The position numbers were made by a program, and so were the translations under genes. Below, one piece after another: positions 1 to 64,000 of a DNA stretch of 64,000 nt; the stretch's first letter is position 1; each line of letters begins with the position of its first letter. The notes under the pieces were generated by a model. That model did not search any database. It was not told where the DNA came from and saw only the letters and a list, made by a program, of their open reading frames with translations. Origin of the DNA: Bacteroidia bacterium. Its GTDB lineage: Bacteria; Bacteroidota; Bacteroidia; NS11-12g; UBA955. The stretch covers positions 3,421-67,420 of the forward strand of contig JBIPNH010000002.1 of assembly GCA_044373665.1 (NCBI GenBank), in the 5' to 3' direction.

Positions 1-784
1 GTCGAGTCAATTTAAGGAAATAGATTTTTTGCCAATGTTTTTTTCTGCAATGCTGTCAGCTTTTTGGGCTTATGAAGGATGGAATAATGTAGGTTTTTTG
101 GGTGGTGAAATCAAAAATCCAAAGAAAAATATTCCAATTGCACTAGCGCTAGGAACCACTATCGTTATGGTTTTGTATGTGTGTGTAAATGCTGCTTTTT
201 TTAAATTGGCAGATATCCCTTTTTATAATCAAATTTACCAACAAGACAATCAAGTTGCAGCCATAGCAGGAATAAAGCAGGTATGGGTAATGGGAGGGCT
301 TTTTATTTCAATACTAATAATCGTCAGTACATTTAATAGCACTAACAACAGTTTGATGACAGCACCTCGTATTTATTATGCCATGGCAAAAGATGGTTTG
401 TTTTTTAAGAAAGCTGGAGTATCACATCCCAAATTTTTAACCCCTCATAAAGCTATTTTATTGCAATTGTTTTGGTGCTTAGTGCTAATTATCAGTGGAA
501 GTTTTAATATGCTTACAGATATGCTGGTCTTTGTTGCCTTTATATTTTATGGTTGTGGCGCTTTTGGAGTAATCATTTTAAGAAGAAAAATGCCAAATGA
601 AAACAGACCATTTAAAGTACCATTGTATCCTGTTATACCTTTAGTATTTACTCTTTTTAGTGCATTTTTGGTTTATTACTCTATTGTCCAATCTCCAGGA
701 TATGCCATTATTGGTTTGTTTTTAGTGGCAATGGGTGTTCCTCTTTATTATTTTTTTAACCGCAAATCTCCACAACAATACTAA
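1..784 (+). CDS. APC-superfamily amino acid permease, C-terminal part (5' end upstream of window)
   Basis: Reading frame is open from base 2 to the stop at 782-784. It has multiple hydrophobic helices. The motif FWAYEGWNN...GGEIKNPKKNIP is typical of APC/LAT-type transporters. Confidence 0.85.
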   Translation, partial: SSQFKEIDFLPMFFSAMLSAFWAYEGWNNVGFLGGEIKNPKKNIPIALALGTTIVMVLYVCVNAAFFKLADIPFYNQIYQQDNQVAAIAGIKQVWVMGGLFISILIIVSTFNSTNNSLMTAPRIYYAMAKDGLFFKKAGVSHPKFLTPHKAILLQLFWCLVLIISGSFNMLTDMLVFVAFIFYGCGAFGVIILRRKMPNENRPFKVPLYPVIPLVFTLFSAFLVYYSIVQSPGYAIIGLFLVAMGVPLYYFFNRKSPQQY

Positions 785-2274
785 TGCTTAGTCACCACAG
801 TTGTTTCGTTATTGAGTCAATAGCAAAAGCATTACATTGCAAATTACAAAATACCAAACTTATAGATTGTTTCAGTAACAGTCCACAAGAATTGATATTT
901 TGCTTTGAGTATCTAACGGTTAAATGTAATTTTTTTAATGGTGAATTATTGCTGGACATGGACGAACAATTGATAGGGAAAAGTAGACTGTTTAAGCCAC
1001 AGTTTAATGAAATTGTTGAGATGCAGGTTGAGGCTGTAGTTGCCCATCCATTTGATAGAAGTTTTCATATTCAAATGAGTAATGGATATATAATTTTCTT
1101 CAAGTGCTTTGGTCGTAAGTCGAACGTAATACTCTTGCACAACCAACAAACTGTCGAGCATTTTTGCAAACACATAGAAACAGATATGCTTTTTGTGTTT
1201 AACGAGAATACAGTGAATAGGCAGCTTGATTTTGATCCACATGTTTTCAATGAGTTGTCTTTATTCAAAAAGAAATACTCCTTTTTGCCCGAAACTTTAT
1301 TTTATCAACTCCACAACAATCCAAGTGAAGAAATATTTACAAATGAAGTCAAAAAACTTAGGTCAATCAAAGGGTTTGAAATAGAGGAGAATACTAACTT
1401 ATTTATACCAATCGATGATAAGAATAATGTTTTGGAGGTATTTAGTAAATGGACGAGGCAATTCATAGGAAAACAAACTTATGAGCAGCAAAAAAGTGAA
1501 TTACAACAACAAGTTGAGAAAAAAATTCAAGAAAAAGAAACCTATTTGCAAACCAATCTAAAAGCGTTAGAGTCTCTTAAAATACAAAGAAATGACGAAG
1601 AGATTGGTCACATTATTTTGTCCAATTTGCATCAAATTAATCAAGATTTGTCAAAACAAGTTTTGCTAGATATTTATAACCAAACTACAATAGTGGTGGC
1701 TTACGACAATAAGCTCAATGCTGTTGAAAATGCTAACAAATATTTCAGAAAATCGAAGGGAAGGCCTTATTTATTGCAACAATTAAGCAGTAAGATAGAC
1801 AAAGCTCAACAGCAGTTAGATCAGTTGAGACTAACAAAGGACAAGTTGCAAAATGCTGAAAATTTAAAACAACTAAAACCCTACAAAAAAGAGCAAACGA
1901 CAAAAGATTCAAATCGGGATTTGCCTTATAAACTTTTTACTGTTGATGGTTATTCCATATTAGTGGGCAAACATGCTGAGAGCAATGAAAAGTTATTAAA
2001 TTATTTCAGTGATAAGAATGATATTTGGCTCCATGCCAAGGATGTTAGCGGTAGTCATGTGATAATTAAGGTTAAGAAGGGAAAAGATTTACCAACTCAA
2101 GTTCTTGAAAAGGGGGCTTCTTTGGCTGCTTATTATTCTAAAAATCGAAAACAAAGTTTGGTTACTGTAATGTATACCCTTCGAAAATTTGTACGCAAAA
2201 TAAAAGGGGCAGAGAAGGGGCATGTAACGGTTAGTAATGAAAAAACGTTACTGGTAAAGCCGCATAATCAGTAG
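784..2274 (+). CDS. NFACT-family protein (RqcH/FbpA-like: NFACT-N, coiled coil, NFACT-R/DUF814)
   Basis: 496-aa ORF with an N-terminal HPFDRSF (Asp-Arg pair as in NFACT-N) and a central Gln/Lys/Glu coiled coil. C-terminal IWLHAKDVSGSHVIIK is typical of NFACT-R (DUF814). The ATG overlaps the upstream stop (TAATG). Confidence 0.7.
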   Translation: MLSHHSCFVIESIAKALHCKLQNTKLIDCFSNSPQELIFCFEYLTVKCNFFNGELLLDMDEQLIGKSRLFKPQFNEIVEMQVEAVVAHPFDRSFHIQMSNGYIIFFKCFGRKSNVILLHNQQTVEHFCKHIETDMLFVFNENTVNRQLDFDPHVFNELSLFKKKYSFLPETLFYQLHNNPSEEIFTNEVKKLRSIKGFEIEENTNLFIPIDDKNNVLEVFSKWTRQFIGKQTYEQQKSELQQQVEKKIQEKETYLQTNLKALESLKIQRNDEEIGHIILSNLHQINQDLSKQVLLDIYNQTTIVVAYDNKLNAVENANKYFRKSKGRPYLLQQLSSKIDKAQQQLDQLRLTKDKLQNAENLKQLKPYKKEQTTKDSNRDLPYKLFTVDGYSILVGKHAESNEKLLNYFSDKNDIWLHAKDVSGSHVIIKVKKGKDLPTQVLEKGASLAAYYSKNRKQSLVTVMYTLRKFVRKIKGAEKGHVTVSNEKTLLVKPHNQ

Positions 2275-2275
2275 C

Positions 2276-4984
2276 TTATTTTTTAATGCCGTCAAGAATT
2301 GCTTTTTTCGCTTTTCTAGCTGCTTCTTGCTTTACTTTTTCAATTTCAGCTTTTGCTTTTTCTTCGGCTAATTGTTTTTCTTGTCGAATTTTTTCTTCTA
2401 ATTTTTGTTTTTCTAAATTAGCTCTATCAATAGCTTGTTGCTTTAGATTCATTAAAGAATCATTGACTCTTTGTTTTTGAATTTCGGCTCTTCTTTTAGC
2501 TTCATCTTCTATTGCTTTTTTACGTTGTTCGACCTCATCCTTAAGTTGAGATTTTACATCATCTACAAATTTCTTTTTGGTTTCTGCCAAACTGATTTTA
2601 AAAACTGGTTTAGCAAAGAAACCAGATATTAGTACATCAACATTGACAATATCACTCAATTCTAAATTCACGCCTTTGGAACGTGCTTGTGACGTTAGTG
2701 AGTTAAGTACAGTATTGGCTTCTCCAAAATCTTTTCTAGGAATGCTCAGTTTGGCAATGTATTGAATGCTTTGGTCTAAAGCTGAAAAACCACTTATCTT
2801 AGCATTTGCACCTGGCCATAATGCCATTTTTAAACTATCCAATAACACCTTACCATTGTCAATTTTCAATTTGAAATTGAGGTCTTTTAGACTTAAATTA
2901 TTTAATTTGGTAATTTTTAACTCACTTGCCAGTTGGTTTAAAAGTGGCATATTTTTTAAAGAAGCACCTGAAATACCCATTTGTAGTTCACCAGTTACGG
3001 TTGGGTAATTCACACTTAAGTCTTTATTGAAATTATTTTGTAGTTTGATTTGTGAATTAAAAAGACCCTGAGTGTATTGTGCAATTGGAGCTAATTTTTT
3101 GACAATATCAAAATATTGGTAGGTTTTAATTATGTCAAGTGAACTTACATTAAAGTTTATATTACTAAATGGAAACTGAGGTTGGTGTGAATCGTAAATG
3201 CCATTTAAGGTCATTGAACCACCCAATAATTGAACGGCTAATTGATTAAACATTAGTTGTTTTTCTTTGATTATCACATCTCCATTTAATTGGGTTAAAA
3301 TAAGGTTGTCATAAACCAGTTTATTGATTTGTGATTTTAGAGTAAAGTCTAAATTCCCTGGAACATCAAAAGCTTCTAACGATACAGTATCATTAACAGT
3401 TGGTTCTTTCACAACTTCATCATATGTTAGAAATTCGTTGGCATTAATGTAGTTGGATTGTAAGCTGAATTTACCGGTTAGTAATTCATCTTTTGTGAAA
3501 TATGAGAACAAATTATCCAAATAACCTACTACCGCAAAGTCGCTCATTCCAACCGTTCCATTCAAGTATTTAATGTCAACTTTTTGAGGAGAGAAACTCA
3601 TTAATGCTTCTAATTTAGTGCCTTGTTTCAGCATTTCGGGATCTTTGAATTGGAAATTTTGAGCCATTAAATTTCCGCTTGCTTTAAATTTATTGTAGTT
3701 TGAGTTTTCAATGTCTTTGGTATATCCGTCAAACTGTAAATCACTGGTAATTTTACCCGTTATCAATGTTGATTTGTCCAAAGGAATAAAATTCCTAAAC
3801 TCATCCAGTTTTAAAGCGCCTTTAACAAAACCTTTGATATATGGATTAGTTTCAAAATTTCTGGCAAATAATTGACCTTTAAAAGGTTCTCCTGCCATTA
3901 CCATATCAAATCTTTTAAGGTCAACAACTGTAGCATCTGAACCTCCTGTTGGGTTGTCGATATTTAAATTTACAAAGACATTGTTGAGTGATTTGGGTAA
4001 ATTAGGATATTTGAATTGGCCATTGTCAACATCTATTTTTAAACCAAAACCAGGCATTAGCTCATCAGTCATTTTGCCTTTAAAATAGCCACTTAAATCC
4101 AATTTTCCGGTGGCTTTTAAATCTTTGAAATTTGAGGAATAAACGCCAGGAATTAGAGACAGGAAGGTTTTAAAATCTGATTTTTTGGTATTAAAAACAA
4201 TATCAAAATCCATGTCATTTTCATTCATATCCACATAACCTTCACCTCCAATATTTAAATCATTAAGTAAAATATCATTGTCGGAAAACGTGAATTTCAT
4301 GTTTTTCATGTCCATGTTTAAATTGACTTTAATGGCAGATTTAATGTTGTATAAATAACTAACACCTCCATAATTCATGGTCAGTTTTTCGACTTCAGTA
4401 ATGGTTTCTAGTAAAAAATTATCTTTATTAAAATCGCCTTTTAATTCGTGGTTAAATTGATAAAGTGAAGTAGAAAAACCCAAAGATTCATCACTGTATT
4501 TTAGAGTACCATTTTCGATGCTTAGCTTTTTAAGTTTAATGTCAAACATTGAACTCGTATCACTCTCAGTGGAAGAAGTGTCTGGAATTGCAATATCCCA
4601 ATTGCTTTTCCCATTTTTAAGCACCAAAAGCTGAATAAAAGGTTTAGTAAGTGCTATTTTATTGATTTTTATACTCGAGCCTTTGAAAAAGGACATCAAG
4701 TCGAGTTGTGCATTTATTTTTGGAAGATATACCAAAGTATCACCCTTAAAAGAATCTTTTCCTACTATACTTATTCGTTCTAAAGTTAGGGATACATTTG
4801 GAAAGTTTTTGATTAAAGAGAGTCCAATGGCATTTTCATCAAAGTTAAACTCAGCATTTAATGATTTGTTGGCTTCTTTTTTTATGCCATCAATAATTTT
4901 ACCCTTAAATAAGAAAGGGATAGCAATTAAAGCAAACAGAATAACAATGAGAGTTATACCTGTAATTTTAAATATTTTTTTCAT
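2276..4984 (-). CDS. AsmA-family outer-membrane biogenesis protein
   Basis: 902 aa with a single N-terminal TM anchor (ITLIVILFALIAIPFLF), a long beta-rich periplasmic body and a Lys/Glu-rich coiled-coil tail. This is the AsmA-like architecture. Confidence 0.7.
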   Translation of the reverse strand: MKKIFKITGITLIVILFALIAIPFLFKGKIIDGIKKEANKSLNAEFNFDENAIGLSLIKNFPNVSLTLERISIVGKDSFKGDTLVYLPKINAQLDLMSFFKGSSIKINKIALTKPFIQLLVLKNGKSNWDIAIPDTSSTESDTSSMFDIKLKKLSIENGTLKYSDESLGFSTSLYQFNHELKGDFNKDNFLLETITEVEKLTMNYGGVSYLYNIKSAIKVNLNMDMKNMKFTFSDNDILLNDLNIGGEGYVDMNENDMDFDIVFNTKKSDFKTFLSLIPGVYSSNFKDLKATGKLDLSGYFKGKMTDELMPGFGLKIDVDNGQFKYPNLPKSLNNVFVNLNIDNPTGGSDATVVDLKRFDMVMAGEPFKGQLFARNFETNPYIKGFVKGALKLDEFRNFIPLDKSTLITGKITSDLQFDGYTKDIENSNYNKFKASGNLMAQNFQFKDPEMLKQGTKLEALMSFSPQKVDIKYLNGTVGMSDFAVVGYLDNLFSYFTKDELLTGKFSLQSNYINANEFLTYDEVVKEPTVNDTVSLEAFDVPGNLDFTLKSQINKLVYDNLILTQLNGDVIIKEKQLMFNQLAVQLLGGSMTLNGIYDSHQPQFPFSNINFNVSSLDIIKTYQYFDIVKKLAPIAQYTQGLFNSQIKLQNNFNKDLSVNYPTVTGELQMGISGASLKNMPLLNQLASELKITKLNNLSLKDLNFKLKIDNGKVLLDSLKMALWPGANAKISGFSALDQSIQYIAKLSIPRKDFGEANTVLNSLTSQARSKGVNLELSDIVNVDVLISGFFAKPVFKISLAETKKKFVDDVKSQLKDEVEQRKKAIEDEAKRRAEIQKQRVNDSLMNLKQQAIDRANLEKQKLEEKIRQEKQLAEEKAKAEIEKVKQEAARKAKKAILDGIKK

Positions 4985-5010
4985 AGAAATTAAGACAACA
5001 TAGCCTAGTA

Positions 5011-5018
5011 CAAATTTA
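5011..5018 (-). promoter_or_regulatory. Bacteroidota -7 promoter box TAAATTTG upstream of asmA-like gene
   Basis: Perfect TAnnTTTG on the minus strand, 26 nt upstream of the ATG at 4984. Confidence 0.4.
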
Positions 5019-5059
5019 GTGCTAAACTAACAAAGTGACTTACATAATGATATGAAATA

Positions 5060-7105
5060 TTATCTTATTTCAATATTGAAGATAACAAATCCTTTGATAA
5101 GGTCACCATTTCCTTCTGTATCATTGTAGGCAAATTGTATTTTATTTTCACCATTTAAAAACAAGGAAGCATCCACTTCGGCAACACAATAGTCAATTTG
5201 ATTGGGTTTGCCATTGCTTTTTATAGGAACTGCTTTATTGGAGTTGTCGTTTATAATGACATAAGCTTCTGAATTGCTGTCTATACCTTGTGCAAGTAAA
5301 TAAAGATTTACTTTGGGAGGTAAAGCGGCACGGTTGATATTGATTCCAAAGGGAGAAGAGGCAGATTGATTAGGGTTTTTTCCCAATTCAAACACAAAGG
5401 CACTTTGGTAATGTTTTGGTTTGGCCTTATTCCAACTAAACACTTTAACTGCGCCATCTGTACAAGCCTCAAAATGGTAAGTAAAGTTTTGTTCTACAAA
5501 TTGTTTGGCCCTAGGATCTGTTAATGCGTTGTCAAAATAATAATCAGCTAATAACCAACCACGAGGATTGTTTTGATAAGTTTTTACTAATTGTTCGTAT
5601 GTGTAAGCACTTTTTTCTCTTTTGTCAGAAAGGTTAGGGACGTATTTTTTCTGAGCTGCATCGAAGTGCATTTGGCGAAACCAAACCACTGTGTCTAATT
5701 GCAAATAAAAACTAGGTGCTTGTTGAACAGTTGCCATTACAACATCCCCTTTTTGGTATTGCTCTTTGATAAATAGACAGGGCTGTTTCCAATTAACAAA
5801 GTGAATTTCCGATATTTCTTTGGGAACAACATTGCCATGATTCTCTGTTTTTAACATTTCGGAAATTTCTTTTCTTTTGCTAACACCCAAGCTTAAAAAA
5901 ACAAAAAGAATCAGCATGACATTTCTGTAGGAAGTATTGTTTTCAGAAAAAGATTGACTCAATGACTTAGCTGCTACAAATGCAATGAAATAAAGGGCAT
6001 AAGCCGCACTTATCATATAGACAGGATAAATATAAGTAAGGTATTTGGCATGAACAGGCTCTCTAAATACATAACTCATAAGTAGGAAAGGAACTACAAA
6101 TGTGGAAATTAGGAAATAGGATAGTTTTCGGTTTTTGATAAACGAAACAACAAAACCAATCCAAGCAAAGTATTTCAGACCCTTAAAATCGGTATTAATA
6201 ACACCTAAGTACACGTCTAAAGATTTGGAGGAATTTTCACCAGAAAATTGAACCATTACTTCCTTCATATTTGGCAGAATTAATGTGGCAATATTAGGAG
6301 GCAAAAAGAGTTCTATAATGGGGCGCATTATTTGATTTCCAAAAGGAGTAAGAAGCAATATAATAGCGGTAATATTGAGAACAAACAAAAGATTGTAAAC
6401 ATTAAATTGCCAAGGTTTACTTGTTTTTGTTATCCAAGAGTCTATAGCTGCCAAGGTGCCATACATACCTGCAGAAAAAATGAATAAGAAACAGATTAAT
6501 TGGCTCATCATAGAAAGAGCGAGTGCTAAAATTAACCATGGAATATACTTTGAATTAATCCCAAATTTCGACAATGCATTTTCTGTTTTCGATTTTGATT
6601 CTAGTAGTAGCCAAAAAACCAATAATAGCGGCATATAAAAAGTAGCCACCATACCATAAGGGCGGTCAACTCTACTCCAAAAAACAAGATATAGAGAGAC
6701 AGTACAGAACAAAGCAGCCATTAAACCAACTCTGAAATTGGCGATTTTATCACCTAATACGTACACAGTCGGGATAAGAGCAGCCCCCAACAGTGCAACA
6801 GGAAAACGCATTGCAAATTCATTTTTCCCTAGTATAAAACTAAAAAGGGTATTAAACCAAGTTAGCAAAATACCATTGTTTTCACCATGCTTAAATTTGC
6901 CATTGATAGCAGCAATTGCATGCATGTATTCATCCACCCAAAGTGATAAAAACCCAATACGGTATAAACGTAAAAATAGGGCAAATACTGCCAAAGCTAT
7001 CGCAATTTTGAGTGCGTTTTTTTCAATAAAAGAAACAGTCGATTTGGGTTTAACGCTTGTGTTATTTTTAACAACAGTTTTTTTAGGCGCTGTTTGTTTA
7101 TTCAT
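5060..7105 (-). CDS. GT-C fold membrane glycosyltransferase (GT39/GT83, ArnT/PMT-like) with extra C-terminal soluble domain
   Basis: 681 aa with more than 10 TM helices. A DE motif sits in the first loop (LWVDEYMH), as in ArnT/PMT enzymes. A ~250-aa non-membrane C-terminal domain follows. The gene directly follows a GT2 gene. Confidence 0.7.
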   Translation of the reverse strand: MNKQTAPKKTVVKNNTSVKPKSTVSFIEKNALKIAIALAVFALFLRLYRIGFLSLWVDEYMHAIAAINGKFKHGENNGILLTWFNTLFSFILGKNEFAMRFPVALLGAALIPTVYVLGDKIANFRVGLMAALFCTVSLYLVFWSRVDRPYGMVATFYMPLLLVFWLLLESKSKTENALSKFGINSKYIPWLILALALSMMSQLICFLFIFSAGMYGTLAAIDSWITKTSKPWQFNVYNLLFVLNITAIILLLTPFGNQIMRPIIELFLPPNIATLILPNMKEVMVQFSGENSSKSLDVYLGVINTDFKGLKYFAWIGFVVSFIKNRKLSYFLISTFVVPFLLMSYVFREPVHAKYLTYIYPVYMISAAYALYFIAFVAAKSLSQSFSENNTSYRNVMLILFVFLSLGVSKRKEISEMLKTENHGNVVPKEISEIHFVNWKQPCLFIKEQYQKGDVVMATVQQAPSFYLQLDTVVWFRQMHFDAAQKKYVPNLSDKREKSAYTYEQLVKTYQNNPRGWLLADYYFDNALTDPRAKQFVEQNFTYHFEACTDGAVKVFSWNKAKPKHYQSAFVFELGKNPNQSASSPFGININRAALPPKVNLYLLAQGIDSNSEAYVIINDNSNKAVPIKSNGKPNQIDYCVAEVDASLFLNGENKIQFAYNDTEGNGDLIKGFVIFNIEIR

Positions 7106-7107
7106 GA

Positions 7108-7866
7108 TTAATTAACAAAAAATCTTTTAACAATTAGAATGAGTGTTTTTTTGATAGTTCTTCCAACATTCATTTTACTCATACCCCCTTTTTGGTCGTA
7201 TCTTAAAATGAGAGGAGTTTCTCCAAATAATAGTTTTCTTTTTCTTAGTTTTAATAATATGTCGACCAAAGCTTGAAAACCATCTTGGTCAAAAAACCTG
7301 TCGCCATATTCATCCATTGCACTTTTAAGTACATCGGCACGAATAGCTCTGTAGCCGCAGGTATAATCTTTAACACCTTTGATAGGGTAGGTTATTCTAA
7401 AAATAATAGAGGCTAAGATACTCAGTAATTTTCTGTACCAAACCAAACCAATAACCCTAGCACCCGGTTGAAATCTTGAGGCAATAACAACATCATGTCC
7501 CTCAATAATCATTCTCATGAGTCTTAAAATAAGTCCAGGATTATGGGTAGCATCAGCATCCATTGTGATGATAATGTCATTTTTATTAGAGTCATTGACA
7601 GCCCTGTATAATCCATCTCGGATGGTGGCTCCCAAACCTTGATTAACCTCGTGAACGATAAGTTCAATAGGCATAGTTTCAGACATTTTTTTAACTATTT
7701 CTTCGGTTTTATCTCTGCTGCCATCGTTTACTACAAATACCTTATAGTCTGTTTTGCTATCATTTTCTAATGCAAATTGTATTTGCGAAAGGAGGTCGCC
7801 TATATTTTCTTCTTCATTGTATGCGGGTAATACAACTAATATTCGTCTTGAAATATTGAATGTCAT
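7108..7866 (-). CDS. GT2 polyprenyl-phosphate glycosyltransferase (ArnC/DPM1-like)
   Basis: 252 aa. Motifs VLPAYNEEENI, VVNDGSRDKT and the DXD-like MDADATH match the ArnC / dolichol-P-sugar synthase pattern. Confidence 0.85.
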   Translation of the reverse strand: MTFNISRRILVVLPAYNEEENIGDLLSQIQFALENDSKTDYKVFVVNDGSRDKTEEIVKKMSETMPIELIVHEVNQGLGATIRDGLYRAVNDSNKNDIIITMDADATHNPGLILRLMRMIIEGHDVVIASRFQPGARVIGLVWYRKLLSILASIIFRITYPIKGVKDYTCGYRAIRADVLKSAMDEYGDRFFDQDGFQALVDILLKLRKRKLLFGETPLILRYDQKGGMSKMNVGRTIKKTLILIVKRFFVN

Positions 7867-8862
7867 TTATTCGAAATAGTTTTTTAAAGATTTAACTTTA
7901 TCGTAGTTTTCTTTGTACCATTTAATGGTTTTTTGCAACCCTTCTTCGATATTTACTTTGGGTTGATAGCCCAATTCTGAAGCTGATTTGGAAGTATCCG
8001 ATACTCTGTCTTTTACTTTGTCCCATGCTCTAGCTGGTTTAAAAATAATATTTGATAAAGAACCTGTAGCTTCTTTTATTATTTCCGACATTTTTAGGAT
8101 TTCAGTTTTTGTTCCTGTACCACCATTAAAAATTTCACCGTCTTTGTTTGGTCCAAGTGCCGCAGAAATCATTAAATCAATAAGATCATCTACATAAGTA
8201 AAATCTCTAGTTTCTTTTCCGGTTCCTGTAATGATTAAATCTTCATTATTTAACGCTTTTTCAATAAAATTAGGAATAACATTTCGGTATTTTCCGGCAA
8301 GTTCGTATGGTCCATAAGTGTTAAAAATACGAATAGAAACGGTAGGAACATGAAACAAGTGAGCGTAATATTGTGTGTAAAGTTCGGCTGTATATTTATT
8401 GATAGAGTAGGGCGTTTCCGAAGGATAAATAAAAGTATTTTCATCCATTTGCTCGGCAGTACCATAAACACAACTACTGCTTGCATAAACAAATTTTTGC
8501 AAACTTTTGTGTGATTTTAGTATTTCCAACAAACCAACAGTTCCTACAATGTTTGTTTGAATGTCACTGAATGGGTGGTCAACAGAGTTTTGATTTGCAA
8601 AATGGGCTGCCAAATGAAAAACATAATCAAACTCATGTTGATTAATTACAAAGTTTAGTTTGTCCATTTTATCAATGTCCATTCCCACAAAAACAATGCG
8701 TGGATCATTAGGTAAAAACACAGACATACCCGAGGATTGATTGTCCATAATGAGTATTTTTGATACATTCTCGGACAAGAGTTTTCGGACCAAATTGTTG
8801 CCAATAAAACCGGCCCCTCCAGTTACAAGTACTCTTGCGTTTTTAAGCGTTGCTTTTTCCAT
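7867..8862 (-). CDS. NAD-dependent nucleotide-sugar epimerase/dehydratase (extended SDR; UDP-glucuronate decarboxylase/4-epimerase-like)
   Basis: Rossmann motif VTGGAGFIGNNL and catalytic SS...YSINK (YxxxK). The stop abuts the GT2 start with no gap. Confidence 0.85.
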   Translation of the reverse strand: MEKATLKNARVLVTGGAGFIGNNLVRKLLSENVSKILIMDNQSSGMSVFLPNDPRIVFVGMDIDKMDKLNFVINQHEFDYVFHLAAHFANQNSVDHPFSDIQTNIVGTVGLLEILKSHKSLQKFVYASSSCVYGTAEQMDENTFIYPSETPYSINKYTAELYTQYYAHLFHVPTVSIRIFNTYGPYELAGKYRNVIPNFIEKALNNEDLIITGTGKETRDFTYVDDLIDLMISAALGPNKDGEIFNGGTGTKTEILKMSEIIKEATGSLSNIIFKPARAWDKVKDRVSDTSKSASELGYQPKVNIEEGLQKTIKWYKENYDKVKSLKNYFE

Positions 8863-8904
8863 ACCTAAATTGGTTTCGAATCTAATTTAAAACCTTAGGT
8901 TTTA

Positions 8905-8912
8905 CAAATTTA
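8905..8912 (-). promoter_or_regulatory. -7 promoter box TAAATTTG upstream of SDR-GT2-GT-C operon
   Basis: Perfect TAnnTTTG on the minus strand, 42 nt upstream of the ATG at 8862. Confidence 0.35.
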
Positions 8913-8913
8913 T

Positions 8914-9930
8914 TTAAGCTTCCGAAAGGATGTGTTGTTTTAATTCATCAATTTGCTTGTAGATGCTTTTGAAGAATTGATTTCTTTGTTTTTCGGAAAC
9001 ACCACTTACGAGGGTCGATTTAGCTAAAATATTATTCAACCATTGTTCATTTTGTTGATTAAAATTAGCATTGGTAGTTTGCATAAAATTAAACGAACTA
9101 TAACTGATAAAGGAAGCTGACACTTGTTTGGATTTCGCCAAAATACAATTGGTGCCAATCATTACATCACTCAAATAAAACTGCAATTTAGTGGATGTCA
9201 TGCTGTCATTTTGGTTGAATTTGTAACCCATGTCACAGTTTTTTTGAATTAAATGAATCATGGATTCTAACTGAGTGATGATTTCTAACACACTTTCGGT
9301 TTTGTCAAAAAAGCCAGCATCATAATAATATTTTATCTGTTTAATGGTGCTAATAACGGTTTCGTTTGTCCAAACTTCGGTGGAATCAATGGTTTGATAG
9401 GTTAAGAAGATTTTTTTAGCAGTATTAATTATTTCCTCAGGTAAGTCAATTTTCTCATAATGTTTGTATTGAAATTCGGAAACATTCATCAATGATTTTA
9501 ACCAATATTTGATTTTAAAATCCATTAATTGAGGAAATCCAAAGTGATAAAATACCGGAATATCTTCAGCAGCAAAAGTAATATGAACATCTTCCATAGA
9601 GGCTAATCTCTCAAGATTGGTAAGCATGTTATTTAGATATGAAAGATAAGATTCTGTGTCGCTATTGAGGTGGTTTACAGTGAATGAAACTACATTGTTC
9701 AATTCGGTATTCATCGATTCAAAGGGAATTTTAAAATATTCAACTATTTTAGAGGTTTCATTCAACGTATAATCTGTTTCATTTCTTAACCTTCGGTAGG
9801 CACTATCCAAACTAATGTCTAAAAGTTCGCTCAATTCCCTAGCTAATGATATATTAGCAGGAACATGATTTTCAAGAATTTGATTAAAAGTTTCTTGGAA
9901 ATTTTTTGCATTTTTTACTTTTACACTCAT
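8914..9930 (-). CDS. Helix-turn-helix transcriptional regulator (BetR-like N-terminal HTH, large C-terminal domain of unknown function)
   Basis: 338 aa. The N-terminal segment ISLARELSELLDISLDSAYRRLRNET reads as an HTH. I recognised no other domain. Confidence 0.5.
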   Translation of the reverse strand: MSVKVKNAKNFQETFNQILENHVPANISLARELSELLDISLDSAYRRLRNETDYTLNETSKIVEYFKIPFESMNTELNNVVSFTVNHLNSDTESYLSYLNNMLTNLERLASMEDVHITFAAEDIPVFYHFGFPQLMDFKIKYWLKSLMNVSEFQYKHYEKIDLPEEIINTAKKIFLTYQTIDSTEVWTNETVISTIKQIKYYYDAGFFDKTESVLEIITQLESMIHLIQKNCDMGYKFNQNDSMTSTKLQFYLSDVMIGTNCILAKSKQVSASFISYSSFNFMQTTNANFNQQNEQWLNNILAKSTLVSGVSEKQRNQFFKSIYKQIDELKQHILSEA

Positions 9931-9949
9931 ATTGCTTTAATGTTTAATG

Positions 9950-9957
9950 CAAATCTA
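9950..9957 (-). promoter_or_regulatory. -7 promoter box TAGATTTG upstream of HTH regulator gene
   Basis: Perfect TAnnTTTG on the minus strand, about 19 nt upstream of the ATG at 9930. Confidence 0.4.
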
Positions 9958-10149
9958 TTGTTTTTCGTAATTAAAATTTATTTTTTTTAAATTATTGAAA
10001 AAATATTGGTGATTACAGTTTTTAATTAACTTATTAAATGATTTTCTCTCAAATAATATATTTTAAAACAATTAACGAATTATTATACTTGACGTTATCT
10101 GGGAACTTAAGATACAATGAGGTTAGTTTTTAAATTCCTTAAGTTTTGT

Positions 10150-10157
10150 TATTTTTG
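10150..10157 (+). promoter_or_regulatory. -7 promoter box TATTTTTG upstream of S41 peptidase gene
   Basis: Perfect TAnnTTTG, 5 nt upstream of the ATG at 10163. Confidence 0.4.
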
Positions 10158-10162
10158 TAAAG

Positions 10163-11800
10163 ATGTTAAATAAGAACAAAATTATATTATTGGCCATTTT
10201 ATCAGTTTCACTTCTTGGTTTTAAAGCGGCGGATGATTATTTTGAAATTAGTAAGCAAATAGAAATATTTGGTTCTGTTTATAAAACCGTAAACCGCGAT
10301 TATGTAGACGATGTAAAACCTGGAGATTTAATGAAAGTTGGTATTGATGCTATGTTAGCTTCACTTGATCCTTATACTAATTTTTATTCTGAAAGTCAGG
10401 CAGAAGACGCCATGATGATGCGAAGTGGAGAGTATGGGGGATTAGGAAGTCAAAGTGTAAAAAGAGGAGAATATACTTATATTACAAGTGTTTACAAAGG
10501 TTTTGCGGCTGACAAAGCTGGGTTGAAAATAGGAGATAAATTACTGGAAATTAATGGTAAAAGTTTCGTTGGTAAGTCCTCAGAGGAGGTTGGAAACGCC
10601 TTAAGAGGGGCTCCAAATACTAAAGTAACTTTGTTGGTAGAAAGAAATGGAGAGAAAAAACTATTAGAGATTTTCAGAGAAGAAATTAAAGTTAAAAATG
10701 TAACCTATTTTGGATTGGTTAATCCCGAAACGGGTTATATCCGTCTCGACCACTTTACAATGGGTGCAGGTGCTGAGGTAAAAGAAGCATTGTTGTCATT
10801 AAAAAGTAAAGGAATAAACAAGGTAATTCTTGATTTGAGAGACAATGGAGGAGGCTTGTTACACGAAGCGGTAAACATTGTAAATGTATTTATAGGTGGT
10901 GGTGAGTTGGTGGTATATTCAAAAGGACGTTCAGCTGATGCAAGTAAAAATTATAAAACCCTCGATCCTGCTACAGATGCCACTATTCCTTTGGTGGTGT
11001 TAGTGAACAACCGTTCTGCATCTGCTAGTGAGATAGTTTGTGGTGCTATTCAAGATTTTGACAGAGGTGTTGTAATAGGAGAAAATACATTTGGTAAAGG
11101 TTTGGTCCAAAATGTAAGACCCTTAGTGTACCGAACGCAAATGAAAGTTACGATTGCTAAATATTATATTCCGTCAGGGAGATGTATTCAAGAATTGGAT
11201 TATAGCAATAAAAGTAAAGATGGTAAAGCACAAGTAATGCCCGACAGTTTGAAAAAGAAATTTAAAACAAAAAACGGTCGAGAAGTATTAGAAGGTGGAG
11301 GTGTTCAGCCTGATATAGAAATCAAAAAAGAAGATAAACCCGAAATTGTAGACTTACTTGAAAGAAGTTATTTGATGTTTGATTATGCCACAAAGTTTGC
11401 TTCAAGCAAAGAGTCTATTCCTTCTGCTAGTCAGTTTGTGCTTACCCCTCAAATGTACGATGAGTTTGTTCAATTTGTAAAAATGCAAAAGGATATTCAG
11501 TCGAGCGAAACGGAGAAACAGTTAGAACAATTGAAAGTAAAATTAAAGGCTAAACCCAATGTAGAATCCATTCAATCATCAATTACAGCGATAGAAAAGT
11601 TTTTGTACGACTATAAACTACAAGAAATACAAAAGCATCAAACTAGCATCAGTCAATTGTTGGCGCAAGAGATTGTTAGGCGTTATGAATATCAAGAAGG
11701 TGGTTTTATTCAATCCTTTAAACACGATCAATACATCTTAAAATCGCTTGAAATATTCAATAACTCAATGCAATATCAGCAAATTTTAAATAAGAAATAA
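10163..11800 (+). CDS. S41-family carboxy-terminal processing peptidase with PDZ domain
   Basis: Signal peptide and a PDZ-like segment (GFAADKAGLKIGDKLLEING). S41 catalytic motifs are NRSASASEIV (Ser) and TFGKGLVQ (Lys). Confidence 0.9.
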   Translation: MLNKNKIILLAILSVSLLGFKAADDYFEISKQIEIFGSVYKTVNRDYVDDVKPGDLMKVGIDAMLASLDPYTNFYSESQAEDAMMMRSGEYGGLGSQSVKRGEYTYITSVYKGFAADKAGLKIGDKLLEINGKSFVGKSSEEVGNALRGAPNTKVTLLVERNGEKKLLEIFREEIKVKNVTYFGLVNPETGYIRLDHFTMGAGAEVKEALLSLKSKGINKVILDLRDNGGGLLHEAVNIVNVFIGGGELVVYSKGRSADASKNYKTLDPATDATIPLVVLVNNRSASASEIVCGAIQDFDRGVVIGENTFGKGLVQNVRPLVYRTQMKVTIAKYYIPSGRCIQELDYSNKSKDGKAQVMPDSLKKKFKTKNGREVLEGGGVQPDIEIKKEDKPEIVDLLERSYLMFDYATKFASSKESIPSASQFVLTPQMYDEFVQFVKMQKDIQSSETEKQLEQLKVKLKAKPNVESIQSSITAIEKFLYDYKLQEIQKHQTSISQLLAQEIVRRYEYQEGGFIQSFKHDQYILKSLEIFNNSMQYQQILNKK

Positions 11801-12618
11801 TGGATTATTTGTCGTTGTTATTCTTATTAGGGGCAGGCGTTTTCGGCGGAATATTATCGGGCTTGTTGGGTGTAGGTGGTGGATTGATTTTTATTCCTAT
11901 AATACAATACATTATTCAAGACAAAGTTGCTCCCGGAGACATTGTTTCATACACGATTGGCAATAGTTTGATGATTATTTTTATAGTTGGCTTGTCGGGG
12001 TTTTTAAAACAAAGGCAATTGAAAAATACAGATACAAAAGCCACTATTTATACAGGAATTGCCGCAGTTTGCTCTTCTTTACTTGTAACGGCATTGCTTA
12101 ATATTTTTGAAATTAACGATTTGTCTATATTTAAATCGTTTTTCACATTGGTTTTAATAGTGACAATCATTAGGGTACTTATTGGTCAATTTTCTAAAAA
12201 AAAAGATTCAGAAGTTTTAAATTTACCACCTTATAAAAAATTCATCCCTGCGGGTCTTTTTGCAGGAATAATTACATCATTAACAGGTTTAGGTGGAGGA
12301 GTAATAATGGTACCTTATTTTAACAAAATATTAAAACTTCCCGTTCGTTTTTCTACCGGTTTGTCATTGTCTGTTATACCTATCATTGCTTTACCACTCA
12401 TCATTTATTACATGGTTCAAAAGCCAGTTTTGTTGGTTTTTCCTGCCTTTCAAACTGGTTTTATGATGTGGGCAGCCATTATTCCATTGGGTTTGTCGGC
12501 GGCAATATCAGCAAGATGGGGTATCATTCTGGCTCAAAAAATGCGACCTTCAATTATTTTGTTTCTGTTTTTGGCTTTTTCACTGTTTACCCTTTTTAGA
12601 GTACTTTTTTTTAAGTAA
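11800..12618 (+). CDS. TauE/SafE-family sulfite/anion exporter
   Basis: 272 aa with about 8 TM helices. It has the duplicated motifs GVGGGLIFIP and GLGGGVIMVP. The ATG overlaps the upstream stop. Confidence 0.85.
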   Translation: MDYLSLLFLLGAGVFGGILSGLLGVGGGLIFIPIIQYIIQDKVAPGDIVSYTIGNSLMIIFIVGLSGFLKQRQLKNTDTKATIYTGIAAVCSSLLVTALLNIFEINDLSIFKSFFTLVLIVTIIRVLIGQFSKKKDSEVLNLPPYKKFIPAGLFAGIITSLTGLGGGVIMVPYFNKILKLPVRFSTGLSLSVIPIIALPLIIYYMVQKPVLLVFPAFQTGFMMWAAIIPLGLSAAISARWGIILAQKMRPSIILFLFLAFSLFTLFRVLFFK

Positions 12619-12678
12619 AAGAAGTTATTAGTATGTCGTTGATTTTTTGAGAATAATCTACTTTCTCAGCTTTCGACT

Positions 12679-15477
12679 TTATTGTTTGTTGATTTTGAAG
12701 GTTTGGATATTGTATTGGTCAATGATTCTTATTAAATAAGCACCCTTAATTAAGTCGTTTAGTTTTAAAGTTAATAATAGCTCGTTATGATATTGGTGAT
12801 ACACAATTTTGCCATCATAGCTCATTATTTCTACCAAGTACGATTTTCGGAATGGTTCTGTCCGATTAAACTGTAGTTGCAATAAGTCATGGAATGGAAT
12901 TGGGTAAACGGTAACTTGTTTTCCCTGTTTATTTGAACTGCATTCTCCAAGCTCTGTCTCGGTCAAATCGCCATTTTCTATTCCTCTTATTTGATAGTCG
13001 GAAAAAGTGTTATTGATGTTAAATACATAATTAGAAGCCCCCATTGTTTTTATACTTTCTATGTAAACCCATTCGTTGTTGAATAAGCCATACAGCGAAA
13101 GTTGATGATATTTATAGACATATTCATCCTTTAATTGAACTGTAACGTAATTGTCGGAACATGTTATATTGACTTCATCCAAATTAAGTGAGATACACGA
13201 AACAGTATGAATTAGAGTATCTAAAACAAAACAATTATTACTATGGTTGGTAATAGTTAATACCATTTCAAAAGTGCCGGTATTGGGATAAACAACTAAA
13301 CCTGGATTAATAAGTCCACTTCCAACACTATCATTAGGATTTCCGCCCTCAAAATTCCAAGTATAGATATAACTTGAAGGGTTTAGGTTTGTACAACTCC
13401 AAAATAAAGAATCGTTGCAAAAATTATAGGTTAGATTAACACTTTCCTTAACAGGTAAAGACAACGCACTAATGTTTAATGTGTCTTTAACAATACAGCC
13501 AGATAATGTGTCTTTTATTGTAAGGTATTTAGATTCGTTGCCAGTTATAGTAGTTGTAAGAGTTGGAGTTCTAACATTATTAGGCATCCATAAGTAGCTT
13601 GTATAGCTATTATTTTGTGACGGTAAATAGCCCAAAGTTACTGTGGTATTTAAGCAATACGATGTATCAGAACCTACATTAGAAAGCGGGATGGAATAAC
13701 TTATGGTATCAAAGAGGCCTTGACTTAAGTTGAAATATGTGCCACTATTGTTCACTTGTAGTTTCATGCCACGAACCATATATACATTGTTCCCTGTCAA
13801 AGGAAAACTATCGGTAAAGGATGGATTTACAGTTGTGCCAATTTCTACAAAGGTGCTGTCTATGTGTTTTGCCCTAAAAATAAGATATTGGTTTACCGCT
13901 GTGTCAGTAGGTTTTGTCCAAGACAATTTAAACCTTTGATTACAACTGTCTTGTTTCACAACAAAATCAGAGATTGGTTCTACAACATTTAAACGGGTTG
14001 TTGGGTCACCCATAAGAGCGGGATGTATTTGTAGGTAGCTAAAAGCTGTAGTTGGGTAAAGCAAATAGTTAGCATTTGTATCATAATTATACTGAGTTCT
14101 CATGGTGCTATAGCCAATAGTTTCACCCAAACCCATGTGATGAAAAAACCAATGTGGTCTGCCCACCCAAAAGGAATTTAGGACATGACCTTTGGCCGCT
14201 AATGGAGCTCTCAGAAGATTATTAGTATTGTCCCAATCGCCAAAATAACTGCCAAATAGACCTGTAAATACTGTTTTTAATTCTTGGGTTGAGGACGCCA
14301 TTTGGGAGGTGTTAGCAACAAACGAAGCACTAGAATATCCACCTGCACCAAATCCATAACTCCATTGGTAAGATTTTGTATTTAAAGTGCTCAAATAATC
14401 GAGATTAAAACAAGAGTCTTTGTTGATTAATGGTGCTGTATTTCTATAGGCATTGCCAGCAAAATGTTCGTCAATATATGGATAAGGGTAATTTAAAAGT
14501 CCAAAGTTGTCATCTATCAAGCATCTTGGAACAGTGGTAAAATTCAAATGCTTGTAATCGTGGTTTTTCTTAAAATAGCGCCTCAACAGTTCTCTTTCTG
14601 TTTCTGTGAATGATGTAAAATTTGATAAATCAATTCTTCCTACCCCAAGTTCAATTAATGTGGGCAAGGATGTTTGGTCAAATTTTCCATCAGATGGGTT
14701 GTTGTTATTCGCCGTTCTAGCGCCCAAGTTATTGGTTACTGCATTATCAGTCCAACTGGAACTATTTACATCACCATAGTATACATCGGCAGGCCAAGCC
14801 CCTTCATGACTAGGAGCAGAAAAAGTGGTGTGTCCATCGGGAGGAAAAGTGCCGGATGAAGAAAAGTTTCCTGAGTATGGAACTGCAACATCACCAATTA
14901 AACAAACACTTTTTACCTGAGTTGGATTTGTGTTGTATTCACTTACAATGAATGTCTTAATCGTTGACACACTAGTGCTAGGAGAAACCCACATTACCTT
15001 GGTAAACCAACCATCACCTGTCAAATCATTTTTGAATGTCCTTAAATCATTGGACAAAAACACGCGATGTGTACTGTCTATTATTAATAACAGTGTGCCT
15101 CGATGTTTGGTAGGTAAAACTCTGTGGCCAGCATAAATATAACCCTGTACTGAGTAGCCATCTTTACCAGTATCTTTTTCAAATCGGTACTCAAAATGAC
15201 TGCCGGTTGTAATGGTGTCGCTAAAGGTGGTGTCATTCATATTCAGGGTGCGGTAAGCACTTCCCCAAGTATAGGAGGTTTTTGATTTTCTGTAAACCCT
15301 TTGTGCCCTAGCTGTAGGAGGGGGATTTTTCCAACGAAAATCCAAAATTGATGTTGATGAATTTCGAACTCTTGATACACAGGAAACTTCCAAGTTATAA
15401 TCTCTTATACTTATACTTTGTGAATCAGCATTTATTAATACCAATTGTAAAATAATAATCAGAAGAATCTTTTTCAA
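12679..15477 (-). CDS. T9SS-secreted protein with peptidase-C25 (gingipain)-like region and type-A C-terminal sorting domain
   Basis: 932 aa with a TTG start and a signal peptide. The pattern VCLIGDVAVPYSG...ADVYYGDV...VGRIDLS resembles the C25 fold. The C-terminal KGAYLIRIIDQYNIQTFKINKQ is a typical T9SS CTD. The C25 assignment is from motif memory only. Confidence 0.6.
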   Translation of the reverse strand: MKKILLIIILQLVLINADSQSISIRDYNLEVSCVSRVRNSSTSILDFRWKNPPPTARAQRVYRKSKTSYTWGSAYRTLNMNDTTFSDTITTGSHFEYRFEKDTGKDGYSVQGYIYAGHRVLPTKHRGTLLLIIDSTHRVFLSNDLRTFKNDLTGDGWFTKVMWVSPSTSVSTIKTFIVSEYNTNPTQVKSVCLIGDVAVPYSGNFSSSGTFPPDGHTTFSAPSHEGAWPADVYYGDVNSSSWTDNAVTNNLGARTANNNNPSDGKFDQTSLPTLIELGVGRIDLSNFTSFTETERELLRRYFKKNHDYKHLNFTTVPRCLIDDNFGLLNYPYPYIDEHFAGNAYRNTAPLINKDSCFNLDYLSTLNTKSYQWSYGFGAGGYSSASFVANTSQMASSTQELKTVFTGLFGSYFGDWDNTNNLLRAPLAAKGHVLNSFWVGRPHWFFHHMGLGETIGYSTMRTQYNYDTNANYLLYPTTAFSYLQIHPALMGDPTTRLNVVEPISDFVVKQDSCNQRFKLSWTKPTDTAVNQYLIFRAKHIDSTFVEIGTTVNPSFTDSFPLTGNNVYMVRGMKLQVNNSGTYFNLSQGLFDTISYSIPLSNVGSDTSYCLNTTVTLGYLPSQNNSYTSYLWMPNNVRTPTLTTTITGNESKYLTIKDTLSGCIVKDTLNISALSLPVKESVNLTYNFCNDSLFWSCTNLNPSSYIYTWNFEGGNPNDSVGSGLINPGLVVYPNTGTFEMVLTITNHSNNCFVLDTLIHTVSCISLNLDEVNITCSDNYVTVQLKDEYVYKYHQLSLYGLFNNEWVYIESIKTMGASNYVFNINNTFSDYQIRGIENGDLTETELGECSSNKQGKQVTVYPIPFHDLLQLQFNRTEPFRKSYLVEIMSYDGKIVYHQYHNELLLTLKLNDLIKGAYLIRIIDQYNIQTFKINKQ

Positions 15478-15497
15478 AGAAATTGATTTTAGTTTGG

Positions 15498-15505
15498 CAA
15501 ATTTA
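15498..15505 (-). promoter_or_regulatory. -7 promoter box TAAATTTG upstream of C25-like T9SS cargo gene
   Basis: Perfect TAnnTTTG on the minus strand, 20 nt upstream of the TTG start at 15477. Confidence 0.4.
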
Positions 15506-15874
15506 ATAGGATTTGTATTACTATCATTAATAAATATATCATTATCAATTAATATTGTATAGTATAAAGAACAAAATGTAATTAGCGTTTTTTAAGCAAT
15601 ATCAAATTGTATTCTTTTTTATTCAAATTATTTATTCATATAACTAGTATTTGACAAACTTTTATTTAATTATTAAGAGTTTATATAATAAACATAATAT
15701 GGCTGTAAAAAATTAAATAAATAGTAAAAGTGCCATAGTTTAACTTTCATTTAAAAATGAACCATATTGTTATACTTAAATTTTAGTTTTTAATTTAAAG
15801 TTTATTAGCAAAAAATTAGTGAATGAAAAAGAAGATAAAGATGATAGTTAAAATTGTGTAAAAGATCAGCGACT

Positions 15875-18800
15875 TTATTCATTCTTTATTAATTTAAATG
15901 TTTGTACATTATTTTCATTAATTAGTTTGATGAAATACAACCCTATCGGCAAGGATTGTATTTTTATTGTGTTTATACCTTCAATTAATGTTTGTGAAAA
16001 GTATATTTTTCCATTAATATCAAATAGGTTAAATTGTGTATTAGGAATGAAGGTTTTGGAGACATCAATAATTAAATCTTCATTACCAATTGGATTAGGA
16101 TACATTGCAATTTTAAAAACATCTGACGATAATACTCCTAAATTTTGGACATTCCATTCATAAGCGCCAATATCATAAGCATTTTCATTCTTATTATTAT
16201 TTCCCCAATAGTCTCTATTTCCCATATTAATACCAAATAGCATTTGTAGATCTAAGCCAGAATTTCTACAAGGTGAAGTTTGACGAAAATGAAATGCATT
16301 CAATGAATCTGTCGGTTTGGGAAATAAGGTTAAAGGGCTTTTATTAATATCATTTAACATCGGGTTTAAGCTTAATCCTGTATTAATATTTCCATTTTTT
16401 TCGCAAAACGCTCCCCCATTTCGAAAAGCAGACAAAGAATTGAAATTATTGCCATAAGTTATAGAAAATGCTTCTTCGTTAGCATAATATAAATTGCCAA
16501 TAAATTTAGGATCTTGTGTTACAAAAGTTGTAGGAACTGTAACTAACGGTAATCCTCCCTTGGTATAAAATATATTATTATAACATTCAACTCCCGACAT
16601 GTTAGTTCCAAAATCGGTCATCTGAAATGCGCCAAATGAATTGTACTTATTTTTAGAAGATGGGGAGACGAAAATAGTATTATTATAAAATTTTAATCCG
16701 TTCCAACTAGTATTTGGAGCTGTAAATAGTGTTACGGATGAATTATTAGTTCGTGAATCATTTACGCTTATACAGTATCGAACAGAATTATTACCCCATG
16801 GTCTTGCACCGGCAAAATTTCCAAGTAAATATCCAGCTCCATCATTGTCATGTGAAAAACAATACTGTATAACAGAATTAGTAACACCACCATCTAAATC
16901 AAATCCCAATCCATCACAACCTGTTGAAGTTCCAGATGAATTGTGGTGACTTTCACAAAATTGAATAGTAATCGCATTGGCCGACCAAACCCATATTCCA
17001 CCAGGACCTCCACAAGCTGTATTCGCAGTTCCTGTATTGTATGCAACACAATGTTCAATTACACTTGAATCTATTTGTGATAATACGATACCACTGCCTT
17101 TATGAGTTGAAGCTGCATAACCAGTGATGTTATAAACTTCTGTATTTCTTATAATGAATTTTTTATGATGATAAAAATTAGTGCTTTGATTGTCGAATGC
17201 ATAAGATACTATTCCATTTTCTCTGCAATCATGCACTTTACAACCGTCAATAACAACATCTTTAAATCCTGCTTTCACATTCACATCCCAATTGGAATAA
17301 AATCGAATTCCACAAAACCCAAATCCACTTACTTCACAATTTTTAATAGAAATATTGCTCAAATACCCTGAGGTATTCGTTGTGAAAAACAACATACCAT
17401 CAATGTCTTTCTGTGTGCCATTTCCAGGACCTGTAAATTTGAGATTGCTAATGTGGAAGCCTTGAGTATTGGTCGCTTTTAATCCACATTTAGAAGTTAA
17501 TGTTGTGTTGATTGTAGCTTGACCATTACCATAAGTACTTATAATTATTGGTTTTAAAGCTGTATTACCATCGTTATTGTCAAACTCTAAATGACCAACA
17601 AATGTTTTCCCTCCCTCAAATAATATAGTATCTCCTGGATTAAAATTTTTGGTGTTGATTTTATCCAAACTTGTCCAAGCTGAAGAAATTGACAATCCAT
17701 CTGTATTATTTCCAGTAGTATTTACATAATATTTTTTTGAAAATTTGTTTATTGTACTGCCATCATTAAAAAGTTCTGCCAAACCTTGCGCATACCATCT
17801 TGCTAAATAATCATTTGGATGAAGTGAGTTTGATTGACAATGTTTAGCGCCTTTTCTTTTATAGATAGTATCGCTTAAAGTAGTCATATCAAAAACTGCA
17901 ATACCAGAAGTTTCCATACTTTTCAGTTGCGTTAAAAATCCATACATTAAAACATCGCCATTTGATGGAGATCCTTGGGAATTTACATCGGGCAACATAT
18001 TTCCAATAAGTATAAACTCCGTATTTGGGTTAGCATTCTTAATTTTATTGATGCTAGATTGCATGCTGTTTTTAAATTGAGTATTGCTTGTAGTCCCCCA
18101 AATGTCGTTCATACCCATGTCTAAAATTACTAAATCCGGCTGATTAGGGACCACCATACTTTCGCAATATTGATCAATCCATGCCACCATTTTTCCACCA
18201 CAAGAGCCATTAATCATTTTAATATCGGAACCAAATCTTGCTTCCAAAGCATTCTCTAATAAATCTACATAACTGCGCATGTATGGTTTGGTAGGTGTAA
18301 AGTTTTTATCATCACCTGCAAATCCACTTACATTTAGACCAGCGGTTATACTCATTCCATAAGCTTGTATGGTTAACGGTTGACCAGCTTTTAATTTTGC
18401 CATTGTTTTTGGCAGTCTGTCACCTTTGTATCCAAGCATAGATGTGTTAGTCCAATTTTTTCTGTTTGGTATATAGGTAATACATGTCCATGATGTAGCT
18501 TTAGTATTCATCAAACCATTGGGTTGACCGTTCCCTTTTTTTCCTGCAACGATTGAAACGCTTGAAGAAACTTTTGCAGTCAGTTGTTTTATGATATTCC
18601 CTGTTACTGAATAATCTATATTTTGTGTAAAAGGTTGAGAAAAATCGTAATTTGTCACAGAAATTATTTTCTGTGGTTCAAACATCAATTTTGCTGTACT
18701 ATTTATCCCATTTAAAAGGACTAATTCGTTATGAACAGTATCCGATTTCCAAAAGGGTTGGAGGTATTGATTAATATTGCAGGTAGGGGCATTAGATGTG

Positions 18801-19057
18801 TAATTAGGGAATTCATAATAGCCGCCATTACTTGGAGTCACCACTACCCATGCTGTTTTGGCCGGAGTTGCACTCCAACCCGCTTCTGTAGCATCCACAG
18901 AAAGGAGTAAATTGTCATTTATATCGTAGAACTTGCAACTACCACCGGCATAATATATAATGTTTGGTTTTGCTGCAACTGCACCAACTGGTGGTTGGGC
19001 AATTGTTTTAACTGCAAAAAGGAGCAGTGTCATAGTGATTAATGTTTGTTTTTTCAT
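15875..19057 (-). CDS. T9SS-secreted SGNH/GDSL hydrolase fused to right-handed parallel beta-helix domain
   Basis: 1060 aa with a signal peptide. The SGNH block is DLVILDMGMNDIW. Repeated beta-helix turns follow (NISIKNCEVSGFGFCGIRF, VIDGCKVHDCRENGI, IQFCESHHN, IQYCFSHDNDGAG). The C-terminal GLYFIKLINENNVQTFKLIK is a T9SS CTD. Confidence 0.7.
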   Translation of the reverse strand: MKKQTLITMTLLLFAVKTIAQPPVGAVAAKPNIIYYAGGSCKFYDINDNLLLSVDATEAGWSATPAKTAWVVVTPSNGGYYEFPNYTSNAPTCNINQYLQPFWKSDTVHNELVLLNGINSTAKLMFEPQKIISVTNYDFSQPFTQNIDYSVTGNIIKQLTAKVSSSVSIVAGKKGNGQPNGLMNTKATSWTCITYIPNRKNWTNTSMLGYKGDRLPKTMAKLKAGQPLTIQAYGMSITAGLNVSGFAGDDKNFTPTKPYMRSYVDLLENALEARFGSDIKMINGSCGGKMVAWIDQYCESMVVPNQPDLVILDMGMNDIWGTTSNTQFKNSMQSSINKIKNANPNTEFILIGNMLPDVNSQGSPSNGDVLMYGFLTQLKSMETSGIAVFDMTTLSDTIYKRKGAKHCQSNSLHPNDYLARWYAQGLAELFNDGSTINKFSKKYYVNTTGNNTDGLSISSAWTSLDKINTKNFNPGDTILFEGGKTFVGHLEFDNNDGNTALKPIIISTYGNGQATINTTLTSKCGLKATNTQGFHISNLKFTGPGNGTQKDIDGMLFFTTNTSGYLSNISIKNCEVSGFGFCGIRFYSNWDVNVKAGFKDVVIDGCKVHDCRENGIVSYAFDNQSTNFYHHKKFIIRNTEVYNITGYAASTHKGSGIVLSQIDSSVIEHCVAYNTGTANTACGGPGGIWVWSANAITIQFCESHHNSSGTSTGCDGLGFDLDGGVTNSVIQYCFSHDNDGAGYLLGNFAGARPWGNNSVRYCISVNDSRTNNSSVTLFTAPNTSWNGLKFYNNTIFVSPSSKNKYNSFGAFQMTDFGTNMSGVECYNNIFYTKGGLPLVTVPTTFVTQDPKFIGNLYYANEEAFSITYGNNFNSLSAFRNGGAFCEKNGNINTGLSLNPMLNDINKSPLTLFPKPTDSLNAFHFRQTSPCRNSGLDLQMLFGINMGNRDYWGNNNKNENAYDIGAYEWNVQNLGVLSSDVFKIAMYPNPIGNEDLIIDVSKTFIPNTQFNLFDINGKIYFSQTLIEGINTIKIQSLPIGLYFIKLINENNVQTFKLIKNE

Positions 19058-19125
19058 TTTATAATTTATTTTATAATAACAATAGCTTAATATTTTTTAC
19101 TAAAACATGTTTAATTCTATATTTT

Positions 19126-19138
19126 ATTTTGTATTCAA
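19126..19138. repeat. Left arm of 13-bp inverted repeat ATTTTGTATTCAA
   Basis: Exact reverse complement of 19241-19253. Both arms lie in the AT-rich divergent intergenic region. Confidence 0.6.
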
Positions 19139-19240
19139 AGTGGGATTTAAATTTTTTATAATGCGAATATATTTATTTTAATAAAATTTTAAAAATAATA
19201 TAATTAATAATATTAATACCTATATTTAATTTTAAAAAAA

Positions 19241-19253
19241 TTGAATACAAAAT
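19241..19253. repeat. Right arm of 13-bp inverted repeat TTGAATACAAAAT
   Basis: Exact reverse complement of 19126-19138. It lies about 30 nt upstream of the -7 box at 19284. Confidence 0.6.
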
Positions 19254-19283
19254 CACATTTTTTTATTCTAAACATTTTTTGTT

Positions 19284-19291
19284 TAAATTTG
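19284..19291 (+). promoter_or_regulatory. -7 promoter box TAAATTTG
   Basis: Perfect TAnnTTTG, 4 nt upstream of the ATG at 19296. Confidence 0.4.
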
Positions 19292-19295
19292 TAAG

Positions 19296-19766
19296 ATGAA
19301 CAGTCTTAAAATTACATTAATTGCTATAGTTTCACTCAGTTTTCAATCCCTTTTTGCGCAGGCGACTAAAATTGATATTAAATCGCCCCAAACTCAAACC
19401 AATTATCAAAAAGGAGACACCATTTTTATCTCTGCAGAAGTTAGTTCTGAAGCGGCTTTGCATGACGTAAATGTTGTTATTAGTTCTGAAAATGACAGTA
19501 ATATGGTTTATTTTAATAAAAATTACCATACACACGGTTCTCGTCAAACCATTCAACTGATGTATATTTTGTCTATTGCCGAAAAAGCTAATTTGCGATT
19601 GATGATTTCAACTTATAATCACGGTAATGTGCAAACTGCCAAAAAACAAATGGTGGTAAGATGCAATTATCCAAATGATAAAGGTAAGTCCGATACGAAT
19701 AAACCTTCTAAAAATGGAAAATCCAAAAAAGAAAAAAATACTAAAAAAGCTAATGGTAAAAAATAG
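19296..19766 (+). CDS. Hypothetical secreted protein with Lys-rich tail
   Basis: 156 aa with a signal peptide (LSFQSLFAQA), a beta-rich core and a C-terminal KGKSDTNKPSKNGKSKKEKNTKKANGKK tail. I recognised no family. Confidence 0.5.
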   Translation: MNSLKITLIAIVSLSFQSLFAQATKIDIKSPQTQTNYQKGDTIFISAEVSSEAALHDVNVVISSENDSNMVYFNKNYHTHGSRQTIQLMYILSIAEKANLRLMISTYNHGNVQTAKKQMVVRCNYPNDKGKSDTNKPSKNGKSKKEKNTKKANGKK

Positions 19767-19843
19767 AAAATATTGATATTTCTGTTTTGGGAAATAGTTA
19801 TTCTGGTTTAGTTTTTTAAGTCTCTTTTATAACTTATAATCAA

Positions 19844-21676
19844 TTGAGATTTGTACTCATAATATTGTTATTGGCTTTTACCAAAAGCGCACTCGCAACT
19901 CATATAGTGGGCGGTGAAATGAATTATACATATTTTGGTAACAGACAGTTTAGAATAGTTCTGAAATTGTATGTCGACTGTGTGTTTGGTCAAGCGGGCG
20001 CTATAAGAGACGATGAATATGCAAGAATTGGCGTTTTCTCTAAAGACAATGATAGCTTAATGAATGGGTTAAGTTTTATGATAAAACGAAAACCACCTGT
20101 AAGGGTTTCCAAAACCAATTATAATTGTATTGCCATACCTCCAAATGCCTGTATCGATGCTTATGATTACGATACTATAATTACCTTGCCCGAACATAAA
20201 GGGGGTTATGTGTTGTCTTTTCAGCGATGCTGTAGAAATAATACCATCAAAAACATCATTTCTCCCCAATCAACAGGTGAAAATATTTGGACTTTTATCA
20301 ATGATTTCGACTCTATAGGAAACAATAGTAGCCCCTATTTTAAGCAATTGCCTCCTAATTTTCTGTGTACGAATGCCCCTTTAATATTTGACCATTCTGC
20401 TACCGATGCCGATGGGGATAGTTTGGTCTATGAGTTTTTTCATCCTTATACCGGTGGTACCCAATTTAATCCAAGGCCCAATGTTGTTAATTATGAATCG
20501 CCACCCTTTAGTCAAATTGTTTATGAATCAGGATATGGTTTTGCCGATGCTATTAATTCACAGCCTAAAGCCACCATCAATGCTAAAACAGGTATTCTCA
20601 AAATTACTCCAACTTTAAATGGTCAGTTTGTTGTTGGAATAGTTGTTAAAGAATACCGAAACGGACGTTTAATTGGTTACACTTTTCGCGACTTTCAATT
20701 CAATGTTCAAGAATGTGTGTTTGAAACAACATCTGCTTTTACTTCACCCGATATTAATTGCGATAAGCAAGTTGTGTTTAATAACACCAGTCAAAATGCG
20801 ACTCGGTTTTTTTGGAATTTTGGTGACACTTCTACTACCGCTGATACTTCTAGTGATAAAGTAGGGCGCTATACTTACCCTTTTATTGGCGACTATAATG
20901 TAATTTTAATTGCAGCTAACGGAAATTGTGTAGATACCATTATAAAAACAATCACTATTTATGACAAAATAGATTTTAAGTTGCCCAATGATACTTTTTT
21001 ATGTTCAGGTGCTAGTTATCTTGTTAAACCTAATCAATTTTATGACAAAACACAATACAGTTGGTCTGATGGTTCAACAGATTCGGTATTATTGGTTAGT
21101 CAAAAAGGATTGTATTGGCTCAAAATGCAAAGAATAAATTGTGTTTTTACCGACAGTATTTATATTGATTTGGACAGTTTGAAAATAAGCTTAGTTCTAG
21201 ATAGTTTACACTGTAATTTAAATGATTTTGATTATATAGGAAGTGTTCAGGTAAAGGGAGCTTTTAATACAATAAATTGGTTATCGGAACCTCAACAATT
21301 TTTGCCCAATTCAAAGGATACAATTGTCAATGTTTTAAAAGCGGGAAAAGTATATGTTTCAGGTATTAAAACAAATGGATGTAGCTATGGTGAAGTGATA
21401 GAAATTCCAGATTTCAAAAAGAGTAATACCATTAAAATTCCCAATGTATTTACACCTAATGGCGATTTTATAAACGAGTATTTCCCCGAACAAAATGCCA
21501 ACTATTTGTATGATTTAAAAATATTTAACCGTTGGGGACTCTTGATGTTTGAGTCGAGCAATAAGCCTTGGGATGGTGGATTGGCTTATGATGGTGTCTA
21601 TTATTACTTTATAACAATAAAGGACTGCAACTTACAAGAGCAAATTCATGGCGTTATCCATTTAATTGGAGACTAA
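19844..21676 (+). CDS. T9SS type-B sorting-domain (gliding-motility-associated C-terminal domain) protein with PKD-like domain
   Basis: TTG start and a signal peptide. The PKD-like motif is FNNTSQNATRFFWNFGDTS. C-terminal IPNVFTPNGDFINEYF...FNRWGLLMFES...WDGG...GVYYYFI is the CHU_C/type-B CTD signature. Confidence 0.8.
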   Translation: MRFVLIILLLAFTKSALATHIVGGEMNYTYFGNRQFRIVLKLYVDCVFGQAGAIRDDEYARIGVFSKDNDSLMNGLSFMIKRKPPVRVSKTNYNCIAIPPNACIDAYDYDTIITLPEHKGGYVLSFQRCCRNNTIKNIISPQSTGENIWTFINDFDSIGNNSSPYFKQLPPNFLCTNAPLIFDHSATDADGDSLVYEFFHPYTGGTQFNPRPNVVNYESPPFSQIVYESGYGFADAINSQPKATINAKTGILKITPTLNGQFVVGIVVKEYRNGRLIGYTFRDFQFNVQECVFETTSAFTSPDINCDKQVVFNNTSQNATRFFWNFGDTSTTADTSSDKVGRYTYPFIGDYNVILIAANGNCVDTIIKTITIYDKIDFKLPNDTFLCSGASYLVKPNQFYDKTQYSWSDGSTDSVLLVSQKGLYWLKMQRINCVFTDSIYIDLDSLKISLVLDSLHCNLNDFDYIGSVQVKGAFNTINWLSEPQQFLPNSKDTIVNVLKAGKVYVSGIKTNGCSYGEVIEIPDFKKSNTIKIPNVFTPNGDFINEYFPEQNANYLYDLKIFNRWGLLMFESSNKPWDGGLAYDGVYYYFITIKDCNLQEQIHGVIHLIGD

Positions 21677-21677
21677 T

Positions 21678-22952
21678 TTATTTACTTCGCATCGCTTCTA
21701 CAGGTTGAAGCTGCCCTGCTTTGTACGCAGGAATAAATCCAGAAAGTAAACCGATAACGGATGAAAAAGCAAGTCCAATCAATACATTTTCTTTGGTTAC
21801 TAGTAATCTAAAGTTGGATTCAAACTGACTTTCTATAATGACATTCAATAACATTGAAAATCCAAATGTGATTAACAAACCAATAATTCCTCCCATTACA
21901 CTTAATAACACAGATTCTGTAAGAAACTGAATGATAATAAACTCATTTTTAGCGCCTAATGCTTTTTGTATTCCTATTATGGCTGTTCTTTCTTTAACCG
22001 AAACAAACATAATATTAGCCACCCCAAAACCACCAACGAGTAGAGAGAACAATCCAATAACTAATCCAAATTTATTGACACTTTTAAAGAAATCACCAAT
22101 GGTTTCAGTCAAAAAGGAAATTCTGTTTAATGAAAAATTATCGTCTTGCGAAGGTTTTAATTTTCGAATGGTTCGCATCGTTCCTCTAATTTCCTCATTC
22201 ACTGCTATTTCATTCACATTCTCTTTTACTTTTATAATCAACTTTCCTCCGCCTTTTTTACCAGTAGCGTATTCTAAAAAACGAATAGGAACTACCATCT
22301 TATCATCAAAATCAATATTGATTAAATTGTCTCCTTGAAACTTGAAAACACCAATTACTTTAATGGGTTTGCCAAAAGCGGTAATGGTTTTTCCAATGAT
22401 ATCTTCATCAGTGGCTAATCCCTTGGCAACATTTGCGCCAATAACAGCAACCGCTAATCCATTTTGGTCTTCGTAAGGATTAAAAAATCGCCCTTTTTCG
22501 AGTTCTATTTCTTCTATTTTTACAAAATCATAAGTGTAACCATCCACGGTTACATCTTCAACCTCATTATTGTCGTGTTTAATGGTCGACCTAGAGGAAT
22601 AGGAATAAGAAAGTGCCTCAAAAAAATGGTTGACCGGATATTGCTTTAGGGTTTTTAATTCTTCTAAATTAGAGTCAGGACGTTTTAAATATTCCCACCA
22701 AGGGTAATCGCTGCCACCGCCACTCCATTCCCATTTGTCTATATAAATAACATTTTTACCCAAGGATTGAACACTGTTTTTGATGTTTGCCTCTAATGAA
22801 TCAACAAGAGTAAAAACTAAAATAACCAAGAAAATACCAATGGTTATGCCAATTACAGATAAAAATGAACGCAGTTTGTTACTCAATAGTGATTGAACTG
22901 CAAACTTTGCACTTTCATTAACTAGTCGGTAGTATAAGGTCCATTTGTTCAA
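21678..22952 (-). CDS. ABC transporter permease (MacB/FtsX-like) without adjacent ATPase
   Basis: 424 aa. N-terminal TM, a large periplasmic MacB-like domain and a C-terminal FtsX 3-TM bundle (ERTAIIGIQKALGAKNEFII). TTG start. Confidence 0.85.
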   Translation of the reverse strand: MNKWTLYYRLVNESAKFAVQSLLSNKLRSFLSVIGITIGIFLVILVFTLVDSLEANIKNSVQSLGKNVIYIDKWEWSGGGSDYPWWEYLKRPDSNLEELKTLKQYPVNHFFEALSYSYSSRSTIKHDNNEVEDVTVDGYTYDFVKIEEIELEKGRFFNPYEDQNGLAVAVIGANVAKGLATDEDIIGKTITAFGKPIKVIGVFKFQGDNLINIDFDDKMVVPIRFLEYATGKKGGGKLIIKVKENVNEIAVNEEIRGTMRTIRKLKPSQDDNFSLNRISFLTETIGDFFKSVNKFGLVIGLFSLLVGGFGVANIMFVSVKERTAIIGIQKALGAKNEFIIIQFLTESVLLSVMGGIIGLLITFGFSMLLNVIIESQFESNFRLLVTKENVLIGLAFSSVIGLLSGFIPAYKAGQLQPVEAMRSK

Positions 22953-23021
22953 AGTATGGCAATTTTAAGTGTATTTTAGCAATTATTTAGTTTCATTCGA
23001 TAGAATCTTTGAATTCACACA

Positions 23022-25190
23022 TCAACGTTTTAATAATTTGAAAACATAAGGGCCTGAATTTTCGCTTTTAACCACAACAGTATAAATACCATCAGCAATA
23101 TCTTGGATGTTTATTTGATGGCTGTTGATATCGATTATATCAGATTGATGCATTACCAAATCGCCAAGTGTGTTGTAGATAGAAATACTTGCATTCTGAA
23201 TTATGACATTTCCTTTGAATGTAATATACTGTTGACTTGGATTTGGATAAAAAAACAAATTATTGGTGTTGTAAAAGGCATTAATTCCGGCATATTGTAG
23301 AGACAATAATACTGCTTCATAAGCATTGACTTTGCCATGTCCATAATTATTATTGGGTGTTGCTCCAGTCCATTGATCCTCTGTGGCAGTTTGTTCTAAA
23401 ATTTCCATGACTTGATAGGCATTAAGATTGGGATTTGCCTCTAACATTAAGGCCACTATGCCAGTTGCATGTGGAGCTGCCATTGAGGTTCCACTCGAAG
23501 CTGCCCAATATTGCGTATCTCCTCGGAATGTAGTTTTTAATAATGTTCGATCACTCATCCAAGATGCCATTTGCAAGTTGTTGTAGGATGAAGGAACATT
23601 GAATCCTGGTGCAACAATGTTTGGTTTTATACGACCATCTACGGTAGGTCCCCTGCTAGAAAAGGAAGCCAAACTACCCGGAAAAGCATAAGCAGAATCA
23701 TTCACTAACTTGCCTTTAATATTTGTAAATGAAGAACGTGCTGCTGAAGCACCAACAGAAATTACAGCTTTAGATGTACCGCCATTTTCACCTGCAGTAT
23801 AGTTGGAATTGCCTTTAATAAAAGAGTTTTCATAATTCCATTTTCCCCATTTATTCGTGAATGAACCACTTGTCCAGTCTCTTGCAGCACCGCTGTTCCA
23901 TGCATGAATTTCAGCTGAATCCGAGGTAATATTCACTTTAAAAATATAAAGTCTTCTGTTTGAGCTTTCTGCACTTAACGTAATGTTGGGCTTGTTATTA
24001 AGAGGGTAGTTTGCTTGGTTTTGGAATGAAATCTTAAACTGATTATTTTGATGAGATAAAGTATAAGAGCGGTTGATTTCATTTGAATACACAAAGGGTG
24101 TTTCTCTTACTATTTGCAAATGAGTGTCTAATACCTGAACCTGAATGCTAAAACGGCTGTTTTTACTTCCCCAAAAATCACAGTAAATACTCTCACGACC
24201 TCGCCATTGTCGATTGTTCTCGATAGCAAGTGTGGAAATAGTATCCTTGTTGAATTTGTAATTTAAGTGCATTGGGTTTTCACCATCATTGCCATTGGCA
24301 CCAACAATTATTTTGCCATTACCTACCAATTGTTCTGTGGCAATATCGAACAAACTAGTGCCATCATGCGGACCAGTATGCATACCCCAACTTAAGTTAA
24401 TAACGGCCGGTTTGTCTACCGAAGCTGCGTAGTCGAAAATATATTTATAAGCATCGATAATACTTGGATTAGCAATCACATAATCGCCCAAAGCACTTCC
24501 TCTTAGTGAGTCGTTACTGTATTTAATGCTTACAAATACTAATTCAGACTCGGGTGCTACTCCTCTATATTGTCTATTAGGCGTTGAGAAACCACTGCCA
24601 GCAGCAATACCTGCCACATGGGTTCCATGACTGCCGTCGAGGTCATTGGCATTAATTATTGCAGTAGAATCTGTATATAAATTGCCATAATTATAACCAA
24701 TAGGTGGTGTTCCACTTTGTCCTTGATGCCAAAATCGAGAAATTCTTGTTTTTGTACCATCTTTATTAAAAAAATTAGGATTGTTGTTTTGGAAACCAAC
24801 ATCTACAATTCCTATAATGACGCCCTTTCCTTCAAAGTTTTTTGGCAATCCATTGTTGCTTCCATTATTAACTTTATCAACACTTGTAAAGGTTCTTTCT
24901 ATGTCGTTTAATGGGTGAATATTGACACCAACAAGTGCTTGTTCCATGTATAAAACCCCTTTAGTTTCTTGAATTACTTTGCTTAAATCTTCAGCAAAAT
25001 CTATCGTTAAAATAGATTTTAAACGACTGTTGATGTGAATGTCTAGATTCTTAAAACTGCTTTCATTGAAATTATTGTCTATCAATATCAAAGCTTGTTT
25101 GCGAATAATTGGATTGGTTTGGGCACTGCCAATGTTAACAGACAATAAAGTTATTAAAAGAAGATGAATTTTGAAGATATTAAAAACCAT
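23022..25190 (-). CDS. S8 subtilisin-family serine peptidase, T9SS cargo (type-A CTD)
   Basis: The catalytic triad context is GIVDVGF (Asp), DGSHGTHVAG (His) and SGTSMAAPHATG (Ser). The C-terminal GIYTVVVKSENSGPYVFKLLK is a T9SS CTD. Signal peptide present. Confidence 0.9.
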   Translation of the reverse strand: MVFNIFKIHLLLITLLSVNIGSAQTNPIIRKQALILIDNNFNESSFKNLDIHINSRLKSILTIDFAEDLSKVIQETKGVLYMEQALVGVNIHPLNDIERTFTSVDKVNNGSNNGLPKNFEGKGVIIGIVDVGFQNNNPNFFNKDGTKTRISRFWHQGQSGTPPIGYNYGNLYTDSTAIINANDLDGSHGTHVAGIAAGSGFSTPNRQYRGVAPESELVFVSIKYSNDSLRGSALGDYVIANPSIIDAYKYIFDYAASVDKPAVINLSWGMHTGPHDGTSLFDIATEQLVGNGKIIVGANGNDGENPMHLNYKFNKDTISTLAIENNRQWRGRESIYCDFWGSKNSRFSIQVQVLDTHLQIVRETPFVYSNEINRSYTLSHQNNQFKISFQNQANYPLNNKPNITLSAESSNRRLYIFKVNITSDSAEIHAWNSGAARDWTSGSFTNKWGKWNYENSFIKGNSNYTAGENGGTSKAVISVGASAARSSFTNIKGKLVNDSAYAFPGSLASFSSRGPTVDGRIKPNIVAPGFNVPSSYNNLQMASWMSDRTLLKTTFRGDTQYWAASSGTSMAAPHATGIVALMLEANPNLNAYQVMEILEQTATEDQWTGATPNNNYGHGKVNAYEAVLLSLQYAGINAFYNTNNLFFYPNPSQQYITFKGNVIIQNASISIYNTLGDLVMHQSDIIDINSHQINIQDIADGIYTVVVKSENSGPYVFKLLKR

Positions 25191-25545
25191 GGTATTCGCC
25201 TGTAAGTTTATGTAAAAAAGTAGAAGCTAATAATCTAACCCTTTCGAGAGCAATATTAGCACTAGGTCCGCTAAACATTTCATTGGTGGTAGTGGTAAAA
25301 TAATTCAACCATTTTTCGAAATGAATTTTTTCTAAATTTAGATGGATATGTTTTTCAAAAACATTGGTTTTGTAACCTTCTTTGTCGAGCAATACAAACG
25401 ACCAAAACGCCACTATTTTAGGCATGTGTTCTTCCAAATTCAAGTGAGAAAATTTAGGAGAGGTAATGGGGTCGTTCAATAAGTGTTTATAAAACGCAGT
25501 TTGCCATTGGTAAATATCGTTTTCAGTTTCAATGTCTTTGAGCAT
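25180..25545 (-). CDS. Group III truncated hemoglobin-like protein
   Basis: About 121 aa from the internal ATG at 25545. It is all-helical, and the pattern FY..L..DP...F...NLEEHMPKIVAFWSFVLL...H..L is recalled from trHb group III. A -7 box at 25557-25564 lies inside the longer ORF, which argues for the 25545 start. The stop overlaps the S8 ATG by 11 nt. Confidence 0.6.
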   Translation of the reverse strand: MLKDIETENDIYQWQTAFYKHLLNDPITSPKFSHLNLEEHMPKIVAFWSFVLLDKEGYKTNVFEKHIHLNLEKIHFEKWLNYFTTTTNEMFSGPSANIALERVRLLASTFLHKLTGEYHGF

Positions 25546-25556
25546 AGGATAAAACA

Positions 25557-25564
25557 CAAAAATA
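25557..25564 (-). promoter_or_regulatory. -7 promoter box TATTTTTG upstream of truncated-hemoglobin gene
   Basis: Perfect TAnnTTTG on the minus strand, 11 nt upstream of the ATG at 25545. Confidence 0.4.
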
Positions 25565-25616
25565 ATTAATAAGTGCTGAATAATATAGAAAAATATTATT
25601 ATCATTGCTATGTCTA

Positions 25617-27491
25617 ATGCGTGAGAGTAAATTTGTAGATCAAAACAAAGAGAAATGGCAACAATTCGAACTTGAATTAAAACAAGCTCAAAAAAACCCT
25701 AGTAAGTTAAGAGCTCAGTTAATTCAAATTACAGATGATTTGTCGTATGCTCGAACATACTACAAAAACCGGTCGGTGAAAATCTATTTGAATGGATTAG
25801 CGCAACTCATTTACCAATCAATTTATAAAAACAAATCAAACGTTTCTAAGTCAATCTATGATTTCTTTAAAACCGATGTTCCCAAAATTGTGTATTACGG
25901 TCGCAAAGAAATGTTGCTTTCTTTTGTTATTTTATTGGTTTCGGTTTTAATAGGGCTGTTTTCTTCGGCTAATGACGAGCAATTTGCACGCTCTATTTTT
26001 GGGGATGATTATATCAATCAAACGATTAAAAACATTGAAAAAGGAGATCCCCTTGGTATTTATAAGTCGAGCGATGCGTTCGAAATGTTTGTAAGTATAG
26101 CAACCAATAATTTAAGGGTTTCTTTGTTTGTGTTTTTGTTTGGATTGCTTTTTTCCTATGGTGCAATGGTCTTAATGATTCGCAACGGGGTAATGTTAGG
26201 CGCATTTATATATTTCTTTTATTCCCGAAATTTAATGGCAGAATTTAACCTAACAGTGTGGATGCATGGTAGTATAGAGATTTTGACTTTGGTTATAGAA
26301 ACACAAGCAGGAATGCTTTTGGGAAGGGGTTTGCTGTATCCCGGAACTTTGAGCAGAAGTAAGGCTTTTAGTGTTTGGGGAAAACGAGGTGCTATGTTGT
26401 TTTTAGCAGGTATTCCTTTTATTTTGTTTGCTGCTTTTGTTGAGTCTTTTCTCACCAGATTTACTGAAATTCCTGATGTATTTAGAGCTTCATTCATCTT
26501 GCTATCGGTTAGCTTAATGGTGTTTTACTTTGTTATTTATCCATACAATAAATTTAAAGATGTTAAAGATGTTGATTTAGGTGATGCCGATTATAAACCC
26601 GACGAAACTCTCGAGTTTGATAAAAATAGCATTTATTCCAATGGGGTCATATTTATGAAATCAATTGGTTTTTTAAAGAAATATTTCAATGCAATTTTGA
26701 TTTCTGTTCTAGCATGTTCTGTTCTGTTTTTTGCAAGTATTTACGCCTTTAATTTTAACGAAACAGTACGTCATTTTCAAGTGCTTTCTATCGATATTGA
26801 GGACATAAATATTTACAGTTTGATTAGTAAATTAGGGGCTAGTTATTCAAATTTTGGCATATTGCTTAATCACAATGAGGGGATAGTTCAGTATTTGCTA
26901 ATGTCCGTTTGGCAATTTGGTATAGTGTTTTTGGTTTGTAAGAAATTATTTAAAGAGTTTGAAATTCAATTTTCAGTTAAAAGATCAGTTATCGCCATTG
27001 CCTCCTTTATTTTGTCAATCAATTTGTTATTGCTAATAAATGGGTCCCTTGTGCTTATTGTTTATCTACTTTTATTTCCTGTTGCCTTATCAGGTATTTT
27101 TATTTACTTGTATTATTCCAACTTATACTCAGTAAGTGATGGTATAAAAATGGTGTTTCAAAGTGGATTAATTAAAACCCAATTGTTGTCCTTAACCATG
27201 GCATTTATCTGTACCATTAGTTTTGTGTTGTTAATGTCTCCCATAAGTTTTTTAATGGTTTGGTTAATCGAAATGAATGTTCAATTGTCACCCGAAAAAT
27301 ACACTTTATTGATTAAAAGTATTTTATTGTTTTTATTTGTCATAATAGTGAGTTTTCTTATCGCATTCCAAATTATTCAATTGCTAATAAACGCAATAAG
27401 CATAAGAGAAATAAATACTGCCACGGGTTTAAAAATGGCTATTCATCAATTAGGAAACACCAAGAAGGTATACGGTATAGAAACTGAATGA
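25617..27491 (+). CDS. SpoIIM-like (DUF95) polytopic membrane protein with additional C-terminal multi-TM extension
   Basis: About 624 aa from the ATG at 25617 (the ORF is open from a TTG at 25605). A cytosolic helical N-terminus (FVDQNKEKWQQFE) is followed by about 6 TM helices of the SpoIIM/DUF95 type. A further ~290 aa carry about 6 more TM helices. It is the first gene of the MoxR operon. Confidence 0.6.
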   Translation: MRESKFVDQNKEKWQQFELELKQAQKNPSKLRAQLIQITDDLSYARTYYKNRSVKIYLNGLAQLIYQSIYKNKSNVSKSIYDFFKTDVPKIVYYGRKEMLLSFVILLVSVLIGLFSSANDEQFARSIFGDDYINQTIKNIEKGDPLGIYKSSDAFEMFVSIATNNLRVSLFVFLFGLLFSYGAMVLMIRNGVMLGAFIYFFYSRNLMAEFNLTVWMHGSIEILTLVIETQAGMLLGRGLLYPGTLSRSKAFSVWGKRGAMLFLAGIPFILFAAFVESFLTRFTEIPDVFRASFILLSVSLMVFYFVIYPYNKFKDVKDVDLGDADYKPDETLEFDKNSIYSNGVIFMKSIGFLKKYFNAILISVLACSVLFFASIYAFNFNETVRHFQVLSIDIEDINIYSLISKLGASYSNFGILLNHNEGIVQYLLMSVWQFGIVFLVCKKLFKEFEIQFSVKRSVIAIASFILSINLLLLINGSLVLIVYLLLFPVALSGIFIYLYYSNLYSVSDGIKMVFQSGLIKTQLLSLTMAFICTISFVLLMSPISFLMVWLIEMNVQLSPEKYTLLIKSILLFLFVIIVSFLIAFQIIQLLINAISIREINTATGLKMAIHQLGNTKKVYGIETE

Positions 27492-28183
27492 AAATGAAAT
27501 TTTTACTTTTTGTGTGTTTGTTTTTGCTTAGTTCACAACTTTCAATGTCTAATAGTATGCTATTGGATTCAACTCAGAATTTGAGATATAATGAAGAAGG
27601 GTCAACAAGCTTAAATAAGTCGGAATGGAAAGTAAAAGCTAAGGATTTGCGATTTGATGAAGATACAATTGCCAAAGAAAAACAGAAACCCAAAACGTTT
27701 AAAGCAAAAACAAGTTTCGATTTTACACCTTTTAAATACTTTTTTTTATTAATAGCGATTGGTTTAATAGTATGGGTGTTGTATAGTATAATTAAGAATT
27801 TTAAGAACAGAAATGTAGTTAATAAACCTACTTTTATTTACAGTTACGAGGCTCCTGAAAAGGAAGAGTTAATGCAATTGAAAATTGATGATTTATTCAA
27901 TGATGCTTTAGCTAATAAAGAGTATGCACTGGCTTATCGATTAAAGTATTTACATGCGCTTAAACTATTGGTTTTAAAAAACATTATTTTGTACAAAAAA
28001 CACAGTACAAACTATGAGCTAATGTTGCAAATAAAGCCAAAAGAGATTCAAGATTTATTCAAAAAGTTAACTTTTAATTTTGATGGAATTTGGTACGGCG
28101 AAATGTTGCTTACAGAGCAAAGTTTAAATGAGCTAATGATTGTTTTTAATCAGTTTGAAATACTAATAAAAAGCCATAAATGA
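27488..28183 (+). CDS. Membrane protein, DUF4129-like
   Basis: 231 aa with a signal/anchor, a mid TM (FFLLIAIGLIVWVLYSII) and a C-terminal helical domain ending FNFDGIWYGEM, as recalled for DUF4129. An ATGA overlap links it to the upstream gene. Confidence 0.5.
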   Translation: MKMKFLLFVCLFLLSSQLSMSNSMLLDSTQNLRYNEEGSTSLNKSEWKVKAKDLRFDEDTIAKEKQKPKTFKAKTSFDFTPFKYFFLLIAIGLIVWVLYSIIKNFKNRNVVNKPTFIYSYEAPEKEELMQLKIDDLFNDALANKEYALAYRLKYLHALKLLVLKNIILYKKHSTNYELMLQIKPKEIQDLFKKLTFNFDGIWYGEMLLTEQSLNELMIVFNQFEILIKSHK

Positions 28184-29445
28184 AAAGAGATAAAGCGATA
28201 TGGATAACTTTGTTGGTCTTGGTTTCGGCAATTATGCTTTTTGTCTTTTTGCGCGAGGACAAAGAGAAATTTTCTTGGTATAAAACGTTTGAAAGTAGTA
28301 TGGTTCAGCCTTATGATTTTGGTGTCTTTGAGGCTTTAATACAAAATGAGGGAGAGATTAAATTTACAAGTGTAAAAGAGTCTTTAAATCAATATTTAGA
28401 TACCAATACAGTTGGTCAAACTTATTTGTTTGCAGGAGGTATTTGCTATTTGCGTGCCAGTGAAATTGATTCTTTACTGTCTTTTGCAAAAGCAGGCAAT
28501 CAATTGGTCTTTATTACCGAAGGTATTCCTGAACAGCTTTTAGAACTAGCCCTTGCTGACGAACAAGTATTGCTAGAAACGTATTTTCAAAATACAGTCA
28601 GTCTTAATCTAAATCAATCTATTTCAGCGCAGTTCAATGGTCGTAATCTTTTTCAGTTCAGAGGATTTAATAAAGATACGCTTGCCAATACCAATTGGAA
28701 TTATTTACAGTTCCCCAAGAATAATCTGTTTTTTGAATACATTCAGCCTCAGTATGATGTGTTAGGGTCTGTTGATTCAAATGTTAATTTTATCAGAATT
28801 TATTATGGTAAAGGTGAAATTTATGTTCACACCAACCCCCTTTTATTTAGTAATTATGCCTTAAAAAATGAGCGTGGTTTTGAATATGTCAATCAATGTT
28901 TGAATAGCATTAAGCTAACGAATGTAATATTTGATTATTCATCAAGAATCTATAAGAAAGATACTGATGTTTTAATGAAACAAGCGGCAACGCCATTGTC
29001 TTTTATTTTAAATAATCCTTCTTTAAAATGGGCTTGGTATTTGAGTTTGTTAAGTTTATTGCTTTTTTTGCTATTTGTTATTAAAAGGAAGCAAAGGCAA
29101 ATTCCAGTTTTGGAACAAAAGAAAAATACCACTTTGGGATTTATTGAAACGTTAAGCGCCCTCAGTTTCAGTCATGAGAACTCATACCAAATGGCAGAGC
29201 AAAAAATGCAATTGTTTTTGTATTTTGTGAGAACAAAATTGGGAATTGCAACCATGGATGTTAAAGCTGATGAAATTAAATTAATTGCAAAAAAATCGAA
29301 AGTCAATGAAAAAATAGTAGAGCGTATATTCGATTATTATTTTCAAGTCATAGATTACAAAAAAGAAAAAACAGACAATGCTAACTTGGCAGAGCTATAC
29401 AATAGAATAAATACTTTTTACAAACATTATAACAATAACCAATAA
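28180..29445 (+). CDS. Membrane protein, DUF4350-like
   Basis: 421 aa with an N-terminal TM, a ~270-aa extracytoplasmic domain, a second TM (WAWYLSLLSLLLFLLFVI) and a cytosolic tail. An ATGA overlap links it to the upstream gene. The assignment rests on architecture and operon context. Confidence 0.45.
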   Translation: MKRDKAIWITLLVLVSAIMLFVFLREDKEKFSWYKTFESSMVQPYDFGVFEALIQNEGEIKFTSVKESLNQYLDTNTVGQTYLFAGGICYLRASEIDSLLSFAKAGNQLVFITEGIPEQLLELALADEQVLLETYFQNTVSLNLNQSISAQFNGRNLFQFRGFNKDTLANTNWNYLQFPKNNLFFEYIQPQYDVLGSVDSNVNFIRIYYGKGEIYVHTNPLLFSNYALKNERGFEYVNQCLNSIKLTNVIFDYSSRIYKKDTDVLMKQAATPLSFILNNPSLKWAWYLSLLSLLLFLLFVIKRKQRQIPVLEQKKNTTLGFIETLSALSFSHENSYQMAEQKMQLFLYFVRTKLGIATMDVKADEIKLIAKKSKVNEKIVERIFDYYFQVIDYKKEKTDNANLAELYNRINTFYKHYNNNQ

Positions 29446-29446
29446 T

Positions 29447-30445
29447 ATGGAACAACAAAACGAATGGAGCCAATTAGAATCCGGAAGAGAGGCTATAGAT
29501 TTGCAAACATTACAACAGCAAGTAGAAGCTATTCGACACGAAATTCATAAGGTAATAGTAGGTCAGGATGAGCTTATCAATTTATTATTAGCGGGCTTGT
29601 TTACAAAAGGACATGTGCTTATTGAAGGGGTCCCAGGAATCGCCAAAACCCTTACTGTGAATTTGCTGGCCAAAACGCTTAATTTGAATTTCAAAAGAAT
29701 TCAGTTTACTCCTGATTTAATGCCCGCCGATGTTACAGGAACGAGTGTTTATAACACCAAAACCAATGATTTTGAGTTTAAAAAAGGACCTATTTTCTCA
29801 AATATTGTGCTAATAGATGAAATTAATAGAGCGCCAGCCAAAACACAAGCTGCATTGTTCGAAGTAATGGAGGAACAGCAAGTAACGATCGATGGAATAA
29901 CCTATCAGCTAGAATCGCCATTTATGGTTATGGCAACCCAAAATCCTATTGAACAAGAAGGGACTTACAAATTACCTGAAGCTCAACAAGACCGTTTTTT
30001 ATTTAGGGTGAAAATTAATTACCCAAGCTTGGAAGAAGAAATTGAAATTATAACAAGGTTTGAAGGAGATTTCAGTCAATTAGCTATCAAAGAAGTTAAG
30101 CAAGTAATGACTTCAGAGGCCATAGTAAAGTGTCAATCTTTGGTCGAAAAAGTGTTTATTAAAGAATCTTTGATTAGATACATTGCTGAAATTATACACC
30201 ACACCCGAAATACCAAGGATTTGGTTTTGGGAGCTTCACCAAGAGCTTCGATGGCTATAGTAAAAACAGCCAAAGCGCTTGCCGCTATTCAAGGTAGAGA
30301 TTTTGTAACGCCTGATGATATTCAATATGCGGCATTTCCAGTGTTAAACCACCGTGTTATTTTATCGCCCGAAAAAGAAATGGAAGGGTTCGATGTGCAG
30401 TCTATTTTACAAGAGTTATTTTTGAATATTGAAGTGCCTAGGTAA
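29447..30445 (+). CDS. MoxR-family AAA+ ATPase
   Basis: Walker A is GVPGIAKT and Walker B is VLIDEINRA. ATQNPIEQEGTYKLPEAQQDRF is the classic MoxR signature. Confidence 0.92.
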   Translation: MEQQNEWSQLESGREAIDLQTLQQQVEAIRHEIHKVIVGQDELINLLLAGLFTKGHVLIEGVPGIAKTLTVNLLAKTLNLNFKRIQFTPDLMPADVTGTSVYNTKTNDFEFKKGPIFSNIVLIDEINRAPAKTQAALFEVMEEQQVTIDGITYQLESPFMVMATQNPIEQEGTYKLPEAQQDRFLFRVKINYPSLEEEIEIITRFEGDFSQLAIKEVKQVMTSEAIVKCQSLVEKVFIKESLIRYIAEIIHHTRNTKDLVLGASPRASMAIVKTAKALAAIQGRDFVTPDDIQYAAFPVLNHRVILSPEKEMEGFDVQSILQELFLNIEVPR

Positions 30446-30447
30446 AA

Positions 30448-31779
30448 ATGAAACAAGTCAATAACATCTTTATTGGTAAGCGGTTTTTTATGCTTTTATG
30501 GGTTGTTATAGCCCTGTTTTGCATCAGTTTTGCCTTTAAGCCATTGTTTTTGATTTCTGTCTTTTTAACATTTGCAATCTTTTCTCTTTTGTTGCTCGAT
30601 TTGCTTTGGATATACAGTAAATGGGTAATGGTTCAAGCACTCAGAAAAACATCTAAATTACTATCTCTCAACGATGAAAATCAAGTGGAAATTGTAATCA
30701 GAAATTTAAGCAATAGAAAATGGACTGTTGAGGTTGTAGACGAGTTGCCTTTTCAGTTGCAAAATCGCGATTTTTCTATGCATTGCTCCTTGTCTGCTTA
30801 TGAAAATAAAGTTTTAAATTATGTGATTAAACCTTTAAGCAGAGGTATTTACAATTTTGGTAACTTGAATTTATTTATTCAAAGTCCTTTAAAATTAATT
30901 CAACGCAGAATTGTGGTAGAAATCAAACAATCTGTTCCTGTTTATCCAAGTATCATTCAAATGAAGAAGTTTGAACTGTACACTTTTTCTAAAATTTCAA
31001 GTCTTTATGGCATTAAAAAAATGCGCAGAATTGGTCACAGTTATGAGTTTGAACAAATAAGGAATTATGTAAGAGGCGATGATGTGCGTCAAATTAATTG
31101 GAAATCGACAGCGCGAAATCAAAAGTTGATGATTAATCAGCATGAAGATGAAAAATCACAACCCATTTATCATGTTATTGATAAAAGTAGAACAATGTTG
31201 TTGCCATTTGAAGGCTTAAGTTTATTGGATTATTCCATTAATAGCGCTTTGGTAACAAGTAATGTTTCATTAAAAAAATCTGACAAGGTAGGTTTGCTCA
31301 CCTTTTCCGACGTTATTGGAACAGCCATCAAAGCCGAACGAAAAGTAGGGCAACTTAATCAATTGTTAGAAGCGCTTTACAACCAAAAAGAAAGAAATTT
31401 AGAAGCTAATTATGAGCTAATGTATCACAGTGTCAATAGACTTGTAAAAACCCGAAGTTTATTGTTTTTATATACAAATTTCGAAAGTACTTACAGCATG
31501 AAAAGGGTTTTACCGATTTTAAAAAGACTCAATAAACAGCATTTATTAGTCGTAATATTCTTTGAAAATACAGCAATTATGGAAATGAGTAATAAAGAAG
31601 CTGTTGATTTAAAAGGAATTTATACTCAAATAGTGGCTGAACAAACCATTCACGAAAAGAAAATTATAGTGAACGAACTTCACAATGCAGGTATTCAAAC
31701 TATATACACTCGACCGCAAGACTTGTCTTTACAAACCCTTAATAAATACCTCGAATTGAAATCGAGAGGATTGATTTAG
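30448..31779 (+). CDS. DUF58 (vWA-like) protein, MoxR partner
   Basis: Two N-terminal TM helices and the hallmark IRNYVRGDDVRQINWKSTAR motif. It lies immediately downstream of moxR. Confidence 0.85.
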   Translation: MKQVNNIFIGKRFFMLLWVVIALFCISFAFKPLFLISVFLTFAIFSLLLLDLLWIYSKWVMVQALRKTSKLLSLNDENQVEIVIRNLSNRKWTVEVVDELPFQLQNRDFSMHCSLSAYENKVLNYVIKPLSRGIYNFGNLNLFIQSPLKLIQRRIVVEIKQSVPVYPSIIQMKKFELYTFSKISSLYGIKKMRRIGHSYEFEQIRNYVRGDDVRQINWKSTARNQKLMINQHEDEKSQPIYHVIDKSRTMLLPFEGLSLLDYSINSALVTSNVSLKKSDKVGLLTFSDVIGTAIKAERKVGQLNQLLEALYNQKERNLEANYELMYHSVNRLVKTRSLLFLYTNFESTYSMKRVLPILKRLNKQHLLVVIFFENTAIMEMSNKEAVDLKGIYTQIVAEQTIHEKKIIVNELHNAGIQTIYTRPQDLSLQTLNKYLELKSRGLI

Positions 31780-31794
31780 CAGAATATTAAGGAG

Positions 31795-31821
31795 TTAGGT
31801 GAATGTTAACAGTAGATGATT
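31795..31821 (+). repeat. Imperfect 27-bp direct repeat, copy 1 (TTAGGTGAATGTTAACAGTAGATGATT)
   Basis: 22/27 identity to 31851-31877. The conserved ends are TTAGGTGA and GTAGATGATT. Confidence 0.6.
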
Positions 31822-31850
31822 AGTCTTAACATTAAAGGATTTTATTGCAA

Positions 31851-31877
31851 TTAGGTGATATTTAATTGTAGATGATT
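31851..31877 (+). repeat. Imperfect 27-bp direct repeat, copy 2 (TTAGGTGATATTTAATTGTAGATGATT)
   Basis: 22/27 identity to 31795-31821, offset by 56 bp. Confidence 0.6.
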
Positions 31878-31947
31878 TTAATCAGATAATCGACTATTTT
31901 TAACAAAAACGGAATCGCAAATATGTCATTATGTCATATTTATTTTG

Positions 31948-31955
31948 TAGTTTTG
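31948..31955 (+). promoter_or_regulatory. -7 promoter box TAGTTTTG upstream of miaB
   Basis: Perfect TAnnTTTG, 8 nt upstream of the ATG at 31964. It lies inside the longer 31931 ORF, which argues for the 31964 start. Confidence 0.4.
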
Positions 31956-31963
31956 CATTCCCT

Positions 31964-33379
31964 ATGCAAGACGAGCTAATTTTATCCAATAATCAAACCA
32001 ATACTAAGACCGACAAAAGGCAACTTTACATCGAAAGTTATGGTTGTGCTATGAATTTTAGCGACAGTGAAATTATTGGTTCTATTATGTCAGAGAACGG
32101 GTTTGAGTATACAAAAGATGAATTTAGTGCGGATGTTATTTTTTTGAATACTTGTGCAATTCGTGACAATGCAGAGCAAAAAATTAGAGACCGTTTAAAA
32201 CATTTAAGAAACAATAAAAGAAAAAATTCTGATTTAATCATTGGGGTATTGGGCTGCATGGCAGAAAGATTAAAGACTAAATTACTTGAGGAAGAAAAAT
32301 TAGTTGATATAGTGGCTGGTCCCGATTCTTACAGAGATTTACCCAATTTGGTGGCCGAAGTGGAAACTGGAAATAGGGCTATTAATGTTTTGTTGAGTAG
32401 GGAAGAAACTTATGCCGAAATCTCGCCGTTAAGATTAAATACTAACGGAATTTCTGCTTTTGTAAGTATCATGCGTGGTTGTGATAATATGTGTTCTTTT
32501 TGTGTAGTGCCTTTTACACGTGGAAGGGAAAGAAGTAGAGACCCACAAACCATATTGGAAGAAGTGAAAATACTGGGTGACAATGGTTATAAGGAAATAA
32601 CATTGTTAGGGCAAAATGTAGACAGTTATTTGTGGTTTGGAGGCGGTCCGAAAATGGACTACAAAAATGCAAGTGATGAACAAAAAGAAAATGCAGTTAA
32701 TTTTGCTCAGTTACTTGAAAAGGTAGCACTCGTTCACCCAACAATGCGCATCAGATTTAGCACTTCGCATCCTAAGGATATTAACGACGATGTGTTGCAT
32801 ACGATTGCCAAATATTCCAATATTTGCAATCATATTCACTTACCTGCCCAAAGTGGAAGTAGCCGTTTGTTGGAAGCCATGAATAGAACCTACTCAAGAG
32901 AATGGTACTTGGAAAGAATTAATAAAATTAAAGAAATTATACCCAATTGCAGTATCAGTTGTGATATTATTGCAGGGTTTTGCACCGAAACAGAAGAAGA
33001 CCATCAAGCGACTTTGTCATTAATGGATGAATGTAAGTTTATCTTCAGTTATATGTACAAATACTCTGAACGACCGGGAACGTTGGCGCAGAAAAAAATG
33101 CAAGATGATGTACCCGAGGAAACTAAGTCGCGCAGACTTTCGGAAATTATTACAATGCAAAGTAAAATTTCTTTAGAAAATAATCAGAAGATGATAGGAA
33201 AAGTAGTGAGAGTATTAATAGACAGTGTTTCCAAAAAAAGTGAAATGGATTTATGTGGTCGTAATGATCAAAATAATATCATTGTCTTTCCTAAAGAAGA
33301 TTTCCAACTTGGAGATTACGCAGATGTGTTAATTGAAAGAGCTACAGGTACAACATTAATTGGTAAAGCCGTTAAATAA
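31964..33379 (+). CDS. miaB: tRNA-2-methylthio-N6-dimethylallyladenosine synthase
   Basis: UPF0004 N-domain ([10 protein letters not shown]), radical-SAM [11 protein letters not shown] (CxxxCxxC) and a C-terminal TRAM domain. Confidence 0.93.
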
Positions 33380-34641
33380 TGCAATTACAAGGGATAAAAA
33401 ATAGGTTTGAAATTGTAGGAAATTCACCTGCATTAAACCACGCATTAGAAACCGCGATAAAAGTAGCACCTACAGACATGAGTGTGTTAATTTTAGGAGA
33501 AAGTGGAGTAGGGAAAGAGTCGTTTTCTAAAATAATACATGCACAAAGTGCCCGTAAACATGCCAATTTTATAGCGGTTAACTGTGGTGCAATTCCTGAA
33601 GGAACCATTGATTCGGAATTGTTTGGTCACGAAAAAGGCTCATTTACAGGAGCTACAGATGCCCGAAAAGGGTATTTTGAAACCGTAAGTGGTGGTACTA
33701 TATTTTTGGATGAAGTAGGTGAACTACCCTTAGGCACACAAGCCCGATTGCTGCGTGTTCTCGAAAATGGAGAATACATTAAAGTGGGTTCTTCGAAAGT
33801 GTTAAAAACCAATGTAAGAGTAATAGCTGCCACAAACAGAGATTTACTCGAGAGAGCGCAACAAGGTAAGTTTAGAGAAGATTTGTATTACCGACTTGCC
33901 ACTGTGCCCATTAGAGTTCCTAAATTATCTGAAAGAAAAGAGGATGTTTATTTACTGTTTAGAAAATTTGCAAGTGCTTTTGCCGAAAAAAACCATGCCC
34001 CACTTGTAGGTTTAACTGAGGAAGCACAAGAATTATTGAACAATTACGCTTGGCCAGGAAATATTCGTCAATTAAAAAATGTGACGGAGCAAATTTGTGT
34101 CCTAGAGTCGGAAAATAATCCAATAAGTGGCGAAATACTCAGCTACTATTTGCCTCGACCAGTTTCTAATTTACCACAATTGGCAAGCTCTAATGAGGGA
34201 CAAACTCAAGGGTTCAGCGAAAGAGATATTTTTTATAAGTTCTTAATTGAAATGAAAAAAGACGTGAGTGAACTTAAAAGGATAGTGATGGGATTAATTG
34301 AAAATAATTCCAATCGTGAGGAATTTATTAAAAAACATCAGTCGGAGATAAACCATGTTCTCTATAACCAAGAGCCTGATTTTGATGAAGTAGACCAAAA
34401 GCAAGCTATTATTATTCCCTCAAGCACAGTTATTGCCACCAATAAAGAGAGTTTTATAGAAGTTCAGCCACTAGACGACCATATTTTGGGCTCCTTGACT
34501 ATAGCAGACCAAGAGTTGGAAATGATAAAAAATGCATTAAAGCGAAATAAAGGGAAAAGAAACCGAGCTGCCAAAGAACTTGGTATTTCTGAGCGCACCC
34601 TTTATCGTAAAATTAAACAATACAATTTAGAAGATTTTTAA
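33379..34641 (+). CDS. Sigma-54-dependent transcriptional activator (AAA+ and Fis-type HTH, no receiver domain)
   Basis: Walker A GESGVGKE, a GAFTGA-type loop (EKGSFTGA), R-finger region and a C-terminal HTH (NRAAKELGISERTLYRKIKQY). Confidence 0.9.
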   Translation: MQLQGIKNRFEIVGNSPALNHALETAIKVAPTDMSVLILGESGVGKESFSKIIHAQSARKHANFIAVNCGAIPEGTIDSELFGHEKGSFTGATDARKGYFETVSGGTIFLDEVGELPLGTQARLLRVLENGEYIKVGSSKVLKTNVRVIAATNRDLLERAQQGKFREDLYYRLATVPIRVPKLSERKEDVYLLFRKFASAFAEKNHAPLVGLTEEAQELLNNYAWPGNIRQLKNVTEQICVLESENNPISGEILSYYLPRPVSNLPQLASSNEGQTQGFSERDIFYKFLIEMKKDVSELKRIVMGLIENNSNREEFIKKHQSEINHVLYNQEPDFDEVDQKQAIIIPSSTVIATNKESFIEVQPLDDHILGSLTIADQELEMIKNALKRNKGKRNRAAKELGISERTLYRKIKQYNLEDF

Positions 34642-35147
34642 TGAAATATAAAGGATTAATTTTAGGACTTATTTTATTGAGCTTGTCTGCTTGTAAGTCA
34701 TGCAAATACAGTTTGTCGGGTATCAATATTCCCGCAGATGTAAGCAACATCAGCATTGCTTATTTCAATAATCAAGCGAGTTTGGTAAATCCATCTATCA
34801 GTCAGAAGTTTACCGAGCAATTGAAAGATAAATTTATGAGAGAAACTTCATTAGCAATTGTTCCGCAAAATGGAGATTTCAAAATAACGGGGTCAATTAC
34901 GGATTATAGAATTCAACCATCAGCAACAACAAATACTACAGAAGCGGCTAAAAATAGATTTTCTATGACTGTAAATGTTGTGTTTGAATGTCCTAAACAT
35001 AAAGAAATGAATTTTACTGAGCAAATTACCAAATTTCAGGAGTTTAACGCTACAGAGAATTTTCAAACCATAGAAAATAGATTGTCGGAAGAGGTAAGTA
35101 CACAAATAATTCAAGAAATATTTAATAAAGTAGCTCTAAAGTGGTAA
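34641..35147 (+). CDS. LptE-like LPS-assembly lipoprotein
   Basis: 168 aa with a lipobox (LSLSAC). Its size and position between the sigma54 activator and secG match the conserved flavobacterial synteny. Confidence 0.55.
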   Translation: MKYKGLILGLILLSLSACKSCKYSLSGINIPADVSNISIAYFNNQASLVNPSISQKFTEQLKDKFMRETSLAIVPQNGDFKITGSITDYRIQPSATTNTTEAAKNRFSMTVNVVFECPKHKEMNFTEQITKFQEFNATENFQTIENRLSEEVSTQIIQEIFNKVALKW

Positions 35148-36559
35148 TGGACAGCAATAGAATATCAGCCCTATATCTAAAGCCAGAATTAATAAGTTCT
35201 GAGGATGTAGATGGTTTAAAAAAGGTGATTGAAAACGCACCCTATTATTATTTACCCTATGTGCTTTTAGCCAAATTTTATGTCAATGAAAATGAAAAAG
35301 AATTTGACTATTATCTTCGTCATGCCGCTATTAGAGTCAACAATAGAGAGGCTCTTTATCAGTATATTCACCAAAATGAAACGGTAAAAAGTAAAGATAG
35401 TTTAGAAGTAGTTTCTAATAGTAATGCCATCGATAATTCAGTAACGATTACAACTCAAGAATCTGAAATTATTGTTGAAAAACAAAGTGTCGAAGAAGAA
35501 ATTGCAACAGAAGAATTGCCACAACTGGAGGAAATTAAGCCGCCTATCAATGATTTGGAGGCATTTTTAAAGGATGATGAAGTAGAATTGCCTGAAAATA
35601 CTGAAGTTGAGCTTATTCAACAAGACACAATAGAGGAGGTTGAAGAAATTGTTTTTGAATTGCGACACAATAATGAGTCGTCTGTAACAGATGAATTGCC
35701 ATTACAGGAAACAGAGGATTTAGAATTGGTTGACACTGAATTCACTTTTTCTACTCAACATCAACAAATGGAGGAAATTACTGAATCCATTCCGTCAGAC
35801 AATGAGACAGTATTGGAAACAAAAGAAGAGCCGAAAGAGGAGTCCCAAGAAACTCATAGTGTTGAGCAAAATGAGGTGTCTACAACGGCAGAAGAATTGG
35901 TAGAGGTGTTAATTGATGAAAATACGGACCCTTTCAAAACAGAAGAAATAGTAGTTGAAGAGCTTACAGAAATTGCAGAAACCCAGATAGAAGAAACGGA
36001 AGAGGAAATACAAGAAATAGAAAAAGAGAGTTTGCAATTAGATAGTCAGACAGAGGAATTGCATAAAACGCCAAATGATTCTCAAAAAGAATTAGAACAG
36101 TTTTTAAATTTAAGAAAAAACCCTATTTATAATTTAGAAGTTGAGTTAAACAGTAAACAGAAAGAAAGAGAAACCGCCACTTCGGAGAAAGATTTTTTCG
36201 CTTGGCTCAAGCAGCCTAAAGTAGCCACAGAAATGGTTGAAAAATCAAACGAAGATGAGTTAATAACCGTTGATAATGTTGAAGAAGAAGTAGAGGAAGA
36301 CGATATTATTGCGAGGTTCATCAAAAAGAATCCTCAAATTTCGAGACCTAAGAAAGAATTTTACAATGCCGAAAACATGGCAAAGAAAAGTGAGGTTTTT
36401 GAATTGGATTTTGTAACCGAAACATTAGCACAACTATACCAACAACAAGGAGATATTAGTTTGGCAATAAAAGCATACGAAAAATTAATTTTGCAAAATC
36501 CTTCAAAAAAGGCGTATTTTGCATCCCTTATCGAAAATCTTAAAAAAGAAAAAAAATAA
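35147..36559 (+). CDS. Acidic (Glu-rich) protein with C-terminal TPR-like helix pair
   Basis: The ATG at 35147 overlaps the lptE-like stop (the ORF is open from a GTG at 35141). The central ~240 aa are strongly Glu/Thr/Ile-rich. The C-terminal LAQLYQQQGDISLAIKAYEKLILQNPSK is TPR-like. Confidence 0.6.
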   Translation: MDSNRISALYLKPELISSEDVDGLKKVIENAPYYYLPYVLLAKFYVNENEKEFDYYLRHAAIRVNNREALYQYIHQNETVKSKDSLEVVSNSNAIDNSVTITTQESEIIVEKQSVEEEIATEELPQLEEIKPPINDLEAFLKDDEVELPENTEVELIQQDTIEEVEEIVFELRHNNESSVTDELPLQETEDLELVDTEFTFSTQHQQMEEITESIPSDNETVLETKEEPKEESQETHSVEQNEVSTTAEELVEVLIDENTDPFKTEEIVVEELTEIAETQIEETEEEIQEIEKESLQLDSQTEELHKTPNDSQKELEQFLNLRKNPIYNLEVELNSKQKERETATSEKDFFAWLKQPKVATEMVEKSNEDELITVDNVEEEVEEDDIIARFIKKNPQISRPKKEFYNAENMAKKSEVFELDFVTETLAQLYQQQGDISLAIKAYEKLILQNPSKKAYFASLIENLKKEKK

Positions 36560-36562
36560 ATT

Positions 36563-36934
36563 ATGTTAAGTATCATATTAATAATAGGTCTAATTGCAGC
36601 CGCTTTAATTATTGGAATTATCTTAATTCAAAACCCCAAAGGTGGAGGATTAGCTTCTAATTTCTCTTCAAGTAACCAAATGTTTGGTGTACAAAGAACC
36701 TCAGAAGGCGTAGAGAAACTAACTTGGATTTTTGCAGCTGTAATATTAGTGGTTTCTCTTGTGGCAAGTTCATACAACGGTGCTTCTACTGTAGGTACGG
36801 GTAAAGTTGAGGCAAAAGATGCTAAAATTAACGAATTAATTAATGCACCAGCGGCTAAAGGGAATACAACACCAGCAGCACCTGCAGCACCATCACAAGA
36901 TGCTGCTCAACCAATGACACAACCAACTCCTTAA
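36563..36934 (+). CDS. secG: Preprotein translocase subunit SecG
   Basis: Two TM helices, the LIQNPKGGGL motif and a Pro/Ala-rich tail. Confidence 0.85.
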   Translation: MLSIILIIGLIAAALIIGIILIQNPKGGGLASNFSSSNQMFGVQRTSEGVEKLTWIFAAVILVVSLVASSYNGASTVGTGKVEAKDAKINELINAPAAKGNTTPAAPAAPSQDAAQPMTQPTP

Positions 36935-36956
36935 TAGGAAAATAAATAAAATCTTT

Positions 36957-36988
36957 AAAAGGCGATTATTTTAATCGCCATTTTTTTT
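36957..36988. terminator. Bidirectional rho-independent terminator
   Basis: AAAA-GGCGATTA-ttt-TAATCGCC-a-TTTTTTTT. The 8-bp stem is flanked by an A-run and a T8 run. It sits between the convergent secG (+) and the beta-barrel gene (-). Confidence 0.8.
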
Positions 36989-36989
36989 A

Positions 36990-37697
36990 TTAGTCAATGG
37001 CGTAGGCTATGCCTATTTTAATATTTTTGTTAAATATTTTGGCATCTTTAATGCCGTTTAAGTCAAAGGTTTTTAAACTTAAATCAGGTTGAATATTAAT
37101 TCCTAATTTCCCTTTTAGTAAAAAAGAAAAGTTGTTTTGGATGTAATATTGATTGCCATTAGAAAAGGAACTTTTGGCATCAGTAAACATAATGTCATAC
37201 CCTAACAAACTAGTATAACTCAACCATTTTTTTAGTCTGATTTTAGTACCTAAAACCACCCCGGTATTGAAAGCATCAATAATATTTTTTGCTTTAGCCG
37301 AAGGGGCACTGTAAAAAGTTCTTGAGTCTAAATTGATTCCTATTCCCAAACTAAAATCATCTCCTTTTATAAAGTTAATTCCATAAGTTGCGGTAAAAAC
37401 AGGTAGGTCCAAACCATATACTTTGTTGGTATCATTAAAAACGCTCGAATCTTTATTGCCATTCATTAAATAACGGACCAACCAAGTGGCATCCATTCTA
37501 AAAAACTTTTTTTCATTAAAATGTACATAGTTGAATGATAATCCTGAGGTGTTAATGTTTTTTCCTCTTTCGGTAATTGTTTTTGGAACAGCACCTGCTT
37601 GTAAAAAGTTGAGAGATGTAATGCGCTCTTGCGCAGCTATGGTAGTGCAAATGCCAAAAGAAAAAACAAAAACAATGCGTTTTATAAAGAAATTCAT
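36990..37697 (-). CDS. Putative outer-membrane beta-barrel protein
   Basis: The signal peptide MNFFIKRIVFVFSFGICTTIAAQ starts from the ATG at 37697 (an alternative ATG lies at 37739). It has alternating amphipathic beta strands and an aromatic-rich C-terminus. Confidence 0.5.
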   Translation of the reverse strand: MNFFIKRIVFVFSFGICTTIAAQERITSLNFLQAGAVPKTITERGKNINTSGLSFNYVHFNEKKFFRMDATWLVRYLMNGNKDSSVFNDTNKVYGLDLPVFTATYGINFIKGDDFSLGIGINLDSRTFYSAPSAKAKNIIDAFNTGVVLGTKIRLKKWLSYTSLLGYDIMFTDAKSSFSNGNQYYIQNNFSFLLKGKLGINIQPDLSLKTFDLNGIKDAKIFNKNIKIGIAYAID

Positions 37698-37755
37698 CGG
37701 TGAATAAATAGAGAAGCAATTGGTTCTATACAGGTTCATCTAATTTTTTTTTCTA

Positions 37756-37763
37756 CAAATGTA
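37756..37763 (-). promoter_or_regulatory. -7 promoter box TACATTTG upstream of beta-barrel gene
   Basis: Perfect TAnnTTTG on the minus strand, 16 nt upstream of the ATG at 37739. Confidence 0.35.
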
Positions 37764-37855
37764 TAAATATATGATTAAACGTCAATACATCATTTGTATT
37801 ATTCAAATAATGGAGAATTAAACTTGGATATTCTTTTTGTTTAATGCATTAAATG

Positions 37856-37863
37856 TATCTTTG
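37856..37863 (+). promoter_or_regulatory. -7 promoter box TATCTTTG upstream of metG
   Basis: Perfect TAnnTTTG, 3 nt before the ATG at 37867 and 9 nt before the ATG at 37873. Confidence 0.4.
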
Positions 37864-37866
37864 CCA

Positions 37867-39993
37867 ATGTCTATGAAGTCTTTTAAAAGAACCCTTGTGA
37901 CAGCTGCTTTGCCTTATGCAAATGGCCCTAAACATATTGGTCATTTGGCTGGTGCCTATATTCCGGCTGATATTTATACCCGTTATTTAAGAAATGCAGG
38001 TGAAGAAGTGTTGTTTGTGTGTGGAAGTGATGAGCACGGAACAGCAATCCCAATTCAAGCTCAAAAAGAAAATACAAGCCCTCAGCATATTATTGACAGA
38101 TACCATCAGTTACTGAAAGAAAATTTCGAAAAACTAGGCATTTCGTTCGACGTGTATCACCGAACCAGTGACGAAATTCACCACCAAACTGCCCAAGAGT
38201 TTTTTTTAAATTTATATGAAAAAGGCTTGTTTAAAGAGGAGATTTCTGAACAGTATTTCGACGAAGAAAAACAAACCTTTTTAGCGGATAGATATATCAA
38301 AGGAACATGTCCCAATTGTGGTTTTCACAGTGCTTTTGGCGATCAATGCGAAAAGTGCGGAAAGGCGCTTAGTCCTAATGAATTAATTAATCCCGTATCT
38401 ACACTTTCCGATAAAACACCTGTTTTAAAAACAACCAAACATTGGTATTTGCCTTTGAATGACTATGAACCATGGTTGAAAGAATGGTTACTCGAAGGAC
38501 ATAAAGAAGATTGGAAAACCAATGTGTATGGTCAAAGTAAAAGTTGGATTGATGGAGGTTTGTCACCCCGTGCCATGACGCGTGATCTTGATTGGGGTGT
38601 TAAAGTGCCTCTCCAAGGTGCCGAAGGTAAGGTGTTGTATGTATGGTTTGATGCCCCCATTGGCTATATTTCTGCCACTAAAGCGTTTTTTAAAGAAATG
38701 GAAGAAAATTCATTTCATTATGCCTACCCTCAAAATTCAATCATCAAATCCGGTCAAGCAAATGATTGGAAAAAGTGGTGGCAAAATGATGACAGTCGTT
38801 TGATTCATTTTATTGGAAAAGACAATATCGTGTTTCATTGTATCATTTTTCCAGCGATGTTAAAAGCAGCAGAATCCTATATTTTGCCAGACAATGTCCC
38901 TGCTAATGAATTTTTAAATTTAGAGGGAGAGAAAATGAGCACAAGCAGAAAGTGGAGTGTGGAAATGGAAGATTATTTCAAGGAATTTGAAAACAAGGAA
39001 GATGTACTGAGATATGTATTAACCGCTATAGCGCCTGAAACCAAAGATGCGGATTTTAGTTGGAAAGATTTTCAAACCAGAAATAACAGTGAATTAGTTG
39101 CCATTCTTGGGAATTTCATTAACAGAGTTATGGTACTTTCGCAAAAATATTATGAAGGGGTGGTGCCTGTTGCAAGTCATTTGTTGGAGATAGACAATCA
39201 ACTAATAAAGGATATTCAATTATTCCAAGAGGAAATAGACCATTCTATTCGTCAGTTTAAGTTCAGAGACGGGTTATTTGCCCTTATGAACATAGCCCGT
39301 GCGGGAAATAAATATTTGGCAGAAACAGAGCCTTGGAAATTGATTAAATCAGATGAAGAAAGAACGGCAACTGTAATGTTTAATGCCATACAGGTTTGTG
39401 CAACTTTGTCTTGGTGGATGGATGCTTTTATGCCATTTTCTGCTCAAAAATTAAGAATTCAATTGAACACACAAAAGGAAAGTTTTGTAAAGAATAGTTT
39501 TGTTCAATTACAGTCGGGTCACACACTTGGTCAAGCAGCCCACTTATTTAGTAACATTGAAGATGATATTATACAAAAACAAATTATGAATTTGGAAGAG
39601 ACTAAAAAAAATGTAGCAACTACCATTGTTTCAGAATCATTAGAACCTCAATCAGAATTAAAGCCAATTATTACTTTTGATGATTTTGGTAAAATAGATT
39701 TAAGAGTAGGCACGGTTTTGGAAGCTGAAAAGGTTGAGAAAGCGGATAAGTTATTAAAATTAAAAGTAGATTTAGGTTTTGAACAACGGACTATTGTTTC
39801 GGGAATTGCTTTACACTTTACCCCAAGTGAATTAATAGGGCAACAAGTGTGTGTGTTAGCCAATTTAGCGCCACGCAAAATTAAAGGAATAGAAAGTAAT
39901 GGCATGTTGCTTCTTGCTGAAAATGAAGATGGTTCACTTAAACTAATGCAACCTGGAAACGGAATAGTGAGTCCGGGAAGTAAAATTGCGTAA
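37867..39993 (+). CDS. metG: Methionine--tRNA ligase with C-terminal tRNA-binding (EMAP/Trbp111-like) domain
   Basis: HIGH motif (PKHIGHLAG), KMSKS motif (KMSTSRK), zinc knuckles (CPNCG...CEKCG) and a C-terminal OB-fold (DLRVGTVLEAEKVEKADKLLKLKVDLG). Confidence 0.95.
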   Translation: MSMKSFKRTLVTAALPYANGPKHIGHLAGAYIPADIYTRYLRNAGEEVLFVCGSDEHGTAIPIQAQKENTSPQHIIDRYHQLLKENFEKLGISFDVYHRTSDEIHHQTAQEFFLNLYEKGLFKEEISEQYFDEEKQTFLADRYIKGTCPNCGFHSAFGDQCEKCGKALSPNELINPVSTLSDKTPVLKTTKHWYLPLNDYEPWLKEWLLEGHKEDWKTNVYGQSKSWIDGGLSPRAMTRDLDWGVKVPLQGAEGKVLYVWFDAPIGYISATKAFFKEMEENSFHYAYPQNSIIKSGQANDWKKWWQNDDSRLIHFIGKDNIVFHCIIFPAMLKAAESYILPDNVPANEFLNLEGEKMSTSRKWSVEMEDYFKEFENKEDVLRYVLTAIAPETKDADFSWKDFQTRNNSELVAILGNFINRVMVLSQKYYEGVVPVASHLLEIDNQLIKDIQLFQEEIDHSIRQFKFRDGLFALMNIARAGNKYLAETEPWKLIKSDEERTATVMFNAIQVCATLSWWMDAFMPFSAQKLRIQLNTQKESFVKNSFVQLQSGHTLGQAAHLFSNIEDDIIQKQIMNLEETKKNVATTIVSESLEPQSELKPIITFDDFGKIDLRVGTVLEAEKVEKADKLLKLKVDLGFEQRTIVSGIALHFTPSELIGQQVCVLANLAPRKIKGIESNGMLLLAENEDGSLKLMQPGNGIVSPGSKIA

Positions 39994-40014
39994 ATAGTAA
40001 TTTTGTTTTACTAT
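39994..40014 (+). terminator. Weak candidate terminator hairpin after metG
   Basis: ATAGTAA-ttttgtt-TTACTAT followed by T-rich sequence. The stem is AT-rich, so the call is marginal. Confidence 0.25.
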
Positions 40015-40057
40015 TAATTTATTTATAAATTAAATTGTACTATTTTCGCCACCTAAT

Positions 40058-41335
40058 ATGAAAAAAAGTGAGAAGATATTAAATGCACTTGGTCAAGCTT
40101 ATTTTACTTTGTCAAGTAACAATAGTTTGGAAAGTTCTATAACCAATGTATTAGGTATTTTGGGTAAAGCAACCGATGTAGATCGGGTTTATATTTTTCA
40201 AAATTTTCAAAACAGTGATAACGAGGATATTTTTTCACAAAGATATGAGTGGACCAAAGAAAATATAAGTATTCAAATAGATAATCCTGAGTTACAAGAC
40301 TTGCCTTGGTCAATTTTTTCGGATTTGCGTTTGGTGATGTTAGAAAGAAAAACATACAGTGCGATAGTAAAAGACATTACAAATGATTTTTTTAGAGAAA
40401 CTTTAGAGTCGCAAGAAATTAAAGCAGTTTTGTTTGTTCCTATTTATTCGAATGACTTGTTTTGGGGATGGGTGGGTTTTGATAATTGCCAAACTGACGA
40501 AACTTTTACTGAAAGTCAACAGGACGCTTTATTAGCACTTGCATCTACAATAGGAAATGTTATAGCAATGCAAAAACAACAGGCTGAAATACAGTTGGCT
40601 AATGACCGTTTGAAAACAGCATTAAATTCCGAAAAAGAGGTTAATAAATTAAAGTCACGTTTTGTTACCACAGCATCTCACGAGTTTAGAACTCCTCTTT
40701 CTACTATTTCCGGGAGTACAGAATTGATGGAAATGTACATTAGTGAAATATCTAATCTAAATCTTGCAGAGAAATACGAAAAACACATCAACAGAATTAA
40801 AAAGGAAATAAATAGGATGGTTGTTTTGCTTAATGATACTCTAATTCTTGAAAAACAATCATTGGGAAAATACAGTTACAATCCATCGAATTTTTCACTG
40901 TCCTTGTATCTTTCTAATTTTGTAAACGAGTACTATTCGCAAAAAATAGATAATAAACGCATTAAGTTGATAATGCCTGATTTGCCTATGGATATTAGAA
41001 GCGACTCGCAAATATTAACACATATAATGTCGAATTTACTTGATAATGCTTTGAAATATTCAGATGAAAATACAACTGTAAAATTAAAAGTTGAACCATT
41101 ATCGTCTGGAATACAAATTTCTATAATTGACCAAGGTATTGGCATTCCTGAAGATGAACAAGTGCATTTGTTTGAAAGCTTTTTCAGAGCCTCTAATGTA
41201 ATAGGGATAGTAGGGACAGGCTTAGGACTAACTATTGTAAAGCAGTTTGTTGAATTATTAAATGGAACAATAACTTATACAAGTGCTTTAAACAAAGGCT
41301 CTGAATTTACAATTACATTGCCTTTGCACCGCTAG
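40058..41335 (+). CDS. Sensor histidine kinase with N-terminal GAF domain (cytoplasmic, orphan)
   Basis: H-box SHEFRTPLS, N-box NLLDNALKY, G-boxes DQGIGI and GTGLGL. No TM helices and no adjacent response regulator. Confidence 0.88.
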   Translation: MKKSEKILNALGQAYFTLSSNNSLESSITNVLGILGKATDVDRVYIFQNFQNSDNEDIFSQRYEWTKENISIQIDNPELQDLPWSIFSDLRLVMLERKTYSAIVKDITNDFFRETLESQEIKAVLFVPIYSNDLFWGWVGFDNCQTDETFTESQQDALLALASTIGNVIAMQKQQAEIQLANDRLKTALNSEKEVNKLKSRFVTTASHEFRTPLSTISGSTELMEMYISEISNLNLAEKYEKHINRIKKEINRMVVLLNDTLILEKQSLGKYSYNPSNFSLSLYLSNFVNEYYSQKIDNKRIKLIMPDLPMDIRSDSQILTHIMSNLLDNALKYSDENTTVKLKVEPLSSGIQISIIDQGIGIPEDEQVHLFESFFRASNVIGIVGTGLGLTIVKQFVELLNGTITYTSALNKGSEFTITLPLHR

Positions 41336-43263
41336 TTTTTAAGTTTCAGCTTCCAAATATCACCGGCCTTATTTTTCTTTTTCCCAACAATGCCTGAGTG
41401 TTCTAAGTTTATTAGAATATCCTCAGCTTCTATAATATTGATTTCCAAAAGATATGAAAATTCATGAGCTGTCATGCTTTGGTAAATATTAAATAATTCT
41501 ATAGGTTGACGCTTCGTATTGTTTTTTAAAGCTAATGGATTTAATTCAAGAATTGCTTTTTCCATAACTTCATATTCTTGATATCCTCTCAATGTTTTTT
41601 CATCACCAAATTCATTTTTAAAGATAAAGGTAGGAAGCGTATTAATTTTGAGTTCAGAGGCATATTCAAGGTCGTCATTGAATTTTTTAATAGCATTTAA
41701 GTTCATGTCCTCTTTAAGTTTAATAACATCCAAACCTACCTCTTTTGCTGTATGTAGAAGTAAGTCGAGGTCTGTGATGTTTTTGCTTTCCAAAAATAAT
41801 AGTTCTTTAATTCTTCTGTGGAATTGGTATGCTTTTAATTTATTTTGCATTTGTGCAGCCTTAATACTTATGGAAGGTGGAAATGATGATGACAAAGGCG
41901 AATTGATCCAAATATCTGGAGACAACGGCATTTTTTGTGATTCAGAAACCTCTTGCCAATAGTCGGCAGCATCGGAGGGTTGCTTAATGCGTCCTATCTT
42001 GCGTTTTAACTCGTCCCAACTTGGAAGTAGCCCACCTAACAGGTATTTTATTTCAAAGTACTCGCCATATTTTAAGGATAGTTTTCTTATTTGTGGTTGA
42101 ACCACCCAACAGGTTGAACAAACAGGGTCTGTGAAGTACGAAATTTCTATTTTGGAATCAATTGGGATTTCCACCTCTTTTTTCAGGTTTTGGATAAGAG
42201 GAATTTTAACGTTTTGATTGGTATTGTCTAAAAAATTATTTTTGATTTCCCTTCCAAGTGAAATATGTTCTTTAATCCTTGGCGCTCGAGTTTCATAAAA
42301 CTGATTAAATGCACCACTAATAGTAGGGTTTTGTTGAAGTAAATTAGATAGTGTATAAGCATCAATGAGAGCATTGGTGGTGCCTGCACTCGTAAATGGT
42401 AAAGCAACGTGTGCTGCATCTCCAATTAAAACGACATTGTCTTTATGAAAATTAGGTAACAAATCAAAATCTGTAGATTGCCATAAAAAGTTATTTGAAA
42501 AATCATTGAATGACAAAAGATTACGAGTTTCTTCTGGGAATTGTTCTAATAATGATAAACAGTGGTTTTTGATTGATTCTGGTCCGTCAAATTCAGCTTT
42601 TTGTAACCTAACATCGTATTGGATATACCAAACCATTTCATCATTTGAACATGGAATATATCCAAAAGCTATGCCTTGTTGTAAACAATTTATTTTGGTA
42701 AAGGTGTGTGCTGATTTTTGTGTTAATTCAGTATTTTTAATAATACCTACTATTTCTCTAACTTCGGTTTTGGAAAATTCAATCTCACCAAAAAGGCTAT
42801 TTCGAACTTTTGATCTTACACCATCCGCACCAACAAAAAGGTCGCCATATTCAATGTCACCGTTCTCAAATTCAACAGCAACCGCTTGGTTGTTTTTGTA
42901 TATAAAATTTTTAAAACTGCGATTAAATTGAATCGTATTTTCAGGTAAAAAATGATTGATAAAGGTGAGTATGTCACACCTTTTCATGCAAATCCATGAT
43001 TCTAGTTCTGTGCTTTGAAGTAGCTCATCGTCTGCTTTTTTAAGTTTAATTTCATCAATAATTTGTCCTGGAATTTCAGCATTAGGATTGGTTAGGGTTA
43101 GTTTTTGTAGAATATCCATTGCATCAGGATGTAACAAAAAAGCATGTCCTAATCTTTGGTTTTTGGGACTGCGTTCATTTAATGAAATTTGATGCCCTTT
43201 TTGATGTAAAAAGGCGCCTAATGCCATCCCTGCAATGCCACTGCCTAAAATTACTATTTTCAT
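41332..43263 (-). CDS. Fusion protein: FAD-dependent aromatic-ring monooxygenase (N-terminal) fused to a DsbA-family/SpxH(YjbH)-like thioredoxin-fold domain with CxxC (C-terminal)
   Basis: N-terminal FAD motifs are ILGSGIAGMALG, GADGVRSKVR and GDAAHVALPFTSAGTTNA. From about aa 372 the sequence IEISYFTDPVCSTCW (CSTC encoded at 42109-42120) ...LPTFIF resembles DsbA/FrnE/YjbH proteins. A winged-helix-like tail follows. Confidence 0.75.
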   Translation of the reverse strand: MKIVILGSGIAGMALGAFLHQKGHQISLNERSPKNQRLGHAFLLHPDAMDILQKLTLTNPNAEIPGQIIDEIKLKKADDELLQSTELESWICMKRCDILTFINHFLPENTIQFNRSFKNFIYKNNQAVAVEFENGDIEYGDLFVGADGVRSKVRNSLFGEIEFSKTEVREIVGIIKNTELTQKSAHTFTKINCLQQGIAFGYIPCSNDEMVWYIQYDVRLQKAEFDGPESIKNHCLSLLEQFPEETRNLLSFNDFSNNFLWQSTDFDLLPNFHKDNVVLIGDAAHVALPFTSAGTTNALIDAYTLSNLLQQNPTISGAFNQFYETRAPRIKEHISLGREIKNNFLDNTNQNVKIPLIQNLKKEVEIPIDSKIEISYFTDPVCSTCWVVQPQIRKLSLKYGEYFEIKYLLGGLLPSWDELKRKIGRIKQPSDAADYWQEVSESQKMPLSPDIWINSPLSSSFPPSISIKAAQMQNKLKAYQFHRRIKELLFLESKNITDLDLLLHTAKEVGLDVIKLKEDMNLNAIKKFNDDLEYASELKINTLPTFIFKNEFGDEKTLRGYQEYEVMEKAILELNPLALKNNTKRQPIELFNIYQSMTAHEFSYLLEINIIEAEDILINLEHSGIVGKKKNKAGDIWKLKLKN

Positions 43264-44432
43264 AACTCATTGAATGTAAATTGTATTCTTTGTAACGCTT
43301 CTGTCAATATTTTTTCTGAAGTTGCAAAACTCAATCTGATATGCCCTTCTGCCCTTTCGCCAAACCATCTGCTTAAACCAGGCACCACTGCTACTTTGGC
43401 TTTTTCAAGCAGTAATTGGTGAACTTGAGATTCATTCAGTCCTGTTTCACTGATGTTGGGAAATGCCAAATAACATCCCTGTGGCGAATTGCAATGAATT
43501 CCTTTTATTAAATTGAGTTCATTAACACATAGGTTTCGCATTTTACTCAAATGTTCAATAAAGGATGTTAACCAGTAATCACATTCATTAAGTGCGCTTA
43601 TTACTGCAACTTGAGCAAGAACATTGCATCCATTTACAGTTGAGTTATGCTCCGATTCATTTAGTATTTTGGTGAATAAGTCTTCATTTGGTGCTATAAC
43701 ACTTCCCACTCTTAGTCCAGCTAATCCATACGATTTGCTGTAACCCGTTACAATGATTGTTTGGTTTTTGATTGATTCACTTATAGACGCTATGCTTTTG
43801 TACTGAAATGGTTCAAACACTATATCACTCCATATTTCATCCGACAATATAATAAGATTATGTGCAACTGCTATTTCGCCTATCTGTTTTAATTCATAAC
43901 TATTGAGAACTCTACCTGTAGGGTTAATAGGATTGCAAATGCAAATCAGTTTTGTATGTTTGTTGATTAATGATTTTAAAGCATTAATGTCTAAATTTTC
44001 ATTAGGATTCAAAGGAATAGAAAAGGGAACAACTGTTCCATTTGCAGCCTTTACTGAATGGGCAAATAAAAAATCACACGGGTTAAATACAATGGCTTCG
44101 TCTCCCATTGATAGAATTGTTTTACAGACAACATATAAACCATAAGCAGCGCTGTTTACTGCTAATACATTTTTGGGGTGAACTTCAACTTGCCTTTTGT
44201 TTAAATAATAGCGTGCTACAGCCTCACGAAATTTAGGAATTCCCTCAACAGGGGTATAAGAAAAATAGCGGTCTCTTGCATATTTTTGAATAGCCTCGCT
44301 TATTTCAGGCGCACAAGGAAAATCAGGATCAGCAGCTGTTAATGGTATAATACCCTCTTGTTGAGTAGCCCATCTTAAATTATAAGCCCTCTCTTTTAAA
44401 ATCTCTAAATTAATGCTTTCGTTACTAAACAT
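43260..44432 (-). CDS. PLP-dependent aminotransferase (class I/II)
   Basis: 390 aa with the PLP-lysine context YSKSYGLAGLRVG and NPINPTG. The stop overlaps the downstream ATG (ATGA). Confidence 0.88.
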   Translation of the reverse strand: MFSNESINLEILKERAYNLRWATQQEGIIPLTAADPDFPCAPEISEAIQKYARDRYFSYTPVEGIPKFREAVARYYLNKRQVEVHPKNVLAVNSAAYGLYVVCKTILSMGDEAIVFNPCDFLFAHSVKAANGTVVPFSIPLNPNENLDINALKSLINKHTKLICICNPINPTGRVLNSYELKQIGEIAVAHNLIILSDEIWSDIVFEPFQYKSIASISESIKNQTIIVTGYSKSYGLAGLRVGSVIAPNEDLFTKILNESEHNSTVNGCNVLAQVAVISALNECDYWLTSFIEHLSKMRNLCVNELNLIKGIHCNSPQGCYLAFPNISETGLNESQVHQLLLEKAKVAVVPGLSRWFGERAEGHIRLSFATSEKILTEALQRIQFTFNEL

Positions 44433-44467
44433 ACACGTTGACGGAAATTTGTGTTATATTATGATTA

Positions 44468-44475
44468 CAAACATA
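44468..44475 (-). promoter_or_regulatory. -7 promoter box TATGTTTG upstream of aminotransferase operon
   Basis: Perfect TAnnTTTG on the minus strand, 35 nt upstream of the ATG at 44432. Confidence 0.35.
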
Positions 44476-44699
44476 AGGTTTGTTGTACTTACTTTTTAAT
44501 ATAAATTAATAAATATTTGAGTAATTCATTTTATATTAAGTGTTATCTTAATTGTTTTTTTTGAGTATTAGCATTAATATTCTCATATTCAAATAAATAC
44601 AACAAAATATTTAAATAAACAGGTAGATAGAATGTGTTTAAAATTTAATATTTAATAATATAGAAAGTATTATATTTGTACTATAAAATCTAGTAAATA

Positions 44700-44724
44700 G
44701 GGGTATTTTTATGCTAAATATCCC
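44700..44724 (-). terminator. Candidate rho-independent terminator after rsmF-like gene
   Basis: On the minus strand it reads GGGATATTT-agcataa-AAATACCCC (9-bp stem with one G-U), followed by T-rich sequence. It lies about 60 nt after the stop at 44783. Confidence 0.35.
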
Positions 44725-44782
44725 GATTAATTGTCGCTAAAAATCTTAAATTATAGGCAGGTTTATGTTATAAAAAGTATAT

Positions 44783-46132
44783 TCAAGGTAAAATTGTAAA
44801 AATTTCTTCTTGTTTTAGTTGTTTTCTTAATCGCCACTCATTGGGAAATAAATTGTTAATTCTGTTGCCAGCAAATTTACCCAAACCAATAGGAATGTTT
44901 TTATAAGTTAAAGTAACATACCCTTTGCTGGAACTTGAATGTGGAATAATTTGCTTTCCGATATAGAGTATAGCTTGTTCTAAAGTTAGTTCAATACTTG
45001 GCCAACATTCGCTATTAAAGTGTTGTGAAAACACGAGTTCCCCCGAGGGAATCATTAATTGCTGATTCTGTGACCCAAGACTTGTGCCAATATGAACTAC
45101 TTTTAATGCTTTTGAAATTTGTTTGTAAAACGCCAATGAGCATGGTTTTACTGCCGTTACTTCATTTCTGAATTTAATAAATTCAACATCAGTGTTCATT
45201 AATTCTTTCCACTCTGTACCCAACTTTTCGGTCTTTACTTGGGTTTCTTCTCGCTCTATTGTATCCTCTGTAAGAGTCTCAGTTTTTTGTAGTAATGCAA
45301 TAAAAAATCCCTCGCCTTGATGCGTGTGTGGCATCAATTGGTATGCACTTTCTAACTTATTATCAAAATGAAAGGGAACGGATTTAAAACCATTTTGTGT
45401 TAAAAAATCAACTTGTGCTTGGTTTTCTCCAGGATTATAAGTGCAAGTGCTGTAGATGATAAATCCACCCTCTTTAACGCATTTAATAACCTCTTGCAAT
45501 ATCCTTTTCTGTCTTAACTCACAAGTTTGTACATTGTCTTCTGTCCATTGTTCGGTGGCATTCGGGTCTTTTCTAAATAAACCTTCACCACTGCAAGGCG
45601 CATCTACAACCACAATATCAAAGATTTCGCCAAGTTGCGAAAAATCACGACTGTCGTTATTGCAAATAATGGTATTAGGGAATCCCCATTTCAATAAATT
45701 TTCTTTTAAAACAGATACTCTTGTTTGAATAACCTCATTACTAACTAATAGATCATTCTCTGTTAATAATGATGATAAATGAGTAGATTTTCCTCCGGGT
45801 GCTGCACATAAATCTAAAACCCTTAAGTCTGTATCTATGAGTTCTCTAATTTTAACAAATGCTTGTTCCAAAACCATACTCGACGCCTCTTGAACATAAT
45901 AGGCTCCTGCATGCCAAAGTGGGTCGGATACAAATAAAGGTCGCACAGGCAAATAATAGCCTGTAGAACACCAACTGACTTTTGAATAATTAAGCTCCGT
46001 ATTTAACTTCTTTTTATTTATTCTTAACGATACAGGGGTTTCGGTATTAAGCGCCGCTTCAAATTCCAAAAAGGTTTGTTTTCCCAACTGATTGAGAAGA
46101 CGTTCTTTGAATACATTAGGTAATTGAATCAT
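44783..46132 (-). CDS. rRNA cytosine-C5 methyltransferase (NOL1/NOP2/Sun family, RsmF/RsmB-like)
   Basis: SAM motif DLCAAPGGKS, catalytic Cys contexts DAPCSGEG and YSTCT, and a C-terminal PUA-like extension. Confidence 0.85.
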   Translation of the reverse strand: MIQLPNVFKERLLNQLGKQTFLEFEAALNTETPVSLRINKKKLNTELNYSKVSWCSTGYYLPVRPLFVSDPLWHAGAYYVQEASSMVLEQAFVKIRELIDTDLRVLDLCAAPGGKSTHLSSLLTENDLLVSNEVIQTRVSVLKENLLKWGFPNTIICNNDSRDFSQLGEIFDIVVVDAPCSGEGLFRKDPNATEQWTEDNVQTCELRQKRILQEVIKCVKEGGFIIYSTCTYNPGENQAQVDFLTQNGFKSVPFHFDNKLESAYQLMPHTHQGEGFFIALLQKTETLTEDTIEREETQVKTEKLGTEWKELMNTDVEFIKFRNEVTAVKPCSLAFYKQISKALKVVHIGTSLGSQNQQLMIPSGELVFSQHFNSECWPSIELTLEQAILYIGKQIIPHSSSSKGYVTLTYKNIPIGLGKFAGNRINNLFPNEWRLRKQLKQEEIFTILP

Positions 46133-46986
46133 GATCTACGCGCTAATGTAATTCCTAGTAAAATTAATAACATACCTGATACCTGAAATAGACCAATTGG
46201 TTCTCCATCCAAAATACCCCAAAAATAAGCAAATATTGGGATTAGATAAGTGACAGAAGCTGCAAAAATAGCAGTTGTTTTTTTAACTAATGTGTTAAAT
46301 ACAATGAGTGAAATGGCAGAACCAATAACGCCCAACAAAATAATATATAAAAGTGGTTTTAGCGATTCTTCTTGTGTTGCCACATTAAATGCACCCATTT
46401 GTAATGCCATTATTAATGCCGGAATAGAAACAATACTCAAAGGAATCATGCTGTTTACAATAGCAGTATTGTGACTTAATTTTGATTTGATAATATTGAC
46501 ATTGATGCCGTAAAGAAAAGCGGCTAATATAACTTTGGAACAAGGAATCAAATAATCTAATTCAAACTGAAACCCATCTTTGGTTTTGGAAAAAATAAGA
46601 AGCAATGAACCCGCTAAGCCAATTATTATCCCTATGGCTTGTGATACCTTAAACAGTTGTGAAAACAAAAAAACTCCTGTTAACAGTGCAAAAAATGGCG
46701 TCATTGCATTCAGTGCTCCCGATAGTGAACTTGGGATTTCTGCTCCTGCACTAGCAAACAGATACGCTGGAATAAGGTTTCCTAGTATCCCTGATAAACT
46801 TAAAAACAACCAATCTTTTTTACTTAGTTTTCTAAATTCTCTAACAAAGAAATAGGCGCCTACACTACCAGCAAACACTAGTCTTAGTGAGGCCAGTTGG
46901 AAAGGTGTAAAAGCAACTAATCCCTTTTTCATTAGGATAAAGGAACTGCCCCAAACAAGTCCTAAAAAAAAGAGCGTCAAAAACAT
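46129..46986 (-). CDS. EamA/DMT-family transporter
   Basis: About 10 TM helices with two EamA repeats. The ATG is at 46986 (an alternative GTG lies at 47004). The stop overlaps the rsmF-like ATG (ATGA). Confidence 0.8.
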   Translation of the reverse strand: MFLTLFFLGLVWGSSFILMKKGLVAFTPFQLASLRLVFAGSVGAYFFVREFRKLSKKDWLFLSLSGILGNLIPAYLFASAGAEIPSSLSGALNAMTPFFALLTGVFLFSQLFKVSQAIGIIIGLAGSLLLIFSKTKDGFQFELDYLIPCSKVILAAFLYGINVNIIKSKLSHNTAIVNSMIPLSIVSIPALIMALQMGAFNVATQEESLKPLLYIILLGVIGSAISLIVFNTLVKKTTAIFAASVTYLIPIFAYFWGILDGEPIGLFQVSGMLLILLGITLARRS

Positions 46987-47009
46987 TTTTAAGTCAATTT
47001 TCACGGGCG

Positions 47010-47017
47010 CAAAAGTA
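47010..47017 (-). promoter_or_regulatory. -7 promoter box TACTTTTG upstream of eamA-rsmF operon
   Basis: Perfect TAnnTTTG on the minus strand, 23 nt upstream of the ATG at 46986. Confidence 0.35.
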
Positions 47018-47098
47018 CTCTTTTTCTATTCATTCAACTTTGAATATTTTGCTATTCTTGTATTTTTATATTTTGTGTATCTTTACCACTTTACAATT

Positions 47099-49285
47099 AT
47101 GTTTAAAAAACTACTTTTAGTATCTGTTGTTTTTGCTTGTGCTCAAGTATTGTTTTCTCAAGCTCAATTTTCTCCTGCTACCAAGCGTTTTTTGTTTGAA
47201 TTAAATCAATCTAAACCAGCTAAACGCAACAATAATATGGTTCCTAATGTTCAGCTTATCAATGAATATGCTTTGTATTATAAAAATCAATCTTATTATA
47301 TTGGAGCCCTTTTGTTGGTTGAATCTTCTAAGTTTAATTCTAATGAATTGAGTGCAAAAGGAATTACTAATTTTAACCAAAAAGGCAATATTTATTCTGT
47401 TAGAGTGCCTGTTCAATTTTTGGAGTCTTTGGCCCAATTAAACGGTGTTTTATTAGTTGATATTGGTGACCCATTGTTCCCTGATTTGGAAAATGCGATA
47501 AAAACCACAAGGGTTGACAGTGTTCACAGGGGTTTAGGAGCATTGCCTCGTGCTTACACAGGAAAAGGAGTTGTGGTTGCCGTTATCGATTGGGGGTTCG
47601 ACTATACACATCCAATGTTTTATGACAGCACTCTTTCTCGTTATAGAGTGGTAAGGGCTTGGGATCAAAATAAATTATCGGGTCCTCCTCCAAGTGGTTT
47701 TGATTTTGGAACGGCTTATGAAACTCAGGCTGATTTATTGGCCGCTCAGCAAGATACTTTGTATGTTTTTGGTCCCGGTTCGCATGGAACTCACGTCGCA
47801 GGAATAGCCGCTGGGGGAGGTGCAGGGGTAAATCTTATAGGGATGGCTCCCGAAAGTGACTTAATTTTCATTTCATTGAGAAGAGATGCTCCCTCATTAA
47901 TTGATGCCTATCATTACATAGAACAGTATTCGCGAAAAGTAAATAAACCATTCGTGGTAAACATGAGTTTCGGGAATCATTTGGGACCTCACGATGGCAC
48001 AACTCTTGAAAATATTGGTATTGATGCCTTTGCAGGAAAAGGAAAAATTTTGGTAGGTTCTGCTGGAAATAATGGCGATGCTAATTTTCATATTCAACAA
48101 GCCTTTAAATCAAACACAGATACTCTTAGAACGGTTGTTAATTTTACAACTTTGCCCGACTATTTTGGTCAAACATTATCAATGTGGGGGTCCAAAAATT
48201 CTTCGTTTTCCGTTCGCTTTAGTTTGCTTAATAATCAAAGAAGAAGCTTTCTAAACTCTTTGTGGTTTTCAACTTTGAAAGACACTGTTTTTAATCAAAT
48301 AATAGGGAATAGTAATGGCGATTCTATTGAAATGCGATTTACAATTACCAATTCCTTTGTTACCAACCAAAAACCTAACATTCGGGTTGATATTAGAAAG
48401 AAAGGAAATTTAAAACTTTTGCTTGAAGCAGTAAGTAATACAAATTGCGATTTGCATGTATGGAATAACGTTAGACTTTTTAATCGTTACACCAATTGGG
48501 GAGTGCCTTTTACAGCAGATTTTGTTGGCACTAAACCTGGCAATACAGCTTATGGTGTGGGAGAACCAGCAGGTGTAGGTAAAAATGTTTTAACAGTTGC
48601 TTCATACCGTTCCGAAGTTTCTTTACCTAACGGTCTGACTTTTTATGGTCAAATTTCTAATTTTTCAAGCCATGGTCCTACCGTGGATGAAAGAAGAAAA
48701 CCTGATATTGCTGGTCCCGGGCAATTGGTCATTTCATCTGTTAATTCTTTCGACCCGAATCCCGGAACAATAGCAGAAACAACCCAATTTAATGGTAAAA
48801 GTTATCAATTTGTGGCTTTTTCAGGAACATCAATGTCGGGTCCTGCTGTGGCAGGCATAGTTGCACTAATGCTCGAACTGAATCCAAACTTAAACCATAC
48901 TCAAATAAAAGAAATTATTCAAGAAACAGCAAGATTGGACAAACATACGGGTCAAATTGCAGATACAGGATCATTGATATGGGGTAGGGGTAAAATTAAT
49001 GCTTATGCTGCTATGCTCGAAGTAAAGAATAAACATATTGATTTAAATACAAGAAATGTGTTTCCAAATCCCTCAGCACAATATGTGTCATTCTCAACAA
49101 ATGAAGCAACAGAATTAGTTGTAGTTAATGCTAGCGGAAAACAAGTGATTTCTAATCAATATTCCCAAATTCCCGCAATGCAAACATTGAATTTAAAAGC
49201 ATTACCCGATGGAATTTATTTCTTCAAATTTATAACCAAGTCGGGAGTGTCTGTTGTGAAATGGGTAAAATCAAGTAGTTTTTAA
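47099..49285 (+). CDS. S8 subtilisin-family serine peptidase, T9SS cargo (paralogue of 23022-25190)
   Basis: VAVIDWGFD (Asp), GSHGTHVAGIAAG (His) and SGTSMSGPAVAG (Ser). C-terminal GIYFFKFITKSGVSVVKWVK is a T9SS CTD. The signal peptide starts from the ATG at 47099. Confidence 0.9.
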   Translation: MFKKLLLVSVVFACAQVLFSQAQFSPATKRFLFELNQSKPAKRNNNMVPNVQLINEYALYYKNQSYYIGALLLVESSKFNSNELSAKGITNFNQKGNIYSVRVPVQFLESLAQLNGVLLVDIGDPLFPDLENAIKTTRVDSVHRGLGALPRAYTGKGVVVAVIDWGFDYTHPMFYDSTLSRYRVVRAWDQNKLSGPPPSGFDFGTAYETQADLLAAQQDTLYVFGPGSHGTHVAGIAAGGGAGVNLIGMAPESDLIFISLRRDAPSLIDAYHYIEQYSRKVNKPFVVNMSFGNHLGPHDGTTLENIGIDAFAGKGKILVGSAGNNGDANFHIQQAFKSNTDTLRTVVNFTTLPDYFGQTLSMWGSKNSSFSVRFSLLNNQRRSFLNSLWFSTLKDTVFNQIIGNSNGDSIEMRFTITNSFVTNQKPNIRVDIRKKGNLKLLLEAVSNTNCDLHVWNNVRLFNRYTNWGVPFTADFVGTKPGNTAYGVGEPAGVGKNVLTVASYRSEVSLPNGLTFYGQISNFSSHGPTVDERRKPDIAGPGQLVISSVNSFDPNPGTIAETTQFNGKSYQFVAFSGTSMSGPAVAGIVALMLELNPNLNHTQIKEIIQETARLDKHTGQIADTGSLIWGRGKINAYAAMLEVKNKHIDLNTRNVFPNPSAQYVSFSTNEATELVVVNASGKQVISNQYSQIPAMQTLNLKALPDGIYFFKFITKSGVSVVKWVKSSSF

Positions 49286-49297
49286 TAGTCATTAAGG

Positions 49298-49323
49298 CTA
49301 CCTAGCAATATTTTTTTATCATT
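49298..49323. repeat. 26-bp perfect direct repeat, copy 1 (CTACCTAGCAATATTTTTTTATCATT); extended similarity from 49282
   Basis: Identical to 50315-50340. The flanking 49282-49295 matches 50298-50311 at 12/14. Confidence 0.9.
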
Positions 49324-49552
49324 GTTTCATCAGCTTTTCATACTCATTTTCTTCTAAATATTCCAATAGTTCACTAGGTTGACACTCTAAAGCTTTGCAT
49401 ATTAATTCTAAAGTGGAAAAACGAACGGCTTTTGCTTTATTGGTTTTTAAGATACTCAAGTTGCTCAATGTGATGCCTGTTAGTTCACTTAATTGGGAAA
49501 GGCTCATTTTTCGTTTGGCCAGGATAACATCTAAATTTACGATAATTGGCAT
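49319..49552 (-). CDS. XRE-family (YozG/COG3655-like) helix-turn-helix transcriptional regulator
   Basis: 77 aa. KMSLSQLSELTGITLSNLSILKTNKAKAVRFSTLELICKALECQPSELLEY is a canonical Cro/C1 HTH of the small YozG type. Confidence 0.85.
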   Translation of the reverse strand: MPIIVNLDVILAKRKMSLSQLSELTGITLSNLSILKTNKAKAVRFSTLELICKALECQPSELLEYLEENEYEKLMKQ

Positions 49553-49554
49553 GG

Positions 49555-50247
49555 TTAAATAGTTAATTCTTGGTCTGTTTCAATTTGATTCGCTTTTTTG
49601 TATGCCCAAGCAATGACTTTTAATAAATTTGCCAATAGTAACAACAAAACAAAACCCGTAAAAAAGTCATAACTGTAAGAGGTTAATTGAATGTATTTGT
49701 CAAGCATTTTTCCTACGATAGTTGAAATGACACTTAAACCAAAGAATTTAAAAATGGCAATTCCTCCAATAATTCGAGCTGAAAGAAAGAGTCTTTTGCT
49801 GTTTTTTTTGTAAAATGTTAAGGAATTGTCTTGTGTCATTGTAAACATATATAAATGAAAGAACAAAGCGATCCATGCAATGGTAATTATGGTATAATAG
49901 CCTGTAAAAAAAAGGAGGGAATATTTTGCTTTTGAGTTGTTTTGAAGGTTAAATTTATGACCATAAAGTTGTTGTTCATCATTATATAAGTTATTAATAA
50001 AGATTATCTCTTGCTTTATTTCATCTCCTTTGATAGAGTCAGAAGTATAGATATGGTCTATATAAACTCTGTCGATAATCTCGGTTCTATCCTTGTATCT
50101 ATCGTCTATGCTTGATTCGTGTTTGAAAAATGGCATTAAAGTTCTATAAATCATAACACCGCCATATATTGCAAAACACAATGCCGCACATAGGATGGTC
50201 ATTAATAGTGTATTTGAATTTTCAATAATTGATTGAGGCTTTTTCAT
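49555..50247 (-). CDS. DUF2975-like four-TM membrane protein
   Basis: The ATG is at 50247 (the ORF is open from a TTG at 50280). It has about 4 TM helices and sits immediately upstream of a small XRE HTH gene. That is the recurrent DUF2975 + YozG gene pair. Confidence 0.55.
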   Translation of the reverse strand: MKKPQSIIENSNTLLMTILCAALCFAIYGGVMIYRTLMPFFKHESSIDDRYKDRTEIIDRVYIDHIYTSDSIKGDEIKQEIIFINNLYNDEQQLYGHKFNLQNNSKAKYSLLFFTGYYTIITIAWIALFFHLYMFTMTQDNSLTFYKKNSKRLFLSARIIGGIAIFKFFGLSVISTIVGKMLDKYIQLTSYSYDFFTGFVLLLLLANLLKVIAWAYKKANQIETDQELTI

Positions 50248-50251
50248 TACA

Positions 50252-50259
50252 CAAAGATA
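50252..50259 (-). promoter_or_regulatory. -7 promoter box TATCTTTG of the DUF2975-HTH cassette
   Basis: Perfect TAnnTTTG on the minus strand, 4 nt upstream of the ATG at 50247. Confidence 0.45.
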
Positions 50260-50260
50260 A

Positions 50261-50289
50261 ATATATTTATTGATAATCAATAAATATAT
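50261..50289. promoter_or_regulatory. 29-bp perfect palindrome (14-1-14) ATATATTTATTGAT-A-ATCAATAAATATAT; candidate operator
   Basis: I verified every one of the 14 arm positions as complementary. It lies directly upstream of the -7 box at 50252-50259. Confidence 0.6.
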
Positions 50290-50307
50290 ATTGTTTGTTA
50301 ATATTTA

Positions 50308-51099
50308 TTAAAGACTACCTAGCAATATTTTTTTATCATTTTCTCTTTCAAATGCAAGTTTTTTCTGTGCCAAAATTGATTCCATTTTAGCTGTGTTGCT
50401 ATAGTTTTCGGGGTGGTATAAATGGTATTGTATGGCGTGATTTTTTATTTGCAAAGTATAAATGCCACATTGTTCTAAGCGCCAATTAATATCCGTGTCT
50501 TCTCCTATCCCAGGTTCGTTATATTGTTCATCAAAACCACCCACTAATTCTATATCTGTTTTGTGAATACTCCAGTTACAACCCCAAAAACCACTTTTGT
50601 TTTTAGGTTTTAAAAAGGGCAAGTACAAAGCAGCATCTAGTCGTTTGCATTGATAAATAAGACAATTAATTAGTCCCAAACATTTAAGCGAGTTCTCTGA
50701 TATTAGTTTGTCTGACAATGATTGGGAAAGCATCACCCTTCTTCCAAAAAGCACTTGTTTGGATTTCTTTAATTTTAAGTGTGATTTTATAAAATGGGGG
50801 TGAAGGATACAGTCTCCATCAATGAAAATTAAATAAGGTGATGAGGCAATTCGAATAGCTGAATTTAAAATTTTGCATTTTCTGAATTTCAAGTCCTCTT
50901 GCTGAATATGCTGAAGGGTAATATTATTGTTAGGCTTAAAACTCTGAATAGCTTCTTTCATTTCAACACCGTTGTTATCCTCGGCAATAATAACTTCTAT
51001 AGAACCATTAAAAGATTGTGAATTAATACTTTTAAGAATTAACAATAATGCTTTGGTGTTTTTATACACCGATATAATCAAACTAACAGAAGGTGTCAT
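50308..51099 (-). CDS. GT2-family glycosyltransferase
   Basis: 263 aa with the motifs SLIISVYKN, IIAEDNNG and the DXD-like FIDGDC. Its last 9 codons lie in direct-repeat copy 2. Confidence 0.8.
   Translation of the reverse strand: MTPSVSLIISVYKNTKALLLILKSINSQSFNGSIEVIIAEDNNGVEMKEAIQSFKPNNNITLQHIQQEDLKFRKCKILNSAIRIASSPYLIFIDGDCILHPHFIKSHLKLKKSKQVLFGRRVMLSQSLSDKLISENSLKCLGLINCLIYQCKRLDAALYLPFLKPKNKSGFWGCNWSIHKTDIELVGGFDEQYNEPGIGEDTDINWRLEQCGIYTLQIKNHAIQYHLYHPENYSNTAKMESILAQKKLAFERENDKKILLGSL
50315..50340. repeat. 26-bp perfect direct repeat, copy 2; extended similarity from 50298
   Basis: Identical to 49298-49323. It encodes the C-terminus (DKKILLGS) of the GT2 protein. Confidence 0.9.
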
Positions 51100-51245
51100 A
51101 GATTCAATAGCAATATTAATTTAATCTATTAAACTTTCAAATTCTTTTTGAAACGGATGAGTTTTTAGTAACTTTGATAATACATTTTTTCTTTTGTTGA
51201 TTTAGGCTATGCTGATATAAGAAATTGTTATAAAAAAATTTAAAA

Positions 51246-53222
51246 TTAAAAATCCAACAACTCCTTCAAACTTCTCTCCAACTGCTCCCTGCCCAAAAAC
51301 TTGTCTTCTAAATCTTTAGCTAAAGGTACCGGCGTATCTAAGCTGCCTATGCGTTTTACGGGTGCATCTAAGGCAGTAAAACAATGTTCGCTTATCCAAG
51401 CGGCTATTTCTGCGCCTATGCCGCCTGTGAGAGTGTCTTCATGCAATACCATGACTTTGCCTGTTTTCTCAACTGCTGTTTTAACCGCTTCTTTATCCCA
51501 TGGCAACAAGGTGCGTAAATCTACTATTTCTGCTTGAATATTTAAGTTTTTACATGCCTCCAATGCCCATTGAACACCCCAACCGTAAGTAATAATGGTT
51601 AACTCTTCGCCTTGAGCAACGGTTTTAGCTTTGCCAATTTCTATGGTGTAATAATCGTTAGGCACTTCACCTTCTATGCTTCTGTACAAGTTTTTATGTT
51701 CAAAAAACAACACTGGATTAGGGTCGTTAATGGCAGCACACAACAAACCTTTAGCATCATAAGGATTGCTAGGATATATAATTTTTAGTCCCGGCACATG
51801 GAAAAACCAAGCCTCAGTACTCTGACTGTGAAACGGCCCTGCACCAACACCTGCACCTGTCGGCATTCTTACCACCACATCGGCTGCTTGTGCCCAACGG
51901 TAGTGACTTTTGGCTAAATTGTTCACTATTTGATTGAACCCACAAGTGACAAAATCGGCAAACTGCATTTCTACAATCGCCTTGTATTTTTTAATCGCCA
52001 AACCATAACCCGCCCCTAAAATAGAGGATTCTGTAATGGGGGTATTGCGAACTCTTGCTTTGCCAAACAATTTATAAAATTGGTCTGAAATTTTAAAAAC
52101 ACCACCATATTCAGCCACGTCCTGCCCCATCAACACTGTGTTGGAGTGGCGTTCCATACTTTGTTTCAAGCCATCACTTATAGCATCAACAAGGCGTCTA
52201 GTGCTAGTGTTGTTGGTAGCTGGCGCAATAATTTCTTGTGTATAGGGCGCATACACATCGTTCAATTCTTCTTCAATATCGGCAACAATTTCTGGTTCGG
52301 CAAACACTGCTGCCAAATCATCGTCCATGCCATGTTTTAGTTCATCATAAATTTGAGTTTTAAGGGTTTCGTTCAAAATGCCTTCTGACATCAAATAGGT
52401 TTCATAATTACTAATTGGGTCTTTTTTACCCCATTCATCAAACAATTCTTGAGGAACATATTTAGTACCACTCGCTTCCTCGTGACCGCGCATTCTAAAA
52501 GTCATGCACTCTAACAAAATGGGACGAGGGGAATTTCTCATACTTTCAGATAACTCAGTCGCTTTGTTGTAAACCTCCAAAATATTATTGCCGTCGACTT
52601 GATAAGCCTCCATGCCATAACCAATGCCTTTGTCAATAAACTGCTTGCATCTGAACTGTTCATTACTAGGAGTACTCAATCCGTAACCATTGTTTTCTAT
52701 TAAAAAGATAACTGGCAATTGCCAAACCGCAGCCACATTCATGGCTTCGTGAAAATCGCCTTCGCTTGTGCCACCATCACCACTGAAAACTACACTTATT
52801 TTTTTGTCGTTGTTGAGCAAATGTGCCAAAGAGATACCATTGGCAACCCCCAACATAGCGCCCAAATGTGAAATCATACCGACAATGTGATAGTCGTTGG
52901 TCCCAAAATGGAAACTTCTGTCTCTGCCTTTGGTAAAACCACTTTTTTTACCCTGCCATTGCGCAAACAATTGTCTGAATGGCACTTTTCGGGTGGTAAA
53001 AACGCCTAAATTTCTATGCAGCGGCAATACATATTCATCGTTATGCAGCGCCATAGTAACACCCACAGAAATAGCCTCTTGACCTATGCCACTGAACCAT
53101 TTCCCGATTTTACCCTGACGCAATAAAATCAACATCTTTTCTTCGATAATTCTTGGATAAAGAATGTTTTTATAAAGCTCTAATAATGTTTCGTTACTTA
53201 ATTGTTTTCTGTTGTAATGCAC
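51246..53222 (-). CDS. 2-oxoacid dehydrogenase E1 component, fused alpha and beta subunits (TPP-dependent)
   Basis: 658 aa. The alpha part carries the TPP motif GDGGTSEGDFHEAMNVAAVWQLPVIFLIENNGYG. The beta part carries the transketolase-like pyrimidine-binding and C-terminal domains. GTG start. Confidence 0.88.
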   Translation of the reverse strand: MHYNRKQLSNETLLELYKNILYPRIIEEKMLILLRQGKIGKWFSGIGQEAISVGVTMALHNDEYVLPLHRNLGVFTTRKVPFRQLFAQWQGKKSGFTKGRDRSFHFGTNDYHIVGMISHLGAMLGVANGISLAHLLNNDKKISVVFSGDGGTSEGDFHEAMNVAAVWQLPVIFLIENNGYGLSTPSNEQFRCKQFIDKGIGYGMEAYQVDGNNILEVYNKATELSESMRNSPRPILLECMTFRMRGHEEASGTKYVPQELFDEWGKKDPISNYETYLMSEGILNETLKTQIYDELKHGMDDDLAAVFAEPEIVADIEEELNDVYAPYTQEIIAPATNNTSTRRLVDAISDGLKQSMERHSNTVLMGQDVAEYGGVFKISDQFYKLFGKARVRNTPITESSILGAGYGLAIKKYKAIVEMQFADFVTCGFNQIVNNLAKSHYRWAQAADVVVRMPTGAGVGAGPFHSQSTEAWFFHVPGLKIIYPSNPYDAKGLLCAAINDPNPVLFFEHKNLYRSIEGEVPNDYYTIEIGKAKTVAQGEELTIITYGWGVQWALEACKNLNIQAEIVDLRTLLPWDKEAVKTAVEKTGKVMVLHEDTLTGGIGAEIAAWISEHCFTALDAPVKRIGSLDTPVPLAKDLEDKFLGREQLERSLKELLDF

Positions 53223-53270
53223 AGCACAAAAGTAAGTAATTTTTAAATTTACAGCCTACAAATTAGCCCA

Positions 53271-55049
53271 TTATTTTCCAGTATATTCAAAAGGATTGTC
53301 TGTCCTCATTCTTACGATTAGTTGTAAAGGTTTTTTGCTTACTAATTGAGGATTTGATAGATATATTTTTAAATCGGGCTTTTGTTGCCATTGTTTGGGG
53401 TTCAATACATCTTTTAATTTGATGCTGTAAGTCTGTTTTTCATTCAAGTTCATTGAACGCCAATCAACTCTTAGCTTATTCACAAAGGTTTCAATCACTA
53501 ATTCATTGTCTATGGTTTCATTGTCTATTTTTTGCCAATCGAGATAGTAATAGTGATTAGAAATAATGGAATGGATGGGAATTGTTGCAGGAATTTGTGA
53601 ATTGCTTGAATCAAAAGTAAATGAAATCGTTTTTTCATACAAAAGTTGTTGGGAGTTGGTTTTTTGTAAGACCACAAATTCATATTGTAAATGGTAGTCT
53701 TTCTGTTTAATATAAGGAAAATATTGACCTATTAAGGACATGTTTTCTGCTTGTAAGTGATTGCAAATAATGTAGTCTTTTTCCCTTAGTTCGTTACTGT
53801 CCAATTGCTTAATTTTTTCAGTGTATTGACAATCAAAATTTTGTTTGCTTAGCTGTAAGTACAAGTTAAAATAGCTTGAGTTCCCTTGCCAATAAATGCC
53901 AATTTTCTTTTCGGGATTTTGTTTTTTAAAGGTATTGCTTGCCTCAATAAAAGCTTGCATGGGTTGAAAATATCTGTTTTGAACAAAATGTGTGCTGTAG
54001 TGCAAATGATAAATTAACAGTATAAAACTAATTACAATTCCTGCCATTTTTAGTTTTTTGTATTTCAATGTTTCAATCCCATTTGCAGCAAGTAAAAGCA
54101 GGAAAGGGGTCGAAAAATATAAAGCAGCCGACTGCATTATTGGAGCTCTTAGAACTGAGTATAAATAGATTATTAGGAGTGGAACCCCCCATAATAGGAA
54201 GGTAATTATTCTGTTATTGAAATTCTTTTTTATTTGCAGAAATGCCAACAGTAGTAAAATTGAAAACAGAAAAGTTATAGTCAAAGACTGATTAAACAAT
54301 TGCCAGTAAAACTGATTGAAAAATTGCCAATTTGGGGTGCTTAACCATTGCAAACCGCCATAACTTAGTTGGGTAAGTGTAATTGGTAAATGAGGTAAAA
54401 ACAACAATAAACTAAGAACTAAAACACCCAATAATTGTATTTTTTGTGTTTTATTGGATTGGAAGGTAAGGTAAGTAAGAAGTATGGTTACACTTTGCAA
54501 AAAACTAAAATAATGGGTATAAAAACTAAGTGTAGTAATAATTGTAATGAAGAATAGCTTGCTCCATTTTTCTGAATTTTGATTGAACAAATGAAGCTGA
54601 TAAACGAGTATTAAGTTGAGCATTAGTCCCAAAGAATACGGTCGAGCAACACTGTGTAGGTATAAGAAATATTCCAAACTTATAAAGAAAATACAAGCAA
54701 GTAAAGCAGTGTGTATGCCGAAAAATTTAACCCCAATTTTGAAAAAACAAAAGGTGCTTATAAGTGAAAAAAGGATAAATGGCAATTTAATCGTAGTAAT
54801 AGAAGCGCCACAAAAATGAATCAAACTCCATAATAAAACTTGAACCAAGGCTGGATGTCCATCAACAACAACACCTTTGTTTATTAATTCATTGAATGAC
54901 TGAAATCGGCAGCGGTAAAGCGCACTTAGCTCATCGTGACTAATCGCAATATTTGAAAAATTATAAAACAATAAACACGCTTGAATAAGCAATAACAAGG
55001 TTAAAGCAATTGATTGTGGCTTTAAAAAATCAAGTTGCCATTGTTTCAT
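53271..55049 (-). CDS. Polytopic membrane protein, GT-C fold glycosyltransferase-like (GT39/ArnT-like)
   Basis: 592 aa with about 11 TM helices. An Asp-Glu pair follows TM1 (ISHDELSALYR), as in ArnT/PMT enzymes. It has a soluble C-terminal ~230 aa. Confidence 0.55.
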   Translation of the reverse strand: MKQWQLDFLKPQSIALTLLLLIQACLLFYNFSNIAISHDELSALYRCRFQSFNELINKGVVVDGHPALVQVLLWSLIHFCGASITTIKLPFILFSLISTFCFFKIGVKFFGIHTALLACIFFISLEYFLYLHSVARPYSLGLMLNLILVYQLHLFNQNSEKWSKLFFITIITTLSFYTHYFSFLQSVTILLTYLTFQSNKTQKIQLLGVLVLSLLLFLPHLPITLTQLSYGGLQWLSTPNWQFFNQFYWQLFNQSLTITFLFSILLLLAFLQIKKNFNNRIITFLLWGVPLLIIYLYSVLRAPIMQSAALYFSTPFLLLLAANGIETLKYKKLKMAGIVISFILLIYHLHYSTHFVQNRYFQPMQAFIEASNTFKKQNPEKKIGIYWQGNSSYFNLYLQLSKQNFDCQYTEKIKQLDSNELREKDYIICNHLQAENMSLIGQYFPYIKQKDYHLQYEFVVLQKTNSQQLLYEKTISFTFDSSNSQIPATIPIHSIISNHYYYLDWQKIDNETIDNELVIETFVNKLRVDWRSMNLNEKQTYSIKLKDVLNPKQWQQKPDLKIYLSNPQLVSKKPLQLIVRMRTDNPFEYTGK

Positions 55050-55087
55050 ACTTGCAAATAAAAAACAAATGCTTTTCCAAACCTAAC

Positions 55088-55095
55088 TATCTTTG
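55088..55095 (+). promoter_or_regulatory. -7 promoter box TATCTTTG
   Basis: Perfect TAnnTTTG, 18 nt upstream of the ATG at 55114. Confidence 0.4.
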
Positions 55096-55113
55096 TATTT
55101 TTGTTGAAAGTAT

Positions 55114-55482
55114 ATGCAAGAAATTATAGATGATTTTAGAAATCCCAATGAAATAAGAAAGAATGATATTTTTTTTAACACGCTTTTATGGATTTTTGTT
55201 ACAGGTTTAGTAATTGGTATAATTTTCAAAATACTACATTGGCCTGGGGCTGACATCATGATTTTTGGAAGTGTTTATATGCTTTCGGGATTTTTAATAG
55301 CTTTGCTTATACGCCGAAAAAACAAATGGCTATTCAAGGGATTTTTATTCGCATTAATTGTATTAGTTCATGTTTTTTTAATCAATCAATGGTATTCGTT
55401 TTCAAGTTTAAAGTTGGCAGAAATGGCGCTCACCTTTTTTATTATTTCATTCCTGCTAGGATTAGCCATTTTAAAGAAATAA
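55114..55482 (+). CDS. Small four-TM membrane protein with FKILHWPGA motif
   Basis: 122 aa with 4 predicted TM helices. The FKIxHWPG motif resembles the N-terminal TM hairpin of GldL-like proteins (from memory). Confidence 0.45.
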   Translation: MQEIIDDFRNPNEIRKNDIFFNTLLWIFVTGLVIGIIFKILHWPGADIMIFGSVYMLSGFLIALLIRRKNKWLFKGFLFALIVLVHVFLINQWYSFSSLKLAEMALTFFIISFLLGLAILKK

Positions 55483-55509
55483 TAGAGGATTTTTAATCCT
55501 ATTTAATCC

Positions 55510-55517
55510 TATCTTTG
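55510..55517 (+). promoter_or_regulatory. -7 promoter box TATCTTTG upstream of mfd
   Basis: Perfect TAnnTTTG, 14 nt upstream of the ATG at 55532. Confidence 0.4.
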
Positions 55518-55531
55518 CACTTCTTTTTTAA

Positions 55532-58500
55532 ATGAAAGTCAGGGAACTTGTTGAGGCTTTCGGGCAACATGAACAAATTATTGAGTTTTTGGAACAACGC
55601 AAAAACAACGGGCTTTCTATTGCCAGTTTCGAAGGGTTGTCAGGGTCTTCATTAGCAGTTGTTCTTGCTTCTATTTTTCACCAAACTCAACAAAATATGC
55701 TTGTTTTGGTTCCCGAAACCGAAGAAGCTGAGTTTTTAAGAAGTGATTTAGAGCATTTAATTTCCGAAAATGATGTATTGCTTTTGCCCGATAGTTTTAA
55801 AAAGCCATTCGATTTTGAAGAGTTAAATACTGAACAAATTCAGCGCCGAACAGAAGTAATATCCAAATTGCAACATGCTTTACATCCCTATATTGTCGTT
55901 GCTACGCCTGAAAGTATTTCTGAAAAAGTAATCAGCACAGCACAACTTAAATCCAACTCGTTTGAAGTTAAGTTAGGCGACCTTTTGGACTTGGAATTTC
56001 TGTCAGATTTTTTGGATGAAAATGAGTTTGAAAGAGAAGATTTTGTTTGTGAGCCCGGACAATATGCCATTAGAGGTGGAATTGTAGATATTTATAGTTT
56101 TAGCAACGATTTGCCATACAGAATTGTATTAGATGGCGACCAAATTGAAAGCATCAGAACCTTTGATTTGGAAACACAATTGTCTATTTCCAATATTGCC
56201 TTTTTAACTATTGTTCCCAATATACAAAGTAGCAGTATAGCAGGTGAAAAAATATCTATTTTTAAGTATTTTACTGAAGAAACCATTTGTATACTCAAAC
56301 ACTTTGATGACCAATTCCAATACCTACAGAAACAATGGGAAACCTTATTGTCAGAAAAAATAAGACCCGAAAACTATCTCATTACGCCCAATGAAATAAA
56401 AGCCAATATTACGCAAATAAAAACCATTGTAGAAGTGGGTGCAATGCGGAGTTTTAAAACAAAAAAAGCTTTTAAATTTAACACCTCTCCGCAACCTTTA
56501 TTTCAAAAAAATATTGAAATGCTACTCACTCATTTACAAGGAAATGAGCTAAAAAATATAAAAAACCTAGTATTTAGTGAAACTGGCAAACAGATAGACC
56601 GTTTGCTAACCATTATCGAAGACCGCCAAAAACAAATCAATATTGTACCCATTTATCATGGTTTGGCCGAAGGGTTTTTGGAACAAGATTTAAAATTAGC
56701 GTGTTACACCGAACACCAATTGTTTGAACGTTACTACCGTTTTAAAACCCAAAAAAGAGGTTATTCCAAAAGCACGGCAATGACTCTAAAGGAACTTAGT
56801 GAGTTGCAAGTGGGAGATTATGTAACGCATATAGACCATGGGGTTGGTAAGTTTATGGGTTTGCAGAAAACTCAAATGAATGGGGTATTGCAAGAAGCTG
56901 TAAAAATATCATACCGTGATGGCGATTTGTTGTTTATTAATGTCAACTCGTTACACAAAATATCCAAATTTACAGGCAAAGATGGTACACAGCCAAGTTT
57001 GCATAAATTGGGAAGTGGGGTGTGGGAAAAGCAAAAAGCAAGTACCAAAAAGAAAGTTAAAGACATTGCGAGGGAATTAATTGCTTTGTATGCCAAAAGA
57101 CGGGCTCAACCAGGACATGCGTTTGCCCCCGACTCATACTTGCAAGTGGAATTAGAGGCCTCCTTTTTATACGAAGACACGCCCGACCAAGCTCGGGCAA
57201 CCGAAGAAATAAAGCGCGATATGGAAACCACTAAACCCATGGATAGATTGCTATGTGGTGATGTGGGTTTTGGAAAAACGGAAGTCGCCATTCGTGCGGC
57301 CTTTAAATCTGTAGCAGATAGCAAACAAGTGGCGGTATTGGTACCAACTACTATTTTGGCACATCAACACTACAGAACATTCAAAGAACGATTGAAAGGA
57401 TTGCCTGTCAATGTTGATTATATCAACCGATTTAAAACCGCAGGGGAACAAAAGAAAACCATACAAAAAGTAAAAGATGGTCAAGTTGATATTTTAATTG
57501 GAACCCACAGAATAGTGGGGAAAGATCTTAAATTTAAAGACTTGGGACTTTTGATAATAGACGAAGAACAGAAGTTTGGGGTTGGTGTTAAAGATAAATT
57601 AAAAGAAATAAGGGCTAATGTTGATACGCTAACCTTAACAGCGACTCCTATTCCAAGAACGCTTCATTTTTCATTGATGGGAGCCAGAGATTTATCGGTT
57701 ATCAATACGCCTCCACCCAACCGTTTTCCTATCAAAACAGAGTTACATACCTTTGACAAAGAACTGATTAGAAAAGCAATTAAATACGAAATTAGCAGGG
57801 GCGGTCAGGTTTATTTTGTTCACAACAGGGTTAAGGATATTTATGAATACCAGCACATGATAGAACAATTGGTGCCGGGTGTTCGGGTTGCTATTGCCCA
57901 TGGACAAATGGATGGTTCTGAGTTGGAAGATGTAATGCTCCGATTTATGGAAGGTGATGAGGATGTATTAATCGCCACCACAATCATTGAAGCCGGTTTG
58001 GATATTACCAACTGTAATACCATCATTATAAATCAAGCGCACATGTTTGGACTAAGCGACTTGCATCAAATGAGGGGTAGGGTAGGTAGAAGCAATAAAA
58101 AAGCATATTGTTATTTATTGTCACCGCCATTAAACACGCTTACCTCGGATGCTAAAAAACGTTTGAGTACTATCGAAGAATACAGTGATTTGGGAGGCGG
58201 TTTTCATGTGGCCATGCGCGACTTAGACATACGTGGAGCAGGTAATTTATTGGGTGGCGAACAAAGCGGCTTTATAAGTGACATTGGTTTTGATACTTAC
58301 CACAAAATATTAGATGAAGCCATTCGTGAATTAAAGCACGATGAGTTTAGCGATTTATTTAAAGATCAGATTGAAAGTATCAGCAGTAGGGACTGTCAGG
58401 TAGATACGGATTTTGACATGTTGATTCCCGATACCTACATTCGGAATATGGCAGAGAGATTGAGTTTGTACACCGAATTGAGTAAAATTGAAAATGAAGA

Positions 58501-58846
58501 GGCTCTTAATAAGTTCTCGGATATGTTGATTGACAGGTTTGGAAGATATCCTCAGGAAGTGGGCATACTATTGGCTTCTATTAGGGTAAAATGGATTGGA
58601 AAATCAATGGGATTTGAAAAGATTGTGTTAGAAAAGCAAAACATGAAAGTTTATTTTCCGGCAGATGAGAAAGCTGCTTTTTACGACAGCCCTGCGTTTT
58701 CTAAAATACTACAATACATAGCAACACAACCGAATAAATTTGAGATGAAACAAACAAGCAAAACCATTATTTTATGGGTTAAGTTTATCAAAAATATCCG
58801 CGAAGCGACTGAGTTTCTGGAGGAATTAAAGGGCTTGTATGTTTAG
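55532..58846 (+). CDS. mfd: Transcription-repair coupling factor
   Basis: 1104 aa with a UvrB-homology N-terminus and a CarD-like RNAP-interaction domain (VGDYVTHIDHGVGKF). The superfamily-2 helicase motifs are GDVGFGKTE, DEEQKFG and the TRG region. A C-terminal D7 domain is present. Confidence 0.95.
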   Translation: MKVRELVEAFGQHEQIIEFLEQRKNNGLSIASFEGLSGSSLAVVLASIFHQTQQNMLVLVPETEEAEFLRSDLEHLISENDVLLLPDSFKKPFDFEELNTEQIQRRTEVISKLQHALHPYIVVATPESISEKVISTAQLKSNSFEVKLGDLLDLEFLSDFLDENEFEREDFVCEPGQYAIRGGIVDIYSFSNDLPYRIVLDGDQIESIRTFDLETQLSISNIAFLTIVPNIQSSSIAGEKISIFKYFTEETICILKHFDDQFQYLQKQWETLLSEKIRPENYLITPNEIKANITQIKTIVEVGAMRSFKTKKAFKFNTSPQPLFQKNIEMLLTHLQGNELKNIKNLVFSETGKQIDRLLTIIEDRQKQINIVPIYHGLAEGFLEQDLKLACYTEHQLFERYYRFKTQKRGYSKSTAMTLKELSELQVGDYVTHIDHGVGKFMGLQKTQMNGVLQEAVKISYRDGDLLFINVNSLHKISKFTGKDGTQPSLHKLGSGVWEKQKASTKKKVKDIARELIALYAKRRAQPGHAFAPDSYLQVELEASFLYEDTPDQARATEEIKRDMETTKPMDRLLCGDVGFGKTEVAIRAAFKSVADSKQVAVLVPTTILAHQHYRTFKERLKGLPVNVDYINRFKTAGEQKKTIQKVKDGQVDILIGTHRIVGKDLKFKDLGLLIIDEEQKFGVGVKDKLKEIRANVDTLTLTATPIPRTLHFSLMGARDLSVINTPPPNRFPIKTELHTFDKELIRKAIKYEISRGGQVYFVHNRVKDIYEYQHMIEQLVPGVRVAIAHGQMDGSELEDVMLRFMEGDEDVLIATTIIEAGLDITNCNTIIINQAHMFGLSDLHQMRGRVGRSNKKAYCYLLSPPLNTLTSDAKKRLSTIEEYSDLGGGFHVAMRDLDIRGAGNLLGGEQSGFISDIGFDTYHKILDEAIRELKHDEFSDLFKDQIESISSRDCQVDTDFDMLIPDTYIRNMAERLSLYTELSKIENEEALNKFSDMLIDRFGRYPQEVGILLASIRVKWIGKSMGFEKIVLEKQNMKVYFPADEKAAFYDSPAFSKILQYIATQPNKFEMKQTSKTIILWVKFIKNIREATEFLEELKGLYV

Positions 58847-58892
58847 AGGATTGTATTTTTCTTTTTTTAAATAATGGCCAATAGGAATGGGT

Positions 58893-59042
58893 CCAAATTC
58901 AAAACCAGTACCCATGTAATTTCAAAGTTATATATCGTGTAATTTCAAAGTACATACCCGTGTAATTTCAAAGCGATGTATTGTGTAATTTCAAAGTGTA
59001 TACCCATGTAATTTCAAAGTTACATACAGTGTAATTTCAAAG
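58893..59042. repeat. Phased tandem array: six exact GTAATTTCAAAG cores at 23-bp period plus one degenerate leading copy
   Basis: Cores lie at 58916, 58939, 58962, 58985, 59008 and 59031, each preceded by T. The 11-nt linkers are semi-conserved (about TAYATACCCRT). A degenerate copy at 58893-58904 matches 8/12. Confidence 0.95.
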
Positions 59043-59128
59043 TTGATAATTGTAAGTATATGATAATCAAATTTATAAAACAAAAATATGGTTTTTTAAA
59101 ATAGCTTTCATTTTATATAATTTTACAG

Positions 59129-59136
59129 TAATTTTG
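59129..59136 (+). promoter_or_regulatory. -7 promoter box TAATTTTG upstream of AAA ATPase gene
   Basis: Perfect TAnnTTTG, 21 nt upstream of the ATG at 59158. Confidence 0.4.
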
Positions 59137-59157
59137 TAACCTGATAAGTTGATCATT

Positions 59158-60318
59158 ATGAGTGTAAATAGGGTTATAAAAAAAGAGATGCTAATCTATA
59201 AAAATAAGTATCCTATTTTAGCATTGACTGGACCAAGGCAATCTGGGAAAACCACTTTTTTGAAAAAAGAATTTTCCGATTATCAATATATCAATATGGA
59301 AAATCCAGATTTGAGGAATTATGCGGAAAGAGACCCTAATGCATTTTTGAAACAGTATGATAAGTTTGTTATTTTAGATGAAGTGCAACGTGTGCCTTTT
59401 TTGTTTTCGTATTTGCAAGCCAAGGTAGATGAGGATCAAATCATGGGTCAATATATTTTATCGGGTTCACAAAATTTTCAATTATTACAAAATATCACTC
59501 AGAGTTTAGCTGGTAGAGTGGCTATTTTTAAGTTATTCCCTTTTGATTTGGAAGAAATGAAGTCAGCTAATTTATTGTCAAATGATTACAGCGTAAATCT
59601 GCACAAGGGATTTTATCCAGCCATTTACGACAGAGATATTCCTTCAAAGGTTTTTTACTCTAATTATGTCCAAACGTATGTGGAAAGAGATTTGTCTGAG
59701 TTAATTAATATCAAAGACTTAAAACTGTTTAAAAACTTTATTGCTTTGTGTGCAGGTAGAGCAGGGCAATTGCTCAACTTAAATGCTTTGGCAAACGATT
59801 GTGGTATTTCTCAACCAACCGCAAAATCATGGTTATCGGTTTTAGAAAGTAGTTTTATTGTTTTTCAATTACAGCCTTATTTTGTTAATTTTAATAAACG
59901 GATTACCAAAACATCCAAATTGTATTTTTATGACACAGGGTTATTGAGTTTTTTGTTAAAAATTAAAGATGCTGAAAGTGTTAAAATCAGTCAACACAAA
60001 GGAGCATTATTCGAAAATTTTGTTGTATCGGAATATGTAAAACTCAATTACCACCAACATTTACTCCGTGATATTTGGTTTTGGAAAGATGCTGTCGGTC
60101 ATGAGGTAGATTTGATATGGCAGGATGATGAATTTTTGAACCTTGTTGAAATAAAAGCTTCAGAAACAATTATGAGCGATATGTTCAAAGGGTTTGAATA
60201 CTTTGAGAAATATGCAAAAAACTTAGTTAAATCAAAAACTTTAGTTCACACAGGACTTCAAAACCAAAAGCGAACTAATGGAGAGGTTCGCAGTTGGATA
60301 GATATTGCAAAAGATTAG
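59158..60318 (+). CDS. COG1373-type AAA+ ATPase (AAA_14 and DUF4143-like C-terminal domain)
   Basis: Walker A LTGPRQSGKTT and Walker B FVILDEVQ. The C-terminal part (KLYFYDTGL...EVDLIW...VEIK) fits the DUF4143 pattern. The ATG is at 59158 (the ORF is open from a TTG at 59149). Confidence 0.8.
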   Translation: MSVNRVIKKEMLIYKNKYPILALTGPRQSGKTTFLKKEFSDYQYINMENPDLRNYAERDPNAFLKQYDKFVILDEVQRVPFLFSYLQAKVDEDQIMGQYILSGSQNFQLLQNITQSLAGRVAIFKLFPFDLEEMKSANLLSNDYSVNLHKGFYPAIYDRDIPSKVFYSNYVQTYVERDLSELINIKDLKLFKNFIALCAGRAGQLLNLNALANDCGISQPTAKSWLSVLESSFIVFQLQPYFVNFNKRITKTSKLYFYDTGLLSFLLKIKDAESVKISQHKGALFENFVVSEYVKLNYHQHLLRDIWFWKDAVGHEVDLIWQDDEFLNLVEIKASETIMSDMFKGFEYFEKYAKNLVKSKTLVHTGLQNQKRTNGEVRSWIDIAKD

Positions 60319-60343
60319 CTATAATCAAAAGGAAAACTATCCC

Positions 60344-62311
60344 CTACATATTTCTTCTGTACTGACCACCTACCTCAAACAAGGCATTGGTGATTTGTCC
60401 AAGTGAACATACTTTACAAGCTTCCATTAAGGCTTCAAACAAATTGCCGTTTTTAATCGCTATTTCTTGTAAATGTCTTAATTGCTTCTGTGAATTGTCT
60501 AACGAACGTTCTTGAAGCGATTTTAGCATGTTTATTTGGTATTGTTTTTCCTCTTCTGTAGCTCTAATAACCTCTTTTGGTAAAACAGTAGGAGACCCTT
60601 TACTGCTCAAAAATGTATTGACCCCAATAATAGGGAATTCACCTGTGTGTTTAAGTGTTTCGTAATACAAACTTTCGTCTTGAATTTTACTTCTTTGATA
60701 CATGGTTTCCATAGCACCCAAAACGCCACCACGCTCAGTAATTCTGTCAAATTCTTGCATCACCGCTTCTTCTACCAAGTCTGTCAATTCCTCAATGATA
60801 AACGAACCTTGAATAGGGTTTTCATTTTTAGAAAGACCTAATTCGCGGTTAATAATCAACTGAATGGCCATGGCACGTCTTACCGATTCCTCGGTAGGTG
60901 TCGTTATAGCCTCGTCATAAGCATTGGTATGAAGGCTGTTACAGTTGTCATAAATGGCATACAAAGCTTGTAATGTTGTACGAATGTCATTAAAGTCAAT
61001 CTCTTGAGCGTGTAAACTTCTTCCGCTTGTTTGAATGTGGTATTTCAACATTTGACTGCGTTCGTTTGCACCGTATTTTATTTTCATGGCTTTTGCCCAT
61101 ATTTTACGAGCTACTCTACCAATAACTGCATATTCTGGGTCGATACCATTGCTGAAAAAGAATGATAAGTTGGGTCCAAATTCATTGATATCCATGCCTC
61201 TGCTTAGGTAGTATTCAACATAAGTAAAGCCATTGGCCAATGTAAATGCCAATTGTGTAATTGGGTTGGCGCCGGCTTCGGCAATATGGTAACCACTGAT
61301 AGAGACAGAATAGAAGTTTCTAACCTTGTTTGTAATGAAATAGTCTTGAACATCTCCCATTAATCTCAAAGCGAATTCAGTTGAGAAAATACAGGTATTT
61401 TGTGCTTGATCTTCTTTCAAAATATCCGCTTGAACGGTTCCTCTAACTTGCGAAAGGGTGTATTTTTTTATTGCTTCGTAGGTTTCACTTGGAAGAACTT
61501 GGTCGCCCGTTACCCCTAAAAGCATTAAACCCAAACCATCATTACCTTCAGGTAATGGTCCTTGGTAGCTTGGCACTGCTTGACCTTTTGCTTTGTATAT
61601 GGCTTCAATTTTTGCTTTCACCTCTTGTTCCAAGCCATTTTGTTTGATGTGTTTTTCACATTGTTGGTCGATTGCGGCATTCATAAAGAATCCAAGTAAC
61701 ATTGGTGCAGGTCCATTAATAGTCATGGAAACCGATGTTTTAGGGTCGGCCAAATCGAAACCACTGTATAGTTTTTTGGCATCGTCAAGGCAACAAATAC
61801 TTACGCCAGAGTTGCCGATTTTACCGTAAATGTCAGGTCGAACATGAGGGTCGTTTCCATACAAAGTAACACTGTCAAAAGCAGTAGATAAGCGTTTGGC
61901 GGGCATACCCAAACTTACATAGTGAAAACGGCGATTGGTACGTTCAGGTCCGCCTTCACCGGCAAACATCCTAGTTGGGTCTTCGCCTTCACGTTTAAAC
62001 GGGTAAATACCGGCAGTGTAAGGAAATTCTCCCGGAACATTCTCCTGTAATTGCCAACGCAAACGGTCGCCCCAAGCCTTAAATTTAGGCATGGCAACTT
62101 TGGGTATTTGCGTGTGACTTAAACTTTCAGAATGGGTTTGAATACGAATTTCTTTATCTCTCACTTTGAAGATGTAAGCTTCGTCTTTGTATTTATTTGC
62201 TAAGGTATCCCAGTTGTTAATTAAGTCGTGATTTTCAGGACTAATTTGTCTTTCAAGCTTTAAGATTGCTTGTTCAATTGCTGATACTAAGTTTGGTTCT
62301 GTTGAGGCCAT
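60344..62311 (-). CDS. B12-dependent acyl-CoA mutase substrate-binding (TIM-barrel) subunit, IcmF C-terminal-like/IcmA-like; no B12-binding or G-protein domain
   Basis: 655 aa. [38 protein letters not shown] and the C-terminal [11 protein letters not shown] match the mutase large-subunit pattern. The protein ends where the catalytic barrel ends. Confidence 0.85.
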
Positions 62312-62362
62312 AATGGTTCAGCAAAATTAAGCATTTTGATGAAATAAATACAAATTACCATT

Positions 62363-63007
62363 TTAACGATCGGGATCCCTTGAAAAATAGTAAATGATGG
62401 ATATACTTAATAAGATTAAATTAGCATTCAAATAATTCTTTACAATTTTTTCTTGTCGGGCTTTGTGTACTTGTTTTTTGTAAGCATTTTGATAAATCTC
62501 CGATTCTAAAAAAGGTGTTGCAGGCATATTTAAATGATAGGTATTGGGTGTTTTTGAATTGGAAATAACAGCGGCAATTGAACCGCTTATTAGGCTACAA
62601 AAAAGGGTAATTAAAAAGATACTTGTGCCAACATTTCTGCTGTTAAAATTAAGTTGAGCATGAGTTCTTCCAATACTGTCAATTTGTTGGCAACTAAATT
62701 GATTGATATCTATTTTATTTAGAGGTAGTTTTATAAGAGAGTAATAAAAAGTTTCTGATAGACTTTCTAATACTTGAAGTTCGCCTTTATTTTTAATAAG
62801 CGAAATGGTCTTTAAAGGGACTTTAAACACAGGGCCTAATGTGTCATTAAAGTAAACATATTCAATTTCATTGTTTTCATTTTCGGCAACCAGTATTTTA
62901 ACTTTTACGGAATTTCCATTTTTAAACAGAATAACATCTTGGGCAAAGTTTTTTTGACAGATAAAAAACAAGAGAAAGACTAAAACAAGTTTGGTGTATT
63001 TTGACAT
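62363..63007 (-). CDS. Hypothetical exported/membrane protein
   Basis: 214 aa with a signal peptide (LLFFICQKNFAQD) and two C-terminal hydrophobic segments. I recognised no family. Confidence 0.5.
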   Translation of the reverse strand: MSKYTKLVLVFLLFFICQKNFAQDVILFKNGNSVKVKILVAENENNEIEYVYFNDTLGPVFKVPLKTISLIKNKGELQVLESLSETFYYSLIKLPLNKIDINQFSCQQIDSIGRTHAQLNFNSRNVGTSIFLITLFCSLISGSIAAVISNSKTPNTYHLNMPATPFLESEIYQNAYKKQVHKARQEKIVKNYLNANLILLSISIIYYFSRDPDR

Positions 63008-63083
63008 AATTTATAATATATATATTTCAAATTAAAGGAAAATAAATTATATAAAAAAGCAGTGTACTTGGATTGCCAAAATT

Positions 63084-63160
63084 TATGCCGTTGTTGGTCT
63101 CATCACCAACAACCCTTTATTCATTTGTTTGTCTTTAGTGATAACTCCAACAACGGCATA
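63084..63160. other. Three-arm inverted-repeat element: TATGCCGTTGTTGG (63084-63097), CCAACAAC (63106-63113), CCAACAACGGCATA (63147-63160) followed by T6
   Basis: The outer arms are a perfect 14-bp inverted repeat. The inner arm can form an 8-bp stem with an 8-nt loop against the same left arm. Confidence 0.7.
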
Positions 63161-63282
63161 TTTTTTAAGTTTTTAATTGAATCCGTTTGTAATGTTTTTG
63201 AATTATTAAAAACTCATATACATTTTTGACTTTTGGTAAATACATTTTAATTGTTAAAAAAGTATTAAATTCGCAACATATT

Positions 63283-64000
63283 ATGGCATATCGTTGGACA
63301 GCTTTCCCCAAATTAAATGATAAAAAAATTGAACAGCTCGCCCAAGCCATCAATGTTTCTAAACCTATTGCTACTCTCTTAATTCAAAGAGGAATTGAAA
63401 CTTACGACCAAGCAAAAAAATTCTTTAATCCCCAATTAACCGATTTATACGACCCCTTCTTGATGAAAGAAATGGATTTGGCTATTGAAAGAATTAACTT
63501 GGCATTGGCCTCCAAAGAAAGAATAATGGTTTACGGTGATTATGATGTGGATGGAACCACTTCTGTTGCTACCGTTTTCTCCTATTTTAGCAAGTTTACA
63601 GACAATATAGAATACTACATTCCCGATAGATACAAGGAAGGTTACGGTGTTTCCAAAATCGGAATTGACTATGCCGCAGAAACAGCTGTAAAACTCATTA
63701 TTGCGCTCGACTGTGGAACCCGTTCTATCGAACTTATCGATTATGCCAAATCCCTAGGCATAGATTTCATCGTGTGCGACCACCATTTACCCGGTGATGA
63801 ATTGCCTAAAGCGGTTGCACTCCTAAATCCCAAACGTGCCGATTGCCCTTATCCTTACAAGGAATTGTCGGGTTGTGGTATCGGATTTAAACTGATTCAA
63901 GCCTTTGCCCAAGCCAATGACTATTCGTTTGATGAGGTTTGTAAATACTTAGATTTAGTCGCTGTTAGTACATGTAGCGATATTGTTGAAATTAAAGACG
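63283..64000 (+). CDS. recJ: Single-stranded-DNA-specific exonuclease RecJ, N-terminal part (3' end beyond window)
   Basis: Not in the ORF track because no stop is reached. The translation from the ATG at 63283 reads MAYRWTAF... It has the DHH motifs YGDYDVDGTTS, ALDCG and VCDHH. Confidence 0.9.
   Translation, partial: MAYRWTAFPKLNDKKIEQLAQAINVSKPIATLLIQRGIETYDQAKKFFNPQLTDLYDPFLMKEMDLAIERINLALASKERIMVYGDYDVDGTTSVATVFSYFSKFTDNIEYYIPDRYKEGYGVSKIGIDYAAETAVKLIIALDCGTRSIELIDYAKSLGIDFIVCDHHLPGDELPKAVALLNPKRADCPYPYKELSGCGIGFKLIQAFAQANDYSFDEVCKYLDLVAVSTCSDIVEIKD

Follow-up and report, generated by a model that had tools for sequence, protein, structure and literature searches.

In the iteron plasmids P1 (incC/repA), F, pSC101 and R6K the iteron arrays overlap the rep promoter, and in BrxR/CapW-type regulators, as in toxin-antitoxin autorepression, a helix-turn-helix protein on its own promoter restrains a potentially harmful effector. 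We analysed a 64-kb stretch of Bacteroidia DNA (the window, here always the whole stretch) in which a phased repeat array precedes a gene of the AAA_14/DUF4143 family (COG1373, PDC-S01). These proteins are among the most abundant uncharacterised ATPase-nucleases in prokaryotes, and we know of no ligand, DNA specificity or regulation for them. One survey counted about 39,000 PDC-S01 systems, which ranked fourth among all defence candidates. DUF4143 has been classed as PD-(D/E)XK (PMC3424549), and the architecture of PDC-S01 is an ATPase plus PD-(D/E)XK (PMC12988326), the same as that of the protein encoded in the window. PDC-S01 is described as unvalidated, and the literature holds one negative heterologous test, in which a single representative, tested out of context in E. 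coli, gave no protection against T4, T5 or T7. The literature searched described no cis-element, DNA specificity or regulation of PDC-S01; queries with DUF4143, COG1373, AAA_14 and the core sequence turned up very little on the family and no account of the array.

The array, its flanks and the downstream protein

A Pfam search of the window placed the array between mfd (55532-58846) and an AAA_14 plus DUF4143 gene (59158-60318, positive strand), with mfd and methylmalonyl-CoA mutase as the domains recognised in the flanks. The array (58915-59042, positive strand) is composed of six head-to-tail 23-bp units, each with an invariant 13-nt core, TGTAATTTCAAAG, and a 10-nt variable linker. The six exact cores start at 58915, 58938, 58961, 58984, 59007 and 59030, at a spacing of exactly 23 bp; the original prediction had read them as 12-mers (GTAATTTCAAAG) repeated every 23 bp from 58916 onward, and both these positions and the linker sequences it quoted were correct. 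A separate repeat search recovered the same six copies, and TRF reported a period of 23 with 5.7 copies as well as a period of 46 with 2.9 copies and 84% match. The 46-bp super-period arises because alternate linkers resemble each other (6, 7 and 4 of 10 positions alike) more than adjacent ones do (3, 1, 1 and 2 of 10). Mean pairwise identity was 0.36 in the linkers versus 1.00 in the cores. No further exact copy of the 13-mer was found on either strand within the window, and near-matches with up to two mismatches numbered 9 elsewhere in the window, compared with 8.6 expected by chance.

A decayed unit 0 (TCCAAATTCAAAACCAGTACCCA, 58892-58914, positive strand) precedes the array. The decayed copy predicted at 58893 (CCAAATTCAAAA) does match the core at 8 of 12 positions, and this unit is also kept in the relatives with 96% identity, L024 and L152. 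A weaker copy had also been proposed after the last unit; there is a TGTAAG at 59051, but it lies 2 nt out of phase, which leaves this copy marginal. It opens an AT-rich spacer of 86 bp (59043-59128, positive strand) that separates the array from the putative promoter, a distance specific to the lineage of the window. The promoter candidate is TAATTTTG (59129-59136, positive strand), 21 nt before the ATG, which matches TAnnTTTG, the -7 promoter consensus of Bacteroides and Flavobacterium; its position and the flanking genes were as originally described. A scan of the window for sigma-70 promoters and terminators was uninformative (a sigma-70 model applied to a Bacteroidota genome), and the repeat search pointed to a possible 21-nt duplicate at 59040-59060 and 59146-59166. 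The TACA-N-TGTA inverted motifs seen at several linker/core junctions in the original prediction were not conserved across loci.

The gene encodes a 386-aa protein with predicted AAA+ ATPase, winged-helix and PD-(D/E)XK nuclease parts, as judged from Pfam, PADLOC, AF2 and Foldseek. Pfam matched AAA_14 and DUF4143 with E values of 1e-28 and 4e-45, and the PADLOC HMMs of candidate PDC-S01 matched with an E value of 5e-93. NCBIfam and PDB sequence searches with the ATPase returned nothing useful, and no further DUF4143 paralogue was found in the window. The AF2 model (pLDDT 90.4) presented a canonical winged helix, and Foldseek matched it with 2qen, STAND, RFC, RuvB, Orc1/Cdc6-DNA and Can2, including Orc1/Cdc6 bound to origin DNA (2qby_B, E 8e-5). 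The Walker A motif GPRQSGKTT (residues 25-33, 59230-59256, positive strand) was invariant at 9 of 9 residues in alignment A1 (18 orthologues) and at all residues except S29 and T32 in A2 (55 proteins, cross-phylum). The Walker A, Walker B and D..ExD..ExK motifs were conserved in both alignments; the residues of the PD-(D/E)XK motif, D311 ... E316-x-D318 ... E331-x-K333 (60088-60156, positive strand), were invariant or nearly so across phyla. The DNA-binding domain had been expected at the C-terminus, a placement that the model contradicts: the predicted winged helix-turn-helix is central (residues ~188-258, 59719-59931 on the positive strand, from AF2 secondary structure) and the C-terminus is the PD-(D/E)XK nuclease domain. 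The recognition helix of the model spans residues 219-231 (nt 59812-59850) and begins S-Q-P-T-A-K.

Arrays, genes and promoters across genomes

Co-occurrence of arrays with COG1373/DUF4143 genes, one of the checks proposed with the original prediction, was seen in both directions, from array to gene and from gene to array. The array-to-gene scan, which took one genome per species and two exact cores 9-13 nt apart, gave 62 loci, nearly all from Bacteroidota. At 40 of the 62 an orthologue (57-96% identity) starts 35-117 bp downstream on the same strand, five loci have a remnant of the orthologue and three stop at the contig end; at one of the 40, L039, the distance is 240 bp across an assembly gap. 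Public genomes contained 54 comparable Bacteroidota arrays, 45 of them directly upstream of an AAA_14/DUF4143 orthologue or remnant on the same strand, and the same arrangement was present in three cultured species. In the opposite direction we used an unbiased metagenome sample with 80 homologous loci, in which homologues with at least 70% identity had 23-bp arrays at 15 of 15 loci and those with 54-64% identity had 22-bp arrays at nearly all loci. Essentially all orthologues with at least 54% identity are preceded by such an array, which repeats every 22 or 23 bp and counts 2-16 units. At 44-49% identity the homologues, of which the named ones (Nitrospirota, Smithella and Brocadiaceae) belong to other phyla, retain between one and three TGTAAAT-type sites at their promoter, and a 41%-identity paralogue in L026 was found without an array. 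The array appears to be confined to one Bacteroidota orthologue group, and the repeat family was not found scattered at unrelated sites, the outcome that would have marked it as a generic element; the arrays sit at one gene family.

The family-wide weight matrix, rTGTAAtTTCAAArT, gave 446 matches in 55 kb of upstream sense strand versus 4 in 343 kb of control DNA. Inside the arrays, identity was 0.91 in the cores versus 0.57 in the linkers, which shows selection on the core and drift in the linkers. The linkers have 7-10 variable nt and are often identical or alternating within an array (L006, L007, L019 and L043). The number of units varies among close relatives, a comparison that had been proposed for strains: lineages whose proteins are 96% identical have 5, 6, 7 and at least 8 units. 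MAG assemblies break at the arrays. Each locus has a different genomic context, among housekeeping genes in chromosomes of 3-7 Mb, on contigs of up to 7.7 Mb. Family members are also found on plasmids, where the Emticicia copy has a single site only. A second locus in one MAG was seen only for L019/L032, which are probably one array split over two contigs, and for L026/L062. Judged from these comparisons, array and gene are inherited, moved and lost together.

The position of the array relative to the promoter is also regular. In 65 of 96 loci, TAnnTTTG follows the end of the last core after 6-9 bp (mode 7), with the cores always on the sense strand. Where orthologous loci have an exact TAnnTTTG (81 of them), this -7 box mostly stands 16-21 nt 5' of the ATG. 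The polarity of the array is fixed, and so is its position relative to the -7 box. Intrinsic terminators are located directly 5' of the array in several lineages. Neither the last unit nor the sequence just ahead of it contains a canonical -33 element; since the promoter has no recognisable -33 element, activation would fit the data as well as repression.

In the alignments, the recognition helix changes in its first residues together with the core. Residue 219 is Q where core base 9 is C at 67 of 71 loci, H with G at 7 of 9 loci (from the outgroup and no fewer than two distinct Bacteroidota clades), S with T at 3 of 3 and I with A at 3 loci; these counts are confounded by phylogeny, since on the tree the residue changes about 9 times and the base about 12 times. 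Every member of a distant 'HN' clade carries H-N, and core base 9 varies there. Taken with co-occurrence and promoter position, this co-variation strongly supports two claims of the original prediction, namely that the array is a row of sites for a protein, their core constrained and the spacer free to drift, and that it is linked to the neighbouring COG1373/DUF4143 ATPase.

Copies without the gene and readings of the array

Nine orphan arrays have intact cores with the gene absent (e.g., L005, L011 and L025), and two 21-bp satellites, L034 and L043, share the 12-mer without the ATPase. In addition, exact arrays of two or three units, phased at 23 bp and showing the same variants of the core, were found in non-coding regions of at least four uncultivated phage lineages, all without a DUF4143 gene. 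They came from a degenerate viral scan whose 120 mostly chance rows were filtered afterwards with the weight matrix. Phage replication genes were confirmed with PHROGs on L153 and L156, and for two of the lineages the nearest GenBank phages are of the Flavobacterium Muminvirus type. A cultured Muminvirus genome had no equivalent non-coding region, the cultured-phage collection contained no such array, and BLAST of the phage units against cultured phages gave chance matches only. On the opposite strand, some of the phage units can be read as -7 boxes. The host arrays were also considered as minus-strand promoters with CAAAnnTA (TAnnTTTG reversed and complemented) as the box, which was rejected because only about one quarter of the units fit and the clades do not share the feature; it may apply to some of the phage copies. 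Given the orphan arrays and the arrays of phages without the gene, a factor acting in trans, or another factor altogether, may read some of these sites.

We consider it probable (about 0.6) that the array is a multiplied, iteron-like operator, bound head-to-tail by the product of the adjacent gene and probably autoregulatory. The reader of the array is most likely the DNA-binding domain of the downstream protein itself, and we propose the six 23-bp units as candidate binding sites for its winged helix. The core rTGTAAtTTCAAArT would be the site contacted by this winged helix, with sites about two helical turns apart, and protomers on neighbouring units would touch one another through their AAA+ domains. 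The resulting nucleoprotein complex would adjoin or overlap the promoter and set the expression of the gene; as to the sign, autorepression of a potentially toxic nuclease is favoured. Physical binding, oligomerisation on the array and the sign of regulation are what we infer from the sequence comparisons. The 86-bp gap in the lineage of the window fits poorly with simple promoter occlusion; this suggests that the array there acts at a distance, or that its main role is loading or nucleation rather than that of a simple operator.

The copies in phages suggest another use of the same sites, in which the array is a signature in phage DNA recognised by the ATPase-nuclease, either as target or as phage-borne decoy, and the chromosomal copy serves as self reference or as a platform for titration. 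Defence would then be triggered when copies arriving with a phage pull the protein away from its own promoter or make it nucleate on the phage DNA. The exact arrays in at least four phage lineages without the gene speak for this, as do the match with PDC-S01 with its nuclease motif intact, the frequent loss of the gene, which is dispensable, and the array of the window's lineage, uncoupled from the promoter with its cores still perfect. Nevertheless, one PDC-S01 representative gave no protection in E. coli (out of context, as mentioned), the phage arrays may be host DNA that the phages have picked up, or promoters for genes of their own, none occurs in the cultured-phage collection, and self-protection would be needed if a nuclease had its recognition site in the chromosome that encodes it; we regard this use as rather unlikely. 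In its fullest form, to which we give an equally modest chance, the array would be a DNA 'password' between host and phage: the ATPase-nuclease would be a sequence-specific sensor and effector at once, repressed and inactive on its own upstream array, until phage units titrate it and derepress the gene, or until they cause it to assemble on the phage DNA into an active filament with ATP-dependent nuclease activity. The copies in phages might instead be decoys by which it is disarmed. It is less probable, and in our opinion unlikely, that a different host factor such as a global regulator or a nucleoid protein binds the array, or that DNA curvature acts as an upstream promoter element, the ATPase being merely regulated. 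The AT-rich cores place AnTn tracts at intervals of about two helical turns, orphan and phage arrays occur without the gene, and the lack of a -33 element is frequent in activator-dependent promoters. Yet the motif travels with the gene across phyla that differ in promoter type and genomic context, it is not enriched elsewhere in the window, paired cores almost never occur away from the gene, the conserved G and C positions are not required by curvature alone, and it is the gene's own recognition helix that co-varies with the core.

The remaining explanations fare worse. A structured non-coding RNA, as the original prediction had considered, or a miniature guide array with the linkers as spacers, is very improbable. 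Conserved repeats alternating with variable linkers next to a nuclease gene are superficially similar to repeat-spacer arrays, but the linkers are only 7-10 nt long, often identical or alternating within an array, and follow a shared pattern. The array lies upstream of the -7 box and, in several lineages, directly downstream of a terminator; direct repeats form no conserved helices, and folding was no better than that of shuffled sequence on the two strands (z-scores -1.37 and +1.25). Rfam at a permissive threshold gave chance matches only, to eukaryotic or unrelated families (E 4.8-9.8), far below gathering scores. A replication or partition site, another of the roles first suggested, has an even slimmer chance. 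As an iteron-type origin, copy-control or partition site of an integrated or former plasmid, the array would have the appropriate tandem direct repeats of 21-23 bp with a conserved core, within the 17-23 bp of iterons, and the gene downstream encodes an AAA+ winged-helix protein with Orc1/Cdc6-like fold matches; an 86-bp AT-rich stretch follows the array in the window, and family members occur on plasmids. Against this, the loci are mostly chromosomal (3-7 Mb), in different contexts with housekeeping neighbours, and the window and the other loci inspected had no adjacent Rep, Par or mobilisation genes; in the gene next to the array of the window, Pfam recognised only AAA_14 plus DUF4143. The GC-skew profile had no switch and no sign of an origin, the array abuts the promoter at most loci with no AT-rich unwinding region between, the Emticicia plasmid copy is a single site, and the protein, with its nuclease domain, belongs to neither the Rep_3 nor the RepA type. 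Least probable of all is that the array has no specific function and is a tandem repeat of the REP, MITE or satellite kind, neutral or selfish. Copy number does differ between close relatives, assemblies break at the arrays and the two 21-bp satellites have no ATPase, but the arrays are conserved across orders, with constant orientation and position relative to one gene family and with strongly constrained cores next to free linkers. A dispersed REP- or MITE-like repeat is not supported: there is no other copy in the 64 kb of the window and a second locus in two MAGs only.

Comparison with known systems

For the AAA_14/DUF4143 family, the array gives a concrete candidate recognition sequence (TGTAAWTTCAAAR) together with a predicted specificity-determining residue, 219, paired with core base 9 (Q/C, H/G, S/T). 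The native regulatory region is likely to be omitted in heterologous tests, or may not function in E. coli, and could bear on the inactivity of the one PDC-S01 representative tested. The copies in phage genomes suggest a direct link between host and phage; if the 'password' reading were true, the fourth most common candidate defence family would gain its first recognition code and its first trigger.

CRISPR arrays share with these loci the regular alternation of conserved and variable sequence beside a nuclease gene. They differ in period (at least 50 bp, versus 22-23 bp here), and in our loci the core is 13-14 nt, the linkers of 7-10 nt are often duplicated rather than unique, the flanks contain no cas domains and the array is outside the transcription unit. 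The original prediction had excluded CRISPR on the short period, and the short cores and linkers, the repeated linkers and the flanks free of cas domains agree with it. BrxR/CapW-type regulators and toxin-antitoxin autorepressors act at one or two palindromes, whereas the putative operator described here is a head-to-tail array of up to 16 units, and its helix-turn-helix is part of the effector itself.

The row of protomers proposed on the array resembles Orc1/Cdc6, DnaA and plasmid Rep proteins on their repeated boxes. With the archaeal Orc1/Cdc6 (2qby) the downstream protein shares an AAA+ module followed by a winged helix, and both have repeated asymmetric boxes beside their own gene. This likeness is at the level of fold, with 13% sequence identity; the origin recognition boxes are inverted around an unwinding element, whereas all our units are direct and abut the promoter, and the window protein has an extra nuclease domain. 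The likeness with the iteron plasmids extends further: tandem direct repeats of about 19-23 bp, a conserved core with a variable spacer, copy number that differs between relatives, and repeats located just before or across the promoter of the gene whose winged-helix product binds them (here predicted), with autoregulation as the consequence. In our case there is no indication of an origin function, no DnaA box or unwinding element came to light in the analyses described, most loci stand alone on a chromosome, and in place of a Rep_3 or RepA initiator there is an AAA+ ATPase with a fused PD-(D/E)XK nuclease. These loci would represent an iteron-like architecture outside plasmid replication, built on an AAA+ winged-helix protein that resembles replication initiators.

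The repeat array in the window

Sequence reading and a repeat search located six copies of TGTAATTTCAAAG starting at 58915, 58938, 58961, 58984, 59007 and 59030, with an exact spacing of 23 bp and a decayed unit (core match 8/12) preceding them at 58893. This confirmed the copy number, spacing and decayed 5′ unit of the original prediction, but the weaker copy that it placed after the last unit proved a marginal remnant only. Tandem repeat finding reported a period of 23 with 5.7 copies and a period of 46 with 2.9 copies (84% match). The array is flanked upstream by mfd (55532-58846) and downstream by a gene with Pfam domains AAA_14 and DUF4143 (59158-60318; the ATPase gene), beyond which lies a convergent methylmalonyl-CoA mutase gene. 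It is non-coding, as had been proposed, because each unit contains TAA and the 23-bp period is not divisible by three. No further exact copy of the 13-mer was found elsewhere in the 64-kb window, where near-matches numbered 9 versus 8.6 expected by chance.

The window cores were 100% identical and the 10-nt linkers had a mean pairwise identity of 36%; zero changes in 78 core positions, beside such heavily diverged linkers, argue against neutral decay of a tandem duplication. Alternate linkers were more alike than adjacent ones (xACATACCCrT vs TTAyATAyxG), giving a super-period of 46 bp, and the same two-unit alternation was present in three other loci (L006, L152 and L039). It may reflect growth via duplication of double units, or pairwise binding.

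Linkage between arrays and ATPase genes

One genome per bacterial and archaeal species was scanned for two exact 12-mer cores with 9-13 nt between them. The 62 loci obtained were almost all from Bacteroidota (Flavobacteriales, Pedobacter, Dyadobacter, Chitinophagaceae, Paludibacter, Draconibacterium, Saprospiraceae and others), and their arrays had 2-20 units with periods of 21, 22 or 23 bp. At 40/62 loci an orthologue of the window ATPase (57-96% identity) was located on the same strand, 35-117 bp downstream of the array; in L039, counted among the 40, the gene is 240 bp downstream and the array is interrupted by an assembly gap. Five loci showed a recognisable remnant of the gene beside the array, three had a contig end at the array, nine were orphan arrays in Bacteroidota, and three were unrelated sequence (an archaeal 11-bp repeat and a coding repeat in a Bdellovibrionales MAG). 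The remaining two, L043 (434-844, 20 units) and L034 (4440-4576, about 8 units), were 21-bp satellites sharing the 12-mer; their flanking bases differ (aGTAATTTCAAAGc or a), their 9-nt linkers are near-identical, and neither has an ATPase gene nearby. Scattering of the repeat family over unrelated sites, the refuting condition set for the original prediction, was looked for in this species-wide scan and was not seen.

The ATPase gene behaves as an accessory gene. Its context differs between genera, truncated remnants are frequent, and its presence varies within Pedobacter miscanthi (L005 vs L057): strain RS10 carries an array with intact cores but no gene, and strain DE_0302 has the gene. Two Draconibacterium MAGs likewise presented intact-core arrays without the gene, between DUF58-like and ComM-like genes, and at other gene-less loci the array was followed by short ATPase remnants only; in L062 a VapC-like toxin-antitoxin pair took the place of the gene. 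Arrays or remnants without an intact gene were recorded in L005, L011, L025, L021, L016, L017, L028, L037 and L062. Such gene-less arrays and remnants indicate frequent gene loss, with the array outliving the gene for a time. Contigs started or ended inside arrays in L007 (start), L019 and L032 (two contig ends of one MAG), L031 and L044, suggesting that long arrays break short-read assemblies and that true copy numbers may exceed those observed. Family members shared 70-80% identity among Nitrospirota, Brocadiaceae, Smithella and Pseudomonadota, and were carried on plasmids of Emticicia, Runella, Allochromatium and Wolbachia. On the Emticicia oligotrophica plasmid pEMTOL02 (L157) the gene (3001-4167, 53% identity) lies within an arabinose-utilisation operon, with a single TGTAATTTTGAA site within the 58-nt upstream gap; on the Wolbachia plasmid pWALBA2 (L158) it adjoins Rpn-family transposase genes and a RelE/ParE toxin gene.

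The linkage was also found from gene to array. In an unbiased metagenome sample of 80 loci encoding ATPase homologues, binned by identity to the window protein, a 23-bp array was present at 15/15 loci with at least 70% identity, and a 22-bp array at nearly all loci with 54-64% identity; in the latter the core 5′ half rTGTAAWTT was retained and the 3′ half varied by clade (TTGAAAR, TTTAAAR, TCAGAAA, TTCATCAA and others). No arrays were found in the 44-49% bin, mostly higher-GC contigs with Nitrospirota, Smithella, Brocadiaceae and similar as named clade members, which had one to three TGTAAAT-type sites, often palindromic around a TTGACA -35 box (e.g., CACAATTTGTAAATTCAATTGACAAATTGTG). Single, partly palindromic sites at this box were located in L146 (2440-2480), L147 (2450-2480), L149 (2425-2450) and L143 (about 297-330), at 44-46% identity; the three non-Bacteroidota single-site loci fetched were all inside polysaccharide-biosynthesis gene clusters. 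A 41%-identity paralogue in L026 had no array. Flavobacterium nackdongense, Polaribacter gangjinensis and F. soli, cultured species missed by the exact-core scan, each had 3-4 units with slightly altered cores (GTATTTTCAAAR, GCAATTTCAAAG) in a different genomic context. A weight matrix of the unit (consensus rTGTAAtTTCAAArT; 1.1-1.9 bits at most positions, 0.8 at R and 0.3-0.6 in the flanks) matched 446 times on the sense strand upstream of the gene at 121 loci (55 kb), versus 4 times in a 343-kb control set comprising both strands of the genes and the upstream antisense strand. Between units of one array the 14-nt core was 91% identical and the linker 57%.

At the 96 loci with two or more units (2-16, mode 3-4), the last core ended 6-9 bp (mode 7) before TAnnTTTG in 65, and 28-30 bp before it in 12 others, a distance corresponding to one extra decayed unit. 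The box matches the Bacteroidota -7 consensus of Bacteroides and Flavobacterium promoters, and the ATG follows it at 16-21 nt. Several lineages have a strong terminator hairpin with a T-run directly before the first unit; with the terminator of the upstream gene on one side and the gene's own promoter on the other, the array falls outside either transcript.

The window lineage is atypical in this array-promoter geometry. The window shares an AT-rich spacer between array and promoter with three loci at 96% protein identity (L024, L039 and L152) and with L066 (80%). The window spacer measures 86 bp, and the promoter box reads TAATTTTG there but TACTTTTG in L024 and L039. A 21-nt direct repeat of 81% identity, at 59040-59060 (AAGTTGATAATTGTAAGTATA, just past the last unit) and 59146-59166 (AAGTTGATCATTATGAGTGTA, spanning the ATG), may have been left by the rearrangement that introduced the spacer. 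L152 is syntenic with the window (mfd, ATPase, mutase). Two independent metagenome assemblies (L150 and L151) had an intergenic region identical to that of the window, indicating that the array does not vary within the strain. Among the relatives at 96% identity, unit numbers were 5, 7 and at least 8, linkers differed and cores were conserved, which points to rapid turnover of copy number and linkers between close species; the cores are retained even here, where the array no longer touches the promoter.

The ATPase-nuclease and its recognition helix

On HMM evidence the window protein is a member of PDC-S01, a candidate single-gene defence system (PADLOC, E 5e-93); NCBIfam and PDB sequence searches with it returned nothing. 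PDC-S01 is described as unvalidated and as ranking fourth in frequency among prokaryotic defence candidates (PMC12988326); a representative tested in E. coli did not protect against T4, T5 or T7 (bioRxiv 10.1101/2024.09.26.614923). PMC3424549 lists DUF4143 among the PD-(D/E)XK families. Alignments across phyla showed the Walker A (GPRQSGKTT), Walker B (D74-E75), helix-turn-helix (CGISQPTAKSWLSVLE) and nuclease (D311 ... E316-x-D318 ... E331-x-K333) motifs to be invariant or nearly so. A confident AlphaFold2 model (pLDDT 90.4, pTM 0.89, 55-sequence alignment) predicted an AAA+ domain followed by a winged helix made up of three helices (188-200, 208-215 and 219-231) and a beta wing, and an alpha/beta nuclease domain. 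Foldseek against the PDB matched it to the Pyrococcus Walker-type ATPase 2qen, STAND proteins (Apaf-1, Avs), RFC, RuvB and Orc1/Cdc6 bound to origin DNA (2qby), and its C-terminal part to the Can2/Cdn1 nucleases.

The start of the recognition helix, residues 218-223 (S-Q-P-T-A-K in the window), changes together with the core 3′ half. Q-P at residues 219-220 typically accompanied TTCAAA; H-T, H-S or H-N accompanied TTGAAA in 7/9 loci (exceptions L103 and L110), S-P (with V at 222) TTTAAA, and I-P TCAGAAA. Residue 219 and core base 9 paired as Q/C in 67/71 loci, H/G in 7/9, S/T in 3/3 and I/A in 3, a co-variation confounded by shared ancestry. In a neighbour-joining tree, Q/C clades separated the two Bacteroidota clades with H/G from each other and from the outgroup, which also had H/G; in a distant clade whose members are all H-N, base 9 was not fixed. 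Helix-turn-helix proteins usually contact bases at these positions, and we infer from the sequences that the window ATPase itself probably reads the array.

A candidate operator array, its rivals and related systems

Given linkage from array to gene and from gene to array, the fixed array-promoter geometry, a core under selection and its co-variation with the recognition helix, we interpret the array, with a probability of about 0.6, as an iteron-like autoregulatory operator attached to the ATPase-nuclease: a multiplied operator of head-to-tail sites to which the winged helix of the downstream protein would bind. With a unit spacing of about two helical turns, bound protomers would lie roughly on one face of the DNA with their AAA+ domains able to touch, and might oligomerise along the array through these contacts. 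In most lineages the complex would cover about -21 to -32 and further upstream of the gene's own promoter and so set expression of the gene. We favour autorepression of a potentially toxic nuclease; activation would also be compatible, because no recognisable -33 element was found in the ATPase promoter. In the window lineage the 86-bp spacer suggests that the array would act at a distance, or would serve mainly as a platform for loading or nucleation.

The original proposal of a protein-binding array tied to the ATPase is upheld by the two-way co-occurrence, geometry and co-variation, but the replicon and RNA alternatives offered with it are not. A plasmid-type origin or partition site is not supported: the loci have no Rep or Par genes and are mostly chromosomal, and no GC-skew switch was seen. 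A role as a structured RNA or guide array is not supported either, since the array is outside the transcript, the linkers are short and duplicated, folding of either strand was no better than shuffled (z = -1.37, +1.25) and an Rfam search gave no meaningful match. Position, polarity and core constraint rule out a neutral satellite. Another host factor, or DNA curvature, is a further alternative; against this, motif and gene co-transfer across phyla and the recognition helix co-varies with the core.

A credible rival is that the motif is a phage signature or decoy, for phages, unexpectedly, carry it too. Exact 23-bp-phased arrays of 2-3 units with the same core variants (GTAATTTCAAAG, GTAAATTCAAAA or GTATTTTCAAAG) were found in non-coding DNA of uncultivated phages, in at least four lineages without a DUF4143 gene: L153-L156 (6123-6157 in L153-L155 and 1947-1981 in L156, all on the minus strand); L176 (about 1302), L212 and L257; L183 (about 189); and L192 (about 5024). 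The nearest GenBank phages for L153 and L212, the two lineages compared, were Flavobacterium Muminvirus-type. In L153 and L156 the array is in the replication module, beside exonuclease, primase and HNH genes; the L212 array directly adjoins the start codon of a gene read leftward. The phage arrays may be targets or decoys, may derive from captured host DNA or may act as phage promoters.

No published account of an array, DNA specificity or regulation for the PDC-S01 family was found in the searchable literature. Under the operator interpretation, this very abundant, uncharacterised family would gain a sequence that it recognises, a candidate residue for its specificity and a possible connection with phages. 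The closest functional analogue is the iteron array overlapping the rep promoter (P1 incC/repA), although the array loci have neither the Rep initiator nor the origin context of an iteron replicon. Archaeal Orc1/Cdc6, with origin recognition boxes beside its own gene, is also close to the combination of array and ATPase. With both systems the likeness is one of mode of working, not of family membership.
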